Below, piece by piece: positions 1 to 64,000 of a stretch of 64,000 bases of DNA. This DNA comes from Candidatus Thorarchaeota archaeon (GTDB lineage: Archaea; Asgardarchaeota; Thorarchaeia; Thorarchaeales; Thorarchaeaceae): contig JBHLRZ010000007.1 in the NCBI GenBank assembly GCA_048882045.1, positions 49,935 through 113,934 of the forward strand. The letters run 5' to 3'. The position numbers were made by a program, and so were the translations under genes. The notes under the pieces are model-generated. The model was given only the letters and a program-made list of their open reading frames with translations, had not been told where the DNA came from and did no database searches. Positions within the stretch are counted from its first letter, which is position 1. Every line of letters begins with the position of its first letter.

Positions 1-12
1 AAATGATCTACT

Positions 13-993
13 ATGCAAGAGATGTTTATGGTAGCTGCGTTTATTGCTGCATATGCTATTGCTGTTGGTACAATTTCTTCGATGGTCGGAATTGGTGGGG
101 GAATCTTCAACACTCCTCTTCTGATGATTATCTTTCTCCTGAGTGCACAATTTGCTCCTGCGACATCGCTTGTGGCAGCATTGTTTCTCGCGGTTGCAAG
201 TAGTATCTCATATTGGCAACAGAATCCTAGACCTATAATACCAAGAGTAGGACTGTTTCTTGCTGTAACAACAGCCCCCGGGTCAATCCTTGGTGTATTG
301 CTCCGAACTATGATTACTGACGATTATGTTCTCCGCCTTATCTTTGGAATCTCGCTAATGCCTGTGGCAATCAAAATGCTGTTCGCTACACGGAGAGAGA
401 AGGGAGACATCGCATCAGAACTTGCTGGTTACGATATGTCAACTCTCACTCAAAAGCGGCTGGTTATCTCCCTCTTGGGTGGCTTTATTGGTGGTGTGTC
501 AGCAGGTCTTCTTGGGATTGGAGGCGGGGCAGTGGTCGTTCCGGTACTTTCAATCCTCATGGGCTTACCAATGCATGCTGCAGTGGCAACGAGTATGTTT
601 ACAATGATGGTCACTGCTTCTGCTGGAACTGCTATGAACTACATCAATGGGTTCATCAATCCGTACTATGCAATATCACTCGGGATAGGAATGGTTGTAG
701 GTGGTCAGATCGGTGCAAGGTTGGCATCAAGAGTGAACTCGGTCCAATTAAAGAGGGTTTTCGGTCTCATCCTTGTCTTTCCCCTCGTAAAGATGATGAA
801 ACTCGGACAGTTCTGGCTCGACCCAGCTGGTTCAAGCATACTAATCACTACGGTAGGGGACATCATTATCTGGTTGTGCATTGTAATTCCCATTGGACTT
901 CTAAGGTTATACCAAGTTAGAAAACAATCTCAACGGTCACAAGAACTCGAAATGACAGGTGATTCAATAATCACAGAGAGTATGGATACTTAA
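13..993 (+). CDS. Sulfite exporter TauE/SafE (TSUP) family membrane protein
   Basis: Two GIGGG motifs (MVGIGGGIF, LLGIGGGAVVVP), AVATS motif, multiple TM helices. Confidence 0.9.
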   Translation: MQEMFMVAAFIAAYAIAVGTISSMVGIGGGIFNTPLLMIIFLLSAQFAPATSLVAALFLAVASSISYWQQNPRPIIPRVGLFLAVTTAPGSILGVLLRTMITDDYVLRLIFGISLMPVAIKMLFATRREKGDIASELAGYDMSTLTQKRLVISLLGGFIGGVSAGLLGIGGGAVVVPVLSILMGLPMHAAVATSMFTMMVTASAGTAMNYINGFINPYYAISLGIGMVVGGQIGARLASRVNSVQLKRVFGLILVFPLVKMMKLGQFWLDPAGSSILITTVGDIIIWLCIVIPIGLLRLYQVRKQSQRSQELEMTGDSIITESMDT

Positions 994-1044
994 TAGGGAG
1001 ATTGCACTTGACTCTCAACCAAAGTGTTGCGTCAGGTGTACAAG

Positions 1045-1812
1045 ATGGTCAAATACAATTTGGATGGACAAGCAGTCATAATCACAGGAGCCTCTGCGGG
1101 TCTGGGCGAACAGTTTGCCCATGCATTTGCAGAGTCTGGTGCGAACGTAGTTCTCGGAGCTAGACGTGATGAGCTGCTAAAGAGAGTTGCAGATGATGTC
1201 ACAGACAAATATTCGGTCAAAGCAATACCGATAAAGACCGATGTGAGAAGAGAGAAGGACATCATCAACCTAGTTGATAGAACAGTTAAGGAATTTGGAA
1301 CAGTAGACGTGCTGGTCAACAACGCAGGTATGTACATAGTCAAACCTCTCATAGAACAAACATTGGACGATTGGAATAAGGTGATGGATGTCAATCTGAC
1401 CTCTGCATTTCTGGCGACTCGTGAGGTTGCTAAGGTCATGATACCAAAGAGATCGGGATCAATCATCAATATCTCGTCCACCTTTGGTTTTGGAGGCACC
1501 GAGTTCACTGAGGTGAGCTATTACACTTCAAAAGGCGGTATGGTGACCATGACCAAAGCACTTGCAGTCGAACTCGGGAAGTATAACATTCGTGTGAATG
1601 CGATTGCACCTGGATTCTTCCCAACTGCAATGTCAATTGGAGCTATGGAAGACAAGAAGATCAGTGAATCCATGATCAAGCCTCGGACAGCCCTTCCAAT
1701 GTTTGCAGAAAATGAGTGGATCCGAGGAGCAGCGTGCTTCTTGGCTAGCGAGGATGCCAAGTACATAACTGGTCATACATTAGCCGTAGATGGTGGATGG
1801 TTAGCATACTAG
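1045..1812 (+). CDS. Short-chain dehydrogenase/reductase (FabG/gluconate 5-DH-like)
   Basis: TGASAGLG, NNAG, YYTSK (YxxxK), VNAIAPG, ITGHTLAVDGG; ATG at 1045 preferred over GTG at 1024. Confidence 0.92.
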   Translation: MVKYNLDGQAVIITGASAGLGEQFAHAFAESGANVVLGARRDELLKRVADDVTDKYSVKAIPIKTDVRREKDIINLVDRTVKEFGTVDVLVNNAGMYIVKPLIEQTLDDWNKVMDVNLTSAFLATREVAKVMIPKRSGSIINISSTFGFGGTEFTEVSYYTSKGGMVTMTKALAVELGKYNIRVNAIAPGFFPTAMSIGAMEDKKISESMIKPRTALPMFAENEWIRGAACFLASEDAKYITGHTLAVDGGWLAY

Positions 1813-1863
1813 AAAAAGAAAGAGAAGAAAGGCAGGAGGTCCCACCTTTCCTGTATTCTAGAT

Positions 1864-2961
1864 TTAGTCATCCCAGTCCATAGCTTCAAAGTCTCGGTAT
1901 TTCTTCCACTGAGCTCCACCGCTGACTGCAGCAATGATTAGAAGAGAAACAAGGAATATTGCGAAGTTCTGGTATGGGGTGAAAGGTTCAGCAAAGAACC
2001 AGAACCAGATCGAGAGTGCAATAACCCAAGCAAATGCGAGTCCTATTGACCACCAATTCTCAGGTCCTTCACCACGCTTACGTGCCCAGGGTAGCCATGC
2101 TGCTACTACTAATGCACAGAAGATAGCGAATGAGAACAATGTAATCGCTATGTTTTGATTTCCTGTAATTCCTGGACTTCCAGCAAAAAACCACGACCAG
2201 ATGTCAATGAATATCAACCAAAGCACGAAAAATCCTAGAGTGCCTCGGACCCTGTTATAGAGACCTGGATCTGCATCAATTTCAACTCGAATTTGACCTC
2301 TCCAAGGCGCGATGACTACTGCAATCATCAGAAGGAATGATGTCATGATGATCGAGAAATTCTGATACGGATTTATTGGATACACTAGTTCGCTGAAGTT
2401 ATTGGCGAATGGGAGCCACAAGACAATGAAAATCAACCAGAATATGCCACCAAGGGCACTAATTCGACCTCCTCCTTCTTCACCATGTTTTGGAACCCAC
2501 AATCCAACATTGATAGCTCCAACAAACAAAAGCGATGCAAGAGCGATTCCAATATTCTCATAGAATCCAAATCCACTAGCGAGGAAAATTATCCACACTA
2601 TCAGAAATATCAACCATGCAACTCCACTCACTGCACTTGACCGTGCTCTCCATCCTCCTTCATAAGTTGGAATCCAGATAAGGGCATTCATAGCCATGAC
2701 AATGAGCAGTGACACCAAAGCAATTGCGATGTTCTCAAAAATCCCGAAGCCACTTGCAAAGAAGAACAACCAGATAATAACGAAACCAATCCAAGCGGCG
2801 AAACTCGCCATTGACCCGTACTGCTTTCCTTTTGATCTTCGTCGTCCCCTTCTGCCTCGAACATGAGTCGTAATCTCTTCTTCTATGTCATACTCCTCTT
2901 CTGCATCCTCATCCTCAGATGAATCATCAGTGGGAGTATCATCCTCATCAAATGGTTTCAT
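1864..2961 (-). CDS. Uncharacterised membrane protein built of five 2-TM repeats, with acidic then Arg-rich N-terminus
   Basis: Five repeats of W-x-x-F/L-x-x-x-W ... (E/Q)N(I/F)xI..xS(L/F) ... W. Confidence 0.8.
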   Translation of the reverse strand: MKPFDEDDTPTDDSSEDEDAEEEYDIEEEITTHVRGRRGRRRSKGKQYGSMASFAAWIGFVIIWLFFFASGFGIFENIAIALVSLLIVMAMNALIWIPTYEGGWRARSSAVSGVAWLIFLIVWIIFLASGFGFYENIGIALASLLFVGAINVGLWVPKHGEEGGGRISALGGIFWLIFIVLWLPFANNFSELVYPINPYQNFSIIMTSFLLMIAVVIAPWRGQIRVEIDADPGLYNRVRGTLGFFVLWLIFIDIWSWFFAGSPGITGNQNIAITLFSFAIFCALVVAAWLPWARKRGEGPENWWSIGLAFAWVIALSIWFWFFAEPFTPYQNFAIFLVSLLIIAAVSGGAQWKKYRDFEAMDWDD

Positions 2962-3164
2962 TGTATAGTCTCCAATCCAACGCTTACAACTCGTACGGAA
3001 AATGTATCCTCCTTAAGCGGTTTGCGCTGCATTTTCTAGTTAATAATTGATAATTCCTCTATATAAAGAAGAATCACAAATCAGGGTCACATTATGTTAC
3101 TATCTGTAACTGGATAACAATAGTTAAATATTTCCTTTGGTTTCTATTTGATATATTTTCGGAG

Positions 3165-3653
3165 ATGAGAAAGATGTCCGATGAAGAAAAGATGACTCTG
3201 AAGGAATTCCACAAGAAAATAGCAGTACAATCAAACAATGGAATTTGGCCAACTCTGGATAAAGACAATCCCACTAAGGAAGAACTAGAAGACGTCATGC
3301 ATATGGCGCATACAGCAAGATATCATTGGAGCAAGGTCGGTACAATCGTTAATGCAGTCAGAGGAGAATACATGCTTGCAAGAGTCTATGCTCATATGAA
3401 GAGGGCTGAACCTGCTTTATATCATGCTAATAGAGGACTCGAGTTAGCCAAAGAGGCTGAGAAGACTGATGAGAACTGGAAGGATTGGGATATGCCTTTC
3501 ATTTACGAAGCTCTTGCTCGAGCACATGCTGTAGCTGGCAATAAAAAAGAGTGTATGGAATACAAGGAAACAGCTCAGAAAGCGATTGACAAAATAGCAG
3601 GAAAAGAGGACAAAGAGATCTGCCAGGGTGAACTCGACAAGGTCAAGTGCTAA
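3165..3653 (+). CDS. Conserved helical (TPR-like) hypothetical protein
   Basis: AHTARYHW...EYMLARVY...YEALARAHAVAG helical-repeat pattern. Confidence 0.7.
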   Translation: MRKMSDEEKMTLKEFHKKIAVQSNNGIWPTLDKDNPTKEELEDVMHMAHTARYHWSKVGTIVNAVRGEYMLARVYAHMKRAEPALYHANRGLELAKEAEKTDENWKDWDMPFIYEALARAHAVAGNKKECMEYKETAQKAIDKIAGKEDKEICQGELDKVKC

Positions 3654-3706
3654 TCCAACTCGCTGAGACCAAAACAAGAATAAGAAGAGTTTCTCGCAGT
3701 TAACTC

Positions 3707-4603
3707 ATGCGTGAGATACCATACGTTCAAACCAGTGTATTTGTTGACGAAAGGAAATCCTTCGGCGGCAACCAACTGGCAACATATTGGAATATAGAGA
3801 AGAATGCATCTCTCACTCAAGAAGAGATGCAGGGCATGACTCTCGAAATGAACTTCTCAGAATCGACTTTCATCGAGAAACCTACCATCGATGGATGTAC
3901 TGCCAAGGTCAGAATCTTCACTCCTGCCCTAGAGATTTCCTTTGCCGGTCACCCAACTTTAGGAACCGCTTATGTAATGAAAAACAAGGGTCTGATCAAA
4001 GAGCACCAAGAAACAGCTCTACTCCAGCTGGGTATAGGTCCAACTCCTGTTGAAATTCTCGACGAAGATCTAATTCAGATGACGCAACAGAAACCTGAAT
4101 TCAAAAGATCTAATGACAGTGAAGACAAGATAGCTAGCGCAATTGGTTTGACAACCGACGACATCAATTCAAAGTATCCAATACAGATCGTGTCTACAGG
4201 GTTTCCATATCTGATTGTTCCCATAACGAATCTTGAGTCATTGAAGAAAGCACATCCACCAATAGCCCAAGAATTACGGAATCTCTCACATCATGAAATC
4301 CTCGCGTTTTCGACAGAAACTGAATTTTCTGACTCACATGTGCATGCGAGAATGTTCGCACCTGATGCTGGAGTCCCTGAAGATCCTGCTACTGGAAGTG
4401 CAGCAGGACCACTGGGCGCCTACGTTGAGAAACATCGGATACTTGAGAATCACCGGATTGGAGAGCCAATTCTGATCGAGCAAGGCTTTGAAATCAAGCG
4501 TCCAAGTCAGCTTGTTGCGAAAGTACCGGATAAGAACATGTCTGCAGTCCTTGTATCAGGAAAGGTCCGACTCATTGCAGAAGGTGCGTTTTATCTCCCC
4601 TAG
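3707..4603 (+). CDS. PhzF family isomerase/epimerase
   Basis: FGGNQLA, NFSESTF, RIFTPALEISFAGHPTLG, EDPATGSA, EQGFEIKRPS. Confidence 0.93.
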   Translation: MREIPYVQTSVFVDERKSFGGNQLATYWNIEKNASLTQEEMQGMTLEMNFSESTFIEKPTIDGCTAKVRIFTPALEISFAGHPTLGTAYVMKNKGLIKEHQETALLQLGIGPTPVEILDEDLIQMTQQKPEFKRSNDSEDKIASAIGLTTDDINSKYPIQIVSTGFPYLIVPITNLESLKKAHPPIAQELRNLSHHEILAFSTETEFSDSHVHARMFAPDAGVPEDPATGSAAGPLGAYVEKHRILENHRIGEPILIEQGFEIKRPSQLVAKVPDKNMSAVLVSGKVRLIAEGAFYLP

Positions 4604-4665
4604 TCTACTATCGACCAAGTAACTTCTTATGCCGAATTAAGGCTGAAACATCGGAGCTGCGGTGC

Positions 4666-5184
4666 TTGAGTACAATAAGACCCGTCTTCAAGACGGTCCT
4701 CATAGGAGAAGGCGGCGTTGGGAAAACCAGCTTAGCTGTGCGATACACCGAAGACCGTTTCGACCAGCAAATGAAGATGACCATTGGCGTGAATTTTGCT
4801 ACCAAAACTCTAACTGCCGGTGGGAGAAAGATCACACTTCTTCTATGGGATCTTGGGGGACAACCACGTTTCCAAGATGTCATCTCAGACTACTTCAAAG
4901 GGTCTAAACTAGCCATTGCTGTATATGAAGTGAATCGAGTCTTCACTTTGTATAGACTTGATGATTGGATAAATAGGCTACATACAAGTGTCCCGAACTG
5001 CAGAATCTTCTTTGTAGGAAACAAGATTGATGAGAGGATGGACACCATGGGAGTATCTCTTGATGAGGCCGATGAGTTTGCAGCCAAATATGATGCAAAG
5101 GTTTTCGAGGTCAGTGCAAAGACTGGCGAAGGCGTCTTTGAGATGTTCGATGCTGTGGGAGAACATCTTCTCCAATACTTTTGA
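4666..5184 (+). CDS. Rab-like small GTPase
   Basis: G1 GEGGVGKT, G2 TIGVNF, G3 WDLGGQ, G4 NKID, G5 SAK; no C-terminal Cys prenylation motif. Confidence 0.93.
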   Translation: MSTIRPVFKTVLIGEGGVGKTSLAVRYTEDRFDQQMKMTIGVNFATKTLTAGGRKITLLLWDLGGQPRFQDVISDYFKGSKLAIAVYEVNRVFTLYRLDDWINRLHTSVPNCRIFFVGNKIDERMDTMGVSLDEADEFAAKYDAKVFEVSAKTGEGVFEMFDAVGEHLLQYF

Positions 5185-5261
5185 ATTGTTGATATTGGGA
5201 AATTATTAAATGACAAGCGAAGTATCCTTGTCTGAACGAAAAGGAAGAGGGAATTCAAGAC

Positions 5262-5486
5262 TTGGTGAAGGTCAAGCTGACACCATTCACATGTCCAGCC
5301 TGCGGTGATGGTACTCAGATTTCTCTTGAGATCGAAAAGAAGAAGATAACTCAGGCCAGGAGACATCCAGCTTTATTCACGTTTAGGTGTAAGAAAGACC
5401 ATTCGCTTGTTGTATTTGTCGATCTTAACTTCAAGATTCGAGATGTGGAAGTAGCCACAGATGCAACTGTGAAAACGGTCAAGTAA
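5262..5486 (+). CDS. Small Zn-finger protein (CxxC...CxxxH), Asgard-type
   Basis: CPAC...CKKDH followed by VFVDLNFKIR; directly downstream of the GTPase. Confidence 0.7.
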   Translation: MVKVKLTPFTCPACGDGTQISLEIEKKKITQARRHPALFTFRCKKDHSLVVFVDLNFKIRDVEVATDATVKTVK

Positions 5487-5523
5487 GAACATATTTCTAT
5501 CATGACCTCATAGTTCCCGTGCT

Positions 5524-6237
5524 ATGCAGTTTGAGAGCATTGTGATACGAGTTTTCGATGTAGACTTCATGTTCCTTGACTTAGCATTCACAATATTCTG
5601 GATTGCACTCCTTTATAGACGAGGTTACATCAAGCCCTTGCTGTTTGGTGTCTTGGGCATCATCTTGAACTTCATCATAGACTATGGAATCTGGTACAGT
5701 GTCATGGGAATTCGAACACTTGAGGGACTTCCAATCTGGATGTCACCTCTCTCCTTCTTCGTGTACTTCTCAATAACATATGGTATGGTCCAGTACTCAT
5801 ATGTGCAAGTGATGTTCTCATTCCAAAGTACAGACGAGAATAGTGAGAGGTGGAGGAGATATAGATGGTCAGCCCTCCTCTTCGGCGGATGGTTGGTCAT
5901 TGGCTTCATCTCATTCTTCTGGTCTTTCATGGATTCAGAAGTGACCGTCATCAGATACATGAACGAACAGCGATTCATCGAGGTCGCGGTCGTCATTGCA
6001 ATGTACGCGCTCTTGGCATATCTTGCATCGAGGAAGAAGTTCGACCTCAATCTCAGACGAATTGCATACATATTCTCGGTTGGATTCTTCGTTCACTTCT
6101 CAATGGAATTCACATTGCTACTAAGTGGTATTCGAAAGTCGGGAGTATTCGACCTTGTCTTCAACAGTTTCTTAGAGTTCAATATGGGCACACCTCTCCT
6201 CTATCTGATGCTTGTTGGACTTGTCCCAATCATCTAA
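5524..6237 (+). CDS. Uncharacterised multi-pass membrane protein
   Basis: About 7 hydrophobic segments in a 237-aa ORF. Confidence 0.7.
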   Translation: MQFESIVIRVFDVDFMFLDLAFTIFWIALLYRRGYIKPLLFGVLGIILNFIIDYGIWYSVMGIRTLEGLPIWMSPLSFFVYFSITYGMVQYSYVQVMFSFQSTDENSERWRRYRWSALLFGGWLVIGFISFFWSFMDSEVTVIRYMNEQRFIEVAVVIAMYALLAYLASRKKFDLNLRRIAYIFSVGFFVHFSMEFTLLLSGIRKSGVFDLVFNSFLEFNMGTPLLYLMLVGLVPII

Positions 6238-6261
6238 AGAAAGTTCAAGAGAAATGGGTAA

Positions 6262-6693
6262 CTACAGGGATTTCCGAAAGAAAACCTCTCCTATTCCTCC
6301 CTCATTGATTCCAGATATAATCCCACATTCTTCAAACCCAATTGAGCGGTGCCAAGCCTGAGGTTCAGGTTCGTTTGCTTGGGAAGAGCTATACAACTGA
6401 TCATGTCCCCGGCTCTTCAAGTATTTCTCTAAGAAAGAGATTATCTTCTGACCGATTCCTTCATGTCTATAGAGTTCGATGACAAAGATGACTCCGATAT
6501 ACGGTATATTAGACCAGAGATACTCTAGTCTCAGATACCCAATTGGTTCACCATCGAGTTCTGCTATGATGATCTCATCCTGGACTATCTTGTTGCGGAT
6601 CACCTGTTCCGTCACATAGTCATCTTCTACTACACACCATTCAAGGTCTTCAGGTCCAGCAAACCTCACAACGACCCTATCATACACACTCAT
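6262..6693 (-). CDS. GNAT family N-acetyltransferase
   Basis: Motif A VIELYRHEGIG; N...AWHRSIGF motif B. Confidence 0.88.
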   Translation of the reverse strand: MSVYDRVVVRFAGPEDLEWCVVEDDYVTEQVIRNKIVQDEIIIAELDGEPIGYLRLEYLWSNIPYIGVIFVIELYRHEGIGQKIISFLEKYLKSRGHDQLYSSSQANEPEPQAWHRSIGFEECGIISGINEGGIGEVFFRKSL

Positions 6694-6853
6694 CCTAACT
6701 CACTGTTCCAAATCTAGGATGTCAATGCATCTGAAGTAGGTTTCGAATTCATTGTTCAGAAAATGATATATCGAGAATGGAAGTTAGAAATTGTAATTTC
6801 AGTGGTCTAGGAGTGTGAGATAAGAGACCATTCTAGGTGTAGGTGGCTGAATC

Positions 6854-8815
6854 TTGCGAAGAAAGATCCTAATTGTCATCATTTTCCTCCTGTCTACTCT
6901 AATCCCCTCTCCAATGTTTGACTCAAAATTAGGAAAGGTTGCAGAGGGAGTATCAGGAACCATAGAGTATCATACCATTGCATATACTCGACATGATCCC
7001 ATCTACATTGCATCAGACGCAGAATTCATTGCACAGGCTGCTTTAGAAGGGTGGCCTGGGGACGGTTCAGAGTCCAATCCCTACAGAATTGAAGGCTACA
7101 ACATTACTCACACGGGATTCATCATCCAAATTGAAAATGTCACTATGTTTTTTGAAATTAGGAACTGCTACCTGGCTTCAAATTCGTCAGGGGTGCACAT
7201 CGAAAGCTCCTCAGACTGTGAAGTATATTCCAACGATTTCGATAATGCAAGTATTGAGATATGTGACAGCGGTAATTGTGAAATCTATTCAAATGAATTC
7301 TATAATGGATCTGAGATACGAATTAACTGTTGTTTTCAAGTTTCGGTATCAGACGTTAGAGTCATTGCACCATCTGACCAGGGGATACTTGTTAGCAACT
7401 CAAGTCACTGCAATATCTCTAATTCCATATTATATTCATCACCAATAGCCGGGATTGTTGCAATGGATTCGCTCTCCTGCTCCTTTACTTCCAACACCAT
7501 ATCACATTGTCAGAATGGCATACTAATTTGCAACGATACCTCCTCATCTCTATTTACTAACAACTACATATTCAATCAATCAGAGTATGGAATAAAAGTT
7601 GAAAGTGGTTCTGATAACTGGATATATGCGAACATCGTAGCTAGTGAAGGAACAGGATTTTTCCTGGACGATGGTGTTCAGAATCACTGGGATGATGGAT
7701 TTTTCCTAGGAAACTTTTTGCCTGGAATAACTGAAGGAATCTTTCCCATAGACGGTTCTGCTGGGAGCGAGGATCAATTTGCAAGGCCAGTAGACCCAGA
7801 GCCAGTTGAAGAGCCAGTAATCTGTTCAGATCCGATACTGGTGAAACTCGGTGATTTTGATGGAATTCTAGCTTGTGTGGTTTGGCTGAGAGAAGAAACT
7901 CGTCTGTATAGGTTTGAGATTATCAGAAACAGATTCTACATAAATGGAGCGTTTGATCGAGATATTGAATGGTCAGGTCCATGTACTATTGTGATTGATG
8001 TAGAGGGTTTGGCTCCAGGTATTTACGAATTCAGCCTATTCCAAGATCTCTGGGTTCCCCCCTTCGATGAGGGGGAAATACATCTGTTTGATTTTACAAC
8101 CTACCTTCCCGGATTTTATTCTCCTATTGATAATGATGCTGATGACATGTTTGATGAATGGGAGATTGAGCATGGTCTGGATCCTTTGAGCAATGATAGT
8201 GAAGATGATCCCGATAGTGATGATCTCTCCAATCTTCATGAATTTATGTGGAACACTGATCCACAAAATCCCGATACGGACTCAGACCTCATGCCAGACG
8301 GATGGGAAGCTCACTACGACCTGCGACCATGGGTCGATGACTCGGGATTGGATAAAGACTCAGATGGTTTGTGCAACCTCGATGAGTATCTTCATGGAAC
8401 GGACCCAGAGGATAGCGACTCAGATTCCGATTCGATAACGGACGGATGGGAGGTGACCTTTGGTCAAAATCCATTGGATCCCTCTGATGCATTGATAGAT
8501 TCCGATGCTGATACTCTAACAAATCTCCAAGAGTTTCTACTTGGAACCAATCCAACTAGTCCAGATTCTGACTTCGATTCTTATCCTGATGCTTGGGAGG
8601 TGCGCTATGGATTCGATCCACTTACCCCTCCTGATACAATGTATGAAGAGATCGCATATTTTGCACCTTTCATTATCACTGGATATCTGACTCTTAGTGC
8701 CATATCTGTGGTGACAATAGTCATGAATCGAATGGGAAAGATGCTCCTAAAAGAGCAGAGCCAACTTGATGAAGAGGAAGAGATCAAGCGTCAACTTCAA
8801 GCTCTGATGTCTTGA
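6854..8815 (+). CDS. Surface protein: signal peptide, parallel beta-helix (NosD/CASH-like), TSP3-like Ca-binding repeats, C-terminal TM anchor
   Basis: [12 protein letters not shown], Asn/Ser/Cys-rich beta-helix repeats, multiple DxDxDx(L/M)xDxWE...GxDP repeats, TM near C-terminus. Confidence 0.85.
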
Positions 8816-11427
8816 TCTCTATATTCCTCAGGATTCTTGTCGAAGGTTTCTTTACAGTAAGGATTGCAGAAGTAGTACCTCTTTCCTTCATAGTCAGAGT
8901 AGAGATCAGCGGATGCAATGTCGACTTTCATGTTACAGATTGGGTCGATTGCTACATCTCCCTCAAGGTAGGCTGCAGGAGGAACTCCTTCTTCCTTTAA
9001 TTCCACAACCTTAGGCTTAAACCTATTCAGTGTAAGAGCGTTTGCTACAACACTGACACTTGATAGTGCCATTGCTAGTCCTGCAAATTGCGGCTGAAGA
9101 TAGAGACCGAGAGTAGGGAAGAGAAGTCCTGCGGCTACTGGAAGGAGAATGATGTTATAGATAAGTGCCCAGAAGAATCCCTGTTTGATCTTTGTCATTG
9201 TCTTCTGACCAAGTTGAATTCCTGTGACAACATCCATGAGGTCATCCTTTACTAGGACAATGTCCCCTGATTCCACAGAAACATCGGTGCCTGAGCCTAG
9301 CGCAATGCCAACATCAGCTTGAGCTAGAGCTATCGCATCATTGACACCATCGCCTGTCATTGCGACAATCTTTCCCTGAGCTTGAAGTTTCTTGATTTGT
9401 TCTGCCTTCTGATCAGGAAGGACCTCGGCCAATGCATGTTCAATACCAACAGATTCTCCAATCGCTTTGGCGGTTATCTCCCTGTCACCTGTAATCATCC
9501 AGACATCGATACCCATACCTTTGAGTGTACTCACAGCCTCTACCGAGCTTGGTTTCAGATCGTCAGCAATTGCCAAGACTGCAAGCTGCTTTCCATTGAC
9601 AGACGCATAGATTACTGTCTTCCCTAGTTGCTGGAATATTTCTGATTGGTCATCAATGTTGGAAAAGTCCACTCCGAGATCTTTCATGAACTGTTGACTG
9701 CCAACAGAAACAGTTTCTCCCTCAACAACTGCACTCACTCCTTTCCCAGTAGTGTATTGGAAATCTTCTGATTGTGGAAAAGCAATTCCCCTTTCATTGA
9801 CATAGTAAACAACTGCTTCTGCCAAAGGATGTTCGCTGTTCTTTTCCACCGATGCAATGAGTCGAAGAGATTCCTCTTCTTTATAGCTCCCCACAGTGAT
9901 GACATCGGTCACAGTCGGTCTTCCTATGGTGAGAGTTCCAGTCTTATCGAAAACAATTGTATCGATTTCTGGGATTATTTCAAGACCATCTCCTGTCTTG
10001 ATTAGGATTCCATGCTGAGCTCCCTTTCCTATACCAACCATAATTGCAGTAGGAGTGGCGAGTCCCAGTGCACACGGACAAGCTGCGACCAGAACTGCAA
10101 TTGTAAAGTTGAGTGCAAGGTCCCATTGAACGTTCATGACGAAGACCCAGAACAGGTATGTGGCAATCGAGATGACCAGAACAATGGGCGTAAACACCTC
10201 TGCGATTGAGTCTGCCTTTCGCTGGATGGCTGGCTTGTTCGTCTGAGCCTCTTCCACCATTCTGACAATCTGTGAGAGGACAGTGTCCTGACCTACCTTG
10301 GTAGCCTTGACTCTAAGAACTCCATTCTTATTGACTGTGCCACCTACAACAGAATCGCCCACTGTCTTATCAACAGCAACCGACTCTCCAGTGATCATCG
10401 ACTCATCAACCGAGGACTTCCCTTCTAGAACACTTCCATCAACAGGTACTCGATCACCCGGACGAACTAGGACAAGATCATCAACTTCGACATCTTCAAT
10501 GGGTAGAATCAGTTCTTCTCCATTGCGAATCACAGTTGCAACTTTAGCCTGAAGATCCATCAATCCTCTAATGGCCTTTGATGTGCGTCCTTTTGCAACC
10601 GATTCTAATGTGCGACCCAGTAGTATGAATGAGATCAGCAAGACAGCAGCATCATAGAAGGGGGCATAGCCAGAAAGGACGAATGTTGTTGCAACCGAGT
10701 AACCATAGGCTGCAGTTGTACCCAGCATTACAAGAGTGTCCATATTTGTCTTGAAATGTCGTAATCCTCTGAGTGCTGCTTTGTAGAACGGGTATCCTCC
10801 AATGAACTGAACAGGAGTTGAGAGGAAGAACATCAGTAGCATTTTCGTACTTTCTAGAGGAATCAGCGCATTAAGTACTCCAAAGTGGATTAGAACTACA
10901 GGAATCGTTAGTATCACTGAGAATGTTAAGAGTGTAGCATAATATCGGATTTCTTTTTCTCTTGCGAGGGATTCTCTATCTCTCTCCACACCCTCACTAG
11001 ACTCTAATTTGAAACCCAGACTCAGAATTGTCTTCCGAACAATCTTGAAGGTGACCAAATCCTCGTCGTATTCGATTAGTAGACGTTTTGAATCAGGATA
11101 GCTCCTCGCTGTTATTACTCCTTTTATCTGACTAACTGCAGTGGTAATCTCATCCCATTGAGACTCACTAGGACTTTCAGAAAGCGTTAAAGTCATCGAT
11201 GCTCTTCGAGCGCGATAACCAACGGAATCCACAGCCATTTCCAACACAGACCGATCTACTGAATCTGCGTAATATTCGACAACAGCTTTCTCATCGAGAA
11301 GACTTACACTAGCTTTAATCACACCATCTTGAGAAAGCAGTGACTTCTCAATTGTGGCAACACAGGAAGCACAATGCATTCCTTCAATTTTCATCGAAAG
11401 TCTTTCGGGAGTTTCATTTTTGGTCAT
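8797..11427 (-). CDS. copA: Cu(I)/Ag(I)-translocating P1B-type ATPase with N-terminal HMA and C-terminal YHS/TRASH domain
   Basis: GMHCASC, TGES, CPC, DKTGT, SEHP, GDGVND, YN and MALSS motifs; C-terminal DPICNM...YYFCNPYC. Confidence 0.96.
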
Positions 11428-11453
11428 CTATTTTACAATCCTTTATGCAATAT

Positions 11454-11503
11454 ATTATATCGTTGTAGATATATAGACGTAGATATATCGGTGTCGATAT
11501 ATA
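11454..11503. promoter_or_regulatory. Operator array of GATATATC-like palindromes in 14-bp phase upstream of copA
   Basis: attatatc 11454, gatatata 11468, GATATATC 11482, gatatata 11496. Confidence 0.75.
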
Positions 11504-11546
11504 AGTTTTTTGATTGGGCGGGTTTGGAAGGAAACCATATTGTCAA

Positions 11547-12017
11547 TTATAAACTCTGTTTGAACGCTTTTGCACAATGAACACAACAAAAAGTAAGATT
11601 TGTTCCATTGACTTCTTCGTAGTGCGCGCCTTCGAAAACCCTAGCTCCACAACTTGCACAAACCTCTAGGCTGGACCCGAGGGCAGATACTGTGATCGCA
11701 GCAAAACGTTTGAATAACTGGTTGCTAAATCGCTCTCCTTTCTTCGTCATTGAATAGACAATCTTACGTTTCTTCCCTATGTCTTCTTGCTTCTGGGTGA
11801 CCAGCTTCTTTTCTTCGAGTTCCTGCAAAAATGGGTATAGTGTTCCTGGACTTAATTTCTTCCCAGTTCGTTTTTCATAACTTTTCATAAGACCATAACC
11901 ATGCAATGGCTTTTCGTTCAACATCAACAAGATATAGAAATGCGAGAAATCAGCTAGTATTTCCTGAATGTCAGGATGGGGCACTTTCATGTCTTGAATT
12001 GTTTTTTCATTCGTCAT
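11547..12017 (-). CDS. PadR-family winged-helix regulator with C-terminal TRASH metal-binding domain
   Basis: PLHGYGL...SPGTLYPFLQELE...RKIVYSMTKKG; C-terminal CASCG...TFCCVHC. Confidence 0.9.
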   Translation of the reverse strand: MTNEKTIQDMKVPHPDIQEILADFSHFYILLMLNEKPLHGYGLMKSYEKRTGKKLSPGTLYPFLQELEEKKLVTQKQEDIGKKRKIVYSMTKKGERFSNQLFKRFAAITVSALGSSLEVCASCGARVFEGAHYEEVNGTNLTFCCVHCAKAFKQSL

Positions 12018-12206
12018 TTTTGTGTCAACCCAAGGAAGCTCGAATATTTTGAGTCACACAGATAAGGAATAAAGAAGTTCCCGTGTGTGACATATAATCC
12101 AATCCACGAAGCATTTTCCTATAATAGTTGCCTATTTGATTAAACTCTTCCCGATCATGCCGAGAAATGGACTACATTATATGAGATTTTGATGAGTAGC
12201 AATATA

Positions 12207-12402
12207 AATGTATCTTAAGGGATATATCCATAGGGATAATTAATGCCTGCTCTCAGGAATCCCACCGGGGCTCTATCAATGTTAGAAACAGATTTCGGAT
12301 AAGAAAAGCCAATATAGGGTGCCCGACAGAATATTTATATATATCGAGTGGGATATATCTGATTGGATACTATTGTTTGCGATATATCTGAAGAGATTTA
12401 CA
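12207..12402. promoter_or_regulatory. Two GATATATC operator arrays in the divergent regulator / YHS-lon promoter region
   Basis: aatgtatc 12207, GATATATC 12221, gataat 12235; tatatatc 12338, GATATATC 12352, gatac 12366, GATATATC 12381, gattta 12395. Confidence 0.72.
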
Positions 12403-12421
12403 TAAAGCAGAGGCAAAGGAA

Positions 12422-12577
12422 ATGGCTAGAGACCCAATATGTGGAATGATAGTAGATGAGAACACAACCAAGCTAAAGACAGTTCATAAAGGAGAAACTT
12501 TCTACTTCTGTATGATGAGCTGCAAGAAAGCCTTTGACAGTGATCCAGATCGCTTTGCCATCGAATCCACAAATTAA
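12422..12577 (+). CDS. YHS/TRASH domain small metal-binding protein (51 aa, not in ORF track)
   Basis: Hand translation MARDPICGMIVDENTTKLKTVHKGETFYFCMMSCKKAFDSDPDRFAIESTN*; preceded by aaagga. Confidence 0.9.
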   Translation: MARDPICGMIVDENTTKLKTVHKGETFYFCMMSCKKAFDSDPDRFAIESTN

Positions 12578-12598
12578 TAATAGAGCAGGAGATTATCT

Positions 12599-15052
12599 AT
12601 GAAAAAACTGACACCAGAAGAAATTCGGGTTCGTTGTGATGATAGGGAGTTTGCATGCAGAACTAGTGCAGAGCTTTTTCCCCTAGATAATATCGTTGGA
12701 CAGAAACGTGCTCTTGAATCATTGCGATTCGGACTAATGATAAAGGATAAGGGATTCAATGTCTTTGTTGCGGGTATTCCAGGAACTGGTCGCACCACTG
12801 CAGTTTCAAAATTCCTTCAAAATCTTGCAACAAACGAATCGAATGCATCAGATTGGTGCTATGTAACCAATTTCGAGAATCAGTATCACCCACGGGCTCT
12901 TGAGCTTCCATCAAGTAGAGGGATGCAATTAGAGCAGCAAATGGAGAGCTTCATTGAACTTGCTCAAATGACGCTTTCTGAGATGCTGGAAAGTGAGGAA
13001 TATATTATACAAAGAAATCAACTTCTGAAGGTTTTCAAAGACAAACAGCAGGAAATAAGCAATCAAATGGAAAATGAAGCACGAAAAAACGGGTTCATAT
13101 TGCAAGGTTCTAAGACGCGACTACTCTTACTTCCAATAATCAATGGTGAGCCTCTCGATCCTGAAGCAAACGTCCACCTGCCCAAGGAAATCGAAGAGAA
13201 AATCGCAGAAAATCGTGAAGTCGTGGAAAAGCAAATGCGAGTGCTTTTCCGCAAGTTACGTCTTATTGAACGTGAACTTCGTGAAGCTCTTCAGAATAAA
13301 GAACGAGAAGCTGTGCTTTACGCCCTCTCCCCACTTATTGATGACCTTAAGGAGAACTTCAGGGATCTGCCAAGGGTTACACAGTGGATTCAGGAAGTAG
13401 CTGAGGATATCACCGAACATCTTCAGGAATTCATCGGACTCTCAGAAGTTGATTCATCAGATGAGCTGGATTTATCGCAATCGGGATCAATCACACGGGA
13501 AGATTTCACTCATAGATATAGAGTGAATCTGTTCGTTGATAATTTGGGAGCAGATGGCGCTCCTGTTGTAATCCTTGCAAATCCTTCTTATAACAACTTA
13601 TTTGGTGTAATAGAGAAAGAACCACGATATAGCGGACTTAGAACAGACTTTTCTATGATTCGCCCAGGAGCCCTGCATAAGGCAAATGGTGGTTATCTAG
13701 TTGTTCCAGCACTGGAACTTCTAACTTCTCCACATGTCTATCAATCTTTGAAGAGGGCCCTTGAACATAGCGAGATAGTTATCGAAGAACCTCAGGAATC
13801 AAGCAACTTCTTTACTGTGAAGAGTTTACGTCCGGAACCAATCCCATTGGATGTGCAAGTAATTCTAATTGGCGAGGAAGAGATTTACCAAGAGCTTTAC
13901 AATAAGGACCCCGAATTTCGGCAACTTTTCAAGGTAAAGGCAGAATTTGACATTTCGATGGATCGCACGCCTGAAAACATCCATGTATTTGGCTCGTTCA
14001 TTTGTATGATTCACTCAAGGGAAGGGCTGAACCCTTTGAAAGCAGACGCCATTGCAGAAGTAATCGATTATAGCTCCCGCCTAGCGGAGAATCAAAACAA
14101 GCTCTCTATAAGATTTGACATAATAACTGACATCATTCGCGAAGCAAACTTCTATGCGAGCGAAGAAAAAAGCATCACCATAGAAAGAGATCATATCGAA
14201 AAAGCCATCCGTCAAAGATTATACCGATTGAATCTTTATTCAGAGAAGGTTCGTGAGCTCATTAAGAAGAATATCATTTTTATCGATCTTGAGGGGGAAA
14301 CTGTAGGACAAGTAAATGGACTTTCGGTGGTCACTCTTGCAGGTCATACTTTTGGACAAACATCTCGAGTTACAGCTAGTATATCCCCAGGGCACCAGGT
14401 TGTAATAGATATTGAACGTGAATCAAATCTTGGTGGTCCGATTCATACAAAAGGAGTACTCATACTTGCGGGATATCTTGCTAATCGATACGGAAGAGAA
14501 AAACCACTTAGTCTTTCTGCGCGGATTGTCTTTGAGCAGAGTTATGGAGGCGTTGAGGGAGATAGTGCAAGTAGCACAGAACTGTTTGCAATTTTATCTG
14601 CTCTTTCAGGAGTACCTATCCAACAGAGATTTGCTGTAACTGGCTCCGTCGATCAACATGGACGAATTCAAGCTGTGGGAGGAATTAATGAAAAGATTGA
14701 AGGATTTTACGAACTCTGTAAAGCAAAAGGTTTGACCGGGCATCAAGGAGTCTTGATACCAAAAACCAATATTCAGAATTTAATGTTATCAGATGAAGTA
14801 GTTGAAGCTGTTAGGATGGACTCATTCCACATTTATGCAATAGAAAATGTGGATGAAGGCATTGAATTGTTAACTGGTGTACCAGCAGGCAGAAGTCAAG
14901 AGAATGGAAACTATTTGCCAGGATCAATTAATGCAATGGTGGATGAGTTTCTGGTTCGAATGGCCAAAATTATGGAAAAGTATTCTACTGAGAATCACAG
15001 CAAACATGAAATCTCTACTACACCACAACAAGTGACGTTCTCTGGAGGCTGA
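12599..15052 (+). CDS. Lon-like protease, LonC/AAA_32 type (soluble, degenerate ATPase)
   Basis: VGQKRAL, Walker A variant GIPGTGRT, coiled-coil insertion, PGALHKANGGYL, catalytic dyad GDSASS and GGINEKIEG. Confidence 0.92.
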   Translation: MKKLTPEEIRVRCDDREFACRTSAELFPLDNIVGQKRALESLRFGLMIKDKGFNVFVAGIPGTGRTTAVSKFLQNLATNESNASDWCYVTNFENQYHPRALELPSSRGMQLEQQMESFIELAQMTLSEMLESEEYIIQRNQLLKVFKDKQQEISNQMENEARKNGFILQGSKTRLLLLPIINGEPLDPEANVHLPKEIEEKIAENREVVEKQMRVLFRKLRLIERELREALQNKEREAVLYALSPLIDDLKENFRDLPRVTQWIQEVAEDITEHLQEFIGLSEVDSSDELDLSQSGSITREDFTHRYRVNLFVDNLGADGAPVVILANPSYNNLFGVIEKEPRYSGLRTDFSMIRPGALHKANGGYLVVPALELLTSPHVYQSLKRALEHSEIVIEEPQESSNFFTVKSLRPEPIPLDVQVILIGEEEIYQELYNKDPEFRQLFKVKAEFDISMDRTPENIHVFGSFICMIHSREGLNPLKADAIAEVIDYSSRLAENQNKLSIRFDIITDIIREANFYASEEKSITIERDHIEKAIRQRLYRLNLYSEKVRELIKKNIIFIDLEGETVGQVNGLSVVTLAGHTFGQTSRVTASISPGHQVVIDIERESNLGGPIHTKGVLILAGYLANRYGREKPLSLSARIVFEQSYGGVEGDSASSTELFAILSALSGVPIQQRFAVTGSVDQHGRIQAVGGINEKIEGFYELCKAKGLTGHQGVLIPKTNIQNLMLSDEVVEAVRMDSFHIYAIENVDEGIELLTGVPAGRSQENGNYLPGSINAMVDEFLVRMAKIMEKYSTENHSKHEISTTPQQVTFSGG

Positions 15053-15951
15053 TGAGTATGACTAAGCAAAATATCCTCATCAAGAATCTGGAGGGATTGA
15101 ACAAATCCATCTTCTTTAGAACAATGATAGCCCCATTAGAACCTCAGATAATAAAGCAGGAAGTAGTACAATCTGAGCACTTCATAGATTCCGACATCAT
15201 CGTCGAGTTTCTAGAAAATCGTACATACTTGCCTGAGTTTGACTATATCGGTTATGAAGTAAAAACTGTTGATCGTGTTAACGCAGTATATTTAATGATA
15301 AATCCAGATCCATTGAATCTTGATTATGTACCAAAAAACAGTCTGGTTATTTGCCATCACAAAATTTCTACTCACAATAATCGTATCTACAAAAAAATGC
15401 TTGACCACGCAAGAAATTCAAAATTCAACATTTACAACTTCCACCTGGGGTGGGATATTATGGAAGGTGGAATCTTAGATTCATTTCTGTTTGACTTTGG
15501 ATTATCTCATCATGATTTCGAAAAGGTTGATCTTACATATCGAGGTTATCTAATTCCTCAATTAGGAGCTATATTCAAAAAAAGGTTAACAATGGAGGAC
15601 ATAATTAACAGACTTTACATGATGAATGTCCAGCTATCAGTTATCATTAATCCACAATGCAAGGCATCCAAGGTTGGATACATACCTGGTGGTGGTTTTG
15701 TTGATGATATGGTCATAGAAATGGCGGATTTAGGTGTCGATGTTCTCATTTCATCAGACCATAATTGGGTAGTTGAAACTATTGCCAGAGAGGAAAGGAT
15801 GACCCTAATTGAGATTGACCATTATCGCAGTGAACGTCATGGTTTACGAACAATGAAGAACCTCCTTGAGAACTCATTTTCAAACATTCCCATCAATATC
15901 CTAGAGAATGTTGATGGAATGGAACGAGCTCCATGCGATTGTAATTCTTGA
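15052..15951 (+). CDS. NIF3/DUF34-like dinuclear metal-centre protein
   Basis: ICHHK, FHLGWD, IPGGG, ISSD, IDHYRSE; start overlaps the lon stop (TGATG). Confidence 0.75.
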   Translation: MSMTKQNILIKNLEGLNKSIFFRTMIAPLEPQIIKQEVVQSEHFIDSDIIVEFLENRTYLPEFDYIGYEVKTVDRVNAVYLMINPDPLNLDYVPKNSLVICHHKISTHNNRIYKKMLDHARNSKFNIYNFHLGWDIMEGGILDSFLFDFGLSHHDFEKVDLTYRGYLIPQLGAIFKKRLTMEDIINRLYMMNVQLSVIINPQCKASKVGYIPGGGFVDDMVIEMADLGVDVLISSDHNWVVETIAREERMTLIEIDHYRSERHGLRTMKNLLENSFSNIPINILENVDGMERAPCDCNS

Positions 15952-16069
15952 GGAATAAACATCCAAGAAGAACTGTCGTTGGTTAGAATTTAGTGTTAAA
16001 TAGCGAAGTCTTGTTGCATGTTGGCTCAAACATACCTCTTCTATGATCGTTTCTTCAATTTACTCATTT

Positions 16070-16969
16070 CTAATCCATCTTTGATTGAACTCTCTTCGCC
16101 CGAACGATCTTTACATTAACAATAATGTGGCTAGGGTTGATACGTTCCTGATTCTTGGTTTTAATGTAATAGAGTAAAATCAACAAGATATATCCAACAT
16201 ATGCAATGACCTCAATGGCTGAAGGATTCCCATTGTAACCGAATAGAGCTTTTGCGAGTCCACCAATAAGACCTTTCTCATGCAAAAGTGGATAACTGCC
16301 ATCTGGTAATAATGGAGGATTGATGTTCCAAAGTTCACTTGGACCTAAGGCTAAGAAACCTACTTCTTGAAGCTCATGAATACCATAGGCAATCATTCCA
16401 GCGGCAAATAATACCAAAAGGAAAGAAGTTGAATTGAAGAATGATTTTAGACTGATTCGTAATGAGCCTTGATAGATTCCAAATCCGACGAAGGCTGCGA
16501 ATATTAACCCCAAGGCTACTGCAATAAAAGTCGTATAGCCTTCTTGGATTGCTAATGCAGCTGAGAACAGGACTAATTCAACGCCCTCCCGCAAAACAAG
16601 AGCAAAAGCAAGAATGGGTAGACCGAGTTTCCCTCCCACAGTCCTCTCCTCAACGGATTGTCTGATTTCTGTGGTTAGGTTTGTACTCGCCTTTCTCATC
16701 CAGAATATCATAGAAGTCAGGAGAAATGCAGCAAATAAAACAAGTGACCCCTCAAAGACCTCCAGCATTGGTCCTTCAAATGACCCCCAAATCACCCCCA
16801 GCACAGAAGCTAATCCGATACTTGTGATTATTGCAAGTAATGTGCCGCTGATGATGCTACGATTCATATTCTCTCTGCCAGTCTTGCGAAGATAAGAGAA
16901 CATTATTGCAATGACAAGAGCAGCTTCAATACCTTCACGCAGTGCAACAATGAATGGTGCAATGAACAT
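16070..16969 (-). CDS. FTR1/EfeU family iron permease
   Basis: Two RExxE motifs (LREGIE, LREGVE), GIHELQE, ALFGY. Confidence 0.92.
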   Translation of the reverse strand: MFIAPFIVALREGIEAALVIAIMFSYLRKTGRENMNRSIISGTLLAIITSIGLASVLGVIWGSFEGPMLEVFEGSLVLFAAFLLTSMIFWMRKASTNLTTEIRQSVEERTVGGKLGLPILAFALVLREGVELVLFSAALAIQEGYTTFIAVALGLIFAAFVGFGIYQGSLRISLKSFFNSTSFLLVLFAAGMIAYGIHELQEVGFLALGPSELWNINPPLLPDGSYPLLHEKGLIGGLAKALFGYNGNPSAIEVIAYVGYILLILLYYIKTKNQERINPSHIIVNVKIVRAKRVQSKMD

Positions 16970-17128
16970 TATAGAATCCCCCTATCATGGAATATTCCTA
17001 CTCGTCTAGCAGAAATTGACTTCGGAGAATGCCACATAACATAATGTCTATGCTTCTCTAGTCTATAGATAAACGATATAGAAGACCCATTGATTTCCTT
17101 TTTTGGATCCACAACTCTGCTCATGAGT

Positions 17129-17521
17129 TCAACCTCCTCCTGTACCAACCAAAAATACGATTGTGTCACCTTCATCGAGTCTTCTATTCATTTTTTCTTT
17201 TGAATCGAGTCCCATTCTTAGTTTCCAACCCGTTACGATTATTTTCCCATTAACTATGATTATTGTTTCATTACTGAGGGTTTTGCTTTTCTTCTCGTCT
17301 AGATACGCATCCAATGAATAAACAAACTCACTCATCAAGTGATCAATGAGATCAGTGAGCGAAGTTCCTTCTTGAATATGAAGTGGAAATTTGTTATAGT
17401 TTGATTCTCTTAGGCCCCTATTCAACAGCTTAATGAAGACTTGAATCACTGAGTTTTTCCCCTTCGATAGTTTTTGTCTAGAATACAACTTTGGCTTGTT
17501 GTAAATTTTCGAGAGTGTCAT
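17129..17521 (-). CDS. MoaD/ThiS/Urm1/SAMP-like ubiquitin-fold protein with C-terminal GG
   Basis: GTSLTDLIDHL, IIVNG, LDEGDTIVFLVGTGGG-stop; true start may be ~24 codons downstream. Confidence 0.8.
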   Translation of the reverse strand: MTLSKIYNKPKLYSRQKLSKGKNSVIQVFIKLLNRGLRESNYNKFPLHIQEGTSLTDLIDHLMSEFVYSLDAYLDEKKSKTLSNETIIIVNGKIIVTGWKLRMGLDSKEKMNRRLDEGDTIVFLVGTGGG

Positions 17522-17552
17522 ATTGTAGAATTCCTTCTTTGATATGCATCTC

Positions 17553-17738
17553 TTAGCCGCAGCAACCTCGTCGGGGTATTGCTACTATTCTACGCTGTGA
17601 ATAGAAATCGGGGGAATCATCAAAACTTGTTTTGCATGACTGCTTGCAGAAATAGTATCTTTTTCCCATGTAGTCAGAATAATACTTAGTTACGTTTTCG
17701 TTAACCTCTAATCCACAAACTGGATCTTTTACCATCAT
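17553..17738 (-). CDS. YHS/TRASH domain small protein with GCCG tail
   Basis: DPVCGL...YYFCKQSCKTSFDDSPDFY...RRGCCG. Confidence 0.88.
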   Translation of the reverse strand: MMVKDPVCGLEVNENVTKYYSDYMGKRYYFCKQSCKTSFDDSPDFYSQRRIVAIPRRGCCG

Positions 17739-17859
17739 TATATCACCTTCAGTTCCAGTTCTACTCTTGTGCTTTCAATATTCAAGATCTTGGTTAACGA
17801 GCATTGCCATCAAATAGGCCAATTGTTCACCCAATCTCTTGATTCTATATTACCACAAG

Positions 17860-17937
17860 GATATATCGGAACTGTATTATTATGGCACGCTTCAGCTTAT
17901 AAATATATCGTGTTAGATATATCTTGCATGATATATA
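17860..17937. promoter_or_regulatory. GATATATC operator array in 14-bp phase upstream of the YHS-Ubl-FTR1 unit
   Basis: GATATATC 17860, aatatatc 17902, GATATATC 17916, gatatata 17930 (offsets 42, 14, 14). Confidence 0.75.
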
Positions 17938-18030
17938 ATTGCGTTAGTAATTCAAAAGAAAAAAGAGAGAGAAGTGGGAATCTTCTCCCGCCCATTTAAA
18001 AATTGCACAATAATCCTTAGGCTAAGGTCC

Positions 18031-18183
18031 TTACTCTTCAATTCCCACTTCTAGATTGTATTTCTCAGGATTGGCATCAAACATCTTCTTATGCTCTGAG
18101 TTCATAAAGTAGTAGGTCTTGCCCTTATAGACAGATTTGATGTTTGGTTTACCCATCATACCGCAAACGGGACATTTTGACAT
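18031..18183 (-). CDS. YHS-like small protein with altered ligand set (50 aa, not in ORF track)
   Basis: Hand translation MSKCPVCGMMGKPNIKSVYKGKTYYFMNSEHKKMFDANPEKYNLEVGIEE*. Confidence 0.85.
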   Translation of the reverse strand: MSKCPVCGMMGKPNIKSVYKGKTYYFMNSEHKKMFDANPEKYNLEVGIEE

Positions 18184-18259
18184 TTTTTCTTCACCATGTG
18201 TCCAGATCATCTATTCCCATTCAGGATATAGAGTACCCACCAATTGGAGGGCACTCCCA

Positions 18260-18365
18260 TTTATATCCATAGAGATATATCGTAGACGACTATGTCAATG
18301 CCACAAGCAAATATAAATCTATCGTACTAGATATATCCAAGCGGATTTATTCAAGTTGATTATAA
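18260..18365. promoter_or_regulatory. GATATATC operator array in 14-bp phase upstream of the third YHS gene
   Basis: tttatatc 18260, GATATATC 18274, aatctatc 18316, GATATATC 18330, gatttatt 18344, gattataa 18358; all offsets are multiples of 14. Confidence 0.75.
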
Positions 18366-18444
18366 ATTAGTAGTTCATCTATTCTTTTGGTATGAGTTGT
18401 ATTGAAGACATTCGAGTTCATTGGAACTCAAAATCGTCTCATTA

Positions 18445-19032
18445 CTAGCCAACGAAGTATTCGCTTTCCTTCTCATTCGCAGCTTCACTCATCATTCTTA
18501 GAAGCTCATGAAAGGTGTCCTGAATATTAGCCCCAGTCCTTGCAGAGGTTTCTCGGAATATTGCTGGGACTCCGAGTTTGTTGATGAAGTACTGTGTGAA
18601 TGCCTGACCTTCTTCTGGAGTTACATACTTTTTCTTGTCGAGACTCGTTCTCAGATCTATCTTGTTACCGATAATTACAGTTGGTGGAAGTGGCCCCATG
18701 TTCCTAAAAGCTTCAACCAGCCATTTAGAGGCATTATCAAATGACTCACGATCGATTACAGAATACACAAGTAGGATTCCGTTGCAGCCAGCATAATAAT
18801 GACCTCGCACTTTCTCGAAAGTCGGCTGACCTGCCAGGTCCCAAATGATGAACTTGACAACATCCTGCTCGAACAACACACGCTTGGTAGCGAGGTCGAC
18901 ACCGATTGTGGCAAGGTGTCCCTCGATGAAGTCCTCTCCAAGATAATTGCGTCTGATACTTGTCTTTCCGACAGCTCCGTCTCCAATAAGGACTGCTTTC
19001 ATGATTTTGCTGCCGTCGTCTTGGTCTCGCAT
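18445..19032 (-). CDS. Rab-like small GTPase
   Basis: GDGAVGKT, TIGVD, WDLAGQ, NKID, TSAR. Confidence 0.93.
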   Translation of the reverse strand: MRDQDDGSKIMKAVLIGDGAVGKTSIRRNYLGEDFIEGHLATIGVDLATKRVLFEQDVVKFIIWDLAGQPTFEKVRGHYYAGCNGILLVYSVIDRESFDNASKWLVEAFRNMGPLPPTVIIGNKIDLRTSLDKKKYVTPEEGQAFTQYFINKLGVPAIFRETSARTGANIQDTFHELLRMMSEAANEKESEYFVG

Positions 19033-19191
19033 GTCGTGGATCTCCTCAGTACCTTGTTGGCGTGATGTAGTTCACAAGCCCTCCCGAATAATGTGACTAC
19101 AGAAAATGCAAAGCTTGGTGCAAGATAAGGTTAATGTTCTAGAACCAAAAAGAGCTTGTGATAGGAATCCCCATCAAACATCATGTGATGG

Positions 19192-20418
19192 TCACTCAAA
19201 TAGAGAACGTATTATCTTAGTCATCTTTCGAGGACTAACAGATCCAATCTTAATTCTTTCACAAGAATGAAACGTAGCAAAATCAGAAACACCTTGCCTG
19301 AGTCGCTCTAAACCATCGCGAGACTGCAATGATTCTTCTTCCAAGTAGAGTGATTTAATCTCAAGTACTCCCTCTTTTCTATGAACCTTAGCATCTAATC
19401 TGCCAGCCAACTGGATCCCATCTAGAATGGGAAGCACAAAGTATCCATAGATGCGTTTTGAAGCAGGAACATAACACTCGATTGTGTATTCAAAGTTCCA
19501 AATTTGTTGAGGAAAGTGCCTCTCACGAAGAATGTTGTCAAACGGTGTAAGAATCTTGATAGGCGCTTCATCAGAAACAACATTCTGATTGAGTAGAGCA
19601 TCAACAGAACTCTGGAGTATGTAGTATTTACCCTTCACACCCTCAATGGAAACGGTCTCGAGAGCACCATCAGAAACCTTTTCATCCAAGAACGCTTCAA
19701 CCTCGGTCTTCTTGCCGTTCCAGAGTTTTTGCGCAGGAAGGCGTCCGAGGTATGTACGAATGTCCTGATAGTTTCCCAGACCCAACGAACCAAGGGTTGT
19801 CTCAACTATGAATCTTGCAGCCTCATCATTCGAAAGTGGTTCTGTATCAATCCCGGGAGGGATTACTCGTTCTGCGAGGTCGTACTGCTTCTGGAAGTTC
19901 TCCCTGTAGGCAACCATCAGTCTTCCAGTTGTATACAGATATTCCAATGCTCGTTTCTCAACCTTCCAGTCCCACCAACCATCTGACTTTGTCTTTCGCT
20001 CTCCAACAGAGGCACTGTTTGTAATCCCCTCCTTCTTAACTTTCTTGTAGACTTGCTCGATGAGACCCTTGTTCTCTTTGCCCCACTTTCGGAACGACGC
20101 CCAGAGTTCCTCGGGGTAGAAAGATCGCCTCCACGCATAGAAGGGGTAGGTCGCTATAGGCATCAGACAGGCAGAATGGGACCAATACTCGAAGAGCTTG
20201 CCCTCCTTCTGCAGTTCCCAGATGTCACCCTCTCGATAATTGGGATAGCGATTGAATGAGATGAGGTTGTGACTTCTTGACACTACTGATATCGTATCGA
20301 TCTGGATGCTGTGGATCCGATTGGCTACATCCAACGTGGACTTGCTTGGCTTGTCGGTTCTGAGACCCTGTGCATCAAGAACCAGTCTCCTTACGTCCTC
20401 GATGGATGCTTCAATCAT
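19192..20418 (-). CDS. ycaQ: YcaQ/AlkZ-like (HTH_42) crosslink-repair DNA glycosylase
   Basis: IQIDTISVVSRSH (QxD), FEYWSH, GWWDWK, YDLAERV, LTPFDN, ECYVPASKRIYGYFVLPIL, GRLDAK. Confidence 0.88.
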   Translation of the reverse strand: MIEASIEDVRRLVLDAQGLRTDKPSKSTLDVANRIHSIQIDTISVVSRSHNLISFNRYPNYREGDIWELQKEGKLFEYWSHSACLMPIATYPFYAWRRSFYPEELWASFRKWGKENKGLIEQVYKKVKKEGITNSASVGERKTKSDGWWDWKVEKRALEYLYTTGRLMVAYRENFQKQYDLAERVIPPGIDTEPLSNDEAARFIVETTLGSLGLGNYQDIRTYLGRLPAQKLWNGKKTEVEAFLDEKVSDGALETVSIEGVKGKYYILQSSVDALLNQNVVSDEAPIKILTPFDNILRERHFPQQIWNFEYTIECYVPASKRIYGYFVLPILDGIQLAGRLDAKVHRKEGVLEIKSLYLEEESLQSRDGLERLRQGVSDFATFHSCERIKIGSVSPRKMTKIIRSLFE

Positions 20419-20614
20419 GATTGAGTATCCAGATAGCGCCCCCTGATAATTTCATCCCTCAAAGAAAACGAGGATATCAGATGCAGATAAAGCCTCAGTC
20501 AAATTCCTCGTTCAACATAATTGGCTACGCGGTCAGCACGAGAGGCATCCCCTCCCTCCCCAGCTGATGGGAGTGTAGATATTATAAACAAGCTATCACA
20601 TTGGAATATCAATT

Positions 20615-21535
20615 ATGTGTGGGGAAATGATAATGGTGATTGTTGACGCTCATTGCCATATATGGGAAAAGAAACACCAAGGGTCAGTGTTTATCAAAGA
20701 CTTTCAAAGCCTCGCTAAAATGCGGGGTTGGGATCTAGAACTGATGATGGATGGGACGGCGAACCGCTTAATTTGCGAGATGGATGAGGCCGGAATCGAT
20801 CAAGCGGTAGTCTTGGCGTTAGATACTGAATTTATGACTACGGACGGGGCGACAGCGAAGGAGTACAATGATTACGTCGCTCAACAGCTTCGAGCGTATC
20901 CCGATCGGTTTATTGGGTTCTGTGGGATCGACCCGCGGAGAGGGAAGGGAGCCATCCGCGAGTTGGAGCGCTGTGTCGGGGATCACGGGTTCCGCGGAGT
21001 AAAACTGTGGCCTCTCACCGGGTTCTATCCCGACGATCCTGCATTTTATTCATTTTATGAAAGGGTGGAGGAAATGGGCATCCCGATCCTGTGCCATACA
21101 GGCCGGGGCTCGACTTCCACGTACTTGAAGTATAATCGCCCGGTGTATGTCGACACCATCGCAGTGGATTTTCCCCATATTCCCATTATCATGGCGCACA
21201 TTGGGATCCCATGGACGCAGGAAGCCTTCACCGTGGCTGGGAAAAATCCCAATGTCTATGTTGATCTTTCTTCGGTTCAACCTCTGTTCAAACAAGCGCC
21301 TGTGTCGTTTTTCCAAACCCTTAGCGAGGCGAAAATGACGTGCGGGGTGGAAAAGATTCTGTTTGGGAGCGACTGGCCGATCTTTACGCCACTCTGTCCC
21401 CAACGCGAGTGGGTAGAAGCCATCCAAACCATGGCCCTCCCACCACCCCTTCAAGCAATGGGGTTTCAGGAGTTTACGGAGGCCGAGAAACGTCTGATTC
21501 TCGGAGGTAACGCCAAAAAAGCTTTGGGGATATAG
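20615..21535 (+). CDS. Amidohydrolase_2 family metal-dependent hydrolase
   Basis: DAHCH, GFRGVKL, CHTG, MAHIG, NVYVDLS, LFGSDWP, ILGGNA. Confidence 0.92.
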   Translation: MCGEMIMVIVDAHCHIWEKKHQGSVFIKDFQSLAKMRGWDLELMMDGTANRLICEMDEAGIDQAVVLALDTEFMTTDGATAKEYNDYVAQQLRAYPDRFIGFCGIDPRRGKGAIRELERCVGDHGFRGVKLWPLTGFYPDDPAFYSFYERVEEMGIPILCHTGRGSTSTYLKYNRPVYVDTIAVDFPHIPIIMAHIGIPWTQEAFTVAGKNPNVYVDLSSVQPLFKQAPVSFFQTLSEAKMTCGVEKILFGSDWPIFTPLCPQREWVEAIQTMALPPPLQAMGFQEFTEAEKRLILGGNAKKALGI

Positions 21536-21697
21536 AGTGGGAAGCCAATCACTTTGAACTACCATCAAGGATATGTCGATGGTGATAAAATCAAAAAGGT
21601 TCGAAAAAAGGTGGAGGAGATTCTCAGAGGTCTGATCTAGTAGCAACAAGAACTTAAGGCATCACAGTCATACCGGAAAATTCTGGAGTCACAGGAT

Positions 21698-22480
21698 ATG
21701 AGTCAGCAGAGTGAAGCAGAGTCCAATACTCAAGAGTTGACCAAGTACTTCCAGGAACTACTGGAAGAAGAAGGTGAGCAGGGAGATATTGGAGTCACTA
21801 GCTTTCACATCGTCTTTGATAATTTGTTGGATGTACAGAAGGACAAGCTCCGCGAAACCGCAGGAGATCAATTCGAAAACCTCTATGAATCTGGATCAAT
21901 CATCTGTTTTGCAGTGAGCTACAAAGATCCAGCGATTGACTATATCGATGACAGAGAGAACGGAAAACCAGATTATAAGCTCTGGAACGAGTATGCAATG
22001 GAATATCATAGAATCAATCAGGTTCTCAACAAAATGGCTGAATCAATAGCTTCTCGTTTCGAGGGCATTCCTCTCAAAGCGACCATTGGCGGAGAGATTG
22101 GACATATAGACCATGTCCACGATTATTTCCCAATGGTGGTCTCTCATAGAGTTGTTGCTGAAAACGCTGGTATAGGTTGGCGAGGGAAGAACCAACTTGT
22201 CATTCATGAGAAGTATAGCTGTGCCCTTCGCTTTTCGTCGGTTCTCGTGAACCTACCATTGATACACGGAGAGAAAATGGAATCAAAGTGTGGTGAATGC
22301 ACTGCGTGTGAGGATGTATGTGGATACATCAGGCATCGAGAGAAGCTTCCGGACTATCGGGAGAACTGCAGAAGGTACATTCTGTTCTTGAAGTCAAATG
22401 GGATTGAGAAAGACATCTGTGGTAAGTGCATAAAAGCTTGCTACCGCAAAAGTGACTTCAGCAAACAGTTTTCGCTCTAG
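21698..22480 (+). CDS. QueG/reductive dehalogenase-like 4Fe-4S protein
   Basis: SHRVVAENAGIGWRGKN, CGECTACEDVC, C...CGKCIKAC. Confidence 0.78.
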   Translation: MSQQSEAESNTQELTKYFQELLEEEGEQGDIGVTSFHIVFDNLLDVQKDKLRETAGDQFENLYESGSIICFAVSYKDPAIDYIDDRENGKPDYKLWNEYAMEYHRINQVLNKMAESIASRFEGIPLKATIGGEIGHIDHVHDYFPMVVSHRVVAENAGIGWRGKNQLVIHEKYSCALRFSSVLVNLPLIHGEKMESKCGECTACEDVCGYIRHREKLPDYRENCRRYILFLKSNGIEKDICGKCIKACYRKSDFSKQFSL

Positions 22481-23046
22481 GCGCTGAAGCTTTCCTTCGA
22501 TTCGCTCCACCAAGACCTCCAACTGTCAAACATTCGAATATAATCAGGTTCTTGGAGACCCCCAACGAATGTAGGTCCGGGATTCCCAATTGCCTTTCGG
22601 ATCAAGACAATCTGCCCAACATGACCCAAGTAATGCAGGGCAATTCGTTGAATGCTCTCCTCAAGTGTTTCGTTGATCTCAGGAAACAAAATTTCCGGAT
22701 ACGCGTCGTCATCCAGTGAATCGAGATAAGAGAATCCTTTCTCGGAAACCCCCAGATACTCATCGACGAGTTCATCAAAGGAAAAGGGAGGACTTACTGT
22801 ATCAATCTCCTCCTTTGTCGTCGCATATCGATAGTAGTGCATCACATCTTTTGAAAACAGACGTGTGTCTTGACAGGTCAAACACAGCACCATATGAAAA
22901 TGGACAAAGCAATGTCCAACAATCCAACTGATGCTGTTGAATTCTGGTTGGGGTCGTATGGTTACTTCATCTGGCTGTATGCCTTTGAATGAGTTGAGAA
23001 GGTTTACCTCTGCAGCTCGGAGTAGGTTGATTGCGGATTTCTTCAT
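22477..23046 (-). CDS. DinB superfamily protein
   Basis: NSISWIVGH...HYLGHVGQIVLIRK; ATG at 23046 avoids overlap with the next gene. Confidence 0.8.
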   Translation of the reverse strand: MKKSAINLLRAAEVNLLNSFKGIQPDEVTIRPQPEFNSISWIVGHCFVHFHMVLCLTCQDTRLFSKDVMHYYRYATTKEEIDTVSPPFSFDELVDEYLGVSEKGFSYLDSLDDDAYPEILFPEINETLEESIQRIALHYLGHVGQIVLIRKAIGNPGPTFVGGLQEPDYIRMFDSWRSWWSESKESFSA

Positions 23047-23157
23047 CTCCTTCACGCACTCGATTGATTGGGCATCCCTGAAATAAATCCTGACATCTAA
23101 GAAAAAGCGATGATGTAAAAAGGAAGGATATCTGTGTTCAGAATAAGAGGGAGATAG

Positions 23158-23580
23158 TTGAAGAATCAAACACCATTCGCGCTATGTATCATTGGGGGTC
23201 TGTTTCTTATTGCTGCCGGATACAACCATGGGATAGCCACAATATTCTTGATCTATGCTTTTGTGCATGCAATCGCCGCATTAGCTCCATATTATGTCAT
23301 CATTGATTTTGTATTGCTTCTTTTGGGTGTCATTGCGTGGACTGGCGGTTATGCGGTCATTCTCGGAGGATACCTTCTCACAACCTCACATGTCAGAATG
23401 GGCAAGTTCATTATCGCAATAGCTGCAGGATTTGGACTCATCAGCTTCATCCTGACGATAGTGTGGGTGTATCTTGCCTTTGGAATCACTGGACTCCTTG
23501 TTCTCACATGGTTGATCATGAACTCAATCTGGGCGATAGGACTGATTCTGACGATAATTGCGAGAAGCACCGCGAAATGA
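23158..23580 (+). CDS. Small hydrophobic membrane protein
   Basis: Almost entirely TM segments; gagg element upstream. Confidence 0.7.
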   Translation: MKNQTPFALCIIGGLFLIAAGYNHGIATIFLIYAFVHAIAALAPYYVIIDFVLLLLGVIAWTGGYAVILGGYLLTTSHVRMGKFIIAIAAGFGLISFILTIVWVYLAFGITGLLVLTWLIMNSIWAIGLILTIIARSTAK

Positions 23581-23635
23581 CTTTGCAATCATTTTTCAGA
23601 TGGCTTGTTTGCGATATATGGGAGAGGTTTCACAT

Positions 23636-23956
23636 ATGAGTTTGCAAAACAAGTTCGAAGAGGAGATGAAGGACATCTGCGAGGAGTACGCCAACTTACT
23701 CAGACAGAAGAAACTCGTTGAACAACAACTTGATACATTGCATGACTATCTTGAGGTGACTATGCGAAAATATGACAAGGACGAATATGACGATCCCAAT
23801 GTCCCTGTAAAGGTTGACAAGATAGTCTATACAAGTGAGCGAATGAGAAAGGGTGCTAAGGACAAACTCAAAAAGATGCTTAGTGAAAAACAGTGGTCCG
23901 AGATCTACAGAGAGAAAGAAGTCACAGCATATCGAGTGACCCCTCGGGAAGACTGA
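23636..23956 (+). CDS. Hypothetical coiled-coil protein
   Basis: gaggt upstream of ATG 23636; charged heptad N-terminal half. Confidence 0.6.
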   Translation: MSLQNKFEEEMKDICEEYANLLRQKKLVEQQLDTLHDYLEVTMRKYDKDEYDDPNVPVKVDKIVYTSERMRKGAKDKLKKMLSEKQWSEIYREKEVTAYRVTPRED

Positions 23957-23999
23957 TTGCTTCTAATTGCCGCTGAGTTGTACCATTTCAGAGGAAAAT

Positions 24000-26231
24000 C
24001 TAACTGTCACCACTACGAAGAAGGATTGTGAACAACCTACCGTCACATTTCCCAACACGACTGTATTGTTCCATTTCGAATTCACCATTCAATGAAGTTG
24101 TCATCAGTTCTGCGGCAGTCAGGTTTAGAGTTCCACTGCCGTAATCGTCTTCTTCATCGATGGATTTCCCAGGAGCTAATATTGTTATCTGCCAGTAGGC
24201 CTCATTTGCTTTTCGAATGGATTCGAGGTCAATCGTAACAACCTCACCACGTAGTCTGCACTCCAACGCACTGTATAGGATGTTCAAGAAGATGTGTACC
24301 AACAAATCATTAGCCATCACGATAGCTTGACTGGTTTCAGGTTTGAACTCAACCTTAAGCTCGTCCGTACCAACTCTCTGGGTGAAGGTATCGAGTGCAG
24401 ACACAATCGTTGACACAATGTTGGTTGGTTCCAATCGAGTGGTATCAAGCTGGTCTGTTTCACTGAGTAGACGTACATTAGAAATCAATTGTTCCGAAAA
24501 TGAGATAGCTGAGAAACCATCATCCGCTAATCTTTTTCTCTGTTCGTTTGACAAATCCTCAGAGCCTAGTAGCTCTAGTGTTGTCATTACCATCTGGTTG
24601 TAATTTGAAATATCGTGCATCAATATATCAGCATATAATCCTGCTCGTTTGTGGGATTCTTGTTCATCACGAATAGCTCTGACATAGAGCCAGATCAAGA
24701 GTGGTGGTCCAATCAATAGTCCGACGAAGAGGAGAATTTCTGAAATCCACCATGCAGTTCTCCAAGTTTCATTGTAACTCTTCAATATATTTGGCAAAAT
24801 CCACAAGCCTAAGTAGAATGCAACGACCATCTCCACAGGAGGTTTTCCTCTCGAATTCTCAGCTAGGAGAAAGATGAGATACGTAAGGGCGAACATGATC
24901 ACAAGATTCAATCCAAGAAGTACTATCGCACCATACGGGCTGTACACTAGACCAGGTTCCGTGTTCAATACGATTTGATTTAGAAGCTCCCCAAGAACTA
25001 CTAGTATCACAAAGAAAACTGTATGTACAGTATAATTAAGAAGTGAAGGACTTTCACGTCGGGGTCGAGGTTTCACAGTCCATCGAACAGTTATAATCAG
25101 TAAGGCCAGAGTAATTGCACTGCCAACAATTATAGGAGTCGTCAACTCACCACGAAGAGAAGGAATAGGGAATGCAATTGCCAGTAGAATGGAGAGAAAT
25201 CCCCAGAGAATGAATATCAGAATTAGAGGGACGTGATTCCATATTGGTTTTCGCTTGGGATAAAGATACAGCAATATCGCCAACATCAAAGAAAGAGATG
25301 CGGCTCCGACGTGGATTATTGAATATGCCAGGAAATTAGATGATTCAATAATGAGATTGAGATTCATCGTTTCAAGCAGGATTGTAAGCATGAAGGGGAG
25401 ATATGCCATAAGAATAAGCCCGATAACAATACCATAGGCGATACCACGGTGATAGCCTGATCTTCTGAGGAATGGAACTCCAAACGCCACACAAAGCAAA
25501 AGGAAAGCCGCCATCTGAAGTGTTTCAGCATATTCCCAGTTCATAGATGGATCAGCGATATTCAGTATTGTACTAACTGAGGCTACTAAAAGAAGAAGAA
25601 CTGCACTGACCATATATCCTATGTTGACCGGGAAGAACTCCTTAGTGATTCGTGGAATCAGGAGAGCCGCGATGACGAAGCTGACAACAGAGATCCCTCC
25701 AAGCACCCAGCACATGTAAACGAGAACTTCTTGACTGAGCAAATGCAATGAATATTGCACGATTCCGTAAAATGCAGAGGGAATAACGACAGCAAGAGAA
25801 AAGAAGAATCGTTTTGGGATTCTCTGTTCCTCCGTTGAGAGTCTTTTCAATACACAAAGACTCGCACCAACAATCAGAACTCCGAAGATTGCAAACTCAA
25901 GTAAATCACCAACAGTATTCTCCAGAGTCCGGATGATATCGATATTATTTGGGAGGGACCTGTTCTGTATCGCACTCCCAATATGCAAGATGATCGAGAA
26001 TACCAGTGCAGAAAGGATGAGTATATTCGAACGGTGCGGTTTCCGTTGATATGCTAAAACGAGTAAAGCAGCAGCTATAGATATCCAGAACGCTTGAAGA
26101 GTGTGAACTGCTATTCTCGTAGATGGTCTATATGAAACGAGACCACCAGGACCAACCGCAAAGAAAGCTGCGAAGACTGCAAGTGGGACTAATACGAGAA
26201 CCTTCACTGCATCTCTTCTCAGTCCTTGCAT
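24000..26231 (-). CDS. Polytopic membrane sensor with histidine-kinase-like C-terminus (degenerate ATP-binding boxes)
   Basis: About 14-15 TM segments, H-box HDISNYNQ, N-box remnant IFLNILYSAL, no DxGxG. Confidence 0.75.
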   Translation of the reverse strand: MQGLRRDAVKVLVLVPLAVFAAFFAVGPGGLVSYRPSTRIAVHTLQAFWISIAAALLVLAYQRKPHRSNILILSALVFSIILHIGSAIQNRSLPNNIDIIRTLENTVGDLLEFAIFGVLIVGASLCVLKRLSTEEQRIPKRFFFSLAVVIPSAFYGIVQYSLHLLSQEVLVYMCWVLGGISVVSFVIAALLIPRITKEFFPVNIGYMVSAVLLLLVASVSTILNIADPSMNWEYAETLQMAAFLLLCVAFGVPFLRRSGYHRGIAYGIVIGLILMAYLPFMLTILLETMNLNLIIESSNFLAYSIIHVGAASLSLMLAILLYLYPKRKPIWNHVPLILIFILWGFLSILLAIAFPIPSLRGELTTPIIVGSAITLALLIITVRWTVKPRPRRESPSLLNYTVHTVFFVILVVLGELLNQIVLNTEPGLVYSPYGAIVLLGLNLVIMFALTYLIFLLAENSRGKPPVEMVVAFYLGLWILPNILKSYNETWRTAWWISEILLFVGLLIGPPLLIWLYVRAIRDEQESHKRAGLYADILMHDISNYNQMVMTTLELLGSEDLSNEQRKRLADDGFSAISFSEQLISNVRLLSETDQLDTTRLEPTNIVSTIVSALDTFTQRVGTDELKVEFKPETSQAIVMANDLLVHIFLNILYSALECRLRGEVVTIDLESIRKANEAYWQITILAPGKSIDEEDDYGSGTLNLTAAELMTTSLNGEFEMEQYSRVGKCDGRLFTILLRSGDS

Positions 26232-26287
26232 TGTTACTCAATTCCAAGGCTTATTTAAACGCAGATTACGTGAAAAGCGTTTCTTGG

Positions 26288-27526
26288 TCATAATGTTGAT
26301 TCTGTAGCGATTTGTCGATAAAGAATTGATAGAAAGACTGTGAGAACAATAGAAATTGTCAACAGCCCCAGATAGACTGTATTCATCCCCAACATGAACA
26401 AGGGTTCGAATGCTGAAGGCACGATAGCAACGCCAAAGAATGATGCAGATGTGACAATCCCTGCAAGGACACCACGTCGTTCAGGTGAGATCACCTGACC
26501 AATCGTGATCATAAGTGGGAACAAGACACCTCCTGCCCATCCTACTAGAGCTAGACTGATCCCCACAAGTAGAATCGAACTACCCGCCGTAATGTCTATC
26601 AGCAGGAGAGTAATGATAGACATGAAGAGAGTCACCAATCCAATGACAATTGAGATACCATATCCTATAGATTTAACCATTCTACCTAACACCCCTCCAG
26701 CTGCTGCACCACAGATACCAGCGAACAGCAACAAAAGTCCGAGTAGTGTTGGATCCATGACTTCTGTCAGTCCACGAGAAGTCCATACCATTGTCCCAAG
26801 GTATGTCAGTGTGATGAAGAATGTGCTAGCCAGCATAAGGAGGACTAGAGGTTTTCTCAGCTCAATACGGAGGTTATTGATCAGAGCTTTGACACCAGTT
26901 TCGCCTTCTATTCTTCTCTCCGGACTCTTGGCCTTCAGAATTGCTATCAAACCAAAGAACATGATCACAAGGACTAGTAAGTAATGATATTGCCAACCGA
27001 TGGTAGCTATTTGTCCTGCAACGAATGGGCCTAATCCAACACCAAGTGATGCTAGACCAGAAGCGATACCCATTCTCTTCGGAATGTCATTTGGAGCTGC
27101 GCAGTCTGATAGTAAAGCCAGAATGACTGGATTGACGAATCCAAAACCAATCCCTGCTACAAGATTTCCCAAAGCGAAAATCTCTATTGAAGTTGCAAAA
27201 GAGATCAGAAAAAGTCCTGCGATGAAACCAACAAGCCCTCCTGCTATCACCTTGGTCCTTCCATAGATGTCTGATATAGCTCCAGCAAACAACTGAAAGG
27301 TCGCAAATGGAATCATGAACGCAGGAAGTGCAATCAAGACTGCAGTTGCGTTCACTGAAAAATCAGAGGAAATAGCTTCGAGAAGAGTCAATACAGCATT
27401 TCCTACAAAGGGTCCTAATCCAAACAGGATATAGGAAGTGGTTTCTATGAACCTGAAAGACTTGGGAGTTTTAGATGGTTCTACTGTTTGCCCATTCATT
27501 AGTTTCTGACCACGTTTGAAATTCAT
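26288..27526 (-). CDS. MFS transporter
   Basis: Motif A GAISDIYGR, about 12 TM, GVGLGPFVAG. Confidence 0.9.
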   Translation of the reverse strand: MNFKRGQKLMNGQTVEPSKTPKSFRFIETTSYILFGLGPFVGNAVLTLLEAISSDFSVNATAVLIALPAFMIPFATFQLFAGAISDIYGRTKVIAGGLVGFIAGLFLISFATSIEIFALGNLVAGIGFGFVNPVILALLSDCAAPNDIPKRMGIASGLASLGVGLGPFVAGQIATIGWQYHYLLVLVIMFFGLIAILKAKSPERRIEGETGVKALINNLRIELRKPLVLLMLASTFFITLTYLGTMVWTSRGLTEVMDPTLLGLLLLFAGICGAAAGGVLGRMVKSIGYGISIVIGLVTLFMSIITLLLIDITAGSSILLVGISLALVGWAGGVLFPLMITIGQVISPERRGVLAGIVTSASFFGVAIVPSAFEPLFMLGMNTVYLGLLTISIVLTVFLSILYRQIATESTL

Positions 27527-27675
27527 TAACCATAGTTAAATACTTGGGTCTGCATAAGACCGAATAGCCTATCAGTAGGCTTTTCCAATGCACTCAATTG
27601 CGTGTGAGAGGTGTATCCTATTCTGCATGTAAGTGCTCATTTCGTATTCATAGCGTTCATTCTCTCAGGGCAGTC

Positions 27676-27936
27676 CTATTCTTCTAGCAGCCTGTTGATT
27701 TCGTCTACTTTCATCTCAAGTCCTGATAATCTCTCTCCCAGGTTCTCCATCTTTGCCCTCATCTCAGCTCCCATTTCTCCTCCCGGATCTTGTTTCATAA
27801 TAGTTCCAGTGAGGACAAGGGTCAATACGATGACTGGTATGGAAAATCCAGCATAATCCCCGAAATAGCTAAGGACACCGATGATGATAGCACTTCCTAT
27901 CCAGACACCAGCTATCGCTGTTCCTCTATAATCCAT
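27676..27936 (-). CDS. Small 2-TM protein with C-terminal coiled coil, coupled to the ArsR gene
   Basis: Two TM segments then LGERLSGLEMKVDEINRLLEE; overlaps the regulator stop. Confidence 0.7.
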   Translation of the reverse strand: MDYRGTAIAGVWIGSAIIIGVLSYFGDYAGFSIPVIVLTLVLTGTIMKQDPGGEMGAEMRAKMENLGERLSGLEMKVDEINRLLEE

Positions 27937-28240
27937 TCATTTCTTTTCTCCTTTTTAATTCACTAGGTGATATTTCGATGTGGAATTCCTTCAGCTTGTA
28001 GTATCTCAGGGCTCTGGCTTCGTCTTCTAGAAGTACGGTTCTTGTTTCGACTAGATCTGCTTTGTGGAGTTTGTTAAGGTGAACCTTGGCGAGTGCTCTG
28101 CTTATACCGACCTCCTTAGCTATTTCGCTGAGATATTTCTCACCATCTATCAGGGAGGCGAGTATCTTGAGTCGATGCTCGTGTCCCAACGCTCTCAGCT
28201 TTTCTATGAGGTCTGTGTATTCCACATTCTTCACCGACAA
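27926..28240 (-). CDS. ArsR-family winged-helix regulator
   Basis: ALGHEHRLKIL...YLSEIAKEVGISRALAKVHLNKL...RYY. Confidence 0.88.
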   Translation of the reverse strand: MSVKNVEYTDLIEKLRALGHEHRLKILASLIDGEKYLSEIAKEVGISRALAKVHLNKLHKADLVETRTVLLEDEARALRYYKLKEFHIEISPSELKRRKEMNGL

Positions 28241-28269
28241 TTACATGTAATTAAAATATTACATATAAG
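28239..28269. promoter_or_regulatory. Putative ArsR autoregulatory operator
   Basis: Perfect 14-bp palindrome AATTACATGTAATT (28239-28252) at the start codon plus near copy ATTACATATAAG (28258-28269). Confidence 0.55.
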
Positions 28270-28445
28270 TGTCATTAACTCAGCAATGGATTCCTTCTTC
28301 AAGGCAACAGTAGTCTTCTAACTTGGAGTTAATTCCCAGGGCTACAATCTATCCATATGATCGATAGGAAGGATTAAATAATACACAATTGTTAAGATTG
28401 GGACCGCTTTTGAGCGGTTGAAATAAGGAGAGTAAGAGAAAATAG

Positions 28446-30380
28446 ATGATTTCAGCAAAAGCTAGGAAAGCATCAACAACTCTGGGAATAGTTTTAGTCA
28501 TCCTCCTGCCCTTGAGCGCACAGCTTGTTGCTGTTCAGGCAGCACCACCAGTGCCGATTGGGCTTCTTGATCCAACAACGATTCCCAAGTTTGTAAATCA
28601 ATTGAACGGACCTCCGCCTGTCTATGAAACGACAGATGTTCTGGATTCAAGCGGAAACCTAGTAAAACAGACAGCGATAGTGGATATGACTGAATTTTAT
28701 CAACAAGTTTTGCCTTTGCCTTTTCCTCAGACACCAGTCTGGGGTTATGGAGGCCTAGCGCATGATGCGCTTACAGGCAATTTCTTGGGATATGTGCATA
28801 ATCAACCAGGACCAACATTCGAGGCAATTCGTGGTATTCCAATAGAAGTTGAATACCAAAACAAAATCGTTTCACCTCATATGTTTCCAGTAGACCCTAC
28901 ATTGCACTGGGCCAATCCAAACAATGTTCCCATGGGCACCTATGTGCCTCCATTTACGCCATATCCTCCAGGGTATACCGAAGCCCAATCGCCTGTGCCT
29001 TTAGTTCCTCATCTTCATGGAGGTGAGGTACAGTCAACTTCAGATGGTCATCCGGAGGCATGGTTCACAGCCTCAGGTATTCATGGACCAGAATATAATA
29101 CAGAAAGCCCAACAGCCGACTCATCAGCAATCTTCAACTATCCCAACGCGCAGCCTGCGACAACCCTTTGGTATCATGATCATGCTCTTGGAATCACGAG
29201 AATTAATGTAATGTCCGGTCTTGCAGGGTTCTATCTCCTCCGCGACCCAAATGATGCCATTGCACCATTACTTCCTGCAGGGAAATATGAAATGCCACTG
29301 GTGCTTCAAGATCGAACTTTCAATGCAGACGGCAGTTTCTGGTTCCCAGAAGTCGGTGTGGATCCTAATGTGCATCCATACTGGCAACCTGAATTCTTTG
29401 GCAATGTAATTATGGTTAACGGACTGGCATGGCCTAACATGAATGTAGACCAAGGACAATATCGGTTCCGCCTTCTAGATGGATCCAATGCGCGTTTCTA
29501 CACACTCAAATTTTGGGTTCCCTCTTTGGACCTATTCCTACCATTCACTCAGATTGGAAGTGATGGAGGATATCTTCAGACTGCAGCAGCACTGACCGAG
29601 TTGACAATTGCTCCGGGTGAACGAGCAGATGTTCTTGTTGATTTCTCGGGATTACCCACAGGGACCAAAGTGATTTTGAAAAACACTGCAAAGACTCCTT
29701 TTCCCAAAGGAACTCCAGCAGATCCTAAAACAGTTGGTCAATGCATGCAATTTACTGTAGGTCCTAGCCCAGGTCCAGCTCCCGCGGTCCTACCTCCATT
29801 ATTGAATCCTACCCTTTCAGGAGTTTATCCTACCCTGCCACTCACCAATTTACAGCGCACACTTGCATTATTTGAAGTGATGGGACCTTTAGGTCCATTA
29901 ATGGTCACTTTAAATGGACAGCTATGGTCTGGAGTTATTACCGAAACTCCTACTTTAGGGACGACGGAAGAGTGGGTAATTGTGAATCCAACAGCGGATG
30001 CACACCCCATACACCTACACTTGACGCAATTCCAAGTGATTAGCCGGCAAAACATGCAAACTGCTAAATACGCTGCGGATTGGATGGCTCTAAATGGTAT
30101 GCCACCGTTGCCTGAAGATGCGGTGCCCACGGAAATTCCAATTGGACCATACCTCAATGGCCAACCTTATGCACCACCATTGAATGAGCAAGGATGGAAA
30201 GACACAATACAAGTGTATCCAGGTCAGGTAACAATTATTCGCGTCAGGTTCGCACCCATTGATGGGAGCCCTGCTTATCCGTTTGATGCGACATCTGGAC
30301 CCGGGTATGTTTGGCATTGCCATATCCTAGACCATGAAGACAATGAGATGATGCGGCCATACATCGTCATAAATCCCTAA
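28446..30380 (+). CDS. Secreted multicopper oxidase (CotA/bilirubin oxidase-like)
   Basis: Signal peptide; HLHG, WYHDH, HPIHLH, WHCHILDHEDNEMM copper motifs. Confidence 0.95.
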   Translation: MISAKARKASTTLGIVLVILLPLSAQLVAVQAAPPVPIGLLDPTTIPKFVNQLNGPPPVYETTDVLDSSGNLVKQTAIVDMTEFYQQVLPLPFPQTPVWGYGGLAHDALTGNFLGYVHNQPGPTFEAIRGIPIEVEYQNKIVSPHMFPVDPTLHWANPNNVPMGTYVPPFTPYPPGYTEAQSPVPLVPHLHGGEVQSTSDGHPEAWFTASGIHGPEYNTESPTADSSAIFNYPNAQPATTLWYHDHALGITRINVMSGLAGFYLLRDPNDAIAPLLPAGKYEMPLVLQDRTFNADGSFWFPEVGVDPNVHPYWQPEFFGNVIMVNGLAWPNMNVDQGQYRFRLLDGSNARFYTLKFWVPSLDLFLPFTQIGSDGGYLQTAAALTELTIAPGERADVLVDFSGLPTGTKVILKNTAKTPFPKGTPADPKTVGQCMQFTVGPSPGPAPAVLPPLLNPTLSGVYPTLPLTNLQRTLALFEVMGPLGPLMVTLNGQLWSGVITETPTLGTTEEWVIVNPTADAHPIHLHLTQFQVISRQNMQTAKYAADWMALNGMPPLPEDAVPTEIPIGPYLNGQPYAPPLNEQGWKDTIQVYPGQVTIIRVRFAPIDGSPAYPFDATSGPGYVWHCHILDHEDNEMMRPYIVINP

Positions 30381-30403
30381 CATCACCTTTCTTTTTAGCT
30401 GGA

Positions 30404-30440
30404 GTGGAGGGGAGATTAAACCCCTCCAATCTTTTCTTTA
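30404..30440 (+). terminator. Hairpin plus T-tract after the multicopper oxidase
   Basis: TGGAGGGG-agattaaa-CCCCTCCA followed by atcttttcttt. Confidence 0.55.
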
Positions 30441-30607
30441 TACAATTCGAAGATTGATGCCTTTTCCCTCTTGAGGAACCGGAGCCTTTCTCTGAGGAGA
30501 AACAGTTTGTAGAGATGGAAAATCTCTAGTGCCCACAAACGGGGGTACCAACGAGCTTATCTGAAACCTCTACATTTGTCATCCGTTCAGTGTAAGAGGT
30601 TAGGAGT

Positions 30608-33600
30608 GTGTACAAGCACTACGAGTCTTCCGACAAGATATTCGTAGATAGAGAAGAGTACATTGAATGGATGGACAATGCGCTCAAGAGATGCAAAGAT
30701 AAGAGTGTCGTGATGCATCTTCATGGCATTGGAGGAATTGGCAAAAGCTCGTTGTTAGACTATTGGACAAGCACAATCGAGTCCACAATAAGACTGGACT
30801 GCGAGCAGTATTCTGATTTCTACGACAGACTCAATGTCCTCGCTAAGGGTGCAGTCTATCTCGGAGTCAAGTTGGAGCGGTTTGATGTCTTATGGCAAAT
30901 ACGCCAGCGTTTTGTGGAAGGAGTGGAACCTGTACGGGAGGAGGGTCGAGAGTGGGCTAAGGAGGTGGTAATGGCTATTCCTTTCATAGGGTCTCTCGCA
31001 AGTATTGGATCTGCAATCAGTGCAGTGGGAACCAAAGTTACACCGAAGTTGAAAGGTAAATATGGGACAGTGGGTAAATGGTTACAAGAAACACTTGGTA
31101 AGAATCATATCGAACAGCTTCTTCAGATTCTTTGGAAAGATCCTCGACGTGCTGAGTTCTTGTATTTGGATGCGCTCCTCGAGGATATCAATAACAGAAA
31201 GAACTCAGACCAAGCGATTCTTTTCTTGATGGACCATTTCGAATATGTTGACAGTGAAAAGCATCGGTGGCGATATGGCGGTAAAAACATTACAGAAAAT
31301 GAGCTCTGGCGTGTCTTTCTGTGTTCTCTCTCCAACTGCGTGGGAATTATGGCCAGCAGGAAAGGTGTCGATGGTCATGCAAAGCAGGAAGTTGAGGAGT
31401 CCGAGCTCTTAGAACTTGATAGGGATAGCTGCATTGAACTCATGAATCTGAATGAGATTACAGATTCCGAGCTCCAAGAAGAAATTGTGAGTGTGAGTGG
31501 AGGCAATCCATTCGTCATTGGGACACTATGCGACATGGCTGAATCTGGTTCACTTACTCCTGAATCTGTCGAGAGTTTCCGTTCAGATACACTTGAAGGT
31601 GTTCGATTGAAGACATGGAGGAGACTGTTCAATCATGTTCAAGATCTTCAAGAGCTAGTAAATAGAGCAGGTTTACTCCCATATTTCAACCGAAATGTCA
31701 TGAATACTATAGCTCCGACCATGAATACAGATCAATGGTCAAGAATGCTAAATCTCAGCTATATCAAGGATAGAGGTGACGGGAATCATGTAATGCACGA
31801 GCTAGCTAGAAACCTCGTGGTTGCAGAGCTTGGTGACCGGTTTCACAAATTAGCAAACGAAGTCGCTGAACTCCTTGAGAAGGATGCTGAAGAGCAAGAG
31901 GACATGAAACTACTTGGGCTTTCTATTTCCGTGAAAGGTCTCGATTCTCCTGAATCAGCCTTACAGAGTCTAATTGATATTACTGACAAACATAGTTGGA
32001 GGGGGCAATTTCGATCAGCCGTAGAATTACTTGACTCAGTTAGTTTTGCCAATCTGAAGGATCAAACAATCGTTTCTTTGATGAAGACTCACCACCTTAA
32101 TGGTCTGGATAGAATTGCAGAGGCGGAACATCTGTTAAAAGAAGCGATTGTTGTGTTAGAGACGCTTGTAGAGCAAGACCCGAAAAACAACAGGATCTAT
32201 CTAGTTCAATATTATAGAGCTTATGGTTGGTTGTTACAAAGGCTTGGACAGCCAGTTGAAGCTGAAGCAATGTATGAAAAAGCCCTTGAAATAGCAAAAG
32301 AAACAGATACCTTGAGTCTATGGAAAAATACCTATGCCTTCAGCATATTCTCATTTTATAGTGTATTCTTAATGGACTTGTATCGATTGAATAAAGCAGC
32401 AGAGCTCTTACAAATGGCTCTGAGAATAATAGAGCAAGTGAAGGTTCCGGTAGAAGACCAGAATTACCGTGTGTTTCATCTGAATTTTCTTGGTATGACA
32501 TTTCTGAAGTCGGGAAGACTGGATGAGGCTGAAACGGTCTTTAGGGATATGCTTGATATCAAAACTATAGATGTTAATCTGTTGAATAGTACTAATGGTC
32601 TTGGAGAGATTTTGAAACGGACCTCAAGACTTCTTGAAGCCGAAGAGGTCTATCGTCAAGGTTTGGAAACAACTCGGAGATTGTCAAATCAAGAAGAAGA
32701 TAGTGCGTTTCTCAAAAATTTTGTGTCAGGATATCTCAGACTTAATGCAGTGATATTTAGATTCAATGGTAAATACATAGATGCAGAAAAGAAATACAAA
32801 GAATCTTTACAAATAGCTAGAGAATGTGTTTCTAAACAACCTGAGCTCTATCTATTTCCTCTCTCTTTGGTGCTTAATGATTTTGGAGTTTTTTGTTATG
32901 AGATGGGTCAATACTCCAAAGCAAAAGAATTCTATGAGGAGGCTATAGAGAACTACGAACAACTAGCACAAGATTGGCCTGATCGCAACGAGAAGTATCT
33001 AGCTATGGTATTGAATAATCATTCAATCCTCCTACGTGAAACTGGTAAGTCGAGTGAAGCTCGCAAATCCTATCGTAGAGCAATTGGTATCACTCGAGAA
33101 CTGGTTCGGAAATACCCAGAACCTATATTCCATTCATTGCTCCTGGGAAATCTATTGAACAATCTAGGAGTCTTACATAGGAGAATGAATGAAAATATCG
33201 AAGCAGAAGAAGCCCTACGTGAGGCTCTTGAAGTTCGAGAAATCTTGACTGAGAAGTCTCCTGATGCTTTTCTCAATAGTGTTGCTACAACCCTCAATAA
33301 TCTTGGAGTTGTACTATCTGTAACGAAAAGGTTGCCAGAGGCTAAGGAAATATCTGAAAGAGGATTAGAAATTCGGAGATCACTAGTCAAGAAATCACCA
33401 GAAATGCACAATTGTCGTTTGGGGTTTGCCCTGAACAATCTAGGTAACATCTACAAACTGTCTGATGGGCAATCGAAAGCCAAGAGCTGCTATGAAGAAG
33501 CTCTCGAAATCATGGAGATGTTGGTTGAGAGAAACCCTGAAGTGTATGAACGATATTTCAAGGTGATTCTATCCAACCTTATTCTCTATCATAGTCAACA

Positions 33601-33718
33601 AGAAGAAGATGAGAGTGTAGAAATCATTAGAAGAAGACTTGATGAGCTCGGAACCAGAGAGGCCCATAAGCAAGAAATATGGCTAGATGAAGAGGACACT
33701 GAAGCAGATCCATTCTAA
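30608..33718 (+). CDS. STAND-like P-loop NTPase with C-terminal TPR array (paralog 1)
   Basis: FVDRE, Walker A GIGGIGKS, Walker B LFLMDHFE, sensor MASR, GGNPF (GxP), MHELAR winged helix, many LNNLG TPRs. Confidence 0.88.
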   Translation: MYKHYESSDKIFVDREEYIEWMDNALKRCKDKSVVMHLHGIGGIGKSSLLDYWTSTIESTIRLDCEQYSDFYDRLNVLAKGAVYLGVKLERFDVLWQIRQRFVEGVEPVREEGREWAKEVVMAIPFIGSLASIGSAISAVGTKVTPKLKGKYGTVGKWLQETLGKNHIEQLLQILWKDPRRAEFLYLDALLEDINNRKNSDQAILFLMDHFEYVDSEKHRWRYGGKNITENELWRVFLCSLSNCVGIMASRKGVDGHAKQEVEESELLELDRDSCIELMNLNEITDSELQEEIVSVSGGNPFVIGTLCDMAESGSLTPESVESFRSDTLEGVRLKTWRRLFNHVQDLQELVNRAGLLPYFNRNVMNTIAPTMNTDQWSRMLNLSYIKDRGDGNHVMHELARNLVVAELGDRFHKLANEVAELLEKDAEEQEDMKLLGLSISVKGLDSPESALQSLIDITDKHSWRGQFRSAVELLDSVSFANLKDQTIVSLMKTHHLNGLDRIAEAEHLLKEAIVVLETLVEQDPKNNRIYLVQYYRAYGWLLQRLGQPVEAEAMYEKALEIAKETDTLSLWKNTYAFSIFSFYSVFLMDLYRLNKAAELLQMALRIIEQVKVPVEDQNYRVFHLNFLGMTFLKSGRLDEAETVFRDMLDIKTIDVNLLNSTNGLGEILKRTSRLLEAEEVYRQGLETTRRLSNQEEDSAFLKNFVSGYLRLNAVIFRFNGKYIDAEKKYKESLQIARECVSKQPELYLFPLSLVLNDFGVFCYEMGQYSKAKEFYEEAIENYEQLAQDWPDRNEKYLAMVLNNHSILLRETGKSSEARKSYRRAIGITRELVRKYPEPIFHSLLLGNLLNNLGVLHRRMNENIEAEEALREALEVREILTEKSPDAFLNSVATTLNNLGVVLSVTKRLPEAKEISERGLEIRRSLVKKSPEMHNCRLGFALNNLGNIYKLSDGQSKAKSCYEEALEIMEMLVERNPEVYERYFKVILSNLILYHSQQEEDESVEIIRRRLDELGTREAHKQEIWLDEEDTEADPF

Positions 33719-33785
33719 ATAGGCTGACCGACTAGCTTATCTGTTGCAATCACCATGGCTCACCACTGCGTGTGAGGTCAGGAGT

Positions 33786-36700
33786 GTGTACAAGCACTAC
33801 GAAACATCCGACGATGTGTTCGTGGACAGAGAGGAATACATCGAGTGGATGGACAAAGCACTTGTCGACTGCAAGAAGAAGAGCGTAGTGCTGCATCTCA
33901 AGGGGATTGGTGGGATAGGAAAGAGCTCACTCATAAAGCAATGGATAAAAACCATGGAAAAGACAGTGCGTGTCGACTGTGAGCAATACTCAACGTTCTA
34001 CAATCGACTCAACATAATAGCAAAGGGTGCAGTCCTGCATGGAGTGAACCTGCAGAGGTTTGATGTGCTCTGGCAGATTCGTCAACGCTTCGTGGAAGGA
34101 GTTGAACCTGTAAAAGAGGAGGGTCGGGAGTGGGCGAAGGACATTGTGATGGCTATCCCTTTCATTGGCTCTCTAGCAACCATTGGTACAGCGATTTCTG
34201 CAGTTGGTTCGAAAGTGACTCCGAAACTCAAGGGCAGATACAGCATAGTAGGGAAGTGGTTGCAAGAGAGACTGGGGAAGAACCACATCGAACGTCTCCT
34301 TGAAGTCCTCTGGAAGGAACCTCATCACGCAGAATTCCTCTACCTTGATGCACTCCTTGAAGACATAAACAACAGGAAGGATGAAACACCGATTGTGTTT
34401 CTCATGGATCATTTTGAGTATGTTGACAGTGACACTGCGCATTGGCGATATCAGGGCAGTAAGATTAACGAGGTGGAACTATGGTCAATTTTCCTCTGTT
34501 CACTGAAGAACTGTGTCAGTGTAATGGCTGGTAGAAAACCTCCTTTCAAACGGGAGGATTTAGAGTTTGAAGAGAACGAATTGACTGAACTGGACTGTGA
34601 AAGCTGCGAAGAGATGCTAGACTTGCAGGGTGTCACTGACAAGAAACTCCAAGAGAAGATAATTAGCGTAGCTGGAGGAAATCCCTTCGTAATTGATGCT
34701 ATCTGCGATATGAGAAATGCGGGTACAATTGTTCTTGATGATATAGAGAGTCTTCGTGCGGACACTCTCGAGGAAGTCAGACTGAAGACCTGGCGAAGGC
34801 TCTTCAATATGGTCGGAGACCTTCAAGACATAATCAATCGAGCGGGGTTATTGAAATTCTTCAATCGCAACCTGATGAACATCATCGCACCACCAATGAC
34901 ATCAGATATGTGGGATAGATTGTTGCGATTGAGCTTTGTCAATAAGAGAGATGATGGAACATGGGTACTTCATGATCTCGCCCAGGAACTAATTCTTGCA
35001 GAGTTAGGGCCACGAGTTAAGAATTTGACCAACGAGGTTTCTCAGTTACTCGAGAAGAGTGCCCATGAAGATGACGATATCTCGCTCCTAGGACACGCTC
35101 TTTCAGTGGAAGCATTATCCTCTGAAGAAGATGCAATTGCAAAAACAAAGACGTTGATATATCGCCTTCTCTGGAGAGATTCCACAAAAAAAGCTATTCA
35201 GATTTTGAGCAACATTGTGTTTAGAACAGTGCATGGGAGGGCTGAACAAAAAGGACTGCTTGGGTGGGCTTATGATGGGATAACAAGATATGCAGAAGGT
35301 GAAGCTGAACTTAGGGATGCAATTGCTGTGTTTGAAGATTGGGCTATGAAGGATTTTGATAAATATGGGTCGAGTTTGGGTTTGTATCTATCAAGATTGG
35401 GATACATAATGATATGGACTCAAAAACCTGACGAAGCAAACAAGTATCTAACACGTGCGGTGGAGATTCGGAGAAGATTAGCAGAGAGGGATCCTGAAGA
35501 ACATTCTGAAGCTCTTGCGGAGTCGCTTACAATGTATGGATTTGTACTTGCCAATTCATTCGGTCAATTAGAGGAAGCTTATGCATTAGTCAAAGAGGCC
35601 GTTGATATTTTCAGGAAATTCGATACGTACAAGCGGTTGGGTTGGGCATTGAATATCCTCGGTGCAACACAGACAGTTCCAAACGGAACAGTAGATTATC
35701 AACGGGCACTTGAAGTACAACGAGAATTATCCTCTAGTGATCCTGAAAACTTGTTCCTGAATGCTATTCACGCTTCAATATGTCACAACTTATCACGTGC
35801 ACTATATCTTGAAGGAAGAATATCTGAGGCAGAAGAAATTCACAATGAAGGGATTGCAATAAGGAGAGAACTAAGCGCTCTTAATCCTGATGCATATGAA
35901 TGGCGTTTGGCATTGGCACTAGATAATTATGGAGAGTTTCTATGGCGAACACGTCAGCTCAGCAAGGCAGGTAGATGGATTGATGAATGTCTGCAAATTT
36001 CTGAAAAGTTAATGGAGAAAGAACCAGATGCATGGATGTTCAGGATGATTGACATCTTAATTGACAAGGCATGTATACTCACAATCTTCGGAAGAATTTC
36101 GGAAGCTGAGTCTATAATTAATAGAGCAATTAGTTTGGGAAGGGAATATGTTAACCAAACTGGGAACTCTTTTTCAGCAAGAAGGCTCCTATCAACATGT
36201 TTAACTCTAACTTCACCATTTTACGCAAAAACCTTCAGAATGATAGAAGCAGAAAATAATCTAAATGAGGCAATAGAAATCCGAAGAGAGTACAAAGATC
36301 GATTTTTCCCGGAGGAGTACCTACTTGGTCTTGCCCTGAATAATGGTGGTGCTCAGTATCTTGTGATGGGTAACGAGTTTGAAGCAAGGACATCTCTTGA
36401 TGAAGCAACTGACTTACTAGAGAAACAGAAAGATAAATTCATGTTAATGTCACATAATTCGTTCGCAATTTCTCTTTCTAATCTAGCTATCCTTTGCAAG
36501 AGAGAAGGACAAATGCAAAAAGCATGTGAACTCTTTGAGAAATCATTGAGTCTCTTTGAGGAAATAGTGCAGAAGATACCTATCAGATATCAATACGATA
36601 ATACTGTCGTGCTCAATAACTTCTCAATCCTTCTCAAGGAATTGGACCGTCCTAAGGTTGCTGAATCACATCTATCAAAGGCAATTGAAATCCAAAGACA

Positions 36701-37175
36701 TTTTATCAAGATTGAACCTCAATACTTTGAACCTATACTCGCGTTATCGCTTAACAACTTGGGTATCCTGTATTCAGAAATGAACAGACTATCTCAAGCA
36801 GAAGAATCACTAAAGGAAGCAATTAAGATTAGAAGAAAACTCAGCAAGCAGACACCTGAGATGTACCAAGTTGGATTAGCCTCATCACTTCATAACTATG
36901 GAGTTCTCCAAAAGAAGGTCGGGAAGTCACAAGAAGCTAAGCAATCACTTAGGGAATCGCTTGAGATTTGGGAACAGCTGGTGACAAAGATCCCTGAAGT
37001 AATTAACCCTAGGATTGCCAGAACACTTCATCATTTACGGAGATCTTTGTTGGAAAAGGAATCCCAAAAGGATGAAGTAGAAGAACTCAAACTGCGTATC
37101 TCAACACTGAATTTCGATTTCTCGGAAGACGAAGACCTATGGATTGAGGAAGAAGAGCCGCTATATATCTGGTAG
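33786..37175 (+). CDS. STAND-like P-loop NTPase with C-terminal TPR array (paralog 2)
   Basis: Same motifs (GIGGIGKS, VFLMDHFE, GGNPF, LHDLA); GTG start at 33786 by alignment with paralog 1. Confidence 0.88.
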   Translation: MYKHYETSDDVFVDREEYIEWMDKALVDCKKKSVVLHLKGIGGIGKSSLIKQWIKTMEKTVRVDCEQYSTFYNRLNIIAKGAVLHGVNLQRFDVLWQIRQRFVEGVEPVKEEGREWAKDIVMAIPFIGSLATIGTAISAVGSKVTPKLKGRYSIVGKWLQERLGKNHIERLLEVLWKEPHHAEFLYLDALLEDINNRKDETPIVFLMDHFEYVDSDTAHWRYQGSKINEVELWSIFLCSLKNCVSVMAGRKPPFKREDLEFEENELTELDCESCEEMLDLQGVTDKKLQEKIISVAGGNPFVIDAICDMRNAGTIVLDDIESLRADTLEEVRLKTWRRLFNMVGDLQDIINRAGLLKFFNRNLMNIIAPPMTSDMWDRLLRLSFVNKRDDGTWVLHDLAQELILAELGPRVKNLTNEVSQLLEKSAHEDDDISLLGHALSVEALSSEEDAIAKTKTLIYRLLWRDSTKKAIQILSNIVFRTVHGRAEQKGLLGWAYDGITRYAEGEAELRDAIAVFEDWAMKDFDKYGSSLGLYLSRLGYIMIWTQKPDEANKYLTRAVEIRRRLAERDPEEHSEALAESLTMYGFVLANSFGQLEEAYALVKEAVDIFRKFDTYKRLGWALNILGATQTVPNGTVDYQRALEVQRELSSSDPENLFLNAIHASICHNLSRALYLEGRISEAEEIHNEGIAIRRELSALNPDAYEWRLALALDNYGEFLWRTRQLSKAGRWIDECLQISEKLMEKEPDAWMFRMIDILIDKACILTIFGRISEAESIINRAISLGREYVNQTGNSFSARRLLSTCLTLTSPFYAKTFRMIEAENNLNEAIEIRREYKDRFFPEEYLLGLALNNGGAQYLVMGNEFEARTSLDEATDLLEKQKDKFMLMSHNSFAISLSNLAILCKREGQMQKACELFEKSLSLFEEIVQKIPIRYQYDNTVVLNNFSILLKELDRPKVAESHLSKAIEIQRHFIKIEPQYFEPILALSLNNLGILYSEMNRLSQAEESLKEAIKIRRKLSKQTPEMYQVGLASSLHNYGVLQKKVGKSQEAKQSLRESLEIWEQLVTKIPEVINPRIARTLHHLRRSLLEKESQKDEVEELKLRISTLNFDFSEDEDLWIEEEEPLYIW

Positions 37176-37335
37176 TTCTGTCAATCTTTTCTTATTCTCA
37201 AGGAGTTGGATGCTGAAAGTCTCGCCTTGGAAGAGATCAGGTTTGAAGATGATGAGGATTTCTAGACAATCAAAGTAAATCTCTTGCACACTAATTCTGT
37301 TGGTGGCCTGGGTCATCAATTCTTGGAGTCTATGC

Positions 37336-38034
37336 TCACCATAATCTTACCCTGAGATGCGCTCTCTCATTTGCGGGCCTCTCGCGTGCCTCCTTGACTT
37401 CAGGATTTTCGAGCGCGTTGTCCATTGTGAGCTTGAGATCATCTTTCGATACATCGAGGACAATCTTGCCCCTGATAGCAGTGATATGACCACTGGGCAA
37501 CAGAATGTCGACATCAGACTTCAGACCGACATCCTCGAGTGTTTCTTCTATGATACCGCCACCCACGATAAGACAGGCGGTACCATCAATATCAAACTCC
37601 ACATCTACAGCTCGACCGACCTTGACATCATCCTTATCGAAAATGTCCATCTTTGTCAAGTTCGACCATCGGATTTCGTCCAATTCAAAAGCTCCCTCAT
37701 CAAGTGTAGTCTTCAGAGAGTTAACATTTGCATTCAACCGAATTGTGTCGCCCAGAATTTCTATGAGGGACGCATCCAGAACTGGGTCCTTGTCGGGTTT
37801 GGCCTTTATAGTTTCAAGCAACTCCTCCCATCTCGAACCGCCAAGTATGAACTGAGAAAGCCTGAGTGCTCCATCGAATTTGAAGGTCAGGTCGTTGATC
37901 TTCCCAACCCTCTCGCCATCAGAGTCTACTACATCGGACTCTCTCAATCGTTTGCAGTTCATTGGTTTCTTAACATCCACGGAAATCACACCAACTGTGG
38001 TGGTGTTCTGAGTCCAAATTAAACCCTTCGGCAA
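37336..38034 (-). CDS. Tandem PRC-barrel domain protein
   Basis: Two copies of (V/I)xD(S/K)D(G/D)xxVGxxxDxxFxxDG...(I/V)GG; real start probably near 37962-37980. Confidence 0.8.
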   Translation of the reverse strand: MPKGLIWTQNTTTVGVISVDVKKPMNCKRLRESDVVDSDGERVGKINDLTFKFDGALRLSQFILGGSRWEELLETIKAKPDKDPVLDASLIEILGDTIRLNANVNSLKTTLDEGAFELDEIRWSNLTKMDIFDKDDVKVGRAVDVEFDIDGTACLIVGGGIIEETLEDVGLKSDVDILLPSGHITAIRGKIVLDVSKDDLKLTMDNALENPEVKEARERPANERAHLRVRLW

Positions 38035-38154
38035 ATGTAAAGAAAAGAGAATGAGGTCTAAGTATTCGATGGTAACTATCGATTAATTATTGCGCTGAAC
38101 AAAGAGCTATATAATCAAAGTTTCATCTATTTATCAACGCGTGGTGATATTACA

Positions 38155-38508
38155 GTGGAAAAGATACAGCATTCCAAAGCTACTCCGGAACAACTGAAGT
38201 ATGTCATGGTACCAAAGCCCCTCCTCAACCGCTTCATACTCTTTAGGGCAATCCGTTGTGCAGTGTGTATTGCACTAGCAGGATTGCTGCTTGTACCTCT
38301 CACTGTACTCCCGGGACTCATTCTATTAGTACTCCCTGCTGAAGTCGCAGTGGTATCCAAAATTCGCGATGAGACTGAACTGATTCAATGGGTCAGGTGC
38401 AATATGGTCTCAGGGGATTGTAACATTGATGATGCAGAGGCTGGGACTGAGATGGCCCGATTGATGGCTCATGACAGGCCAGGAGCCCTACAAGGTTATA
38501 CTCGTTAG
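38155..38508 (+). CDS. Small membrane protein (paralog A)
   Basis: Hydrophobic core PGLILLVLP; C-terminal EAGTEMARLMAHD similar to the next gene. Confidence 0.6.
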   Translation: MEKIQHSKATPEQLKYVMVPKPLLNRFILFRAIRCAVCIALAGLLLVPLTVLPGLILLVLPAEVAVVSKIRDETELIQWVRCNMVSGDCNIDDAEAGTEMARLMAHDRPGALQGYTR

Positions 38509-38621
38509 ACTATGTTTTCAAAGCACGGGAGAACATATCTCCTGTGCTGATCTCATTTTGGGGCTCACCTAAGAATACCGAGTCCGTTCACTGATACAAT
38601 CGCAATGTCGTGCTGTTTCTG

Positions 38622-38701
38622 TCTAACGTTCGGCGCTGACCGAACACCTTAAATACATTCGAACGTTAGATATTAACGTAACGTTCCGGAATAACGGAAC
38701 G
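38622..38701. promoter_or_regulatory. Nested inverted repeats around a TATA-like box
   Basis: TCTAACGTTCG (38622) / CGAACGTTAGA (38660) flank cttaaata; GTTCGG-N6-CCGAAC; CGTTCCG-N6-CGGAACG. Confidence 0.55.
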
Positions 38702-38728
38702 ATATTCGGTATTCGCAAGGTGCAAACA

Positions 38729-39082
38729 ATGCTAAAACCAGGATTTGAAACGGACACGGAAGTAAGAATACACCCAGCAGCTATAGAGCCAGTATTTTCA
38801 CTCGACAGAGTGATAGCAGGTAGAACTGCACGCCTACTGGCGGCGCTCGGAGGAACAAGTGTGCTTGTGTATCTGGGCGTCTTGGTACCGGGTCTGTTCT
38901 TTCTATTCCTTCCCTTGACTGTGGCATCACTCGGAAAGGTGTACGATGAGGCTCGCATTATCAAATTTCTCAGATATGGCGAGCCTCTAAAGCCAGGTCA
39001 GTGGGAGAAGGTCGAAACTTCAACTGAGAGTGCACGGATCAAGGCATTCGACATTCGTCATGCCCAGGAGTTCTCAAGGTGA
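38729..39082 (+). CDS. Small membrane protein (paralog B)
   Basis: PGLFFLFLP...GKVYDEARII...ETSTESARIKAFD aligns with paralog A. Confidence 0.6.
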   Translation: MLKPGFETDTEVRIHPAAIEPVFSLDRVIAGRTARLLAALGGTSVLVYLGVLVPGLFFLFLPLTVASLGKVYDEARIIKFLRYGEPLKPGQWEKVETSTESARIKAFDIRHAQEFSR

Positions 39083-39120
39083 GAATGAGTGTTTCTCTCT
39101 ATTGTATTGTCTATCTCCAC

Positions 39121-39151
39121 GGTGGCCTCACCCACTCCGAGTGGGGCCACC
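39121..39151 (+). terminator. GC-rich intergenic hairpin (terminator/attenuator candidate)
   Basis: GGTGGCCTCAC-N9-GTGGGGCCACC between genes, short T-run downstream. Confidence 0.5.
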
Positions 39152-39173
39152 CCCAATCTTTTGAGGTGAAATC

Positions 39174-40133
39174 ATGAGTTGGCCAAATAACTATCCCGAC
39201 ACACCAGACGAACAGCCAGAGAAGAAAGCCCCCTCGAGGCCGATGCAACCCGGAGGAATTCTGAAAGACTTTGCGGTCGGATTCAAACTTGCTGCAACGA
39301 ACTTTCTCTCGTACGCACTGGCTATGTTCGGTGTCATCTTTGTAACAATTGTACTTCTGATAATCATTCTGCTCTTCATATTCATACCACTGCTCATCAC
39401 CCTGGGTCTTCCATTCCTCATCAGCTTTGCCATCTATATTGAGGAAACATTCACAACCGCAACATCGCTGTCTCTGGTGACGTTGATCCTACTCCTAGTA
39501 CTACCAATACTAGGTCCATTCTTCGTAGCACTTGGATCACTCTTTGGAATGTCACGCGAGGTCGTTGAGAGTGATGGTACTTACGCAGAGTCAGTGTTCT
39601 CATGGTATAGGAAGAAAGGTCTTTCACTATTAGGTGGAGGAGCACTTCACTTCATAGTCACACTAGCTCCGTTCATAATTGCCTTCATTGGAATTACCTA
39701 CCCAACATGGAATCCTCCGAGTAACGAGGTGCTTCAATTGATCATTCCCCTGGGAGTCCTTTGGGTCTTCCTGATCAATGGCATGCTATCACTGACATTC
39801 CCCGCAATCATTGATGGATATTCGGTGGTCAGAGCAGCCGCACGCTCAGTGAGACTGACTGCTCAGTTTCCAGGAAGGGTACTGGGAGCATGGACGATTA
39901 TGTTCTTGATAGTCGGACTTCCAATCACATCGATAATTAGTGAACTGGCTTTCCTCTTCCCCTCATTCATTCCAGTACATTGGTTTGAACCATATGCAGG
40001 AGCTATAATTCTCCTCCTGATATTCTATGTGATCCCAGCCTTCTCAATTGTACTCACTAGGATCTACATGATACTAACAGCACGTGTGGATGCAACATAC
40101 ACTCTCGATGACTCAGGAGGCGATACTCTATGA
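39174..40133 (+). CDS. Multi-pass membrane protein, first gene of a 6-gene operon
   Basis: About 6-7 TM segments; ATGA overlap with the next gene. Confidence 0.7.
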   Translation: MSWPNNYPDTPDEQPEKKAPSRPMQPGGILKDFAVGFKLAATNFLSYALAMFGVIFVTIVLLIIILLFIFIPLLITLGLPFLISFAIYIEETFTTATSLSLVTLILLLVLPILGPFFVALGSLFGMSREVVESDGTYAESVFSWYRKKGLSLLGGGALHFIVTLAPFIIAFIGITYPTWNPPSNEVLQLIIPLGVLWVFLINGMLSLTFPAIIDGYSVVRAAARSVRLTAQFPGRVLGAWTIMFLIVGLPITSIISELAFLFPSFIPVHWFEPYAGAIILLLIFYVIPAFSIVLTRIYMILTARVDATYTLDDSGGDTL

Positions 40134-40774
40134 ATCCAAAAATATCAACTAAACCAATCAAGGAATTTGTGGTTGTCACAAATCCGAAAATCATCAAACT
40201 GCTATTAGATGACACAAGAAAGGAAATTGTGTTTACCTATCTTGTCATTCAACCAATGACAGTGAAGCAGCTGGCAGACGCGATGGGTAAGAAACCAGGT
40301 ACTGTGCTGCATCATGTGCAGAAACTGAAGAACGCCAAAGTCATTGAGCTAGTAGAAACTCGTGAAACTATAAGAGGTATCGTCGAGCGCTATTACAGAG
40401 CTGTTGCAAGAGAGTACAGACTCGGAATCAGTGAACGAATGAGCGCATATGAGGAGTCCCCAGTAATGAAGGACAGAGTGAGATCTGCTCTTCTCGCGAT
40501 GTCGACGTTAGGTGTACACATCCCTGAGAAAGACCTTGACCGGGCAGGAGTCTTGCTGAAAAAGATGTGGGACATCGAAGAACAGGTCTATCGAGCCTAC
40601 AATAATCCTGACAATCATGCCTATCAGAGCCTGCCTCCAGCTACTCGAGACGATGTTTCAGAGAGGATGTCACAATACCTACTCTCAAAGAATGCTACAT
40701 ATCAGGAAACTCTCAGAGAGTGGTACGAGATTCTTGGATATCATCTCAAGAAGCTCACAGTAGTCGAGGGGTAG
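40130..40774 (+). CDS. ArsR-like winged-helix regulator with C-terminal extension
   Basis: LLDDTRKEI...MTVKQLADAMG...TVLHHVQKL...VERYYRAVA. Confidence 0.85.
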   Translation: MNPKISTKPIKEFVVVTNPKIIKLLLDDTRKEIVFTYLVIQPMTVKQLADAMGKKPGTVLHHVQKLKNAKVIELVETRETIRGIVERYYRAVAREYRLGISERMSAYEESPVMKDRVRSALLAMSTLGVHIPEKDLDRAGVLLKKMWDIEEQVYRAYNNPDNHAYQSLPPATRDDVSERMSQYLLSKNATYQETLREWYEILGYHLKKLTVVEG

Positions 40775-42013
40775 GTGATGGCAACAAGGCGATCATTGGT
40801 AATCATAGGTTGCCTCATACTATTAATGGCGGCAGTCAGTCCCGTTGAGGGATTGGCTGCAAAGCCAAGTCAAGGAGTCGTAGCTCGGGACTATTGGCCC
40901 ACAGATGAATGGAGGACTTCAAGCCCTGAGGACCAAGGAATGGACTCAGTTCGCTTTAATGATTTGATGATGAGAATTGAGGAGCATGACATAGCAATTG
41001 ACTCCCTCCTGATTGCGCGACATGGATATCTCGTCTTTGAGAAGTACCCAAGGCATTATACGAACAACTCCCGACACATCATCCATTCATGCACAAAGAG
41101 CTACACCTCAGCCCTCGTAGGTATAGCGATTGAACAGGGATACATCAACAGCACAGATGATAGAATGGTCGATCTATTACCAAACCGAACAATAGCCAAT
41201 CTTGATGAGAGAAAAGAGGCTATTACGTTAGATCATCTTCTCAGAATGACCTCAGGTCTGGAGTGGGACGAATGGTCATATCCCTACAGCTCAAGTCAGA
41301 ATAGTAATTACCAGATGTGGATATCCAGTGATCAGGTGCAGTTTGTACTAAATCGCCCAATGGTTGCAGATCCAGGAGAAGTCTGGACTTATAGCTCAGG
41401 AGGGTCACATGTACTGGGTGCGATTGTTGCTGAAGCAACTGGTAGGACACTCCTTGATTTTGCCATTGAGAACCTGTTCACGCCTCTTGGTATCTCACCC
41501 TCTGACATTAATTGGCCTCTAGATAATCAAGGATACTATACTGCCTCGGGGGGTGCATCAATGCTCCCTCGAGACATGTTGAAATTCGGCTATCTCTACC
41601 TTAACAATGGGTCATGGGATGGTGAGCAAATTGTTCCCGTTAGTTGGGTTCAAACATCCTCGGAAACCCTCACCTACTTCAACGATTTCAGTGGATACTC
41701 CTACCAATGGTGGACATATCCAACCGATATAGTGAACGTATATGCGGCACAGGGCTACCAGGGACAATTCATCTTTGTGATTCCTGAACTAGATATGGTA
41801 GTCGTATTCACATCGAGTGTCCCGCCAGATGAGGTGGGGCAACATCCCGCTATGCTGTTTGAATACATCATTCCTGCGGCTATGGGTGAAGACTCTCAAC
41901 CATACTCAGCTTCGTATGCAATCACCTTGGTCACATTAGCTATTATTCCTCTACCTGGGCTCATAGCTGGATTTCAATATGCGGTTAGCAAAAGGAGGAT
42001 TGGGACGAGTTGA
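40775..42013 (+). CDS. Membrane-anchored serine hydrolase, beta-lactamase class C/NylB-like
   Basis: Signal peptide, SCTK (SxxK), LLRMTSG, YSS, PRDMLKFG, GYQGQ, C-terminal TM plus KRR. Confidence 0.9.
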   Translation: MMATRRSLVIIGCLILLMAAVSPVEGLAAKPSQGVVARDYWPTDEWRTSSPEDQGMDSVRFNDLMMRIEEHDIAIDSLLIARHGYLVFEKYPRHYTNNSRHIIHSCTKSYTSALVGIAIEQGYINSTDDRMVDLLPNRTIANLDERKEAITLDHLLRMTSGLEWDEWSYPYSSSQNSNYQMWISSDQVQFVLNRPMVADPGEVWTYSSGGSHVLGAIVAEATGRTLLDFAIENLFTPLGISPSDINWPLDNQGYYTASGGASMLPRDMLKFGYLYLNNGSWDGEQIVPVSWVQTSSETLTYFNDFSGYSYQWWTYPTDIVNVYAAQGYQGQFIFVIPELDMVVVFTSSVPPDEVGQHPAMLFEYIIPAAMGEDSQPYSASYAITLVTLAIIPLPGLIAGFQYAVSKRRIGTS

Positions 42014-42909
42014 TTGAAATATCGGTGGATCTAGCTATAATAATAGGAATCGTCCTACCTATCGTTCTTCCAAGCCTTCTATACATCGGGGTAAGACGAG
42101 TCAACACTGAAGGGAATCTCTACAAATACTTGGTTAGACCTCCCCAATTTCAATCAGAAAATTCCAACAGTTTGGAAAACTCAGATATGTGGACACAAAT
42201 CAAAATCAAACTTGGTTTCATCTATCTGGGGATGGCACTGTTCTTAGTCAGTTTTGTGTTGAGTGAATTCTACGAAGTCATATTTGATATTACACTACCC
42301 GTGAACCAAGGAAGTACTGGTGAGATGAGAACAATCTCAAGTCTTGCCTTTCTTAGCCTCTTCAACGCAGGATGGGTTGGATCTCTGCCTTGGTATGGAT
42401 GGCTTCCAGCACCTGCAGGTTTTGGCAACTACCATGATCCGTGGGGTTGGATCTTTACGACAGCAGCGTATACAGACAATCCAAACTTCCTTGGTACAAT
42501 CGTATCTGTTCTTTTCATCACATCGGTCATGGTTGGCACAGTGTTCCTACTGCCTCTAGTCAGTAGGAGAATCAGAGAATCCTTCGTTCCATCATTGATC
42601 GTGTTCACAACTGGAATGGCTGTCTTTACTAAGACAATAGTGGGAGGTCTTGGTCATGCGATCGCTCTGGCACTTGGAGCTCAGATTCCATTTGGAATTC
42701 GTATAGTGACAGGTAATCTCGTTCCAGATTTGAACGAAGTAGTGGTCGTTGGATTTCTATTCTTCATCGGGCTTTATTTTCTGTTCTTGATTATTGGTCA
42801 AAGGCTTTGGAAAATACATTACGATGACAGAAGGTCCCGTCTTGGCTTTCTACTCTACATCACCATCATCTATTGGATAGGTCTGGTGTTAACAATAATG
42901 GTCGTGTAA
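42010..42909 (+). CDS. Uncharacterised membrane protein (paralog M1)
   Basis: About 6 TM; QGSTGEMR...FNAGWVGSLPW...TAAYTDNP. Confidence 0.75.
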   Translation: MIEISVDLAIIIGIVLPIVLPSLLYIGVRRVNTEGNLYKYLVRPPQFQSENSNSLENSDMWTQIKIKLGFIYLGMALFLVSFVLSEFYEVIFDITLPVNQGSTGEMRTISSLAFLSLFNAGWVGSLPWYGWLPAPAGFGNYHDPWGWIFTTAAYTDNPNFLGTIVSVLFITSVMVGTVFLLPLVSRRIRESFVPSLIVFTTGMAVFTKTIVGGLGHAIALALGAQIPFGIRIVTGNLVPDLNEVVVVGFLFFIGLYFLFLIIGQRLWKIHYDDRRSRLGFLLYITIIYWIGLVLTIMVV

Positions 42910-42912
42910 ACA

Positions 42913-43809
42913 ATGATTCAGATACTTGAGATTTCAGCACTTTTGGCAAATATAGCGGCAATAGGTATTCCAGTTGTGCTCTTGTGCTTGTTTCTATTAT
43001 TGATACCATCATTAAGCGATGGTTCCAAAAGCAAGGCACGTAGATATCTTTCATACTTGGTGAAACCTCCTAAGTTAAGTTTGGAGTCCCGCGAAGAGCC
43101 ATCTTCAAGAGAAGACAAGATCAGGATTTTCTTCTACTACCTAGGGATTCTTCTGTTTCTGATTGGTTTCATGATAGGTGAGTTGTATGAGGTCGTTCTA
43201 GACCTAGCACTCCCAGTGACTCAAGGAAGTACTGGTGAGATGAGAGATATTGTGTCTGTCATCTTCCTTAGTCCGTTCAATGCAGGATGGTATGGATCCT
43301 TGCCATGGATGAGTGGACTGAACACCTTTCATGAAACATGGCAATGGGTCTACTGGACAGCGGCATTTACAGATAATCCTGGTTTTCTGAGTCAAATGAA
43401 TGAAACATTGATACTATTCTCAATGGGTGTGGGACTTGTATTTTTGATTCCTCTGGGGATCAAGAGGATTCGACAATCCTTCATGCCTTCATTGTTCTTC
43501 TTCATGACAGCCACGATGATTTTCTCCAAGGCGGCGATAAGCTCCTTGGCATATGCTATCGCCTTAGCATATGGTGGAGTCGAGTTGGAGATTAGTTTAA
43601 TATCAGCCACCGGTGCCATGATTCCAGGTCTGACAGACTTTGTGCTAGTCTTGCTATTAATGACACTCGGAATGTTCGGATTGTTCACATTTCTTGGTCG
43701 TAGACTGTGGAAGTGGTTCTATACAGACGCCGCATCAAGAAAATGGTTCACTGTTTACATTGCATTGAGTTTCTGGTTGTCACTTGTGTTGACAATTCTG
43801 GTGGTGTGA
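42913..43809 (+). CDS. Uncharacterised membrane protein (paralog M2)
   Basis: QGSTGEMR...FNAGWYGSLPW...TAAFTDNP, same topology as M1. Confidence 0.75.
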   Translation: MIQILEISALLANIAAIGIPVVLLCLFLLLIPSLSDGSKSKARRYLSYLVKPPKLSLESREEPSSREDKIRIFFYYLGILLFLIGFMIGELYEVVLDLALPVTQGSTGEMRDIVSVIFLSPFNAGWYGSLPWMSGLNTFHETWQWVYWTAAFTDNPGFLSQMNETLILFSMGVGLVFLIPLGIKRIRQSFMPSLFFFMTATMIFSKAAISSLAYAIALAYGGVELEISLISATGAMIPGLTDFVLVLLLMTLGMFGLFTFLGRRLWKWFYTDAASRKWFTVYIALSFWLSLVLTILVV

Positions 43810-43814
43810 ATAAA

Positions 43815-45005
43815 ATGAATAAACGAATTACAGTTACTCTGGCAATAATTCTAGCCATCTTATGTACTGTTCAGATGATTCCGACACATGCACAAACTGA
43901 GATAGTTAGAGACTACTGGCCTACAGACGAATGGCGGGTCACGACGCCAGAAGAACAAGGGCTCGACTTCAACACGCTCAACCGTATTGATGAAGTGATA
44001 GATGAGAATGACATAGAAGTCGACTCAGTCATAATTGTGAAAGGTGGATACATTGTCTATGAGAAATACTACAATTACTGGACCCAGTACATGGCACATA
44101 CTATCCAGTCATGCACAAAGAGTTTCATGTCGGCGCTCATCGGGATAGCCATAGACAAGGGATACATCAACAATGTGAGTCAACCGATTCTCGATTTCTT
44201 CCCAAACTATACTATTGACAACTGGGACTCAAGAAAGGAGAACATCACACTCTTCCATTGCATAACCATGTCAACAGGACTAGAATTTCATGAGGTCGAC
44301 ATTCCCTATGAAGACCCTGCAAATGACCTCTTTGAGATGTATCGAAGGCCGGACATGTGGGAATATGTTCTGGACAGACCCATGCAGTATGATCCTGGTA
44401 CACACTGGTCATATAACTCAGGAGGCATAGAGCTTCTCGGAGGAGTCATCGAACAGGCAACAGGTTACAGTGTGGCAGACTTCGCAGAGGAGTTCTTGTT
44501 TGATCCCATTGGAATTGATTACTTCAGTTGGTGGACAGTGCCTGCAAGTGGTCAATATGGATGTGGAGGAGGCCTCCACCTACAGCCCAGAGATATGGCT
44601 CGCTTTGGATACCTCTATCTCAATGAAGGAAACTGGAATGGAACTCAAGTTGTTTCATTAGAATGGGTGAACGAATCAACTCAGATGTATTTTGACACTG
44701 GAGGGTGGTATCAATACGGATACACTTGGTGGGGTGTTCCTGAACAACCATTCTACGAAGCAACAGGACACTACGAACAGAAAATCTACATACTTCCTGA
44801 ACAGGACATTGTCTGTGTTTTCACAGGTGATATCGCAGATGAGGACTGGCACCCTACGGACCATTTCGTGATGGAGTACGTTCTCAATGCAGATGTTGGT
44901 GAAAACAGTAGAGGAAATAACCTGCTACTGGTGAACATAGTAATCCTAGCACTACTAGTTGCGCCGATGCCATATTTCTTGCTAAGGCATAAGCTCCGAA
45001 GGTGA
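43815..45005 (+). CDS. Membrane-anchored serine hydrolase, beta-lactamase class C/NylB-like (paralog 2)
   Basis: ATG 43815 begins a signal peptide; RDYWPTDEWR, SCTK, YNS, PRDMARFG, C-terminal TM plus basic tail. Confidence 0.9.
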   Translation: MNKRITVTLAIILAILCTVQMIPTHAQTEIVRDYWPTDEWRVTTPEEQGLDFNTLNRIDEVIDENDIEVDSVIIVKGGYIVYEKYYNYWTQYMAHTIQSCTKSFMSALIGIAIDKGYINNVSQPILDFFPNYTIDNWDSRKENITLFHCITMSTGLEFHEVDIPYEDPANDLFEMYRRPDMWEYVLDRPMQYDPGTHWSYNSGGIELLGGVIEQATGYSVADFAEEFLFDPIGIDYFSWWTVPASGQYGCGGGLHLQPRDMARFGYLYLNEGNWNGTQVVSLEWVNESTQMYFDTGGWYQYGYTWWGVPEQPFYEATGHYEQKIYILPEQDIVCVFTGDIADEDWHPTDHFVMEYVLNADVGENSRGNNLLLVNIVILALLVAPMPYFLLRHKLRR

Positions 45006-45626
45006 AGAATCAGTTTGATGTTGACGTTTCTGAGTGTAGTATGAAACGAGTCCTACGAAGACTAATGCACTGAAGACAGTGAACCACTCGACTAGAGGAC
45101 CTCCAAAGGAAATTACAAACACAAGACTAAGTACTGTAATCAGCAGACCGTAGAGGGCTGTCGGTTTTGAGAATCTAGGATGAATCAGCAATGCTAAACA
45201 GATCAGGATGAGAGTAAAGAAGTTCAGTATAAAGAAGATTGATGATGCTTGCATATGAGGATCTCCAAGGTTCTCAGAAAAGACACCAATCATGATCAGT
45301 GCAACAGCAGATGCAATGCCAACTAGTTGACCAATCATGAGGATATACTTGGCTGCAATCCGACTATCAGTGTACCAGTCCCTCAGTCCTATGAAGAAAG
45401 GAACAAGAGCGATACCAGTCAGTATACAGCCCCAATTGTAGAAATATGCACCAATGGGGTTGTTGTTGAAATTACCAAGACGGCTGAGATAATGTGTTGC
45501 AGGCCCATATGGGTCTGGGTAAAGAGCCCATGAAATCATTGTGAAACCACAATATAGTACGATAACCAGAATCCCACTCAGAGTTGACAATGGCTTTCGT
45601 GTAGGTATTTCCATCATCTTTCTCAA
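44982..45626 (-). CDS. DUF998-like membrane protein
   Basis: HYLSRLG, FYNWGCILTG, IGVFSEN...H, GPLVEW. Confidence 0.7.
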   Translation of the reverse strand: MRKMMEIPTRKPLSTLSGILVIVLYCGFTMISWALYPDPYGPATHYLSRLGNFNNNPIGAYFYNWGCILTGIALVPFFIGLRDWYTDSRIAAKYILMIGQLVGIASAVALIMIGVFSENLGDPHMQASSIFFILNFFTLILICLALLIHPRFSKPTALYGLLITVLSLVFVISFGGPLVEWFTVFSALVFVGLVSYYTQKRQHQTDSSPSELMP

Positions 45627-45717
45627 CTTACATCATATGATATCCATCTCTTATGGATACTGGTTGAAGGAATAACAATAATTCTCTCTAAGGTGAATCA
45701 TGAATAGAAAAAGAGAG

Positions 45718-45751
45718 AAACACGGGTCCTGTCAAAAAAGGGACCCGTTTC
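45718..45751 (-). terminator. Hairpin plus T-tract downstream of SSB copy 1
   Basis: ACGGGTCC...GGACCCGT stem; T-rich run follows on the minus strand. Confidence 0.55.
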
Positions 45752-45771
45752 ATAATTTAATTTTGAATGAA

Positions 45772-46329
45772 TCAGTATCTGCGACGCCTGTCGCGGTTGC
45801 CGTAGCCGCCGCCACCACCACGTCGATCTCTGCGGTCTCGGCCACCATAGCCACCACCGCCACCGCCATAGCCACCGCCGCCACCACCGTAGCCGCCACC
45901 TCCGCCGTATCCACGACCTCCACCACCGCCATAGCTTCTGCGGCGTCGAGTGTCCTCGTGCTCTTCGGCGCTCATGTCGACTTCTTCGTTGATTTCATCA
46001 ATGGCCTCCTCAGCCTCAGCAATCTCACCGTACTTGCCGATGTTAAGTCTGAGGTTGTTACGGAAGAGACCGGTGTAACCGTTCTTCAGAGTGTAGGTTG
46101 ATCCAGCTTTGAGGTCATCGATGCTGGCGTCCCATAGTGGAACTTGGACAGTTCCTGTAGAATCACCCACTGTTGCGTCTGCGACTCTGTGAGTTGCCCC
46201 GTCGTTGCGGGACTGAACCTCGCGCTCTTCTCCAATAGCAACCACTTTGAAAGTGATTGTAACGTTCTTCATTCTTGGCTTCAACTCAGCCACTGTAGCC
46301 TCAATAGGCTCACGTTCTTCATAGCTCAT
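45772..46329 (-). CDS. ssb: Single OB-fold ssDNA/RNA-binding protein (crenarchaeal SSB-like) with Gly/Tyr/Arg-rich tail, copy 1
   Basis: ELKPRMKNV..FKV, VADATVGDSTG, LW, LKNGY, LRLNIGKYG; tail of GGGGY repeats ending RDRRRRY. Confidence 0.85.
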   Translation of the reverse strand: MSYEEREPIEATVAELKPRMKNVTITFKVVAIGEEREVQSRNDGATHRVADATVGDSTGTVQVPLWDASIDDLKAGSTYTLKNGYTGLFRNNLRLNIGKYGEIAEAEEAIDEINEEVDMSAEEHEDTRRRRSYGGGGGRGYGGGGGYGGGGGGYGGGGGGYGGRDRRDRRGGGGGYGNRDRRRRY

Positions 46330-46503
46330 CGTATATTCTCTCGCTTGTGCGATAGCAGGACAATAAAAACCGGGTGTTCTTCAGTGGGTATATGTGCGAA
46401 TTCGTGTTGACCCCGCCAGACCACGTCTCGAAGGCCGCTTGCTTGTATCTGCCTGCACTTTCTTGCTTATAATGTTCCCTTAAGAACTTGTGTACAGTGG
46501 CTA
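46330..46503 (-). promoter_or_regulatory. Conserved promoter and long 5' leader of SSB copy 1
   Basis: Blocks shared with 47115-47287: agccactgtacacaagttcttaaggg; cccactgaagaacaccc; atcgcacaagcgagagaatatacgATG. Confidence 0.7.
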
Positions 46504-46571
46504 TTGAAAAGGGAGTCACACGGGCCCCTACAAACAAGAGCCCGTGTAGATTCTAAATGATATATTATCTA

Positions 46572-47114
46572 CTAATATCTGCGACGTCTGTCGCGGCTAC
46601 CGTAGCCACCGCCACCACGTCGATCTCTGTTTCCGCCGTATCCGCCGCCGCCATAGCCCCCTCTACTACTACGTCCGTATCCGCCGCTATCACCGCTCCG
46701 TCCATATCCGCCACCACCGTAGCTTCTTCGGCGAGTGTCTTCATGCTCCTCAGAACTCATGTCAACTTCTTCGTTGACTTCCTCAATGGTTTCCTCAGCC
46801 TCACTAATCTCACCGTATTTACCAATGTTGAGTCGTAGGTTTCCTCGGAACAATCCAGTGTATCCGTTCTTTAGGGTATAGGTAGTACCAGGTTCAATAT
46901 CATCAATAGATGAGTCCCACAATGGTACCTGAACAATTCCTGTCGAATCACCCACTGTTGCATCAGCAACACGGTGAGTTTCTCCATCTCTCCTGGATGA
47001 AACCTCACGTTCTTCCCCAGTCGCAACCACCTTGAAGGAGATTGTGACATTCTTCATTCGTGGCTTTAATTCAGCCACAGTAGCCTCAATAGGCTCACGT
47101 TCTTCATAGCTCAT
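46572..47114 (-). CDS. ssb: Single OB-fold SSB-like protein with Gly/Tyr/Arg-rich tail, copy 2
   Basis: Near-identical OB domain to copy 1; ATG at 47114 by alignment. Confidence 0.85.
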   Translation of the reverse strand: MSYEEREPIEATVAELKPRMKNVTISFKVVATGEEREVSSRRDGETHRVADATVGDSTGIVQVPLWDSSIDDIEPGTTYTLKNGYTGLFRGNLRLNIGKYGEISEAEETIEEVNEEVDMSSEEHEDTRRRSYGGGGYGRSGDSGGYGRSSRGGYGGGGYGGNRDRRGGGGYGSRDRRRRY

Positions 47115-47287
47115 CGTATATTCTCTCGCTTGTGCGATTAACAGGTCAAACAAAAACAGGGTGTTCTTCAGTGGGCATGTGCGTAATCGTATTGACCCCT
47201 CACTGGGCCACGTCTTGAAAACTCGTACTTGGTGTTCCTGCGTGTGTAAGCTGAATTTGTCCCCTTAAGAACTTGTGTACAGTGGCT
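47115..47287 (-). promoter_or_regulatory. Conserved promoter and long 5' leader of SSB copy 2
   Basis: Same conserved blocks as 46330-46503. Confidence 0.7.
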
Positions 47288-47368
47288 TTTCTAGATGTAG
47301 TATCAAGATGATACTTCGTTCACAAAAGTAAGTAAAGGATTATATTCCGAAAAAACTCAGTATCTGAA

Positions 47369-48361
47369 ATGAATCGGAATCTTAAGATAATTGTTGGAAT
47401 TGCTGTAGTAGGCATCGTAGTCTTAGTGCTGTTCCAACCGTTTCTGTTCCCAACAAATCCACCGGGAGGACCTTCTGGGGATTCAGAGTTTCCGGATTTC
47501 TTCACAAGCAACGAGGACTACTATATCACTCGAATTGGATCTGTACCTAATATTGATCGAGACACTTATCGATTAGAGATCACGGGATTCGTTGATAATC
47601 CTAGGAGTTTCAATCTAGTAGAACTCAGAGCCTTGAATCTAACTGATCTACCCTTGACCATCGAATGCATAGGAAATGGTCCCAATGGGAAGCTGATTGG
47701 TACAGCAATGTGGAGAGGGTTTAACGTGTACGACTTGTTGGTATCTCTAGGTCTCGCAGAAAATGCCACTGGAGTGAGATATACCGCTGCAGACGGATAC
47801 TACGCGTCTCACACAATGGACCAACTTCGAGATAACCAAGTTCTTGGTGCTCTCTACATGAATGGTGTTGAAATCCCGCAAGTACAGGGATTTCCTTTGA
47901 GAATCTTGAATCCAGGTTACTATGGTGTGAAACAACCAGCATGGGTCACGGGAATTGAAGTAATAGACAGACCTCTGGAGGATTATTGGCAGGATCGAGG
48001 ATGGGATACTTCACCGCCCATGGACATTGATTCCATGATCTTCTTTCCCACTTCGCCCACTACAGTGAACGTGAGTGAGGTTTTTAGAGTGGGAGGATGT
48101 GCTTTTGGAGGGACACGAGTCAAGCTTGTAGAGTATACCTTGGATAATGGTGGAACTTGGTTCGATGCCCCGATTGTACAGCAGATAGATGCTGACAATG
48201 TTTGGGTATTCTGGGAGTTTACGGTAAGCTTCCAGGAGGTTGGTCAAGTAACAATCAAGACTAGAGCTACAGATATCAATGATGTACAACAAATTCCGTT
48301 AGACTCTCAGTGGCAAGATGGAACCAGCAGTTGGCCATCTATAACTATCAATGTGATATGA
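47369..48361 (+). CDS. Membrane-anchored sulfite oxidase family molybdopterin oxidoreductase
   Basis: N-terminal TM, IECIGN (Mo-ligand Cys), QGFPLRILNPGYYGVKQPAWV, YWQDRGW, Ig-like dimerisation domain. Confidence 0.88.
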   Translation: MNRNLKIIVGIAVVGIVVLVLFQPFLFPTNPPGGPSGDSEFPDFFTSNEDYYITRIGSVPNIDRDTYRLEITGFVDNPRSFNLVELRALNLTDLPLTIECIGNGPNGKLIGTAMWRGFNVYDLLVSLGLAENATGVRYTAADGYYASHTMDQLRDNQVLGALYMNGVEIPQVQGFPLRILNPGYYGVKQPAWVTGIEVIDRPLEDYWQDRGWDTSPPMDIDSMIFFPTSPTTVNVSEVFRVGGCAFGGTRVKLVEYTLDNGGTWFDAPIVQQIDADNVWVFWEFTVSFQEVGQVTIKTRATDINDVQQIPLDSQWQDGTSSWPSITINVI

Positions 48362-48372
48362 GAGTTCTTCAC

Positions 48373-51300
48373 TCAATGATATTTGTGCTTGCAATGGATG
48401 AAACTATGCCAGTGCCACCACTTTCTATGTAACCAGCAGGGACGCAATCCCTTTGTCGCATCATATATCTGACCATCGTCTACGGGCATAACAAATCCGC
48501 ATCGCTTTTTATGATGTGGCACATAGACAAGAACAGAGCCAATGGTTTCACCACCTCTCCCATCTGAGGCAAGGAATGTAATTTCATAGACCCGGCCATT
48601 GCCGCATCCAGACCTCTGAGCCCTCAGCCAAGCTGTATCGGATCCGACACCATATGCATCTGGCCACAATCCAACGAACTCGTCACTCGTGATGTTCAAG
48701 ATGGTGATGGTAACATCATCGCCATCTGGGTCTGTGACACCTTCTATAGCTATCTCTACAAATTTGCCATTAGGCGGCCACAAGAACTGAACACTTGGGA
48801 CTGCTAGTGTCACATTTGGAGGTTGGTTGTATGTTTCCGCACCAGCTCCAAAGAATGACAGGTGCTTCACATAAGCCCATACGTAACCAGCATATGACTC
48901 ACCAAACCGGACCACATCCGTTGTGTTAACTCCGCAGTCGACAACCCAATCCATCTCAACAGAGAGTTTTTCCCATATACCAGTAGACTCATCGAGCCAA
49001 TACAGACCAATCTTAGATTCATCAAGGTCTTCCATATCGTTTGGCAGTCCATCTCCTGTACGGTCTAAGTCAGCTGTTCGATAGTACAACCTGATGTAGG
49101 TGACATTCATGTTTTGAGTTCCATCACCCAAAATCAACTCTGTATCAAGATACGTGCCTAGAGAGTATTCATAGGGCATTAGTCCCGTTGAACTATTCAG
49201 GATATATGGTGTCGATTGATCGTCATATCTGCAAATGGTCATCTCCGGTGCAGCTACCTCGTTCAAGGATACCTGGATGATTGCATCAGTATGCTTCAGT
49301 GTATCAATCTCATTCACCATGAAGTAGATACTATATTGACCTTCAGCATATTTGAATGCAGGAAGTGTGCTGTACTCCAAAAATACTGAGTCAGGATATA
49401 CAGTTACGTTCTTTCTGTTGAAGATGTTAATGACTCTAAAGACATCTGTCGTCTGTGCCTCAGAGAACATGATGATCGTTTGTGTCTCATTCCAGACACC
49501 ATATCGCACAACATACTCAAGTTCCCCAGAGGCAAGCATGTCCACAGTTGCACCGCAGTCAACCAATAGATCTGCGATTAGAGACCCAACTGTTCCATCC
49601 ACATCGTAGGGATTACCAATCAGAATTATCCTGCTTGAATTCCTATAGTTGACAAAGAACTCCTCCAAGGTCACATTTGAAACAGTCATCTGCTCAGCGA
49701 GCAAGTCACCAAACAGAATTGATTCAGGAGTCTCATCGTACACCAGAACTACATCTGCTTCTTTTAAGAATCCATCGTACATCTCAGGAGTACTGTAGTT
49801 GCTCAGAGGGCTCGTTCCAGCCTCTAGCTCGATTCCGTCAAGACTACCATCGTTATCAGTATCATTACAAAGTGGGTCCATGTGGAGTAAAACTTCTAAT
49901 CCGTCAGTCACATTATCGTGATCAGAATCGTCATTATTTGGATCTGTACCAAGATAGATCTCAGCAGAATCTAGTAATAGGTCATTATCGGAATCGTTGC
50001 TCCAAGGATCCGTTCCCAAGACCAACTCAGTCCCATCGAAAATGAAATCGTTATCTGAATCGGGTGATAACGGGTCAGTTCCTGCATCGTTCTCCTCTTT
50101 GTCACTTGCCCCATCGTGATCAGTATCAAAATTCCAGGGATCAGTTCCCAATTGAAATTCCAGTGGATCTAGCAAACCATCGCCATCAACATCCGGATTT
50201 AATGGGTCGCTACCGAAGTTGAGTTCTGTGCCATCATCTATTGTATCGAGATCAGAATCAAAGTGGATGATGTTCAAGCCAAGACGGAGCTCGTCTGGAT
50301 CTAAAACGCCATCTTCATCAGTATCGACGCTTTGAGGATTGGAACCTAGTAGCCACTCGTCATAATCTGAAATACCATCAAAATCGCTATCAGCTAGATA
50401 GATGGAGCTATTCACGTGGACATCTGTTCCATGCGCTGTTGTGATTGTAATGGTCCAACCATTAAGCTCAGTTGTATCGCTCAAATCATCTTGGTCCCAA
50501 TCAGTGACATCATCCTCAAGGTCAGGTCTCACGATGATCAGGGTCTCCCTGAACTTGATGACATGAGTCGGATTAGCCACGTATATGTAGCCTTCGTCAT
50601 CAACATCTATTGTCAAAGGATTGTCTACCTCAAGTGTCGCCTGCCAGATGAGTTCATTATCGAACTTCACAATACGGTTGTTTCCACTGTCAGCGATGTA
50701 GATATTCCCCTCTGCGTCCACTGCTACATCAGTCGGTGTGTTGAGAGGAATACCATCCGCAGATAATATTGGTGGTAGACCATTTGCGAGTACGCCACTT
50801 GAGTCAAATATACACACCTTATTTCCGCCAGAGTCTGCAACATAGATGAGACCATTTGGTCCGACATCGATTCCTCGAGCTTGCTCAAGCTCGCTCCATC
50901 CGAAACTGTCCTGAAGACCCCATGTGCTTTGGCTATACTTACGAATATTGGATAAATCACCATCAAAGCATGAAAGATAGACTGAACCTCCTCCTGAAGC
51001 CATTCCCCAGATTTGGTGAAGAGGAGTATAACCCATACCACCATAATCTGGTATCCCCCTAGTGAGAATGATGTTGCCAAGCGAATCACTCACGGTGAAA
51101 CTTTCCCATGTTCTGTCAGCATTGAACTCAAAGAAATACTCCCAATTTGTTTGAGGCGTAGATGGAACTATGACCCAGCCTAATGTATTAACCCAAATGG
51201 TTTTGCCATCCGGGCTAATTTGCACTCCCTGTCCAAAGCGATTCCCCAGTCCATAGACTTGATTTATTACAGGGAGGGGATTTGATATCTTAGACACCAG

Positions 51301-54300
51301 TTTCCAAGAGGTGCCAATCTTCTCAAAGACAAATGCAGCTCCCTTATGCGAATCATATCCAGGTGCGCCAACCACAACAGTGTTGCCAGCATTATCAATG
51401 GCAACCGAATGACCAAACTCAGATTCATCTGGCAGACCTGGAACCTCTAGGCGGGTCTCATACCAAGTGTACCCATCAGTCTCACACACATATGCATATC
51501 CAGGTGCAGAGTCAACGTATGGACTCAGTACCTCTACATGCTCATGAAACGGTGCACCAACAACATATGTGTTCCACCCAGGTACCGAGTCATGCGAATA
51601 TCCAAATTGGTCGCGTATCATTTGACCTGGCCCAATTTTATCTGTTGCCTGCCAATATTCATAATTACCTGGCCACCATAAAAGAGAGCTATCATACCAG
51701 TCAGTAACAGGGCCATCTGGAAAATAACCCCACATATAGTACCTACCGTAAATATCGAGATAGTACTTGCGTACTATACCCTTGTGAGCTGGAGAACCAA
51801 GAACGCTACTGTCACCAGGATTATACGCGCCTACGGTGAGTCTTGTGTTTTTATAACCTGGGTCGCGCTCTACTTTGATAGAGTATATCCACCTTCCTTT
51901 CATCTCGAGATCAGGGACTACTCCACAGTCGGCCTTGTCCGGAAATTGGTTTACTCCACCAAGCCATGCATATGGTTCAATATGGCCACTAGTACGTAAA
52001 CACCATTCAATAACTGAACCACTCGCAACAGTACCGTCCATATATTGCATGCTAGCAAAGATCCTATATTCCATACCTGAATTAGTAGAATCACCTATAA
52101 TGGCAACACAGGCACCCATTATCCCATTGGCTAATGGACCAAAAACCGCAGTTTTAAACATCCAGCTTGAACCTGATCCTTGGAAGATATACACTGCTCC
52201 CTGATTTACTGGTGCAGGATTGCCATCATAATATATATCCCACCATATTGGGAACCTGCTCTCTTGTACACCAGAAGCAGTTGGAGCCCCAACGACAATG
52301 GTTGTTCCATCGCCAGAAATTGCCACCGAATAGCCAAACATAGGCGCAACTGCTCCTCCATCCCAGTCAATATATTGCACACCGCAAGTGAGAAATGTTT
52401 GAAATGTCCAAGTGCCCCCAATTTTTTCATAGATGAATGCCAAGTTTCGACCAGGATCACCTACCACCATTGTGTTACCAGCATCATCAATAGCCATAGA
52501 AGGAAGATTGTTGGGAAGAGTTCTATCGGGTGTATTAGGGATAGACAACTCAGCAGCCACTCCAGCCAAATCATTTGGAGTTGATGATATATTTACAATC
52601 CCTATTCTTCCATCTTGAAATGTTGTTAGGGCACTGGTATGTGTAGGACCATAGGTTCCAAGTCGTTCACCCTCCGAATCGTACTTGATGATATTGTCAT
52701 TGTCGGTGACATAAATATTCCCAGCATTATCAAAGGTTATATCAAGAGGATTACTCCCAACATTGGTTCTTCCAATAGTCCACTCTTGCTCAAACTCGAT
52801 ATATCTCGGAGGTCCTTCCACATCAATTATTGAATCTCCATTCGTGTCTTGTGAACATGGATTGAGACCATCCCGTCGCTCAATGAAGTCACTGACTGCA
52901 TCGGAGTCAGTATCATTCATTCTTGGGTTAGAATGTGCAATGATTGTGAAAGGCAAGAGTGGGTCATTCAAGTAATTGAACTGAATCGTATCACCAGAGA
53001 TTTCGAGGTAATCTCGGAGTCCATCGAAGTCAGAATCAGGGTTTGTAGCGTTAGTACCATAGACTAGCTCATATTTATCATTTAAACCGTCAAAATCTGA
53101 ATCCACCTCAAGTGGATTAGTTCCAATCTCCATTTCGAATTTGTCAGATAATGCATCGCCATCTGAATCAAATTTTACAGGGTCGGTATCTGTCTCCTCA
53201 GTATTTGGTATCCCATCACAATCGAGGTCGAGAGGAGTGATAAGGCGCCAGTCTGCAAAGGCATCGATAGTGTCGGGAAGAACATCGATGTAAATAGTAA
53301 AGCTCCCTATATCGTCATATGACTCTTGATGACTGTGATGAGTTATTGGGACGCAGAATAACCAGTATGTCCACTCATAGTAGAGCTGTGTAAATGTCTG
53401 TACTCTGATATTCATTGGAAAATTAGGCATAGCAGTACTTGGTACAGCCCAGACGCCAGAATCATATTCAACACTATTGTAGTAATACGGAGCATCAATC
53501 CAGTCTGCAGTCGGTCTGCTGCTTGGAATTGGAAGATAGACGTTTTCCCAATTGTACATGATTCCAGCTATGTAGATTGGATCGTAGAGCAGACCTACAT
53601 CTGAAGATGAACCATAAGGAGTCTCGATGAGATAGTACGGATAGACATCACTCTTTTCGACATCTCCTTCATGCTTGCCATACCAAATCCCACGCAGGAT
53701 TCCTCTGAATGTCAGTCTGTCACCCACTGTCACTCCATTGTTAGTCCAATCATCAATAATGAGTTCTTGATCTTCATCATACTCAAGGAGCGGATAGACC
53801 TGCGAGTCAACTGAAGAAATACCATCTATGATTTCATCAAAGAGCTTACCAATTAGGTCGGATAGAGTGGTAGTCCCACACCAACCAAGTATAATATCAA
53901 TAATGGAAAAGATAGCAACAAAAGCTGCACCATACGGATTCTGAGAGATGGCAATCAACATCAGGTCTTTGATGTATCCCATGAGTGTCTTGAGCAAAGC
54001 TTGAGTGAGCTGAAGGGGATTCAATCCGCCCTGCGTAATTGCAATGACTCCGTAGATGGTCACACCCACGTCTATAGCTATTGCTATAGCATCGAAAACA
54101 CCACCTATACTCTTCCAAGTCTTCATCAAACCGGTCTTTGCTTTTCCAATCGATTTGAACGCAAGTTTCCATTCCTTAAAGACACTCGTGGCTGCTTGCT
54201 TTCCCTGAATAGAGACTCTCCAACCTGCTTTTATCATGCTATGAAAGCTTTCAACAGACCGCTGTGCAATCCTATAGGCTTCAATTGATCTGATCAGACC

Positions 54301-56325
54301 CTTACGAATCAAAGTAAATACTGAGATACTAAAATCAGTAATTGCATGAGCCCAATTGACTATGTCCTCTAAGGGGATACTATAATCTAAATTCACTGAA
54401 GACAGATCGGTTGCAACATTTTCTCCAGATAACCAGTAGAGTGATAGGCTCATGACAGTAGCTAGAGTCTCATCATCCAGACCCCAGCTCTCGATTTCCT
54501 CCATAATTTCAGGGGTATCCAAGGATTGATACAAGACTTCACTGTCAATTATTGTGCGGAATTGCCATATGGTCTGCTTGACTTTTTGTGATGTGATATT
54601 TGCAGCACTTGTTATCCCAGTGAATGAATCACCAACCTGACTAAAATCAGAGAGGTCGAGAATTCTGACATAACTCTCTACGCATGTGATAAAGGGATAA
54701 GGTCTATCCATTACAAGTGAATCAAGAGCGTTTGGTATCATATAATTAACAATACTAGAGAGTGCTTCATCCTTCTGATTGAAAGATTGGGTAATGTTAT
54801 GTATGTCCCGACCAAGACTAGAAAGTTCGGATTTTATGTCAAAGACTCCAATGCTCGTATTCCTGAGAAATATCATATCAATAAGTGGTTCTGCGAGTGT
54901 AGTGTTCTGAGGTTCCTCACAATAGAAAATACCTGCTTCAGCACCATAGTCTTCTTCTAACAACAGACCTGTAAGCATGAATGAATCATCGTATCTAGCA
55001 AGTTCTCTTGTTTCTGGAATAAACCCAGCATTTTGTAAGTCAAAGACGCAAACCACTCCGCCCTCGTTTGTGGTCAATTGCCAGTCAACATTCGGTTCTG
55101 TAAGAGCTAGTGGTGAACTTGAAAAATCAGATACAAGGGTGAAGGTTCCTAAACTAGGATCATCTTCAATAACTGTGAACATTTCATTAGCACCAATGTC
55201 CTCACCATTTGCCGCTACATTTCCTTCATTATCCACTGACAAATAGTTCCCATTGAAAAGCTTGATTGCAACCTTATCATTTCCAAGGTCAATCCATTGA
55301 AATGATTGAATTCCACCCGCACCGTCTTCATTGACGTATACTCGACCATCTGCAGCAACAGAGAGATTTCGAGAGAGATTAACTTCAGTAAGTGCAGAGG
55401 CATTTTGATCGGATTGACCAAAGACTTTCCAGATGAGTTTCGCAGTGATACTAAGTTCAGTTGGAGTAAATTCAGGGTAGACCAGTCTTCCACTAAATGC
55501 GACAATCTTGCCATACTGTTCTACCGGAAAGAGTGGAAGTTCAATTCCTTCCGCAGTGATACTGATACCATATTTGATAACATCCATTTGTTCAGGAAGA
55601 GTGGATACGCTGAGTTGTAGCATGGGAACAATGAACACATCAGAATCTGGTTGTCTATGAACATCCATCATATTTCCATGAATATCATAAGGCCAATCCC
55701 AGGTTTGGGATATGAAACTGAGATGAGCTGGATCTTCTGGTACTAACTGGAATGTCATATACATTGGATTCCCATTTGTTTCAATATCAAATGACATTTC
55801 TTCAAAACAGTCAGTACTGCTGAATGGAGAAAGGTCAACACTATCTTCAACACCATCGCCATCATTGTCAAAGTCCCAACCATTGACAATGTTGTCATTG
55901 TCTATGTCTTGGGAGATGGAACCATACAGCTCATGATTGTCTGGGATGCCATCGAAATTCGTATCCGGCTCTAATGGGTCCAAGTCATTAAATATTTCAA
56001 TGTCGTCTCGTAATTGATCGAAATCAGTGTCATTACTCATCCAGTCAGTTCCTATGACTCTCTCAACGGAATCATATATGGTGTCACCATCAAAGTCTGT
56101 TCGATTGTTGAGCGGAGTAACCTCTTGCAGTTGTTCAACAAGATCTCTTATGGAATAGGCCTCTCTAGGAGGTTCGTTGTCCGTTGGAGTTATGTTTTCC
56201 ACGACCTGGGGTTCATTCGAATTCATCAAGCTTGTCCAGGTCTGGATATTATAGACTTCTGCAACCAAGAACATTCCAATACATAGTACTGCAACAGATA
56301 CAGCTATTGCCTTTCGCCTTTGCAT
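48373..56325 (-). CDS. Giant secreted mosaic protein: TSP3-like Ca repeats, fascin-like domain, hydrophobic helical region, NHL and FG-GAP propellers
   Basis: N-terminal signal/TM; many DxDxDGxxDxxE..GTDP repeats; FGYSVAISGDG..IVVGAP and FGHSVAID..VVVGAP; PTDVAVDAEGNIYIADSGNNRI. Confidence 0.85.
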   Translation of the reverse strand: MQRRKAIAVSVAVLCIGMFLVAEVYNIQTWTSLMNSNEPQVVENITPTDNEPPREAYSIRDLVEQLQEVTPLNNRTDFDGDTIYDSVERVIGTDWMSNDTDFDQLRDDIEIFNDLDPLEPDTNFDGIPDNHELYGSISQDIDNDNIVNGWDFDNDGDGVEDSVDLSPFSSTDCFEEMSFDIETNGNPMYMTFQLVPEDPAHLSFISQTWDWPYDIHGNMMDVHRQPDSDVFIVPMLQLSVSTLPEQMDVIKYGISITAEGIELPLFPVEQYGKIVAFSGRLVYPEFTPTELSITAKLIWKVFGQSDQNASALTEVNLSRNLSVAADGRVYVNEDGAGGIQSFQWIDLGNDKVAIKLFNGNYLSVDNEGNVAANGEDIGANEMFTVIEDDPSLGTFTLVSDFSSSPLALTEPNVDWQLTTNEGGVVCVFDLQNAGFIPETRELARYDDSFMLTGLLLEEDYGAEAGIFYCEEPQNTTLAEPLIDMIFLRNTSIGVFDIKSELSSLGRDIHNITQSFNQKDEALSSIVNYMIPNALDSLVMDRPYPFITCVESYVRILDLSDFSQVGDSFTGITSAANITSQKVKQTIWQFRTIIDSEVLYQSLDTPEIMEEIESWGLDDETLATVMSLSLYWLSGENVATDLSSVNLDYSIPLEDIVNWAHAITDFSISVFTLIRKGLIRSIEAYRIAQRSVESFHSMIKAGWRVSIQGKQAATSVFKEWKLAFKSIGKAKTGLMKTWKSIGGVFDAIAIAIDVGVTIYGVIAITQGGLNPLQLTQALLKTLMGYIKDLMLIAISQNPYGAAFVAIFSIIDIILGWCGTTTLSDLIGKLFDEIIDGISSVDSQVYPLLEYDEDQELIIDDWTNNGVTVGDRLTFRGILRGIWYGKHEGDVEKSDVYPYYLIETPYGSSSDVGLLYDPIYIAGIMYNWENVYLPIPSSRPTADWIDAPYYYNSVEYDSGVWAVPSTAMPNFPMNIRVQTFTQLYYEWTYWLFCVPITHHSHQESYDDIGSFTIYIDVLPDTIDAFADWRLITPLDLDCDGIPNTEETDTDPVKFDSDGDALSDKFEMEIGTNPLEVDSDFDGLNDKYELVYGTNATNPDSDFDGLRDYLEISGDTIQFNYLNDPLLPFTIIAHSNPRMNDTDSDAVSDFIERRDGLNPCSQDTNGDSIIDVEGPPRYIEFEQEWTIGRTNVGSNPLDITFDNAGNIYVTDNDNIIKYDSEGERLGTYGPTHTSALTTFQDGRIGIVNISSTPNDLAGVAAELSIPNTPDRTLPNNLPSMAIDDAGNTMVVGDPGRNLAFIYEKIGGTWTFQTFLTCGVQYIDWDGGAVAPMFGYSVAISGDGTTIVVGAPTASGVQESRFPIWWDIYYDGNPAPVNQGAVYIFQGSGSSWMFKTAVFGPLANGIMGACVAIIGDSTNSGMEYRIFASMQYMDGTVASGSVIEWCLRTSGHIEPYAWLGGVNQFPDKADCGVVPDLEMKGRWIYSIKVERDPGYKNTRLTVGAYNPGDSSVLGSPAHKGIVRKYYLDIYGRYYMWGYFPDGPVTDWYDSSLLWWPGNYEYWQATDKIGPGQMIRDQFGYSHDSVPGWNTYVVGAPFHEHVEVLSPYVDSAPGYAYVCETDGYTWYETRLEVPGLPDESEFGHSVAIDNAGNTVVVGAPGYDSHKGAAFVFEKIGTSWKLVSKISNPLPVINQVYGLGNRFGQGVQISPDGKTIWVNTLGWVIVPSTPQTNWEYFFEFNADRTWESFTVSDSLGNIILTRGIPDYGGMGYTPLHQIWGMASGGGSVYLSCFDGDLSNIRKYSQSTWGLQDSFGWSELEQARGIDVGPNGLIYVADSGGNKVCIFDSSGVLANGLPPILSADGIPLNTPTDVAVDAEGNIYIADSGNNRIVKFDNELIWQATLEVDNPLTIDVDDEGYIYVANPTHVIKFRETLIIVRPDLEDDVTDWDQDDLSDTTELNGWTITITTAHGTDVHVNSSIYLADSDFDGISDYDEWLLGSNPQSVDTDEDGVLDPDELRLGLNIIHFDSDLDTIDDGTELNFGSDPLNPDVDGDGLLDPLEFQLGTDPWNFDTDHDGASDKEENDAGTDPLSPDSDNDFIFDGTELVLGTDPWSNDSDNDLLLDSAEIYLGTDPNNDDSDHDNVTDGLEVLLHMDPLCNDTDNDGSLDGIELEAGTSPLSNYSTPEMYDGFLKEADVVLVYDETPESILFGDLLAEQMTVSNVTLEEFFVNYRNSSRIILIGNPYDVDGTVGSLIADLLVDCGATVDMLASGELEYVVRYGVWNETQTIIMFSEAQTTDVFRVINIFNRKNVTVYPDSVFLEYSTLPAFKYAEGQYSIYFMVNEIDTLKHTDAIIQVSLNEVAAPEMTICRYDDQSTPYILNSSTGLMPYEYSLGTYLDTELILGDGTQNMNVTYIRLYYRTADLDRTGDGLPNDMEDLDESKIGLYWLDESTGIWEKLSVEMDWVVDCGVNTTDVVRFGESYAGYVWAYVKHLSFFGAGAETYNQPPNVTLAVPSVQFLWPPNGKFVEIAIEGVTDPDGDDVTITILNITSDEFVGLWPDAYGVGSDTAWLRAQRSGCGNGRVYEITFLASDGRGGETIGSVLVYVPHHKKRCGFVMPVDDGQIYDATKGLRPCWLHRKWWHWHSFIHCKHKYH

Positions 56326-56610
56326 CTCTCCCTCACTGACCCACGCGATGAATGAAGACTCATATCTCTCTCCAAGATATCAGAGGCAATCCCGCAACAT
56401 TGCCCGAAGTCAATAACATTCAATCTTGCAGCCAGAAACCTATCCAAAGGACAAGATAAAGCTGCTGAACTTTTTCTTTTTCGAGAGGATTATCAATTAA
56501 TTGAGTTCATTGACTCAAAATAGCAGATCAAAAAAAAGAATAAAGAGGAACTCCAGCCTGCTGTTTCCTCGATAAGTTATTGTATAGGAGTTTCCTCTCA
56601 TCTTGAAAAG

Positions 56611-57069
56611 GTGATGCCAGCAATGTCAGAGAGAAGTAGGGAACAGAGATTCGATGAAGTCTACCAGATCATTCTGATTATTGTAGGCCTTTCATTTGAC
56701 ATACTCTATGAGTCAGGTCGATTCCCGCTGGCTGAGATTGCAGTCTTCATGTGGATCCTGACATTCTGGGCCTACGGAAATCTCAAAGGAGGTATTTGGG
56801 AGTATCCTCTTAAAATTGGAAGTTTCAACCTGGCAATCACTTTGATGACAAATTTCTATGTAGTGGGCATGTTCAGAAACCTTACTGTCCTGGATTTATG
56901 GGAAATTCTACTAGTCATAGTTGCATTTCCCCTCCTATGTCTGATCATTTCTCTGGTTCTTGCGTCATATCTCAAAGAGGCAGTAGACCGCACTATTGCT
57001 TTACCTGTCTTAATTGGTGGTACTCTTGGGTATGTCTTTTTTACGTGGGCGGTCCTCTTCTTGGTATAG
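56611..57069 (+). CDS. Small multi-pass membrane protein
   Basis: About 5 hydrophobic segments. Confidence 0.6.
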   Translation: MMPAMSERSREQRFDEVYQIILIIVGLSFDILYESGRFPLAEIAVFMWILTFWAYGNLKGGIWEYPLKIGSFNLAITLMTNFYVVGMFRNLTVLDLWEILLVIVAFPLLCLIISLVLASYLKEAVDRTIALPVLIGGTLGYVFFTWAVLFLV

Positions 57070-57070
57070 T

Positions 57071-57739
57071 TCATGTGTCATCCTTTTCGAAAACCAGAGC
57101 ATATCTGAAGGGATTGCCAACCTTCCGTTGGAGTCTAAAACCTGCTTGTCTCGCCCAGTTAACGACAGTCCTACTCATAGGATAGTCAGGATCTAACAAT
57201 AATTCAGCATCTACAAAGATTCCGTCATCCTTCAAGAGCCGTTTAACTTGAAGCATTGCTCTGATCGGATCAGGAATTTCGGGAATTACTGCAACAGAGA
57301 AGGCTGCGTCAGCAGTTCCATCATCAAGAGGAATGTGACCTTCTGCATCAGCCAACACTGGGATGATGTTCTCAACGCCTTCTGTTTCCATCCTCACCTT
57401 CAGTTTGTCAAGCATTCCTTGTTGAATATCAACTGCAAAGACGAGTCCAGCAGGTTGAATTGCCTTTGCAATAGCAACAGTATAGAACCCAGACCCGCAC
57501 CCCAGCTCTACAATCTCCATCCCGGAGCGGATTTCTAACGCTTCAATGATCATCGATGGCGGTTGTACTCTCGACCTATAAGGACCAGCGGCTATTATAT
57601 TGCCCATTCTTGCAGGCATAGGGAACTTCCAGAAATATCGTACCGACCTGACGCAGACGCACACCCACAAGAACAGAACAAGGAAAATGATCACTATAAT
57701 TTCAATCACCCAGTGTACGCCAGGAAACCAGAAGTCCAA
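57071..57739 (-). CDS. Class I SAM-dependent methyltransferase with N-terminal TM
   Basis: VELGCGSG, AVDIQQGML, ADAE, RLLKDDG. Confidence 0.88.
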   Translation of the reverse strand: MDFWFPGVHWVIEIIVIIFLVLFLWVCVCVRSVRYFWKFPMPARMGNIIAAGPYRSRVQPPSMIIEALEIRSGMEIVELGCGSGFYTVAIAKAIQPAGLVFAVDIQQGMLDKLKVRMETEGVENIIPVLADAEGHIPLDDGTADAAFSVAVIPEIPDPIRAMLQVKRLLKDDGIFVDAELLLDPDYPMSRTVVNWARQAGFRLQRKVGNPFRYALVFEKDDT

Positions 57740-57769
57740 TAGCTCAACCTCACCACAGCAGTTATATGA

Positions 57770-57806
57770 CTAACATCTGTTAGCTAATTGACTAACAATC
57801 GTTAGT
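57770..57806. promoter_or_regulatory. Tandem TetR-type operator CTAAC-N4-GTTAG
   Basis: CTAACatctGTTAG 57770-57783 and ACTAACaatcGTTAGT 57791-57806, 22 bp apart, between the divergent methyltransferase and tetR genes. Confidence 0.72.
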
Positions 57807-57827
57807 GGATATATAGGTTGTGATGGA

Positions 57828-58406
57828 ATGAACAGTGAGGAATCTACAAAGCAATTGATTCTGGACTCAGCCTACAACCTCTTCGTTGACAGAGGATTTC
57901 AGGGAAGCTCCATGAGAGATATTGCTGAAAATGCTGGAATCAAAGCCGCGTCAATCTACAACCATTTCGATACCAAAGAACAAATCTTCAAGAAAGTCTT
58001 CGTCGAGAAACATCCATTGTTCAGAATTCTCGAGATCCTTGATAGCGCAACCGGTGCGACTGCAGACGAACTGTTGACAAATGCTTCAAATCGCTTGTAC
58101 AGAGAAATCAAGAATGAACCCAACCTATTGAACCTCTTTTTTGTTGAACTTGTAGAGATGAAAGGTAAACACATTCCTGAGGCAATTATTACAAATTTCC
58201 CACACGACTCTTCATTTATACGTCAAATATTCGAGATGAAATCAGAGCTGAGAGATATTCGAGAACCTGTTCTTGTGAGAGCACTTGTTGGAACTGTCTT
58301 AGCGAACATTATGTTTAGGTGGTTTGTAGGAGATAGTAAACCTAAGAGATGGGGGTCTCAGTCCGAGATGACAGATGTACTTCTGAAAGGTCTTCTCAAG
58401 AGATGA
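57828..58406 (+). CDS. TetR/AcrR family regulator
   Basis: ILDSAYNLFVDRGFQGSSMRDIAENAGIKAASIYNHFDTKEQIF. Confidence 0.93.
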   Translation: MNSEESTKQLILDSAYNLFVDRGFQGSSMRDIAENAGIKAASIYNHFDTKEQIFKKVFVEKHPLFRILEILDSATGATADELLTNASNRLYREIKNEPNLLNLFFVELVEMKGKHIPEAIITNFPHDSSFIRQIFEMKSELRDIREPVLVRALVGTVLANIMFRWFVGDSKPKRWGSQSEMTDVLLKGLLKR

Positions 58407-58501
58407 TTTGTGCATACGCTCTTTCAGCAATGCCATAAATCAAACTCCGTCAGCTTCCTGCGGGCAATTTACTCCAAAAAAAGCAGAGGAGGTGAGAACT
58501 A

Positions 58502-58750
58502 ATGAAGTATCTTATAGAGTGGAAAATGAAGCCGAAATACCGCAAGGACGCTACTAAAGCGACTGAAAACTTCAAGCAGCCTAAGGAAGTGAAGACTGTA
58601 TTTGCTGCCCATTACTGTGTTGCATCGAACAGAGGGGTGGCTATCGTCGATGTTGATGATGTGGTTCACATTCAGAAGGCTCTGAGTCCCATGTTACATT
58701 TCACAGATTTCATTGTAACTCCAATATTACCACTATTCGAAGAGCCTTGA
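58502..58750 (+). CDS. DUF3303-like small ferredoxin-fold protein
   Basis: MKYLIEW...GVAIVDVDD...FIVTPI; ggaggtga RBS. Confidence 0.7.
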   Translation: MKYLIEWKMKPKYRKDATKATENFKQPKEVKTVFAAHYCVASNRGVAIVDVDDVVHIQKALSPMLHFTDFIVTPILPLFEEP

Positions 58751-58875
58751 TTCTAGGGAAAATTTCACCAGAAGGATCTTTTTAGATTCTCAAATTTTTG
58801 CATAAGCTCACTAAAGAAATAGTGATATTCGAGCTATATTACAGAATGTTCAGTTCTTTGTCGCGTGGACAAAGG

Positions 58876-59679
58876 ATGGAGGATTTGATTGTGAAAACAA
58901 GATGGATACATGGAGTTGCGGGATTCACGATGTTTGTTCTCTGTCTTTCAGTGTTTACAAATACCGTAACTGCAACCTTAGTGTGGAGCGAAGATTTTGC
59001 AGACATGACTGACTGGACAACGACAGCCTTCCTAACATGGCAGAGTGGACCGATAATCGCAGGAAATTTCTCTGTTGTCGATGGGAAGTTAACAGTAATG
59101 GATGATGATGTCAACTATGCCCGTCATAACAGCACAGTGGAAGTCGGGACATGGAGCTTTGATCTCTATGTACCAGACACACCAAATGGATATGTGGGAG
59201 TGGCATTCATGTCAAATGGGTCTCGCCCTCTGGACTTCGACTCTAGATGGATAGCTGTTGAGGCTACGACGGATGGGACAGATCGCTTCAATCTCTGGTG
59301 GCAAAGAGGACCGAACAACTGGATTGGTGAGGTCTGCTACACTCCAACTGGGAGCATACTAGGTTGGCATCATATTGATGTCACGAGAACTAGCGGAGGA
59401 CAGATCAATCTATTCTTCAATGGAACTTTCATTTATGATACCCTCACCAACGATGTCATTCATTCAACATACCTTGAATGCTATGGCGTTAATGCCACAG
59501 GCGCAGCTTTCGACAACATCTTTGTTGATGATGAGATCATTATCACACCACCAACAACTCCTCCAAGTACAACTCCTACAGAACCAACAGGCGCAATCCC
59601 ATGGGATCTGGTTGCGATTGCAGGCGGAGTTATAGTAGTCGTGGCTGTGCTAGCAATCGTTTGTGTCAAGCGAAGATAA
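58876..59679 (+). CDS. Surface protein, LamG/lectin-like beta-sandwich, PT linker, TM plus KRR
   Basis: VWSEDF, GTWSFD, GWHHIDVTR, FDNIFV, C-terminal TM-VKRR; paralog of 61725-62882. Confidence 0.72.
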   Translation: MEDLIVKTRWIHGVAGFTMFVLCLSVFTNTVTATLVWSEDFADMTDWTTTAFLTWQSGPIIAGNFSVVDGKLTVMDDDVNYARHNSTVEVGTWSFDLYVPDTPNGYVGVAFMSNGSRPLDFDSRWIAVEATTDGTDRFNLWWQRGPNNWIGEVCYTPTGSILGWHHIDVTRTSGGQINLFFNGTFIYDTLTNDVIHSTYLECYGVNATGAAFDNIFVDDEIIITPPTTPPSTTPTEPTGAIPWDLVAIAGGVIVVVAVLAIVCVKRR

Positions 59680-59695
59680 TAAGAAAACATGAATA

Positions 59696-59729
59696 CGAGG
59701 GTCTCTCGAGGCCCTCTGGCTTTTCTTTC
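59696..59729 (+). terminator. Hairpin plus T-tract ending a cassette
   Basis: GAGGGTCT-ctcg-AGGCCCTC then ggcttttcttt; a related hairpin lies at 62897-62928. Confidence 0.55.
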
Positions 59730-59799
59730 GGATGTGGATAGTGAAGAATTGGAGATTATGCACTAAAAAGAAAAGACCAAATGATTTATTACATAGTAG

Positions 59800-59840
59800 T
59801 TAAATAAATTCTTTTAACTTTATTAAACGAAACTGTTTAA
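59800..59840. promoter_or_regulatory. Operator TTAA-N10-TTAA-N5-TTAA-N10-TTAA upstream of regulator 1
   Basis: TTAA at 59800, 59814, 59823, 59837; identical spacing at 62967-63007. Confidence 0.65.
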
Positions 59841-59857
59841 CTGATAGAGGGAGAATA

Positions 59858-60328
59858 ATGTTCAGTACTCTGCGGTATCCTACGAAGCAGCAGAACCTCA
59901 TCTGGCTTAGGAGGCGTCAGAAGAACAGACCTTCAGAGATTGCTAAGGACCTGAAAATGTCAAGGCCCTATGTTAGTATAGAACAGAAGAAAGCAGAGGG
60001 CCGAATCAGGAAGCTCATGGAACATGCTGCATCAGTAAACAGAGTGACTATAGAACGAATGAGTGCTCGATATGGCATTGCTGAGGGCTACTGTCATGCA
60101 AATAGCTCTGTGACATACATCACATACTCCCCCAAGATCGGTGTGCTGAACTGGTATGAACACATAGGAGATTGCGGTACGTGTGACATAAAGGATCAAT
60201 GCAACGAAGCGCTCTACACATTAGCGGAGGAGTGGGAGATTCATGCGTTTCCAGATATGCCTCCAACAGAGCTAAGTAAGTTTCTGTTTAACACAATCAG
60301 GGGACGACTCAAATGGGACAAGATGTGA
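59858..60328 (+). CDS. HTH regulator (sigma70 region-4/Tfx-like) with C-terminal His/Cys metal site, copy 1
   Basis: PSEIAKDLKMSRPYVS..KKAEGRI; WYEHIGDCGTC....C. Confidence 0.75.
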   Translation: MFSTLRYPTKQQNLIWLRRRQKNRPSEIAKDLKMSRPYVSIEQKKAEGRIRKLMEHAASVNRVTIERMSARYGIAEGYCHANSSVTYITYSPKIGVLNWYEHIGDCGTCDIKDQCNEALYTLAEEWEIHAFPDMPPTELSKFLFNTIRGRLKWDKM

Positions 60329-61728
60329 CGAACCAGACAAGATTTTGTCAGATACCTCAAGGTTCCCAGAAGCATCTAGGCCAACATTTGAGACTTAGAA
60401 CCATCGCGGCTGTGAGTCTAACACTCATGTTGACAACAACCGGTCTAGTGTATTATTTGATGCCAAAATCAATTGCGTATTTTCCATATGAGGAACCTAT
60501 TATACGCACTCCACACGCCACCATAACGATTGATGGGGATGCCAACTTCTCAAATAGGGCTCTGCTAGAAGGATGGCCTGGTGATGGTTCTCCTGAGCAC
60601 CCATTTGTGATTGACGGATTTGAGATTAACAAAGGTGGAGAGACGGGACCCTGTGTATGGATTCGCAATACACGAGTCAGCTTTACAATCAGCAATTGTA
60701 ATATCACTGGAGCTAGTTCAGCATCTGGTTGGCTAAACTTTACTTTTAGCCATTGGGGAGGCGGAATTATTCTAGAGAATGTCACCAATGGTGAGTTAGT
60801 TAACAACACTTGCAACAGCAACAATGAATGGGGTATCCTCCTCTTTAACTCAAAATCCATTACTGTGTCCAACAACATCTGCAATAACAATAAGTATGGT
60901 ATCATCCTCTACGCATATTATGAGTACAACGTGTTCAACACGGTAATCAATAACAGATGCTTCAACAACACCGAATTTGGTATCTTTCTCTCAGTCGGAT
61001 TTTCAGGCTTCCAATGCAACAACACCATATTCAACAACACATGCACCCTCAATGGCAAATCTGGCATCCACCTCAACTACCTCTCGTATTACAACACCGT
61101 AGCGAACAACACCTGTAACAGTAATGGGATCAATGGTATCTCCCTTGAGAGTTCGTATCTCAACACCATAGCGAACAACACCTGTAACAGTAATGGATCC
61201 AATGGTATCGCCCTTGAGAACTCAGATTCCAACATTGTGGCGAACAACACATGTAACAGTAATGAGTTTCGTGGCATTGATCTCTATAGGTCAGATTCCA
61301 ACACTGTGTTTGACAACATATGTAACAGCAATACAGGGGGTATTTACCTCGGAAGGTCGAGTTCCAACATCATAATGAATAACATCTGCAACAACAATGA
61401 GTTCCATGGCATTCTCACCTATGATTCAGATTCCAACACCATAACGAACAACATCTGCCTTAACAACGCCGCAACAACCGAAACGCCAATCCCCACAACA
61501 ACCACAACACCAACCCCCACAACTCCAACCACAACAGCCACCATATCGCCAATGACCACTTCTCCAATTCTTCCGTATATCGGGTTTATAGATATCATAT
61601 TACTCGGCGTTGCGTGGAAATTGCTGTCAGAAAGAAGAGGATTCAACGAATCCTCAACAAGATCAATGATTCAGTTGGGGAAGCGATTGAGAGAGATGAT
61701 GAATACTGAATTGGAGGAGAGAGTATGA
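60313..61728 (+). CDS. Membrane-anchored parallel beta-helix (NosD/CASH) protein
   Basis: N-terminal TM after a short Cys-containing tail, GWPGDGS, about 10 NNxC..N..GI repeats, PT linker, C-terminal TM. Confidence 0.85.
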   Translation: MGQDVTNQTRFCQIPQGSQKHLGQHLRLRTIAAVSLTLMLTTTGLVYYLMPKSIAYFPYEEPIIRTPHATITIDGDANFSNRALLEGWPGDGSPEHPFVIDGFEINKGGETGPCVWIRNTRVSFTISNCNITGASSASGWLNFTFSHWGGGIILENVTNGELVNNTCNSNNEWGILLFNSKSITVSNNICNNNKYGIILYAYYEYNVFNTVINNRCFNNTEFGIFLSVGFSGFQCNNTIFNNTCTLNGKSGIHLNYLSYYNTVANNTCNSNGINGISLESSYLNTIANNTCNSNGSNGIALENSDSNIVANNTCNSNEFRGIDLYRSDSNTVFDNICNSNTGGIYLGRSSSNIIMNNICNNNEFHGILTYDSDSNTITNNICLNNAATTETPIPTTTTTPTPTTPTTTATISPMTTSPILPYIGFIDIILLGVAWKLLSERRGFNESSTRSMIQLGKRLREMMNTELEERV

Positions 61729-62882
61729 TTAAAAAGAAGATGAGTTTTCTCACACTAACATTCGTTCTGTGTTTAATACTTCCAGCTATTTTCGTAGCGC
61801 CTGAAACAAGCCACACGAGAACCATGGAAGATATCATTGGCAATCAGGATGCTTTCGCGATCAGTCAGGAGGTAGTGTGGTCAGATGACTTTGATCATGG
61901 AAACATCACTGAAAGTGGATGGAGTGTCCAAGGATTCAGTCCAGCTTATCCTCCATGGACGAAGATCCCTGGGAACATCACAGCTGATGACAAAACACTG
62001 CGTGCTTATGGTCCGTACTGGAATGAAGCATGGCGGACAAGTAACGTGGCTTACGGCTCGTGGGCTTTTGATGTCCACTGTGTAGACACTCCAACTAGAC
62101 GTAGTTATATTGCATTTGTATCTGCAAGTCCCGTGGTGGATCCTCCGAATATTTATTCAATGCCATTCGAGTATGGTATCATCACAGTTGTGGGTTATTA
62201 TGAGGGTTATACTAGTGCATTCCTCCTGTACCGTAGACCCTCAACGACTCCGTATTTATCTGTAATAGGAGATTATGATGTGGCAGACGTTACTGGATGG
62301 TGGCATATCAATATCACTCGAGATTATAATGGCAACTTCAATGTCTATTTTAATGACACTTTGAGAATCACAGCCAATAATTCGGATCACACAACAAGCG
62401 ACCTGTTCACATTCACTGCTGAAGCTGGAAATGCACTCGACAACATAGTTGTTGTTTCCTATCCAGATGTTTATGGTCCAAATATTACTAATCCTGTTCG
62501 GACTCCCTATGCACCAAACTCCACTGAGTCTGTGTTAGTGAATGTCGACGTATTTGATCCTTCAGGCGTTGACGCGGTCATACTCTCATACCACCATGGC
62601 ACAACTTGGATTAATATCACGATGAACTCGACTGGATCTGATTATGAGGGTACTATCCCTGCACTTCCTAATGGGACAGATGTACAGTACCGGTTCTATG
62701 CTAATGATACCATTGGCAACTGGGCTGATTATGAACCAGATAGCTACACTGTAGAAGACCTCCCAGGCCCAACGCCTACAACCCCACGCACAAGTTCAGT
62801 TCCATTGGATCCAATCTTTATTGGAGGGGGAATCGCACTAGTTTTGATCGTCTTAGTTGTGGTGTTTGTCAAACGTCGCTAG
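61725..62882 (+). CDS. Surface protein, LamG/lectin-like plus Ig-like domain, TM plus KRR
   Basis: VWSDDF, GSWAFD, GWWHINITR, LDNIVV, D.SGV..VILSY..YRFYANDTIGN, TM-VKRR. Confidence 0.75.
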   Translation: MIKKKMSFLTLTFVLCLILPAIFVAPETSHTRTMEDIIGNQDAFAISQEVVWSDDFDHGNITESGWSVQGFSPAYPPWTKIPGNITADDKTLRAYGPYWNEAWRTSNVAYGSWAFDVHCVDTPTRRSYIAFVSASPVVDPPNIYSMPFEYGIITVVGYYEGYTSAFLLYRRPSTTPYLSVIGDYDVADVTGWWHINITRDYNGNFNVYFNDTLRITANNSDHTTSDLFTFTAEAGNALDNIVVVSYPDVYGPNITNPVRTPYAPNSTESVLVNVDVFDPSGVDAVILSYHHGTTWINITMNSTGSDYEGTIPALPNGTDVQYRFYANDTIGNWADYEPDSYTVEDLPGPTPTTPRTSSVPLDPIFIGGGIALVLIVLVVVFVKRR

Positions 62883-62966
62883 TAAAATAAAAAAGTGGAG
62901 AGCCTCTCGAAACCCTCTCCTATTTCTTAGCGTATGCCAACTAAAGCAGAACTTATAACGAAGTAG

Positions 62967-63007
62967 TTAAAGAGTTTAGGTTAATTCTGTTAAGGTATTC
63001 GCGTTAA
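62967..63007. promoter_or_regulatory. Operator TTAA-N10-TTAA-N5-TTAA-N10-TTAA upstream of regulator 2
   Basis: TTAA at 62967, 62981, 62990, 63004. Confidence 0.65.
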
Positions 63008-63024
63008 CTCAGAAGGCGTGAAAT

Positions 63025-63495
63025 ATGTTCAGATACCTTCGATATCCAACAAAACAACAGGGGCTCATCTGGCTCAGGCGGCGTCAGAGGGAGAGACCTT
63101 CAGACATCGCCAAGGAGTTGAAGGTATCACGACCATTTGTCACTATGGCACAGAAGACAGCAGAGAATCGGATCCTCAAGCTCCTACAGCATACAGCGTC
63201 AGTCAATCGAGTAGAGATTGAGCATCTCAGTACACGATACGGCATAGCCAAGGGGTACTGCGCTGCCCAAGATGCAGACACCTACATCTTCTATTCTCCA
63301 AAGATCGGTCTTCAGATCTGGTACGAACACGAGCGTGATTGTGGTACATGCGGTACTGAGGACCAATGCACTAAGACACTTCGAACACTGGCAGAGGAAT
63401 GGGAGATCCCTCTTCCGGACTACAGACCTCCAACAGAACTCGGTATTTATCTCGTTGACATAATTGGGAGGCGGATGAAGTGGAATCGAACTTAG
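63025..63495 (+). CDS. HTH regulator with C-terminal His/Cys metal site, copy 2
   Basis: LRYPTKQQ.LIWLRRRQ, WYEHERDCGTC....C; same length as copy 1. Confidence 0.75.
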   Translation: MFRYLRYPTKQQGLIWLRRRQRERPSDIAKELKVSRPFVTMAQKTAENRILKLLQHTASVNRVEIEHLSTRYGIAKGYCAAQDADTYIFYSPKIGLQIWYEHERDCGTCGTEDQCTKTLRTLAEEWEIPLPDYRPPTELGIYLVDIIGRRMKWNRT

Positions 63496-64000
63496 AAAAC
63501 AAGTCAAGAATCTGTCCTGTTCCGCCAAGGTCCAGGATGGGTCTGAATCTAGGTTTGAGACCTAAACCTATCTTCATGGCTGTGAGTCTTGCACTCATCT
63601 TGACAATGTGGATACGTATACCACTAGTAATTATGGCTCCACCACTCATTTCACACGACCCCATAACGATTGATGGGAATGCCAACTTTTTGAACACAGC
63701 TCTGCTAGAGGGATGGCCTGGTGATGGTTCTCCTGAGAACCCGTTCATAATTGACAGGTTGGAAATTGACCTTGGTGGAGCACACGATCGATGCATAAGT
63801 ATCAGCAATACGCGAGTAAGCTTCATAATAAGCAACTGCAATCTCACTGGTGCTTATTATGGAATCAGCCTAGAGAATGTCACAAACGCCAAGCTTGTCA
63901 ACAATACCTGCTCCAGCAATACCATAGTTGGTATTGAACTCCGTGACTCATATCTAAACACCATAGTCAATAACATCTGCAGCAATAACAACTGGGTTGG
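63480..64000 (+). CDS. Membrane-anchored parallel beta-helix protein, copy 2 (runs off the window; not in ORF track)
   Basis: Open frame from GTG 63480 (or ATG 63537): ...RICPVPP...TM...HDPITIDGNANF...[13 protein letters not shown]...NNTC; paralog of 60313-61728. Confidence 0.8.
   Translation, partial: MESNLENKSRICPVPPRSRMGLNLGLRPKPIFMAVSLALILTMWIRIPLVIMAPPLISHDPITIDGNANFLNTALLEGWPGDGSPENPFIIDRLEIDLGGAHDRCISISNTRVSFIISNCNLTGAYYGISLENVTNAKLVNNTCSSNTIVGIELRDSYLNTIVNNICSNNNWV

Follow-up and report, generated by a model that had tools for sequence, protein, structure and literature searches.

Within the window, by which we mean the whole 64-kb stretch of DNA analyzed here, from an uncultured Asgard archaeon of the Thorarchaeota, a run of neighboring genes forms an island around copA. 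This gene (8797–11427, minus strand) encodes a P1B-1 Cu(I)/Ag(I) ATPase, in which Pfam recognizes an HMA domain at the N-terminus, a YHS domain at the C-terminus and, besides these, the E1-E2 ATPase and hydrolase domains, and its translation contains the CPC, YN and MxxSS motifs of the Cu(I)/Ag(I) signature. Next to it lies padR-TRASH (P0004; 11547–12017, minus strand), which matches Pfam PadR (58 bits) and Ta0938/TRASH; residues C120, C123, C144, C145, H147 and C148 are invariant in an alignment extending from Thorarchaeota through Bathyarchaeia. On the plus strand, YHS1 (12422–12577; 51 aa; Pfam YHS, 47.7 bits) is the first gene of an operon that continues with a LonC-type protease (P0001; 12599–15052; Pfam LonC_helical, AAA_32, LonB LID and Lon_C) and a NIF3/DUF34 protein (P0002; 15052–15951; Pfam, 67.6 bits), whose start overlaps the LonC stop (15052). 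The minus strand then carries an FTR1-family iron permease (16070–16969; Pfam, 163.8 bits), a 51-codon open frame (16969–17124), a ubiquitin-like protein (Ubl; 17129–17449), YHS2 (17553–17738; Pfam YHS, 54.8 bits) and YHS3 (Pfam YHS, 33.4 bits; 18031–18210 as the longest ORF, or 18031–18183 from the probable start, M10). The genes named in the first-pass annotation (copA, PadR-TRASH, YHS, LonC, NIF3, Ubl and FTR1) were all confirmed by Pfam matches or, for the Ubl, by fold matches, and Pfam also returned the five TRASH/YHS domains that it had counted in the island. In a six-frame search of the genome, all four YHS domains were located in the island and none elsewhere.

Identity of YHS1 is 88–96 per cent for most island loci and falls to 62 per cent in L073/L085. 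Wherever it occurs, YHS2 is the gene immediately upstream of the Ubl, and L038 and L040 keep this pair. In the YHS2 alignment, the C-terminal RRG(G)CCG is the end of the protein in eight of nine orthologues and the G-C-C is invariant in all nine. YHS3 has the ligand set CPVCGMM...YYFMNxxH and stands alone alongside padR-copA in three genomes (G004, G377 and G379); we predict that it is the basal cop-cluster chaperone.

The best solved relative of the LonC protein is MtaLonC (4FWD; phmmer, E 1e-94). Its ATPase module is degenerate (Walker A is GTGRTT and the Walker B DE is absent), and the Ser-Lys dyad is intact, with both GDSAS and GGINEK conserved. Orthologues with 46–54 per cent identity occur in seven other Asgard genomes, where no island gene or metal gene adjoins them. 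The NIF3 protein belongs to an Asgard-rich subfamily whose profile matches the NIF3 structures 3WSD and 4IWG. The subfamily alignment shows H102, H103, D135, H257 and E261 to be invariant and includes a conserved C-terminal C-x-C motif. Many Asgard members have an N-terminal rhodanese fusion, a domain that the window protein does not carry. One member adjoins TusA and an ArsR regulator, members from outside the island are in unrelated contexts, and the rhodanese-fused ones lie outside copper contexts. FTR1 has two REXXE motifs in its translation (REGIE and REGVE).

The Ubl is a Urm1/SAMP/MoaD-like beta-grasp protein that likely starts at a GTG at 17449, giving 106 aa, and ends in GTGGG, of which the GG is invariant. 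Relatives of the Ubl score high enough for the Pfam ThiS/Urm1 cut-offs, while the island protein itself is below the ThiS cut-off (17.5 vs 22.5 bits), and the best fold matches of its model are Urm1, MoaD and SAMP1. The C-terminus, the scores of the relatives and the fold matches together bear out the original assignment as a GG-ended Ubl. The Ubl has diverged from a paralogous, family-wide housekeeping Urm1/SAMP-like protein, relative to which it has an insertion of about ten residues. Genes for an E1, JAMM, E2, Ubl receptor or sulfurtransferase were looked for in the island and none was present; the single ThiF-type E1 of the genome is on a different contig. The 51-codon frame, which was absent from the first-pass gene list, fills the gap between Ubl and FTR1, and its stop overlaps the FTR1 ATG. 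It is open in all eight loci examined (the chance of openness is 0.02–0.05 per lineage by shuffling), and its substitutions show no codon-position bias. The frame may code for a peptide that evolves rapidly; otherwise it would be a spacer that is translated.

The palindrome GATATATC is found twelve times in the window compared with 1.46 expected copies, and none of 100 shuffles reached twelve. Across the genome there are ninety copies in 3.63 Mb, including eight within the approximately 1 kb of island intergenic DNA. If two boxes are considered in phase when they are 13–15 or 52–57 bp apart, the genome contains nine phased pairs, six of them in the island; phased arrays in the 3.6-Mb genome are almost exclusively at island promoters. 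The earlier claim that one operator sits at every promoter was correct, as arrays precede copA, padR, YHS1-LonC, YHS2 and YHS3. The copA promoter has three boxes in 14-bp phase (11466–11505; boxes 11468–11502), the outermost of which overlaps a TATA-like element, and this array is kept in L023, L033, L076 and L080. Just upstream of a TATA-like element, the padR promoter contains a GGGATATATCC box and a degenerate box (12219–12240; box 12221), which hold their position in G002 and L033 and point to putative autoregulation. The array of the YHS1-LonC(-NIF3) unit (12335–12390; boxes 12339–12388) overlaps both a TATA-like element and the site where transcription should start, and is of the copA type, unlike the module type of the YHS2 unit. 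The latter promoter module, before YHS2-Ubl-FTR1 (17840–17945; boxes 17860–17936), consists of an array, a TATA-like element, about 25 bp and a box, in that order. It is homologous to the YHS3 module (18255–18360; boxes 18274–18337), which has two full boxes 56 bp apart around a TATA-like element; mean column identity is 70 per cent over seven copies. In the module, a full box is thus also found downstream of the TATA-like element, close to the expected transcription start. GATATATC resembles the archaeal TATA element, and core-promoter sequence could account for part of the signal.

Boxes are kept at all units across 68–91 per cent protein identity (G002, L033, L073 and L074), despite diverged flanking DNA, and their conservation is seen also in L081–L085. 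Minimal padR-copA loci (L076 and L080), with a regulator 64–65 per cent identical, have 13–14-bp arrays before padR and copA. In a Bathyarchaeia copA-YHS-padR locus (regulator 50 per cent identical), copA is preceded by a single full GATATATC box and padR by a partial one, ATATATC (7 of 8). Since the boxes accompany padR-copA into these minimal and Bathyarchaeia loci, the operator is tied to PadR-TRASH, the putative Cu(I) sensor and putative binder of the boxes. The arrays might instead be core-promoter (TATA-like) elements or the sites of another factor, given that GATATATC is AT-rich and overlaps TATA-like sequences and that the PadR operators known to us are unlike it in sequence. We find this extremely unlikely, as phased arrays are nearly absent elsewhere in the genome, arrays follow padR-TRASH into distant taxa, even before padR itself, and one full box lies on the downstream side of the TATA-like element, about where transcription is expected to start.

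Our preferred reading, to which we assign a probability of about 0.65, is that the island is a single-locus Cu(I)/Ag(I) regulon of this Thorarchaeota lineage, controlled by PadR-TRASH through the GATATATC arrays. The regulon is most likely copper-responsive because of the CPC, YN and MxxSS motifs of CopA, the invariant TRASH Cys/His residues and the location of all genomic YHS domains in the island. Whereas the identity of the genes, the enrichment and conservation of the operator, its link to the regulator and the gain and loss of the block as a module are results of the analysis, we infer from sequence which metal is the effector, whether the regulator represses or activates, and what each gene does. 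The apo-regulator would repress all five transcription units, as suggested by the overlap of boxes with TATA-like elements and expected transcription starts, and would come off once its TRASH cysteines bind Cu(I). CopA would then carry out copper efflux, and YHS1–3 could buffer or deliver Cu(I) in the cytoplasm. LonC might remove or hold copper-damaged proteins independently of ATP, FTR1 might re-supply iron following Fe-S damage, and NIF3 and the YHS2-Ubl pair may perform a metal/sulfur-handling step. Repair of Fe/S cofactors by the island is plausible. The sign of regulation is uncertain since CopR homologues act both ways, as a repressor in T. onnurineus and as an activator in P. furiosus and S. 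solfataricus (PMC7830388).

The first-pass annotation had proposed an extended copper response, and this stands as far as one metal regulon with a common operator is concerned. We found no support for its further suggestion, in which the GG-ended Ubl would mark copper-damaged proteins by sampylation or urmylation and LonC would then degrade them. Both genes are behind the same operator, the invariant C-terminal GG is needed for activation, the genome has one ThiF-type E1, and a LonC without its own unfoldase (degenerate Walker motifs) might use an adaptor or tag. However, Ubl and LonC are in separate, convergent operons, and the Ubl has its conserved partner not in LonC but in YHS2; L038 and L040, both short assembled stretches, have this pair without LonC, and G373, a short contig, retains YHS1-LonC adjoining padR. 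No Ubl adjoins the LonC orthologues of the seven other Asgard genomes, the island has no E1, JAMM, E2 or Ubl-receptor domain, and we know of no Ubl-dependent Lon. Delivery of tagged proteins to LonC is therefore very unlikely. Sulfur handling appears to be the better lead, as the NIF3 subfamily is often rhodanese-fused. Here YHS2 (with its GCCG end), the Ubl and the Cys-tailed NIF3 would handle activated sulfur in copper stress, with the Ubl as a thiocarboxylate carrier for Cu-S sequestration, cysteine persulfidation or Fe-S repair and not for degradation. The Ubl's Urm1/SAMP-like paralogue, the G-C-C (9/9) and terminal GCCG (8/9) of YHS2 orthologues, the rhodanese fusions and the TusA and ArsR neighbors within the NIF3 subfamily, its C-x-C motif, and a NIF3 fragment adjoining the YHS2-Ubl pair in L040 are all consistent with such a relay. 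We nonetheless consider it a tentative and rather unlikely explanation: the rhodanese-fused relatives lie outside copper contexts, the window NIF3 has no rhodanese domain, the island includes no sulfurtransferase or E1, and the argument is one of association only.

The accessory block recurs in at least seven Thorarchaeota genomes from three genera, so the linkage is found in other genomes but is limited to one Thorarchaeota family. Full islands (the window, L023, L072, L033, L073 and L074) come from this one family and have common flanking genes (Arf-like GTPase and AlkZ-like). Their recurrence is thus largely vertical and not independent evidence. In L033, L073 and L074, NIF3 is split from LonC and has its own array, a promoter module of the YHS3 type. 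Other loci are minimal (L076 and L080), have YHS3 added (L081–83), or are decayed (G366/L084), partial (G373/L085) or fragmentary (L040), and the last three forms indicate that the block is dispensable. The tier-1 Ubl is present in 6/86 family genomes and PadR-TRASH in 32/86. The ancestral unit, as reconstructed from these loci, is an ordinary archaeal cop cluster of regulator, YHS3 chaperone and CopA. Judging from intermediate and decayed locus forms, an accessory block of about 6 kb, composed of two convergent operons, was inserted between YHS3 and padR in some genomes. Both operons (YHS1-LonC-NIF3 and YHS2-Ubl-(small ORF)-FTR1) begin with a YHS gene. Because YHS genes head the units and the YHS3 promoter module is copied at YHS2 and at the split NIF3, the regulon probably grew, at least partly, through a duplicated 'promoter plus YHS' cassette. 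Patchy spread, partial or decayed versions and duplication of the promoter module would also fit accessory genes that are co-located in a recombination-prone cop locus without functional integration, with little effect on copper tolerance. This is improbable in our view, as boxes are retained at each unit over the same protein divergence while flanks diverged, a NIF3 that is split from LonC has kept or regained a module of its own, and every gene product is related to metals or proteostasis. We instead view the island as a lineage-specific expansion of an ordinary archaeal copper-resistance cluster.

Several island proteins can be compared with known families. LonC from Meiothermus taiwanensis (PDB 4FWD; PMC3391209, PMC13069640) shares the architecture of the island protease, in which a helical insertion and a degenerate AAA-like module are combined with a Ser-Lys protease domain. 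The Meiothermus Walker A differs in form from the GTGRTT found here, and the island LonC is archaeal, lies behind a metal operator and has predicted activity only. The dinuclear-site ligands of the DUF34/NIF3 family, in which HcgD is an iron chaperone, are also conserved in the island NIF3. Its subfamily differs in the C-terminal Cys motif and the frequent N-terminal rhodanese fusion; the word 'rhodanese' is absent from the main text of the family survey (PMC8469502). That survey proposes a metal-related context for DUF34/NIF3, with which the island agrees (PMC8469502). The Ubl shares the beta-grasp fold and C-terminal GG of Urm1/SAMP/MoaD proteins but the gene that accompanies it in every case encodes a YHS protein with a Cys-Cys tail and not MoaE, an E1 or a tRNA-thiolation protein.

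At the level of the locus, archaeal cop clusters (CopR/CopT-CopM-CopA in S. solfataricus; CopR-CopA in T. onnurineus and P. furiosus) have a regulator with a C-terminal TRASH domain adjoining a P1B-1 CopA. Like the island, they have a small TRASH/YHS or HMA chaperone adjoining and a palindromic operator at cop promoters, including that of the regulator. The island differs in its PadR-type DNA-binding domain, which is not the HTH described for CopR, and in its operator, GATATATC in 13–14-bp arrays and not TTNNCAWWWTGNNAA (PMC7830388); it also has three YHS paralogues and the added two-operon block. We regard the P. furiosus CopR regulon, which includes copA, copZ, iron transporters, ferritin, Fe-S assembly and class-O genes (PMC7830388), as the closest precedent. 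There, as predicted for the island, a single TRASH regulator links the export of copper with iron transport, with Fe-S assembly and with protein-turnover/redox genes; the common rationale is that Cu(I) attacks Fe-S proteins (PMC7830388). The CopR targets are scattered and come from ChIP-seq and RNA-seq, whereas those of the island are in one locus and predicted from sequence (PMC7830388). LonC, NIF3, the Urm1-like Ubl and FTR1 set the island apart from that regulon. The first-pass view that this combination had not been described thus holds for the gene set, while the concept was already published for P. furiosus CopR (PMC7830388).

The window lies on contig C7 of a Thorarchaeota MAG (G000; 3.63 Mb, 93 per cent complete), and each island gene named by the first-pass annotation (window positions ~8797-18365) was recovered with Pfam. 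CopA has HMA, E1-E2 ATPase, and C-terminal YHS domains. Its translation reads CPC, YN, and MxxSS, so that all three transmembrane motifs of the Cu(I)/Ag(I) signature of a P1B-1 ATPase are present. YHS1, a 51-aa YHS protein, precedes the LonC-like protease gene, and the opposite strand carries the FTR1 permease, a small GG-ended protein (Ubl), YHS2, and YHS3. FTR1 matched PF03239 at 163.8 bits and has both REXXE motifs (REGIE and REGVE). The genome has only four YHS domains by a six-frame family search, all of them inside the island. An Rfam scan of positions 6000-21000 returned just two chance hits, both sub-threshold.

The regulator gene, padR-TRASH, encodes a PadR protein of 156 aa whose tail is a TRASH domain (Pfam Ta0938/TRASH matches). 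Its PadR winged-helix domain scored 58.1 bits (cut-off 27), and the TRASH residue set (C-x2-C...CC-x-H-C) is invariant in fourteen homologues spanning Thorarchaeota to Bathyarchaeia. The PadR-TRASH family comprises more than 250 protein clusters from Asgard archaea and Bathyarchaeia. A literature search for TRASH with PadR, in an incomplete collection, found no paper on the fusion. Between 33 and 75 bp upstream of the padR start (positions 12050-12092) is an inverted repeat, GTCACAC...GTGTGAC, with a loop of ~25 nt. This repeat is kept in two other island loci (L023, in genome G002, and L033). No such repeat can be seen in the short stretches before padR in two minimal padR-copA loci (L076 and L080). 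The repeat may form a leader hairpin or act as a second operator.

The first-pass annotation had also described a repeated operator array at the island's promoters, and counts of the palindromic box GATATATC bear this out: the window holds twelve copies where 1.46 are expected, and none of 100 shuffles reached twelve. There are ninety copies genome-wide, eight of them within ~1 kb of island intergenic DNA, and six of the nine genome-wide occurrences of phased box pairs (spaced 13-15 or 52-57 bp) fall in the island. At the copA and YHS1-LonC promoters, the TATA-like element and the expected start site are both overlapped by boxes. At the YHS2 and YHS3 promoters, the core promoter lies between two full boxes spaced 55-56 bp apart. 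These last two promoters are copies of one ~100 bp module, which consists in order of a box, a spacer of five bases, a degenerate box merged with a TATA-like element, ~25 bp, ATAATACAGT, and a further box. Mean column identity across seven copies of the module is 70 per cent, and the NIF3 promoter in L033 has the same layout, as judged by eye.

Outside the island, box pairs on contigs C5, C75, C57, C6, and C32 were rejected as regulon members, the sites being within coding sequence or isolated. Two intergenic places hold paired GATATATC-like boxes: one on C57 (G000:C57:2303-2322) lies upstream of a 155-aa ORF, and one on C75 (G000:C75:3175-3222) occupies the gap between two minus-strand ORFs of 88 and 208 aa. 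They are possibly remote targets, or chance matches. Within the window, a gene for a NosD-like beta-helix protein (6854-8815, plus strand) is convergent with copA, shares 19 bp with the copA 3' end, and is a conserved copA neighbour in L076 and L081. Its membership in the regulon is doubtful, and we set it aside since the single GATATATC box upstream of it, at 6765, is only partial in L023 and is not conserved in L081.

A search for the linkage that the first-pass annotation had singled out (LonC, NIF3, Ubl, and FTR1 beside copA and padR-TRASH) found the island in six further genomes, with the same order and the same flanks: G002, G354, G372, G374, G383, and the genome from which L033 derives. 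Protein identities across these genomes are 68-91 per cent for LonC, 67-87 per cent for NIF3, and 43-79 per cent for Ubl. Box positions are constant in each of them, while the intergenic DNA around the boxes has diverged. NIF3 stands apart from LonC in three loci: L033, where a gene on the opposite strand is inserted between them, and L073 and L074 (on G372:C16 and G374:C5). In all three it has a box array of its own. Other Thorarchaeota have minimal loci consisting of AlkZ-like, Arf-like GTPase, padR-TRASH, and copA genes. Their regulators are 64-65 per cent identical to that of the island, and the same 13-14-bp arrays stand before padR and copA. In a Bathyarchaeia copA-YHS-padR locus, whose regulator is 50 per cent identical, a full GATATATC box precedes copA; the box in front of padR is partial, matching at 7 of 8 positions (ATATATC). 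The operator therefore travels with PadR-TRASH, which makes this protein the probable binder of the boxes and copA its probable ancestral target. The weightiest evidence is that NIF3 has its own arrays when split from LonC and that arrays occur at the minimal padR-copA loci. Judging from sequence comparison, we put the probability that the island as a whole forms one copper regulon at roughly 0.65; our confidence in the roles of its individual members is far lower.

The left flank of the Thorarchaeota cop locus is constant as well, with one or more Ras/Arf-like small GTPase genes followed by an AlkZ-like glycosylase gene. The window has one such GTPase gene (18445-19032, minus strand) and L033 has three in tandem (L033:13487-15556). 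No operator boxes were found upstream of the flanking GTPase and AlkZ-like genes in the window or in L033.

Because the boxes overlap or bracket core promoters, their placement suggests that the apo-form of PadR-TRASH would repress each unit and that Cu(I) would release the repression. The regulator might alternatively be an activator, a possibility that arises because CopR homologues are known to repress or to activate (PMC7830388). In Pyrococcus furiosus, CopR has copA and copZ as targets, and iron transporters, ferritin, Fe-S assembly, and class-O genes are further copper-induced members of the response (PMC7830388). That response was measured, whereas the similar set described here is predicted from genes. 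By analogy with this resemblance, we infer that FTR1 would serve iron re-supply and that LonC would handle copper-damaged proteins independently of ATP.

For LonC, of the type classed as MEROPS S16 subfamily C, the closest solved relative is the Meiothermus LonC (4FWD, E 1e-94). The motifs of the catalytic Ser-Lys dyad of MtaLonC have GDSAS and GGINEK as their aligned counterparts, and these are conserved in eleven orthologues. The Walker A motif reads GTGRTT, with Arg replacing Lys, and DE is absent from the Walker B position (LVVPALE); a degenerate Walker A and absent Walker B characterize the LonC of the window and ten orthologues. The LonC helical insertion is also present (PF20437 LonC_helical, 48.6 bits). 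A related-locus search with LonC returned two relatives at 90-91 per cent identity. More distant orthologues (46-54 per cent) occur in seven other Asgard genomes, and no island genes were found beside them. An ATPase adjoining one of these is of the P2 type and is no copper pump. The C-terminal SGG of LonC was likewise dropped as a conserved feature, as alignments beyond the closest relatives end at residues 796-805. Queried against G000, LonC matched only the island gene; it had no match in twenty of twenty-four other genus genomes sampled, and in other Asgard families it picks up LonB-like proteins, with E values from 1e-21 to 1e-31. LonB may be missing or very divergent in the genus, as seen with a single-protein query of incomplete genomes.

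The start of NIF3 (15052-15951) overlaps the LonC stop. NIF3 matched PF01784 at 67.6 bits (cut-off 23.4), its dinuclear-site ligands (H102, H103, D135, H257, and E261) are invariant across eighteen sequences, and it has the C-terminal Cys motif. A phmmer search of NIF3 against the PDB gave no match; a profile of its subfamily aligns to structures 3WSD and 4IWG. Many members of this Asgard-rich subfamily (P0016-P0064; L034:10001-11197; L035:8001-9650) have an N-terminal rhodanese fusion, and all have a C-terminal C-x-C motif. One member lies within a CMD-NIF3-ArsR-TusA cluster, adjoining TusA and an ArsR regulator. The word 'rhodanese' is absent from the main text of a survey of DUF34 proteins (PMC8469502).

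Ubl (17129-17449, minus strand) most likely starts with the GTG at 17449, giving 106 aa. It matched Pfam ThiS at 17.5 bits, below the cut-off of 22.5; three relatives from 0.6-2.8 kb contigs (P0101, P0102, and P0103) scored above it at 26.6, 28.4, and 22.8 bits, and P0103 also matched Urm1 (21.9 bits, cut-off 21.8). A model built from a 28-row alignment had moderate confidence (pLDDT 72) and superseded an earlier one from seven sequences (pLDDT 55). With the later model, the best Foldseek matches were Urm1, MoaD, and SAMP1 (probability 1.0, TM 0.45-0.57); as modelled, Ubl is a beta-grasp fold. Its C-terminal GG is invariant in alignments A1, A2, and A5. The Ubl of G374 (L074), which is outside these alignments, extends beyond its usual C-terminus, with GGG plus seven residues, and YHS2 of that locus does likewise, with GCC plus eight.

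Most family genomes encode an Urm1/SAMP-like protein of 95-96 aa; Ubl is a paralogue of it, diverged and carrying an insertion. This housekeeping paralogue was found in 54 of 85 family genomes; in G000 (C3:42527-42811, plus strand) it is ~95 aa, ends in VGG, matches ThiS at 27.6 bits, and stands alone, adjoining Mrr-like and GlcD/GlcF-like genes. The constant partner of Ubl is YHS2. All nine YHS2 orthologues keep a G-C-C motif, and in eight the protein terminates with GCCG. The YHS2-Ubl pair is kept on two further contigs, L038 (with FTR1 next) and L040 (with a NIF3 fragment beside it), where Ubl identity is 38-44 per cent. A complex prediction for YHS2 and Ubl, both given as alignments, scored 0.00, which counts neither for nor against binding.

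Between Ubl and FTR1, a 51-codon open frame (16969-17124, minus strand) fills the gap exactly, beginning 5 nt past the Ubl stop and ending in a TAA that shares bases with the FTR1 ATG. All eight loci examined have an open frame at this place, 51-73 codons long. The peptide is poorly conserved, with no codon-position bias in substitutions; the frame may encode a fast-evolving peptide rich in His and Arg, or it may be a spacer that is translated for coupling.

The first-pass annotation had suggested that Ubl possibly tags metal-damaged proteins for degradation by LonC. This proposal finds no support: the 46-54 per cent LonC orthologues stand apart from Ubl, the steady partner of Ubl is YHS2, and Ubl itself is the diverged copy of a housekeeping protein. 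The sole ThiF-type E1 in the genome (G000:C8:31409-32110, ThiF-only) is on a different contig, unlinked to the island, and has no rhodanese domain. Alternatively, the copper switch might induce Ubl as an Urm1-like sulfur carrier or modifier, acting with the Cys-Cys-tailed YHS2 and the Cys-tailed NIF3. We consider this specific scheme improbable. Given the rhodanese-fused NIF3 relatives, the TusA-ArsR neighbourhood, and the YHS2-Ubl pairing, sulfur handling by YHS2, Ubl, and NIF3 is, by association, a better lead than degradation tagging.

Among eighty-six family genomes, PadR-TRASH is present in thirty-two and the island-type Ubl in six. Three genomes (G004, G377, and G379) have the GTPase, YHS3, padR, and copA only, and G373 has LonC-YHS1-padR-copA on a short contig. 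In G366 (C228, locus L084), YHS2 and half of Ubl abut padR and most of the ~6 kb accessory block is gone; this locus is a deletion remnant. From these intermediate and altered forms, we conclude that the accessory block consists of two convergent operons (YHS1-LonC-NIF3 and YHS2-Ubl-FTR1) inserted between YHS3 and padR. Each transcription unit of the block opens with a YHS gene, and duplication of a 'promoter plus YHS' cassette would be a simple route to regulon growth. In L073, the island-type padR has an in-frame TGA and no adjoining copA; another padR-copA pair is present at a distance of 5 kb.

To our knowledge, LonC proteases and NIF3/DUF34 proteins are widespread and without a settled physiological role. 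Placing both behind a metal-sensor operator offers a concrete hypothesis, copper induction. The analysis also defines a large family of PadR-TRASH regulators along with a probable operator, appears to document stepwise growth of a regulon by cassette duplication, and points to a previously unexplored link between an Urm1-like protein and metal stress in archaeal relatives of eukaryotes. If the sulfur reading were true, an Asgard archaeon would enlist the thiocarboxylate chemistry of ubiquitin-like proteins in its defence against metal stress, through persulfidation, Cu-S sequestration, or thiol protection of the urmylation type, a new physiological role for the Urm1/SAMP and NIF3 families alike.

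The island is of an already known kind, an archaeal cop cluster in which the regulon of a TRASH regulator extends past copA. It has the TRASH domain in common with the CopR and CopT regulators of such clusters, whereas its DNA-binding domain is PadR. Its new features are this PadR-type family of sensors with its operator, the clustering of every target at one locus, the inclusion of LonC, NIF3, an Urm1-like paralogue, and FTR1 as members, and the YHS2-Ubl pair.

Follow-up and report, generated by a model that had tools for sequence, protein, structure and literature searches.

A phased palindromic motif at the promoters of an Asgard archaeal copper island is a probable operator of the adjacent PadR-TRASH protein

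A copper-handling gene cluster of an uncultured Asgard (Thorarchaeota) archaeon carries GATATATC boxes that repeat at its promoters. These boxes are probably the operators of the adjacently encoded PadR-TRASH protein, which would repress the cluster until Cu(I) or Ag(I) binds to its TRASH domain. Observed directly, and described below, are the sites, their promoter specificity and conservation, and the way they co-occur with the regulator.

Results

Arrays at the promoters of the island

Within the window analyzed (64,000 nucleotides, to which all positions without a contig name refer), five transcription units, namely copA, the PadR-TRASH gene, the YHS-Lon-NIF3 and YHS-Ubl-FTR1 operons, and a lone YHS gene, were each fronted by one array (Table 1). 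The five clusters listed in the initial annotation, and the near-perfect GATATATC copies within them, were recovered at the same coordinates, and its statement that all island promoters carry such arrays held for five of five units. Exact GATATATC occurred 12 times in the window, compared with 1.46 copies expected from shuffled sequence, and none of 100 shuffles reached 12. Eight of the 12 copies lie inside the five clusters; a ninth (16187) is located within the FTR1 coding sequence and, like the lone copies at 6765, 35156, and 52798, has no partner element and was considered a chance occurrence. Tandem Repeats Finder independently reported a period of 14 at 11465-11503 and 12339-12391.

Table 1. 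Genes, putative operators, and other features of the island.
Feature	Position	Strand	Basis or description	Element starts	Matrix scores (bits)
copA, P1B-type copper ATPase	8797..11427	-	Pfam; N-terminal HMA and C-terminal YHS domain		
Putative operator array, copA promoter	11454..11503	-	four 8-bp elements, 14-bp register, two strong 22-bp sites (11454-11475, 11482-11503)	11454/11468/11482/11496	22.1, 17.3, 26.6
PadR-TRASH regulator gene, 156 aa	11547..12017	-	Pfam PadR and Ta0938/TRASH		
Putative operator upstream of PadR-TRASH gene	12207..12242	-	three elements	12207/12221/12235	21.1, 18.9
Putative operator array, YHS51-Lon-NIF3 promoter	12338..12402	+	15-bp step 12366 to 12381	12338/12352/12366, then 12381	25.4, 18.0, 14.4
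YHS51-Lon-NIF3 operon	12422..15951	+	Pfam, ORF layout		
YHS51	12422-12577	+	Pfam		
LonB/LonC-like protease	12599-15052	+	Pfam		
NIF3	15052-15951	+	Pfam		
YHS61-Ubl-FTR1 operon	16070..17738	-	Pfam, ORF layout		
FTR1 permease	16070-16969	-	Pfam		
Ubiquitin-like (Ubl) 130-aa protein, C-terminal GGG	17129-17521	-	Pfam, ORF layout		
YHS61	17553-17738	-	Pfam		
Putative operator array, YHS61-Ubl-FTR1 promoter	17846..17937	-	three adjacent elements 17902-17937, separate site 17846-17867	17860...17902/17916/17930	25.7, 22.5, 14.9
Terminator-like hairpin and T run after YHS59	17967..17989	-	separates YHS59 from the next promoter		
YHS59, small metal-binding protein	18031..18210	-	Pfam YHS		
Putative operators, YHS59 promoter	18260..18351	-	site A 18316-18351, site B 18260-18281	18260/18274...18316/18330/18344	22.8, 21.2, 21.0

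The ATPase falls into the NCBIfam copper-translocating subfamily and contains the motifs CPC, DKTGT, and MALSS. In the YHS51-Lon-NIF3 operon, a gap of 21 nt is followed by an overlap of 1 nt. The true start of YHS59 is probably the ATG at 18186, where GGTGA lies just upstream; alignments with orthologues begin at residue 8-9. A hairpin, also present in genomes G002 and G004, separates this gene from the next promoter. Rfam gave no match at gathering score for 11300-18500, and a sigma-70 scan, which is an irrelevant model for an archaeon, was not above shuffles.

Structure and spacing of the sites

The functional unit is probably a 22-bp inverted repeat, ATATATC-N6-GATATAT, with the core ATAT-N8-ATAT, a candidate operator of the PadR type. 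A matrix of this unit was trained on 123 sites, all from other genomes. Among these, the inner C and G were 99% conserved and the outer bases less so; the spacers varied, while the G/C flanks and the exact spacer length of 6 bp stayed 99% conserved. ATATC-N6-GATAT had been proposed as a dimer site at the outset and, as a candidate, is consistent with this conservation, the geometry of the PadR box, the position upstream of the regulator, and the co-occurrence with it. Because the 8-bp element is a perfect palindrome, two neighboring units can either have one element in common or adjoin each other with the same spacing of 6 bp; arrays with a 14-bp step are the result. Simple geometry suggests that two canonical dimers would compete for one shared 8-bp element.

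Between one and three units were found per promoter (the five of the island plus one operon elsewhere). Across 67 distinct site clusters, 44 of the 62 intervals between successive sites were exactly 14 bp, and in these sequences the conserved rule is the 14-bp step between neighboring sites. The uniform chain of dimer sites envisaged in the initial annotation did not hold for copA, where the array consists of two discrete 22-bp sites with a variable 6 bp between them, because the junction reads C...T and is not a site. Elsewhere, two overlapping sites have a central palindrome in common. The single 15-bp step was indeed present, and both the array and the step are kept in G002. As for the phase said to persist across gaps, the distances of 42 and 56 bp are real here but are not conserved in orthologues: the corresponding distance amounts to 51-56 bp at the promoters of orthologous YHS genes and to 40 bp on contig C75. 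A functional role of the long-range phase was therefore rejected.

Specificity within the genome

When the genome (3.63 Mb) was scanned with the 22-bp matrix, 11 matches of at least 20 bits were obtained, nine in the island and two on contig C75, both at a single additional promoter; three simulated genomes gave 0, 1, and 1. The notion that the regulon can be read from sequence thus fared well, as a matrix trained on foreign sites recovered the island and one further operon only, and the motif was absent from the other ∼1,650 upstream regions. GATATATC by itself was not enriched genome-wide (90 copies versus ∼83 expected). Triples in 14-bp register (at least 20 of 24 matches) occurred five times, four in the island and one on C75, compared with zero to one at other periods, so that phased arrays are not common in the AT-rich DNA of this genome; the initial annotation had named their being common there as a result that would refute its reading. 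Exact ATATC-N6-GATAT was found 19 times, six of them in the island; with the other spacers from 0 to 12, the same scan returned no island match.

That no arrays exist outside the island is correct for the window but not for the genome, which contains one more (C75:3161-3222). It fronts an operon for a Zn-ribbon protein and a PEMT/ICMT-like membrane methyltransferase. The PEMT-like gene has an array upstream both here and in G006, the two proteins being 77% identical, and the 78-aa ORF that follows the C75 array has no relative in 40 related genomes. On this comparison, the conserved target is the Zn-ribbon/PEMT pair and not the ORF. Pairs with 14-bp spacing at C2:43507 and C5:145604/145646 were weak, lie inside long ORFs, and were attributed to chance; C35:12782 was rejected as a regulon site as it belongs to the locus of a PadR paralogue.

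Conservation and co-occurrence with the regulator

Upstream of orthologues, arrays front the same genes (copA, the regulator, and YHS59) in seven other species of the genus, the regulators of which are 64-90% identical. The copA-upstream array is kept in these seven species, and the array of the regulator gene has a counterpart at seven of seven orthologous loci. The YHS61-Ubl-FTR1 array is kept in G002, and the two-site layout at YHS59 also in G002, G004, and G009.

The PadR-TRASH family comprises 348 matching stretches in a collection of one genome per species and spreads over Thor-, Hermod-, and Heimdallarchaeota and Bathyarchaeia, lineages for which we know of no genetics. A survey covered 80 PadR-TRASH loci, among them 32 from Asgard archaea and 36 from Bathyarchaeia. 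In the 250 bp that precede the PadR-TRASH gene, a box (ATATC-N6-GATAT with no more than one mismatch) was present at 26 of the 32 Asgard loci; at the Bathyarchaeia loci, 27 of 36 had a box with an N7 spacer and none of 36 one with N6. Control windows carried a box in 18 and 15 of 1,218 cases (∼1.5%). A copA-like ATPase is encoded at most 4 kb away at 63 of the 80 loci, and a YHS protein at 60. Within the genus, motif counts track the presence of the regulator: TATATC-N6-GATATA occurred three to eight times per genome in the eight genomes with a full orthologue and zero to three times (10 in total) in the 16 without, and seven of these 10 copies belong to a different palindrome.

The position of the sites relative to the promoter

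At most promoters, an element coincides with a TATA-like sequence. The gene-proximal element at the PadR-TRASH gene continues into the TATA-like ATTTATAT, which is also overlapped by site A of YHS59, with site B located ∼40 bp downstream. The Bathyarchaeia sites have their first element set within (A/T)TAAATATATC, and 9-20 nt separate the end of their second element from the ATG, so that such a site would cover both the TATA box and the start region. Across the ∼1,650 upstream regions of the genome, TATA-like words were only diffusely raised upstream of genes, and only Shine-Dalgarno words peaked clearly (-20 to -11); we infer the TATA overlap of the operators from their sequence.

The PadR-TRASH protein

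A distance of 120 bp separates the regulator gene from copA downstream of it, and each of the two promoters has an array. The regulator matches Pfam PadR (PF03551; E = 9.2e-16, 58 bits versus a cut-off of 27) over residues 29-97, and a profile search against the PDB returned PadR proteins only. The Lrp/AsnC Pfam domain was not found; the N-terminal domain is PadR. TRASH-type matches cover residues 119-154 (Ta0938, 27.5 bits versus a cut-off of 27; TRASH_HVO_1752_C, 20.6 bits versus 27). The cysteine pattern C120-x2-C123-x20-C144-x3-C148 agrees with that of TRASH (C-X2-C-X19-22-C-X3-C), and CxxC...CCxHC, which includes C145 and H147, is invariant in 60 relatives. An AF2 model (pLDDT 85) predicted a winged helix-turn-helix (wHTH), one long helix (92-116) after the wing, and a small cysteine domain; its closest structural matches were LmrR, Rv3488, TA0346, and bcPadR (TM up to 0.84). 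As modeled, the regulator fits PadR subfamily 2 with its single C-terminal helix of 20-30 residues, the helix that serves for dimerization in this subfamily (PMC3506622). The genome encodes ∼10 other PadR-family proteins. In the literature, no paper joining PadR, the TRASH domain, and copper was found, nor any operator study among the best-ranked 15 of 410 matches to GATATATC.

Discussion

In the mechanism that we consider likely, one winged-helix dimer would read the ATAT-N8-ATAT core of a 22-bp unit. One unit overlaps the TATA-like sequence, and a further unit often follows ∼40-56 bp downstream; in its metal-free form, the regulator would probably block TBP/TFB or RNA polymerase, at its own gene included, and would be released when the C-terminal TRASH cysteines bind Cu(I) or Ag(I). 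We infer the identity of the binder, repression rather than activation, the metal, and cooperativity between dimers.

The same sites could serve PadR-TRASH as a copper-dependent activator or dual regulator, in the manner of the Lrp-type CopR, but we regard this as unlikely. The characterized archaeal TRASH regulators (CopR) do activate copA; that of Pyrococcus remains DNA-bound and acts as a repressor at its own gene and as a stimulator at copA, where its site lies upstream of the BRE (PMC7830388), and the arrays at copA, YHS51, and YHS61 extend both upstream and downstream of the TATA-like element. However, in most promoters, an element sits on the TATA-like sequence with a second site where transcription should start, TATA-like sequence and ATG flank the whole site in Bathyarchaeia, and the PadR-family proteins studied are mostly repressors released by a ligand (PMC3506622, PMC5428041).

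There is still less reason to assume that another factor, for instance one of the ∼10 PadR paralogues, reads the boxes and that PadR-TRASH is merely a co-regulated neighbor, which we consider quite improbable. At least one paralogue locus, at C35:12782, does contain an exact ATATC-N6-GATAT in a divergent intergenic region, so that the box alone is compatible with cross-binding, and a related palindrome, TATATCAYATRTGATATA, is conserved across the genus, including genomes that lack PadR-TRASH. Yet in two archaeal phyla the box precedes the PadR-TRASH gene irrespective of which genes are nearby, spacer length follows the lineage of the PadR-TRASH protein, and island-type sites are confined, within the genus, to genomes that encode the orthologue. 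Another view is that the arrays are just unusual AT-rich promoter sequence (reiterated TATA boxes) without a dedicated regulator. Despite the fact that TATATATC resembles an archaeal TATA box, and that an A-rich stretch precedes the first element of several arrays, AT-richness is a most improbable explanation: the G/C flanks and exact spacer length are nearly invariant around variable spacers, the motif is missing from the remaining upstream regions of the genome, and it is lost in genomes without the regulator.

Our preferred reading, operators of a copper-released PadR-TRASH repressor, has a more speculative extension, which we doubt: that the protein acts not as isolated dimers but as a higher-order array on the phased elements, dissolved by copper and giving a switch-like response. 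The step would be 14 bp in Thor- and Hermodarchaeota and 15 bp in Bathyarchaeia, and successive dimers would be rotated by ∼120 degrees. If true, such a switch would couple copper export to proteostasis (LonC-like protease and ubiquitin-like protein), iron uptake, and a membrane methyltransferase, a regulatory mode and regulon undescribed for any archaeal metal sensor.

To our knowledge, the only characterized archaeal copper sensors combine TRASH with an Lrp-type domain; here, the TRASH sensor domain resides on a PadR scaffold. The sharply defined candidate operator makes regulons readable directly from metagenome-assembled genomes, and laboratory testing would need little more than a 22-bp probe and the 156-aa protein, assayed in the presence and absence of Cu(I). 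As a natural pair, the N6 and N7 spacers lend themselves to studying how the distance between half-sites is set by a PadR dimer. The predicted regulon contains genes for a LonC-like protease, NIF3, a ubiquitin-like protein, the FTR1 permease, and a PEMT/ICMT-like methyltransferase, and the links of these functions to copper stress are hypotheses.

The proposed logic is that of bacterial CopY: a dimer of small winged-helix subunits, with a metal site of cysteines at the C-terminus, represses a cop operon from a palindrome until copper releases it. CopY has a wHTH of the BlaI/MecI type, a CxCxxxxCxC tail, and the cop box TACAnnTGTA; wHTH family, cysteine motif, and operator all differ from those of PadR-TRASH, and there is no sequence relationship. 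With archaeal CopR (Pyrococcus furiosus PF0739, Thermococcus, Saccharolobus, Halobacterium VNG1179C), which joins an Lrp/AsnC-type HTH to TRASH, the protein shares the C-terminal TRASH cysteine domain, presumed to sense copper, a gene adjoining copA, and sites at its own and the copA promoter with several contacts each (PMC7830388). Unlike CopR, with its Lrp/AsnC HTH and oligomerization domain, it has a PadR winged helix and one dimerization helix, and the conserved motif is ATATATC-N6-GATATAT instead of the CopR operator TTNNCAWWWTGNNAA (PMC7830388). CopR forms octamers that wrap ∼150 bp; no assembly of this type is known for PadR-TRASH.

Closest in architecture is PadR subfamily 2 (LmrR, Rv3488, bcPadR1/2), which likewise has a wHTH with a single C-terminal helix and with which autoregulation is presumably shared. 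PadR proteins bind ATGT-N8-10-ACAT as dimers (PMC3506622). Compared with the PadR box ATGT-N8-ACAT (PMC3506622), the core here is ATAT-N8-ATAT, with tetranucleotide half-sites 8 bp apart, and the candidate N7 form of Bathyarchaeia would correspond to N9 in PadR-box terms. Two LmrR dimers can be accommodated by a single operator (PMC5428041); in PadR-TRASH, by contrast with the subfamily, sites are as a rule arranged in arrays of 14-bp step, the half-site has another sequence and is extended to 7 bp, and an extra TRASH metal domain follows the dimerization helix. PadR-TRASH is also archaeal, and its link is to copper genes, not to drugs or phenolic acids.

Candidate operators at the island promoters

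The source assembly is a Candidatus Thorarchaeota metagenome-assembled genome (93 contigs, 3.63 Mb, 44% G+C), and its copper-handling genes span 8.8–18.4 kb of the window. The gene layout, together with a terminator-like hairpin 3′ of the lone YHS gene, divides this island into five transcription units. Every unit has one of the five clusters of candidate operators (core ATATC-N6-GATAT) immediately 5′ of it, which bears out the assignment of the clusters to promoters in the initial annotation.

Features of the island and its vicinity (window coordinates)
Feature	Coordinates	Strand	Remarks
P1B copper ATPase (copA)	8797-11427	minus	HMA domain, CPC, DKTGT, MALSS, C-terminal YHS
PadR-TRASH protein	11547-12017	minus	156 aa
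Inverted repeat GTCACACA...TGTGTGAC	12046-12098		~23 nt apart
Operon YHS51, LonB/LonC-like protease, NIF3	12422-15951	plus	
Operon YHS61, 130-aa protein, FTR1	17738-16070	minus	130-aa protein with GGG end
68-aa ORF	16969-17175	minus	47-nt overlap with 130-aa gene
130-aa protein	17129-17521	minus	GTGGG C-terminus; between YHS61 and FTR1
Lone YHS gene (YHS59)	18210-18031	minus	
Ras-family small GTPase	18445-19032	minus	Pfam E=2e-40

Exact copies of the 8-mer GATATATC number 12 in the window versus 1.46 expected, with 8 of the 12 inside the five clusters. Genome-wide, the 8-mer shows no enrichment (90 copies versus ∼83 expected); thus, composition does not explain its excess in the window. The genome has five triples in 14-bp register, of which the island contains four and contig C75 one; other periods yield 0–1. 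Phased arrays are therefore not common in AT-rich intergenic DNA of this genome; the statement that none was seen outside the island is correct for the window, and the genome has one more array, on C75. Exact ATATC-N6-GATAT occurs 19 times genome-wide, six times within the island, and spacers of 0–5 and 7–12 gave 6–19 genome matches but none in the island.

A 22-bp symmetric matrix was trained on 123 sites solely from loci of other genomes and then run on the source genome, with three order-3 Markov genomes as the null. At ≥18 bits, it produced 15 matches (11 in the island, 3 on C75, and 1 at a PadR paralogue locus on contig C35; Markov genomes 0, 2, and 1). At ≥20 bits, 11 matches were obtained, 9 in the island, covering all five clusters, and 2 on C75 (Markov genomes 0, 1, and 1). 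That this foreign-trained matrix at ≥20 bits recovers only the island and C75 upholds the earlier claim that the regulon can be defined from sequence.

Several island genes deserve comment. YHS59 probably starts at its second ATG (18186) and not at 18210; orthologues align from residue 8–9, and GGTGA precedes 18186. The 130-aa protein, which has a weak ThiS-family match (E=0.013), is a possible ubiquitin-like or sulfur-carrier protein within the metal regulon. The 68-aa ORF may not be a genuine gene, given its low conservation (53%) and its split into two frames in G002, another genome of the genus. The Ras-family GTPase, which has no operator of its own, lies beside the cop cluster in 7/7 other genus genomes examined and in 17/80 family loci.

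Anatomy of the candidate site

In the matrix (123 sites), positions 2–8 read ATATATC and 15–21 GATATAT; conservation reaches 99% at the inner C and G, G/C makes up just ∼43% at the outermost positions, and the 6-bp spacer is almost unconstrained. From this pattern, the unit is a 22-bp inverted repeat, and the perfect palindrome GATATATC is seen mainly where two units have it in common. In gene direction, the copA array reads TATATATC-GACAYN-GATATATC, a variable 6 bp, and a second such unit. Because C...T at the junction does not make a site, the array consists of two discrete sites 28 bp apart, only one of which is retained in G002 and G004. The regulator, YHS59, and C75 arrays have the layout GATATATC-N6-GATAnATTTATAT, the weaker element merging into a TATA-like word; an additional site lies 40–56 bp downstream at YHS59 and C75. 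In Thor/Hermod loci, 67 distinct clusters gave 62 successive-site intervals; 44 of these are exactly 14 bp, and the longer ones spread over 21–56 bp. The proposed 14-bp phase is thus conserved as a step, whereas phase across gaps is not.

The candidate operator follows the PadR-TRASH gene

Seven further species of the genus encode orthologues of the regulator (64–90% identical) and keep the arrays 5′ of copA, regulator, and YHS59 despite diverged flanking sequence. When one genome per species was scanned, 348 stretches encoding relatives were found, in Thor-, Hermod-, Heimdall-, and Borrarchaeota and in Bathyarchaeia. The best 80 of the 348 were surveyed for boxes with ≤1 mismatch to ATATC-N6-GATAT, ≤250 bp upstream of the gene. 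The N6 box was present at 26 of 32 Asgard-labelled loci; Bathyarchaeia loci had the N7 form in 27/36 cases and N6 in 0/36. Control windows from the same loci (n=1218) were positive in 1.5% (N6) and 1.2% (N7). Thus, the box follows the PadR-TRASH gene across two phyla, its spacer shifting with the protein lineage. Two Bathyarchaeia-type loci (L107 and L109) are on MAG contigs labelled Firmicutes and Latescibacterota, probably by binning error in those records.

The eight genus genomes with a full orthologue contain 3–8 copies of TATATC-N6-GATATA each, and the sixteen without contain 0–3, a profile that, because the genomes are mutually related and incomplete, serves as supporting evidence and not as a formal test. 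In the orthologue-less genomes, 7/10 stray copies are part of another palindrome, TATATCAYATRTGATATA. Conservation of this second, 18-bp class (in the source genome at C20:57353-57370; L119:2552-2573) extends to many species of the genus, with PadR-TRASH-less genomes among them, and it is probably the operator of a different regulator.

Predicted regulon members beyond the island

The C75 array lies 5′ of an operon encoding a 78-aa orphan ORF, an 89-aa Zn-ribbon protein, and a PEMT/ICMT-like methyltransferase. Because G006, another genome of the genus, has an equivalent three-element array before a Zn-ribbon gene and a PEMT protein (77% identical), this operon is a conserved member of the predicted regulon. 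In G012, a 2.2-kb contig (L114, G012:C269) carries two very strong sites (51-72 and 374-395; 27.3 and 25.7 bits); a radical SAM/SPASM gene, which may be an additional member in that species, follows the second. In three distant Bathyarchaeia-type loci (L068, L107, and L108), an FTR1-family permease gene is directly 3′ of the PadR-TRASH gene, so the link between copper regulator and FTR1 recurs outside the island. In the source genome, an exact ATATC-N6-GATAT (C35:12782; L003:3983-4004) separates a TRASH-less PadR paralogue (PadR domain at ORF residues 125-195) from a divergent aldo/keto reductase gene; cross-talk with the island operators is possible.

Promoter position and regulatory mode

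A copA-like ATPase is encoded ≤4 kb away in 63/80 family loci and a YHS protein or domain in 60/80. In many Bathyarchaeia loci, the regulator and a copA or YHS gene diverge from a short intergenic region that contains the operator. In Bathyarchaeia, (A/T)TAAATATATC surrounds the first element of the operator, and the second stops 9–20 nt upstream of the ATG. The site would therefore cover the TATA box and start region of an almost leaderless transcript, a placement expected of a repressor. mRNAs of the source genome have leaders, as GGTGA/GGAGG peak at −20 to −11; since TATA boxes could not be placed independently, we infer that sites overlap TTATATAT or ATTTATAT words. The regulator most likely acts by repression, which Cu(I)/Ag(I) would lift. 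Activation by the regulator is kept as a rival because a CopR of the Lrp type stimulates copA in vitro (PMC7830388). At overlapping sites, two canonical dimers would compete for the common element; LmrR loads two dimers on a single operator (PMC5428041).

The GTCACACA...TGTGTGAC repeat sits in the ∼160-nt leader between the regulator's operator and the ATG, is conserved also in G002, and could be an RNA hairpin or the site of another factor.

A putative TRASH sensor on a PadR scaffold

Pfam assigns residues 29-97 of the regulator to PadR; Ta0938/TRASH-type matches (residues 119-154) are at or below cut-offs. Its cysteines match the TRASH pattern C-X2-C-X20-C-X3-C, and C120, C123, C144, C145, H147, and C148 are invariant across 60 relatives. 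The AF2 model (pLDDT 85) has a winged helix, a single long helix (92-116), and a small beta/alpha domain. Foldseek aligned the first ∼105 residues with PadR subfamily-2 proteins (TA0346, Rv3488, LmrR, and bcPadR1; target-normalised TM ≤0.84); none of the solved structures searched spans the PadR and TRASH fusion.

Both domains are already annotated in databases. The literature search found no paper uniting PadR, the TRASH domain, and copper, and, among the papers searched on archaeal TRASH-domain transcription factors, no PadR fusion. New here are the 14-bp rule for the arrays, the matrix trained on foreign sites together with the regulon recovered by it, the family-wide N6/N7 spacer switch, and the PEMT operon as an extra target. 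The system would combine a TRASH metal sensor with a different DNA-binding scaffold and a new operator. PadR proteins bind as dimers to ATGT-N8-10-ACAT (PMC3506622); compared with this box, the candidate site ATAT-(C N6 G)-ATAT has exactly equal geometry, and the N7 form of Bathyarchaeia also falls inside the 8–10 range.

Follow-up and report, generated by a model that had tools for sequence, protein, structure and literature searches.

Tandem cassettes pairing a helix-turn-helix regulator with a Cys-tail membrane protein in a Candidatus Thorarchaeota archaeon: a candidate transmembrane signalling module

The end of a 64,000-nt stretch of Candidatus Thorarchaeota archaeon DNA (the whole of which is here called the window) holds two tandem cassettes, both on the + strand (Table 1). 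Each contains a TATA box with four TTAA cores, the gene of a 156-aa regulator (REG) and an overlapping gene for a membrane beta-helix protein (the partner), and each is preceded by a hairpin. The transcription unit runs from REG through the membrane protein to a lectin-like protein, whose start in cassette 1 overlaps the partner stop by 4 nt (ATGA). The contig stops at the window end, leaving cassette 2 cut and incomplete. An earlier, sequence-only reading of the window had listed these parts in this order, and all were recovered at the positions it gave, but its grouping stood only in part, since it had counted lectin-like protein 1 as a cassette member. Given the gene order of the unit, this gene lies outside any cassette seen in the window, and it stands alone, with no GTTAA motifs and no operator upstream.

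Table 1. Features of the two cassettes and the preceding gene (positions counted from the first nucleotide of the window).
Feature	Position	Strand	Details
Lectin-like surface protein 1	58876-59679	+	ORF 58798-59679
Terminator-like hairpin 1, GAGGGTCTC-loop-GAGGCCCTC	59697-59716	+	stem-loop; T-rich tail to 59726
TATA-like box 1, TTTATTA	59785-59791	+	
Operator 1 (putative), two palindromes	59799-59841	+	TTAA cores at 59800, 59814, 59823, 59837
REG1, 156 aa	59858-60328	+	
Partner 1 (beta-helix membrane protein), 471 aa	60313-61728	+	16-nt overlap with REG1, -1 frame
Lectin-like surface protein 2, 385 aa	61725-62882	+	third gene of cassette 1
Terminator-like hairpin 2	62897-62920	+	followed by T-rich tail
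TATA-like box 2, TTATAAC, and operator 2 (putative)	62953-63008	+	TATA-like box at 62953-62959; TTAA cores at 62967, 62981, 62990, 63004
REG2, 156 aa	63025-63495	+	
Partner 2, N-tail MESNLENKSRICPVPP, transmembrane helix, beta-helix	63480-64000	+	truncated by contig end; 16-nt overlap with REG2

The two REGs share 63% identity (E 2e-73), the two beta-helix proteins 48% across 196 aa, and the two lectin-like proteins 27% (E 4e-13). Lectin-like protein 1 is composed of a signal peptide, a candidate ConA-like beta-sandwich, a Thr/Pro stalk and a C-terminal transmembrane segment followed by KRR; its homologues align from about residue 28, which makes the start at 58876 chosen in the earlier reading plausible. 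For lectin-like protein 2, the structural lead (Atlas) points to 3keto-disac_hyd/GH16-like beta-sandwiches (TM 0.64 by target), with a weak Pfam match to CBM_56. Lectin-like homologues are the third gene in at least 14 cassettes elsewhere, and hairpins similar to hairpin 1 occur at the equivalent position in related loci (L006, L018, L020 and L024).

REG1 comprises a sigma-70 region-4/Tfx-like helix-turn-helix (HTH, residues 1-60) followed by an alpha+beta domain (residues 61-156), and the AF2 model of REG has a pLDDT of 90. This type of HTH had been proposed from the sequence, and the fold agrees (Z 5-6 to sigma4 and EnfR): residues 1-60 match many sigma4 domains (Z 4.3-5.9, rmsd 0.9-1.9 Å) and EnfR (Z 5.1, rmsd 1.9 Å, 33% identity over 51 residues), all by VIA-align. 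Sequence matches are weak and confined to the HTH, namely TIGR02937 (sigma70-ECF) over residues 7-57 approximately (E 8e-4, 19 bits against a cut-off of 42.9), the Tfx model TIGR00721 over residues 9-57 alone (19 bits against 60.25), and 8hno in a PDB profile search (E 0.17). The best Foldseek match of the whole model was 8hnp, also EnfR (prob 0.96, E 0.057, TM 0.35-0.38), and the order of secondary structure is that of EnfR: two short helices, a long stem helix and a C-terminal alpha+beta head. Searched alone, the C-terminal domain gave no EnfR match and no clear fold match. Sigma70_r2 had no match among 31 REG members; lacking region 2, and belonging to an archaeal host with TBP/TFB-type transcription, REG was rejected as a sigma factor and is regarded as a transcription factor, which its HTH would make a DNA-binding one.

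The C-terminal domain carries H102, C106, C109 and C115, so that the H..C..C....C pattern noted earlier is exactly H-x3-C-x2-C-x5-C in both REGs, and it is invariant across 31 aligned homologues. Its spacing is identical to that of the His-Cys3 cluster motif of Nqo3/NuoG N5 and CpI FS4C and of the His-Cys3 [4Fe-4S] motif of PF10588 (NADH-G_4Fe-4S_3), a model that 15 of the 31 REGs match, all below threshold (13-17 bits against 27, best E 0.006). The H-x3-C-x2-C spacing also suits zinc sites, such as that of ZAS, and either Zn or an Fe-S cluster may occupy the REG site; the zinc named in the sequence-only reading is a supposition.

The putative operators are located between the TATA box and the REG start codon, with the four TTAA cores spaced 14-9-14 at both window promoters; operator 1 is formed by the palindromes GTTAA-N10-TTAAC and ATTAAAC-N6-GTTTAAC. 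In related loci a TTATTA/TTTATA element lies at a constant distance from the start codon, TATA and TTAA-core palindromes are kept ahead of almost all REGs whose gene comes first in a transcription unit of its own, and the operator 2 block recurs almost unchanged at no fewer than 12 orthologous loci in other genomes. Only four GTTAA-N10-TTAAC sites exist in the whole genome, two of them at the window's two promoters, and dense GTTAA/TTAAC clusters are rare in that genome, two of the five being REG promoters. Where sister families differ in the recognition helix (SRQTVNK), the palindrome differs too, reading GTAAGCC..GGCTTAC. Archaeal operators between TATA and start codon usually mean repression, and this position, from which alone the direction is read, suggests that REG may repress its own operon rather than activate it. 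Derepression is therefore likelier than the switching on of surface proteins by a released activator, as the sequence-only reading had it.

The pairing of REG with a membrane protein, also proposed there, was surveyed in 90 distinct REG homologues having enough downstream DNA. A membrane-protein ORF with a Cys-bearing N-tail was found downstream of REG in 87 of them, with an 88th masked by N, and this pairing is not due to chance. The partner ORF overlaps or abuts REG in 85 of the 87 and starts 7 nt and 94 nt downstream in the other two; the overlap ranges from 1 to 47 nt, with the partner in the -1 frame in nearly all loci, and such close translational coupling suggests a 1:1 stoichiometry of the two proteins. 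Pairing persists, with ATGA overlaps, in a family with hits at E about 1e-40 and in still remoter relatives (E 1e-18 to 1e-33), while the single homologue without the Cys motif, L131, is also without a membrane partner.

Exactly one Cys precedes the first transmembrane segment in 86/87 partners, in a tail of about 25-50 residues with the consensus [ST]-R-[AVI]-C-[PRQ]-[ILV]-P-P. The window tails read RFCQIPQ (partner 1) and RICPVPP (partner 2), in keeping with the R-(F/I)-C and the shared overlap length described earlier. An SD-like motif precedes the upstream start in 79/87 partners, compared with 4/87 in a control window, which indicates that the Cys tail is translated; for partner 1 this is GGGGA, 8-9 nt ahead of the ATG. 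The Cys is invariant across 76 aligned partners, although its codons are a synonymous mix (TGT 49, TGC 38), and the net charge is +3.6 in the tail versus -2.3 past the transmembrane segment, a positive-inside bias. The tail is thus translated and, by its charge, cytoplasmic (N-in), and the upstream start assumed in the earlier reading is favoured over a plain signal peptide.

Partner 1 consists of the N-tail MGQDVTNQTRFCQIPQ, a basic linker, a transmembrane helix, a right-handed beta-helix, a Thr/Pro stalk, a C-terminal transmembrane segment and a charged tail. It matches Beta_helix PF13229 (E 2.9e-30, 105 bits), NosD PF05048 (E 2.2e-27, 96 bits) and, in eight stretches, TIGR03804 repeats; partner 2 scores 27.8 and 26 bits for Beta_helix and NosD, and both proteins exceed the curated cut-offs for right-handed parallel beta-helix (Beta_helix/NosD-like) repeats. 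Elsewhere the ectodomain can be a beta-propeller, a solute-binding domain, a lectin-like domain or a polytopic protein of ~650 aa, and a Pfam scan of 76 partners found Beta_helix, NosD, P1_N, Pect-lyase, SBP_bac_5 and few others. The ectodomains fall into 16 clusters; mapped on the REG tree, their class has changed no fewer than 24 times, including between REGs that share over 85% identity. The segment from Met to Cys+4, in contrast, is 59-68% identical when REGs are at least 80% identical, regardless of ectodomain: the first ~16 tail residues track the REG clade, and the linker and transmembrane segment track the ectodomain instead. The tail is the sole constant part among otherwise unrelated membrane proteins, polytopic ones included. 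The transmembrane signalling logic suggested earlier fits this modular swapping, but glycan sensing by the ectodomain is unsupported, since any of 16 classes can occupy that position, polytopic membrane proteins among them; the beta-helix, lectin-like and SBP classes are candidates for glycan binding. Several partners are small or polytopic, with little ectodomain, and suit a sensor role less well, and many bear C-terminal anchors resembling those of ordinary Asgard surface proteins.

We consider it probable that the cassette is an autoregulated operon for a two-protein transmembrane signalling module, in which REG is docked by the Cys tail of its partner. REG dimers would most likely bind the two TTAA-core palindromes between TATA and their own start, and would there repress the operon; the partner would be translationally coupled through the overlap and its own SD within the REG 3' end. 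Its first ~16 cytoplasmic residues, with the invariant Cys, would form the cognate docking site, perhaps contacting the metal centre of REG, and the partner would hold or free REG depending on what the outer domain encounters. Capture and release would then set transcription of the operon, sensor and lectin-like surface protein included, with the linker, transmembrane segment and ectodomain behaving as an exchangeable unit.

Part of this evidence could be read otherwise. Adjacent genes are co-inherited, so tail and REG could segregate together through linkage and a recombination hotspot rather than because they bind specifically, and the REG metal site, with its invariant His and three Cys ligands, is complete with no need of the tail Cys. 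Both points would also fit the view that REG serves solely to autoregulate surface-protein operons and has the membrane protein as its cargo instead of its controller, with a Cys-Pro tail that never touches REG and could serve in membrane targeting or insertion, as a processing or modification site, or in metal or lipid attachment. The lectin-like surface protein in the same operon and the ordinary-looking anchors of many partners agree with this. However, a targeting signal need not accompany one regulator family across lineages whose REGs score E 1e-18 to 1e-40, nor would it be expected to be absent from the co-transcribed lectin-like proteins, as the tail is; that the tail alone stays constant in unrelated membrane proteins, and that coupling is strict enough to suggest equal stoichiometry, also argue against cargo, which we regard as rather unlikely.

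It is decidedly unlikely that REG acts chiefly as a redox, oxygen or iron sensor in the cytoplasm, with DNA binding controlled by the state of a His-ligated [4Fe-4S] cluster and a partner that merely modulates or localises it. The spacing shared with the NuoG N5 and [FeFe]-hydrogenase FS4C type motif, the PF10588 matches and the anaerobic sediment host would suit such a role, but those matches all fall short of the Pfam cut-off, the spacing also fits zinc sites, and it would be left unexplained why REG is invariably coupled to membrane proteins that share a Cys tail but vary in ectodomain. The frame relationship between the genes would permit a programmed -1 frameshift fusing REG to its partner into a one-component regulator of the ToxR/CadC type; this is very improbable, given that neither overlap in the window contains a slippery heptamer, that overlap length varies and two loci have non-overlapping genes, that the partner is provided with an SD and a start codon of its own, and that a search of longer database proteins revealed no fused form. 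Scarcely credible is the view of the Cys tail as an annotation artefact, with a true start downstream and an ordinary signal peptide: an in-frame ATG between Cys and transmembrane segment is available in 20/87 partners, but absent in 67/87, and the SD-like motif, the invariance of the Cys despite synonymous codon change, and conservation of the motif at protein level where REG scores only E 1e-18 to 1e-40 all contradict it.

The REG/partner family occurs only in a few Asgard families, with one to eight copies per genome, the sort of paralogous expansion that sensor families typically show; the source records are sediment metagenomes, and no published description of it was found in the literature. 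Asgard archaea are the closest prokaryotic relatives of eukaryotes, and to our knowledge almost nothing is known of their membrane-to-transcription signalling. We also know of no described archaeal counterpart of the bacterial sigma/anti-sigma route, as archaea lack sigma factors. Tentatively, and with more doubt than confidence, the module could represent an Asgard-specific signalling class, in which a Tfx-like His-Cys3 factor, possibly with a [4Fe-4S] cluster, is captured and released by the ~16-residue Cys peptide of a receptor whose body recombines after the motif. If so, recombination directly past the docking motif would let one regulator lineage rewire to many external cues, and the sharp swap boundary past the Cys-Pro motif would be a natural example of sensor rewiring that could guide chimeric receptor design. 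The module is compact, with a clear regulator, putative operator and membrane partner, and its parts are suited to expression in E. coli, where metal content, DNA binding and peptide binding would be directly accessible.

Among known systems, ECF sigma/anti-sigma pairs (SigI/RsgI of Clostridium thermocellum; CnrH with CnrY, a short class II anti-sigma) have a similar layout: a small protein that targets DNA through a sigma-region-4 type HTH and, encoded by the next, translationally coupled gene, a single-pass N-in membrane protein whose short N-tail lies in the cytoplasm and whose outer sensor varies. These pairs too come in multiple paralogues per genome and in an autoregulated operon, as would be the case here. 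Among RsgI paralogues the carbohydrate-binding modules on the outside also vary (PMC10328401, PMC12203970). The SigI/RsgI analogy drawn by the sequence-only reading is fair as logic but does not extend to membership: REG has no region 2 and works in an archaeon, and the Pfam scan of 76 partners found no RsgI_N, leaving just the ~16-residue Cys-Pro motif in place of any anti-sigma domain. Unlike in ZAS, H-x3-C-x2-C is on the HTH regulator and not on the anti-factor, the partner tail having a single Cys; and unlike in ECF sigma systems, the operators lie downstream of TATA, pointing to repression rather than promoter recognition.

EnfR (TON_1525; PDB 8hno/8hnp), a Tfx family protein of Thermococcus onnurineus, is a repressor that binds, as a dimer, to a long pseudo-palindrome at a promoter; a ligand-binding domain is not obvious in it, and its authors proposed an anti-repressor partner (PMC10570040). 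Like REG it is archaeal, of ~150 aa, with an N-terminal sigma4-like HTH, a long helix 3 and a C-terminal alpha+beta domain, but it lacks the His-Cys3 site and no coupled membrane partner was reported (PMC10570040). REG itself scores far below the Tfx family cut-off, aligning by the HTH alone.

In E. coli, the repressor Mlc is sequestered at the membrane by PtsG (EIICB-Glc), the transporter/sensor that it regulates; this logic would carry over to a REG that represses its own operon and is titrated by the partner encoded there, though the proteins are unrelated and the likeness is one of analogy only. The one-component regulators ToxR, CadC and ArnR connect a domain on the outside with an HTH in the cytoplasm through a single membrane span (PMC10269533). 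No natural REG-partner fusion occurs among longer database proteins, and in every locus, unlike in those regulators, HTH and membrane span are on separate polypeptides. In outline, the module seems to be an archaeal equivalent of the regulator/membrane-sensor pairs known from bacteria.

The elements that had been read from the sequence alone at the end of the window were all found in their places by ORF listing and sequence inspection. There, two cassettes lie in tandem, each with a small regulator gene (REG; a helix-turn-helix, HTH, plus a His-Cys3 metal site) overlapped at its 3' end by the gene of a membrane protein, here called the partner, with a short Cys-bearing N-terminal tail. The window corresponds to positions 49935-113934 of contig C7 in the source genome (G000, 3.6 Mb in 93 contigs) and ends with the contig, which truncates the second cassette.

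Features of the tandem cassettes and their neighborhood (window positions)
Feature	Position	Strand	Remarks
2650-aa surface protein	48373-56325	-	NHL, FG-GAP and bacterial TSP3 calcium-binding repeats; FRG1-like domain
Class I SAM methyltransferase	57071-57739	-	N-terminal TM segment
TetR-family regulator	57828-58406	+	TetR_N, E 1e-15
DUF3303 protein	58502-58750	+	
Lectin-like 1 ORF	58798-59679	+	homologues align from ~residue 28, which fits the start at 58876 of the sequence-only reading
Hairpin 1, T-rich tail	59697-59716	+	
Promoter 1, TATA-like TTTATTA	59785-59791	+	
Promoter 1, two palindromes	59799-59841	+	
REG1, 156 aa	59858-60328	+	
Partner 1, 471 aa	60313-61728	+	starts 16 nt inside REG1, -1 frame
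Lectin-like 2, 385 aa	61725-62882	+	ATGA overlap with partner 1
Hairpin 2	62897-62920	+	
Promoter 2, TTATAAC	62953-62959	+	
Promoter 2, four GTTAA cores	62966-63008	+	
REG2, 156 aa	63025-63495	+	
Partner 2, truncated at contig end	63480-64000	+	16-nt overlap with REG2

Judged by sequence, the copies of the two cassettes are true paralogues: REG1 and REG2 share 63% identity (E 2e-73), the partners 48% over 196 aa, and the lectin-like surface proteins 27% (E 4e-13). By its profile matches (Beta_helix E 2.9e-30, NosD E 2.2e-27), partner 1 belongs to the right-handed beta-helix proteins. The gene order had been read as starting with lectin-like 1; its parts are present, but the transcription unit runs REG, partner, lectin-like, so that lectin-like 1 belongs to no cassette seen here, and no GTTAA motif was found upstream of it. 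Taken as a whole, the earlier observation was confirmed and its interpretation as a transmembrane signalling pair was partly supported. Tandem REG genes ~2-4 kb apart on one contig were also seen at loci L008, L011, L013 and L007, and on contigs of other genomes (G366:C151, G372:C23, G377:C78, G361:C36 and G379:C289); since paired REG genes recur across many genomes, the tandem arrangement appears to be old rather than a recent duplication. Just ahead of the cassettes, on the other strand, lies the gene for the 2650-aa surface protein. The methyltransferase gene is divergent to the TetR-family gene, which is followed by the DUF3303 gene, and no connection of this group with the cassettes was seen.

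Pairing of REG with a Cys-tailed membrane protein extends far beyond the window. The source genome contains four canonical REG genes (two in the window, C44:10054-10518 and C42:14177-14638) and one divergent relative. The C44 and C42 copies are each overlapped by a membrane-protein gene with the tail SRVCQIPP or EACPIPP, and the ectodomains of these partners, the parts beyond the TM helix, are beta-propeller-like instead of beta-helical. Further loci were collected from one genome per species (80), a 400-genome scan of the phylum (30) and a distant family (8), and pairing was counted over the 90 distinct REG proteins whose loci extend at least 250 nt past the gene. A Cys-tail membrane-protein ORF came next after REG in 87 of these, as had been predicted for REG orthologs; in an 88th, broken by masked bases, the tail reads NPCPLTP, and two REG genes had no partner. 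The partner ORF overlaps or abuts REG in 85 cases (most commonly by 16, 10, 28, 13 or 4 nt), and the other two start 7 nt and 94 nt downstream. Exactly one Cys precedes the first TM helix in 86 of the 87 partners, within the consensus [ST]-R-[AVI]-C-[PRQ]-[ILV]-P-P, and only this Cys and Met1 are invariant in 76 aligned partners. A heme-regulatory 'CP' motif was rejected as the defining feature of the tail, with Pro following Cys in just 43/87.

Two of the collected loci deserve comment. The C44 copy (L002, G000:C44:8554-12018) has no promoter of its own and overlaps an upstream gene for a 198-aa membrane protein, itself preceded by another membrane-protein gene, indicating that this copy sits inside a longer operon. 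A typical Thorarchaeota cassette (L010, CP070839.1:261779-270246), with a 76% identical REG, the same operator and the tail RFCQIPS, was found under the record title 'Candidatus Zixiibacteriota bacterium bin1014 chromosome'; that record seems doubtful in taxonomy or assembly, and the partner gene, divided between two ORFs of ~100 aa, is probably frameshifted.

Three lines of evidence agree in showing that the tail is translated and faces the cytoplasm. Its Cys is encoded by both TGT (49) and TGC (38), which points to selection at the protein level. A Shine-Dalgarno-like tetramer lies 4-16 nt ahead of the partner start in 79/87 loci, and in 4/87 in a control window 60 nt upstream. Mean net charge is +3.6 in the tail vs -2.3 over an equal length after the TM helix, as expected for an N-in topology. 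A true start beyond the Cys, which would leave the tail untranslated, could draw on the in-frame ATG found between Cys and TM in just 20/87 partners; given the codons, the Shine-Dalgarno-like motifs and the charge, the upstream start holds, and we give the downstream one practically no credence. Programmed frameshifting, by which REG and the membrane protein would be made as one fused product, was likewise rejected as highly improbable: the overlaps hold no slippery heptamer, the partner has a Shine-Dalgarno-like motif and a start codon of its own, and no fused protein was found among the longer database proteins searched. An apparent 592-aa fusion at locus L123 was discarded as a run of N within a scaffold.

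Behind the TM helix the partners are highly diverse, falling into 16 unrelated clusters. The largest are beta-propellers (29), beta-helices (24) and a class of ~650 aa carrying 6-7 TM helices (13), followed by a small two-TM class (5) and by singletons that include SBP_bac_5 and lectin-like domains. In a maximum-likelihood tree of 87 REG proteins the ectodomain class switches at least 24 times, the starred branches by themselves forcing 9-10 switches between beta-helix and propeller, and differing ectodomains occur even with REGs more than 85% identical. The tail motif tracks the REG clade (RICPVPP, EACPIPP, RACRLPK and others). For REGs at least 80% identical, identity from Met to Cys+4 is 59% when the ectodomain class differs and 68% when it is the same (~30% for REGs less than 70% identical). 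Linker plus TM is 26% identical across ectodomain classes and 48% within one. These pairwise identities place the exchange boundary directly behind the C-x-x-P-P motif: REG and ~16 tail residues stay together as the constant unit, and linker, TM and outer domain form the variable one.

No Pfam family was found for REG, which weakly matched sigma70-ECF region 4 (E 8e-4), Tfx (E 1e-3) and EnfR, the Tfx-like repressor of Thermococcus onnurineus. A confident AlphaFold2 model from 31 sequences (pLDDT 90.3) has helices at residues 10-20, 25-32 and 36-60, then four strands in 63-100 and two further helices (112-125, 136-151). Its first 60 residues can be laid over many sigma region-4 domains as well as EnfR (Z 5.1-5.9), the HTH matching that of EnfR with an rmsd of 1.9 A over 51 residues at 33% identity, and EnfR was also the best Foldseek match of the whole chain (8hnp, prob 0.96, E 0.057). 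The C-terminal domain, modelled separately (pLDDT 93), gave by itself no convincing fold match (best Foldseek E 0.12, best VIA Z 4.0). We call REG Tfx-like in HTH and overall layout but place it outside the Tfx family. H102, C106, C109 and C115 are invariant, with the spacing H-x3-C-x2-C-x5-C that is found in the His-ligated [4Fe-4S] clusters N5 (NuoG/Nqo3) and FS4C ([FeFe]-hydrogenase). The corresponding model PF10588 gave a sub-threshold match in 15/31 REGs (best E 0.006), and the zinc motif of ZAS anti-sigma factors equals the first half of the Cys motif; the predicted site may hold Zn or an Fe-S cluster.

A conserved layout of TATA-like element (TTATTA or TTTATA), TTAA-core repeats, Shine-Dalgarno sequence and start codon was found ahead of nearly every REG gene that heads its own transcription unit. 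In both window promoters the TTAA cores are spaced 14-9-14, which makes two putative sites of dimer size separated by about two helical turns. In the window's clades the repeats take the form of GTTAA-N10-TTAAC type palindromes or of four GTTAA cores; deeper Thorarchaeota clades have two copies of GTTGC(A/C)-N8-GGTTAAC, one abutting the TATA box and the other right ahead of the start, and the distant family has GGTTAACC-N6-GGTTAC. Sister families with the recognition helix SRQTVNK (vs SRPFVS) have the post-TATA palindrome GTAAGCC..GGCTTAC, a covariation expected if REG binds its own promoter. In archaea, sites between TATA box and start codon usually block polymerase recruitment, EnfR being an example, and the operator position therefore makes REG more likely an autorepressor than an activator.

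Dense GTTAA/TTAAC clusters are rare in the source genome, occurring at five sites, two being REG promoters (C7, C42) and the others C1:30941, C17:49109 and C25:15480; GTTAA-N10-TTAAC occurs four times, twice at the window's promoters, and isolated motif matches lie at C11:76763, C17:7295 and C24:43455. None of these six non-REG sites is followed by an obviously related gene. Two of them, C24:43455 and C1:30941, are promoter-like, with GGTTAA-N10-TTAACC or five or six GTTAA/TTAAC cores, one ahead of a 469-aa membrane-anchored protein and the other of a 190-aa protein; both could be additional REG-family targets or could have arisen by chance.

Lectin-like homologues follow the partner gene in at least 14 loci, with beta-helix and propeller partners alike, and in the distant family a similar domain serves as the partner's own ectodomain. 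Each of these proteins combines a signal peptide with a domain of ~200 aa, a Thr/Pro stalk and a C-terminal TM that has KRR behind it. An Atlas structure search gave weak matches to ConA-like 3-keto-disaccharide-hydrolase/GH16 sandwiches (TM 0.64 by target, 0.43 by query) and to Ig-like domains, which makes the name a reasonable lead and not a finding.

Close homologues of the studied genes were found in Thorarchaeota, 'Promethearchaeota', Sifarchaeia and Hermodarchaeota MAGs, which places the source organism among the Asgard archaea, in the Thorarchaeia group. The REG family comprises just 152 clusters at E <= 1e-3 (HMMER, 1.84 billion representative proteins) and is present in 108/400 genomes of the phylum, with 1-8 matches per carrying genome. 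By family, it occurs in 74/85 genomes (the window's family), in 16/19 and 13/22 (two other families), sporadically elsewhere, and in none of 135 genomes of the largest family sampled. Pairing, ATGA overlap and Cys tail (PVCLKHP, FICLEPP) are kept at E ~1e-40, and still remoter relatives keep the tail (YCRIF, YCRLF, EWCRNP). In a sister subfamily whose Cys motif contains an insert, the coupled gene instead encodes a bPH_2 membrane protein that lacks a Cys tail (L005, L128, L130). At L005 (G000:C1:227936-231190), a 218-aa REG-like protein (ORF 1321-1977), with H...C-x2-C-x5-C and extra residues, is directly followed by the bPH_2-domain protein (ORF 1978-2712); L128 and L130 come from other families than the window's. 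One REG homologue without the Cys motif (L131) also lacks a membrane partner, and a phylum scan with P0183 for partners of such Cys-less relatives recovered just the Cys-bearing family.

A two-protein signalling module fits these facts; contact between REG and tail, the part that the tail Cys plays, the metal, the direction of regulation and the signals are inferred in it. REG would bind its own promoter, and the co-translated membrane protein would show its cognate ~16-residue Cys-Pro peptide to the cytoplasm and use its outer part as a swappable sensor. The tail would dock onto the REG metal domain, the state of the outer domain deciding whether REG is kept at the membrane or free on DNA. 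With REG as autorepressor, capture would derepress the operon, and the cell would then make additional sensor and REG together with the lectin-like surface protein, a logic known from Mlc and PtsG. REG could also be released through regulated proteolysis, as for RsgI, the anti-sigma factor of Clostridium thermocellum; the genome has three Peptidase_M50 (site-2 protease) genes, which tell nothing specific since such genes occur in 14/14 control genomes.

The partner could instead be cargo only, its tail a targeting or modification signal, and linkage by itself would explain why the tail co-segregates with REG. We regard this as unlikely, as the tail is the sole constant feature among otherwise unrelated membrane proteins, is missing in the surface proteins encoded by the same transcripts, and stays with the REG family down to REG matches of E 1e-18 to 1e-40. 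That REG is chiefly an Fe-S redox sensor seems quite improbable as the main reading, and is compatible with part of the signalling module.

Among known systems, the ECF sigma/anti-sigma pairs (SigI/RsgI, CnrH/CnrY) are closest to the signalling module in logic. The proposed analogy with SigI/RsgI stands in this respect but not as membership: REG has no sigma region 2, the partner has no anti-sigma domain, and H-x3-C-x2-C sits on the 'wrong' protein, REG. By parts, REG is closest to Tfx/EnfR, with kinship demonstrable for the HTH only. The EnfR structure has the same order of elements as the REG model, EnfR represses as a dimer on a 36-bp pseudo-palindrome, and its authors, seeing no evident ligand domain, suggested an anti-repressor of unknown identity (PMC10570040). 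No published description of the REG/partner module was found in the literature on Asgard/Thorarchaeota regulators and archaeal membrane sequestration, and all database names of homologues are 'hypothetical protein', except for one 'transcriptional regulator'. Set beside these systems, the module is a variant of a known arrangement, a regulator with a partner anchored in the membrane, and its parts are Asgard-specific and undescribed.
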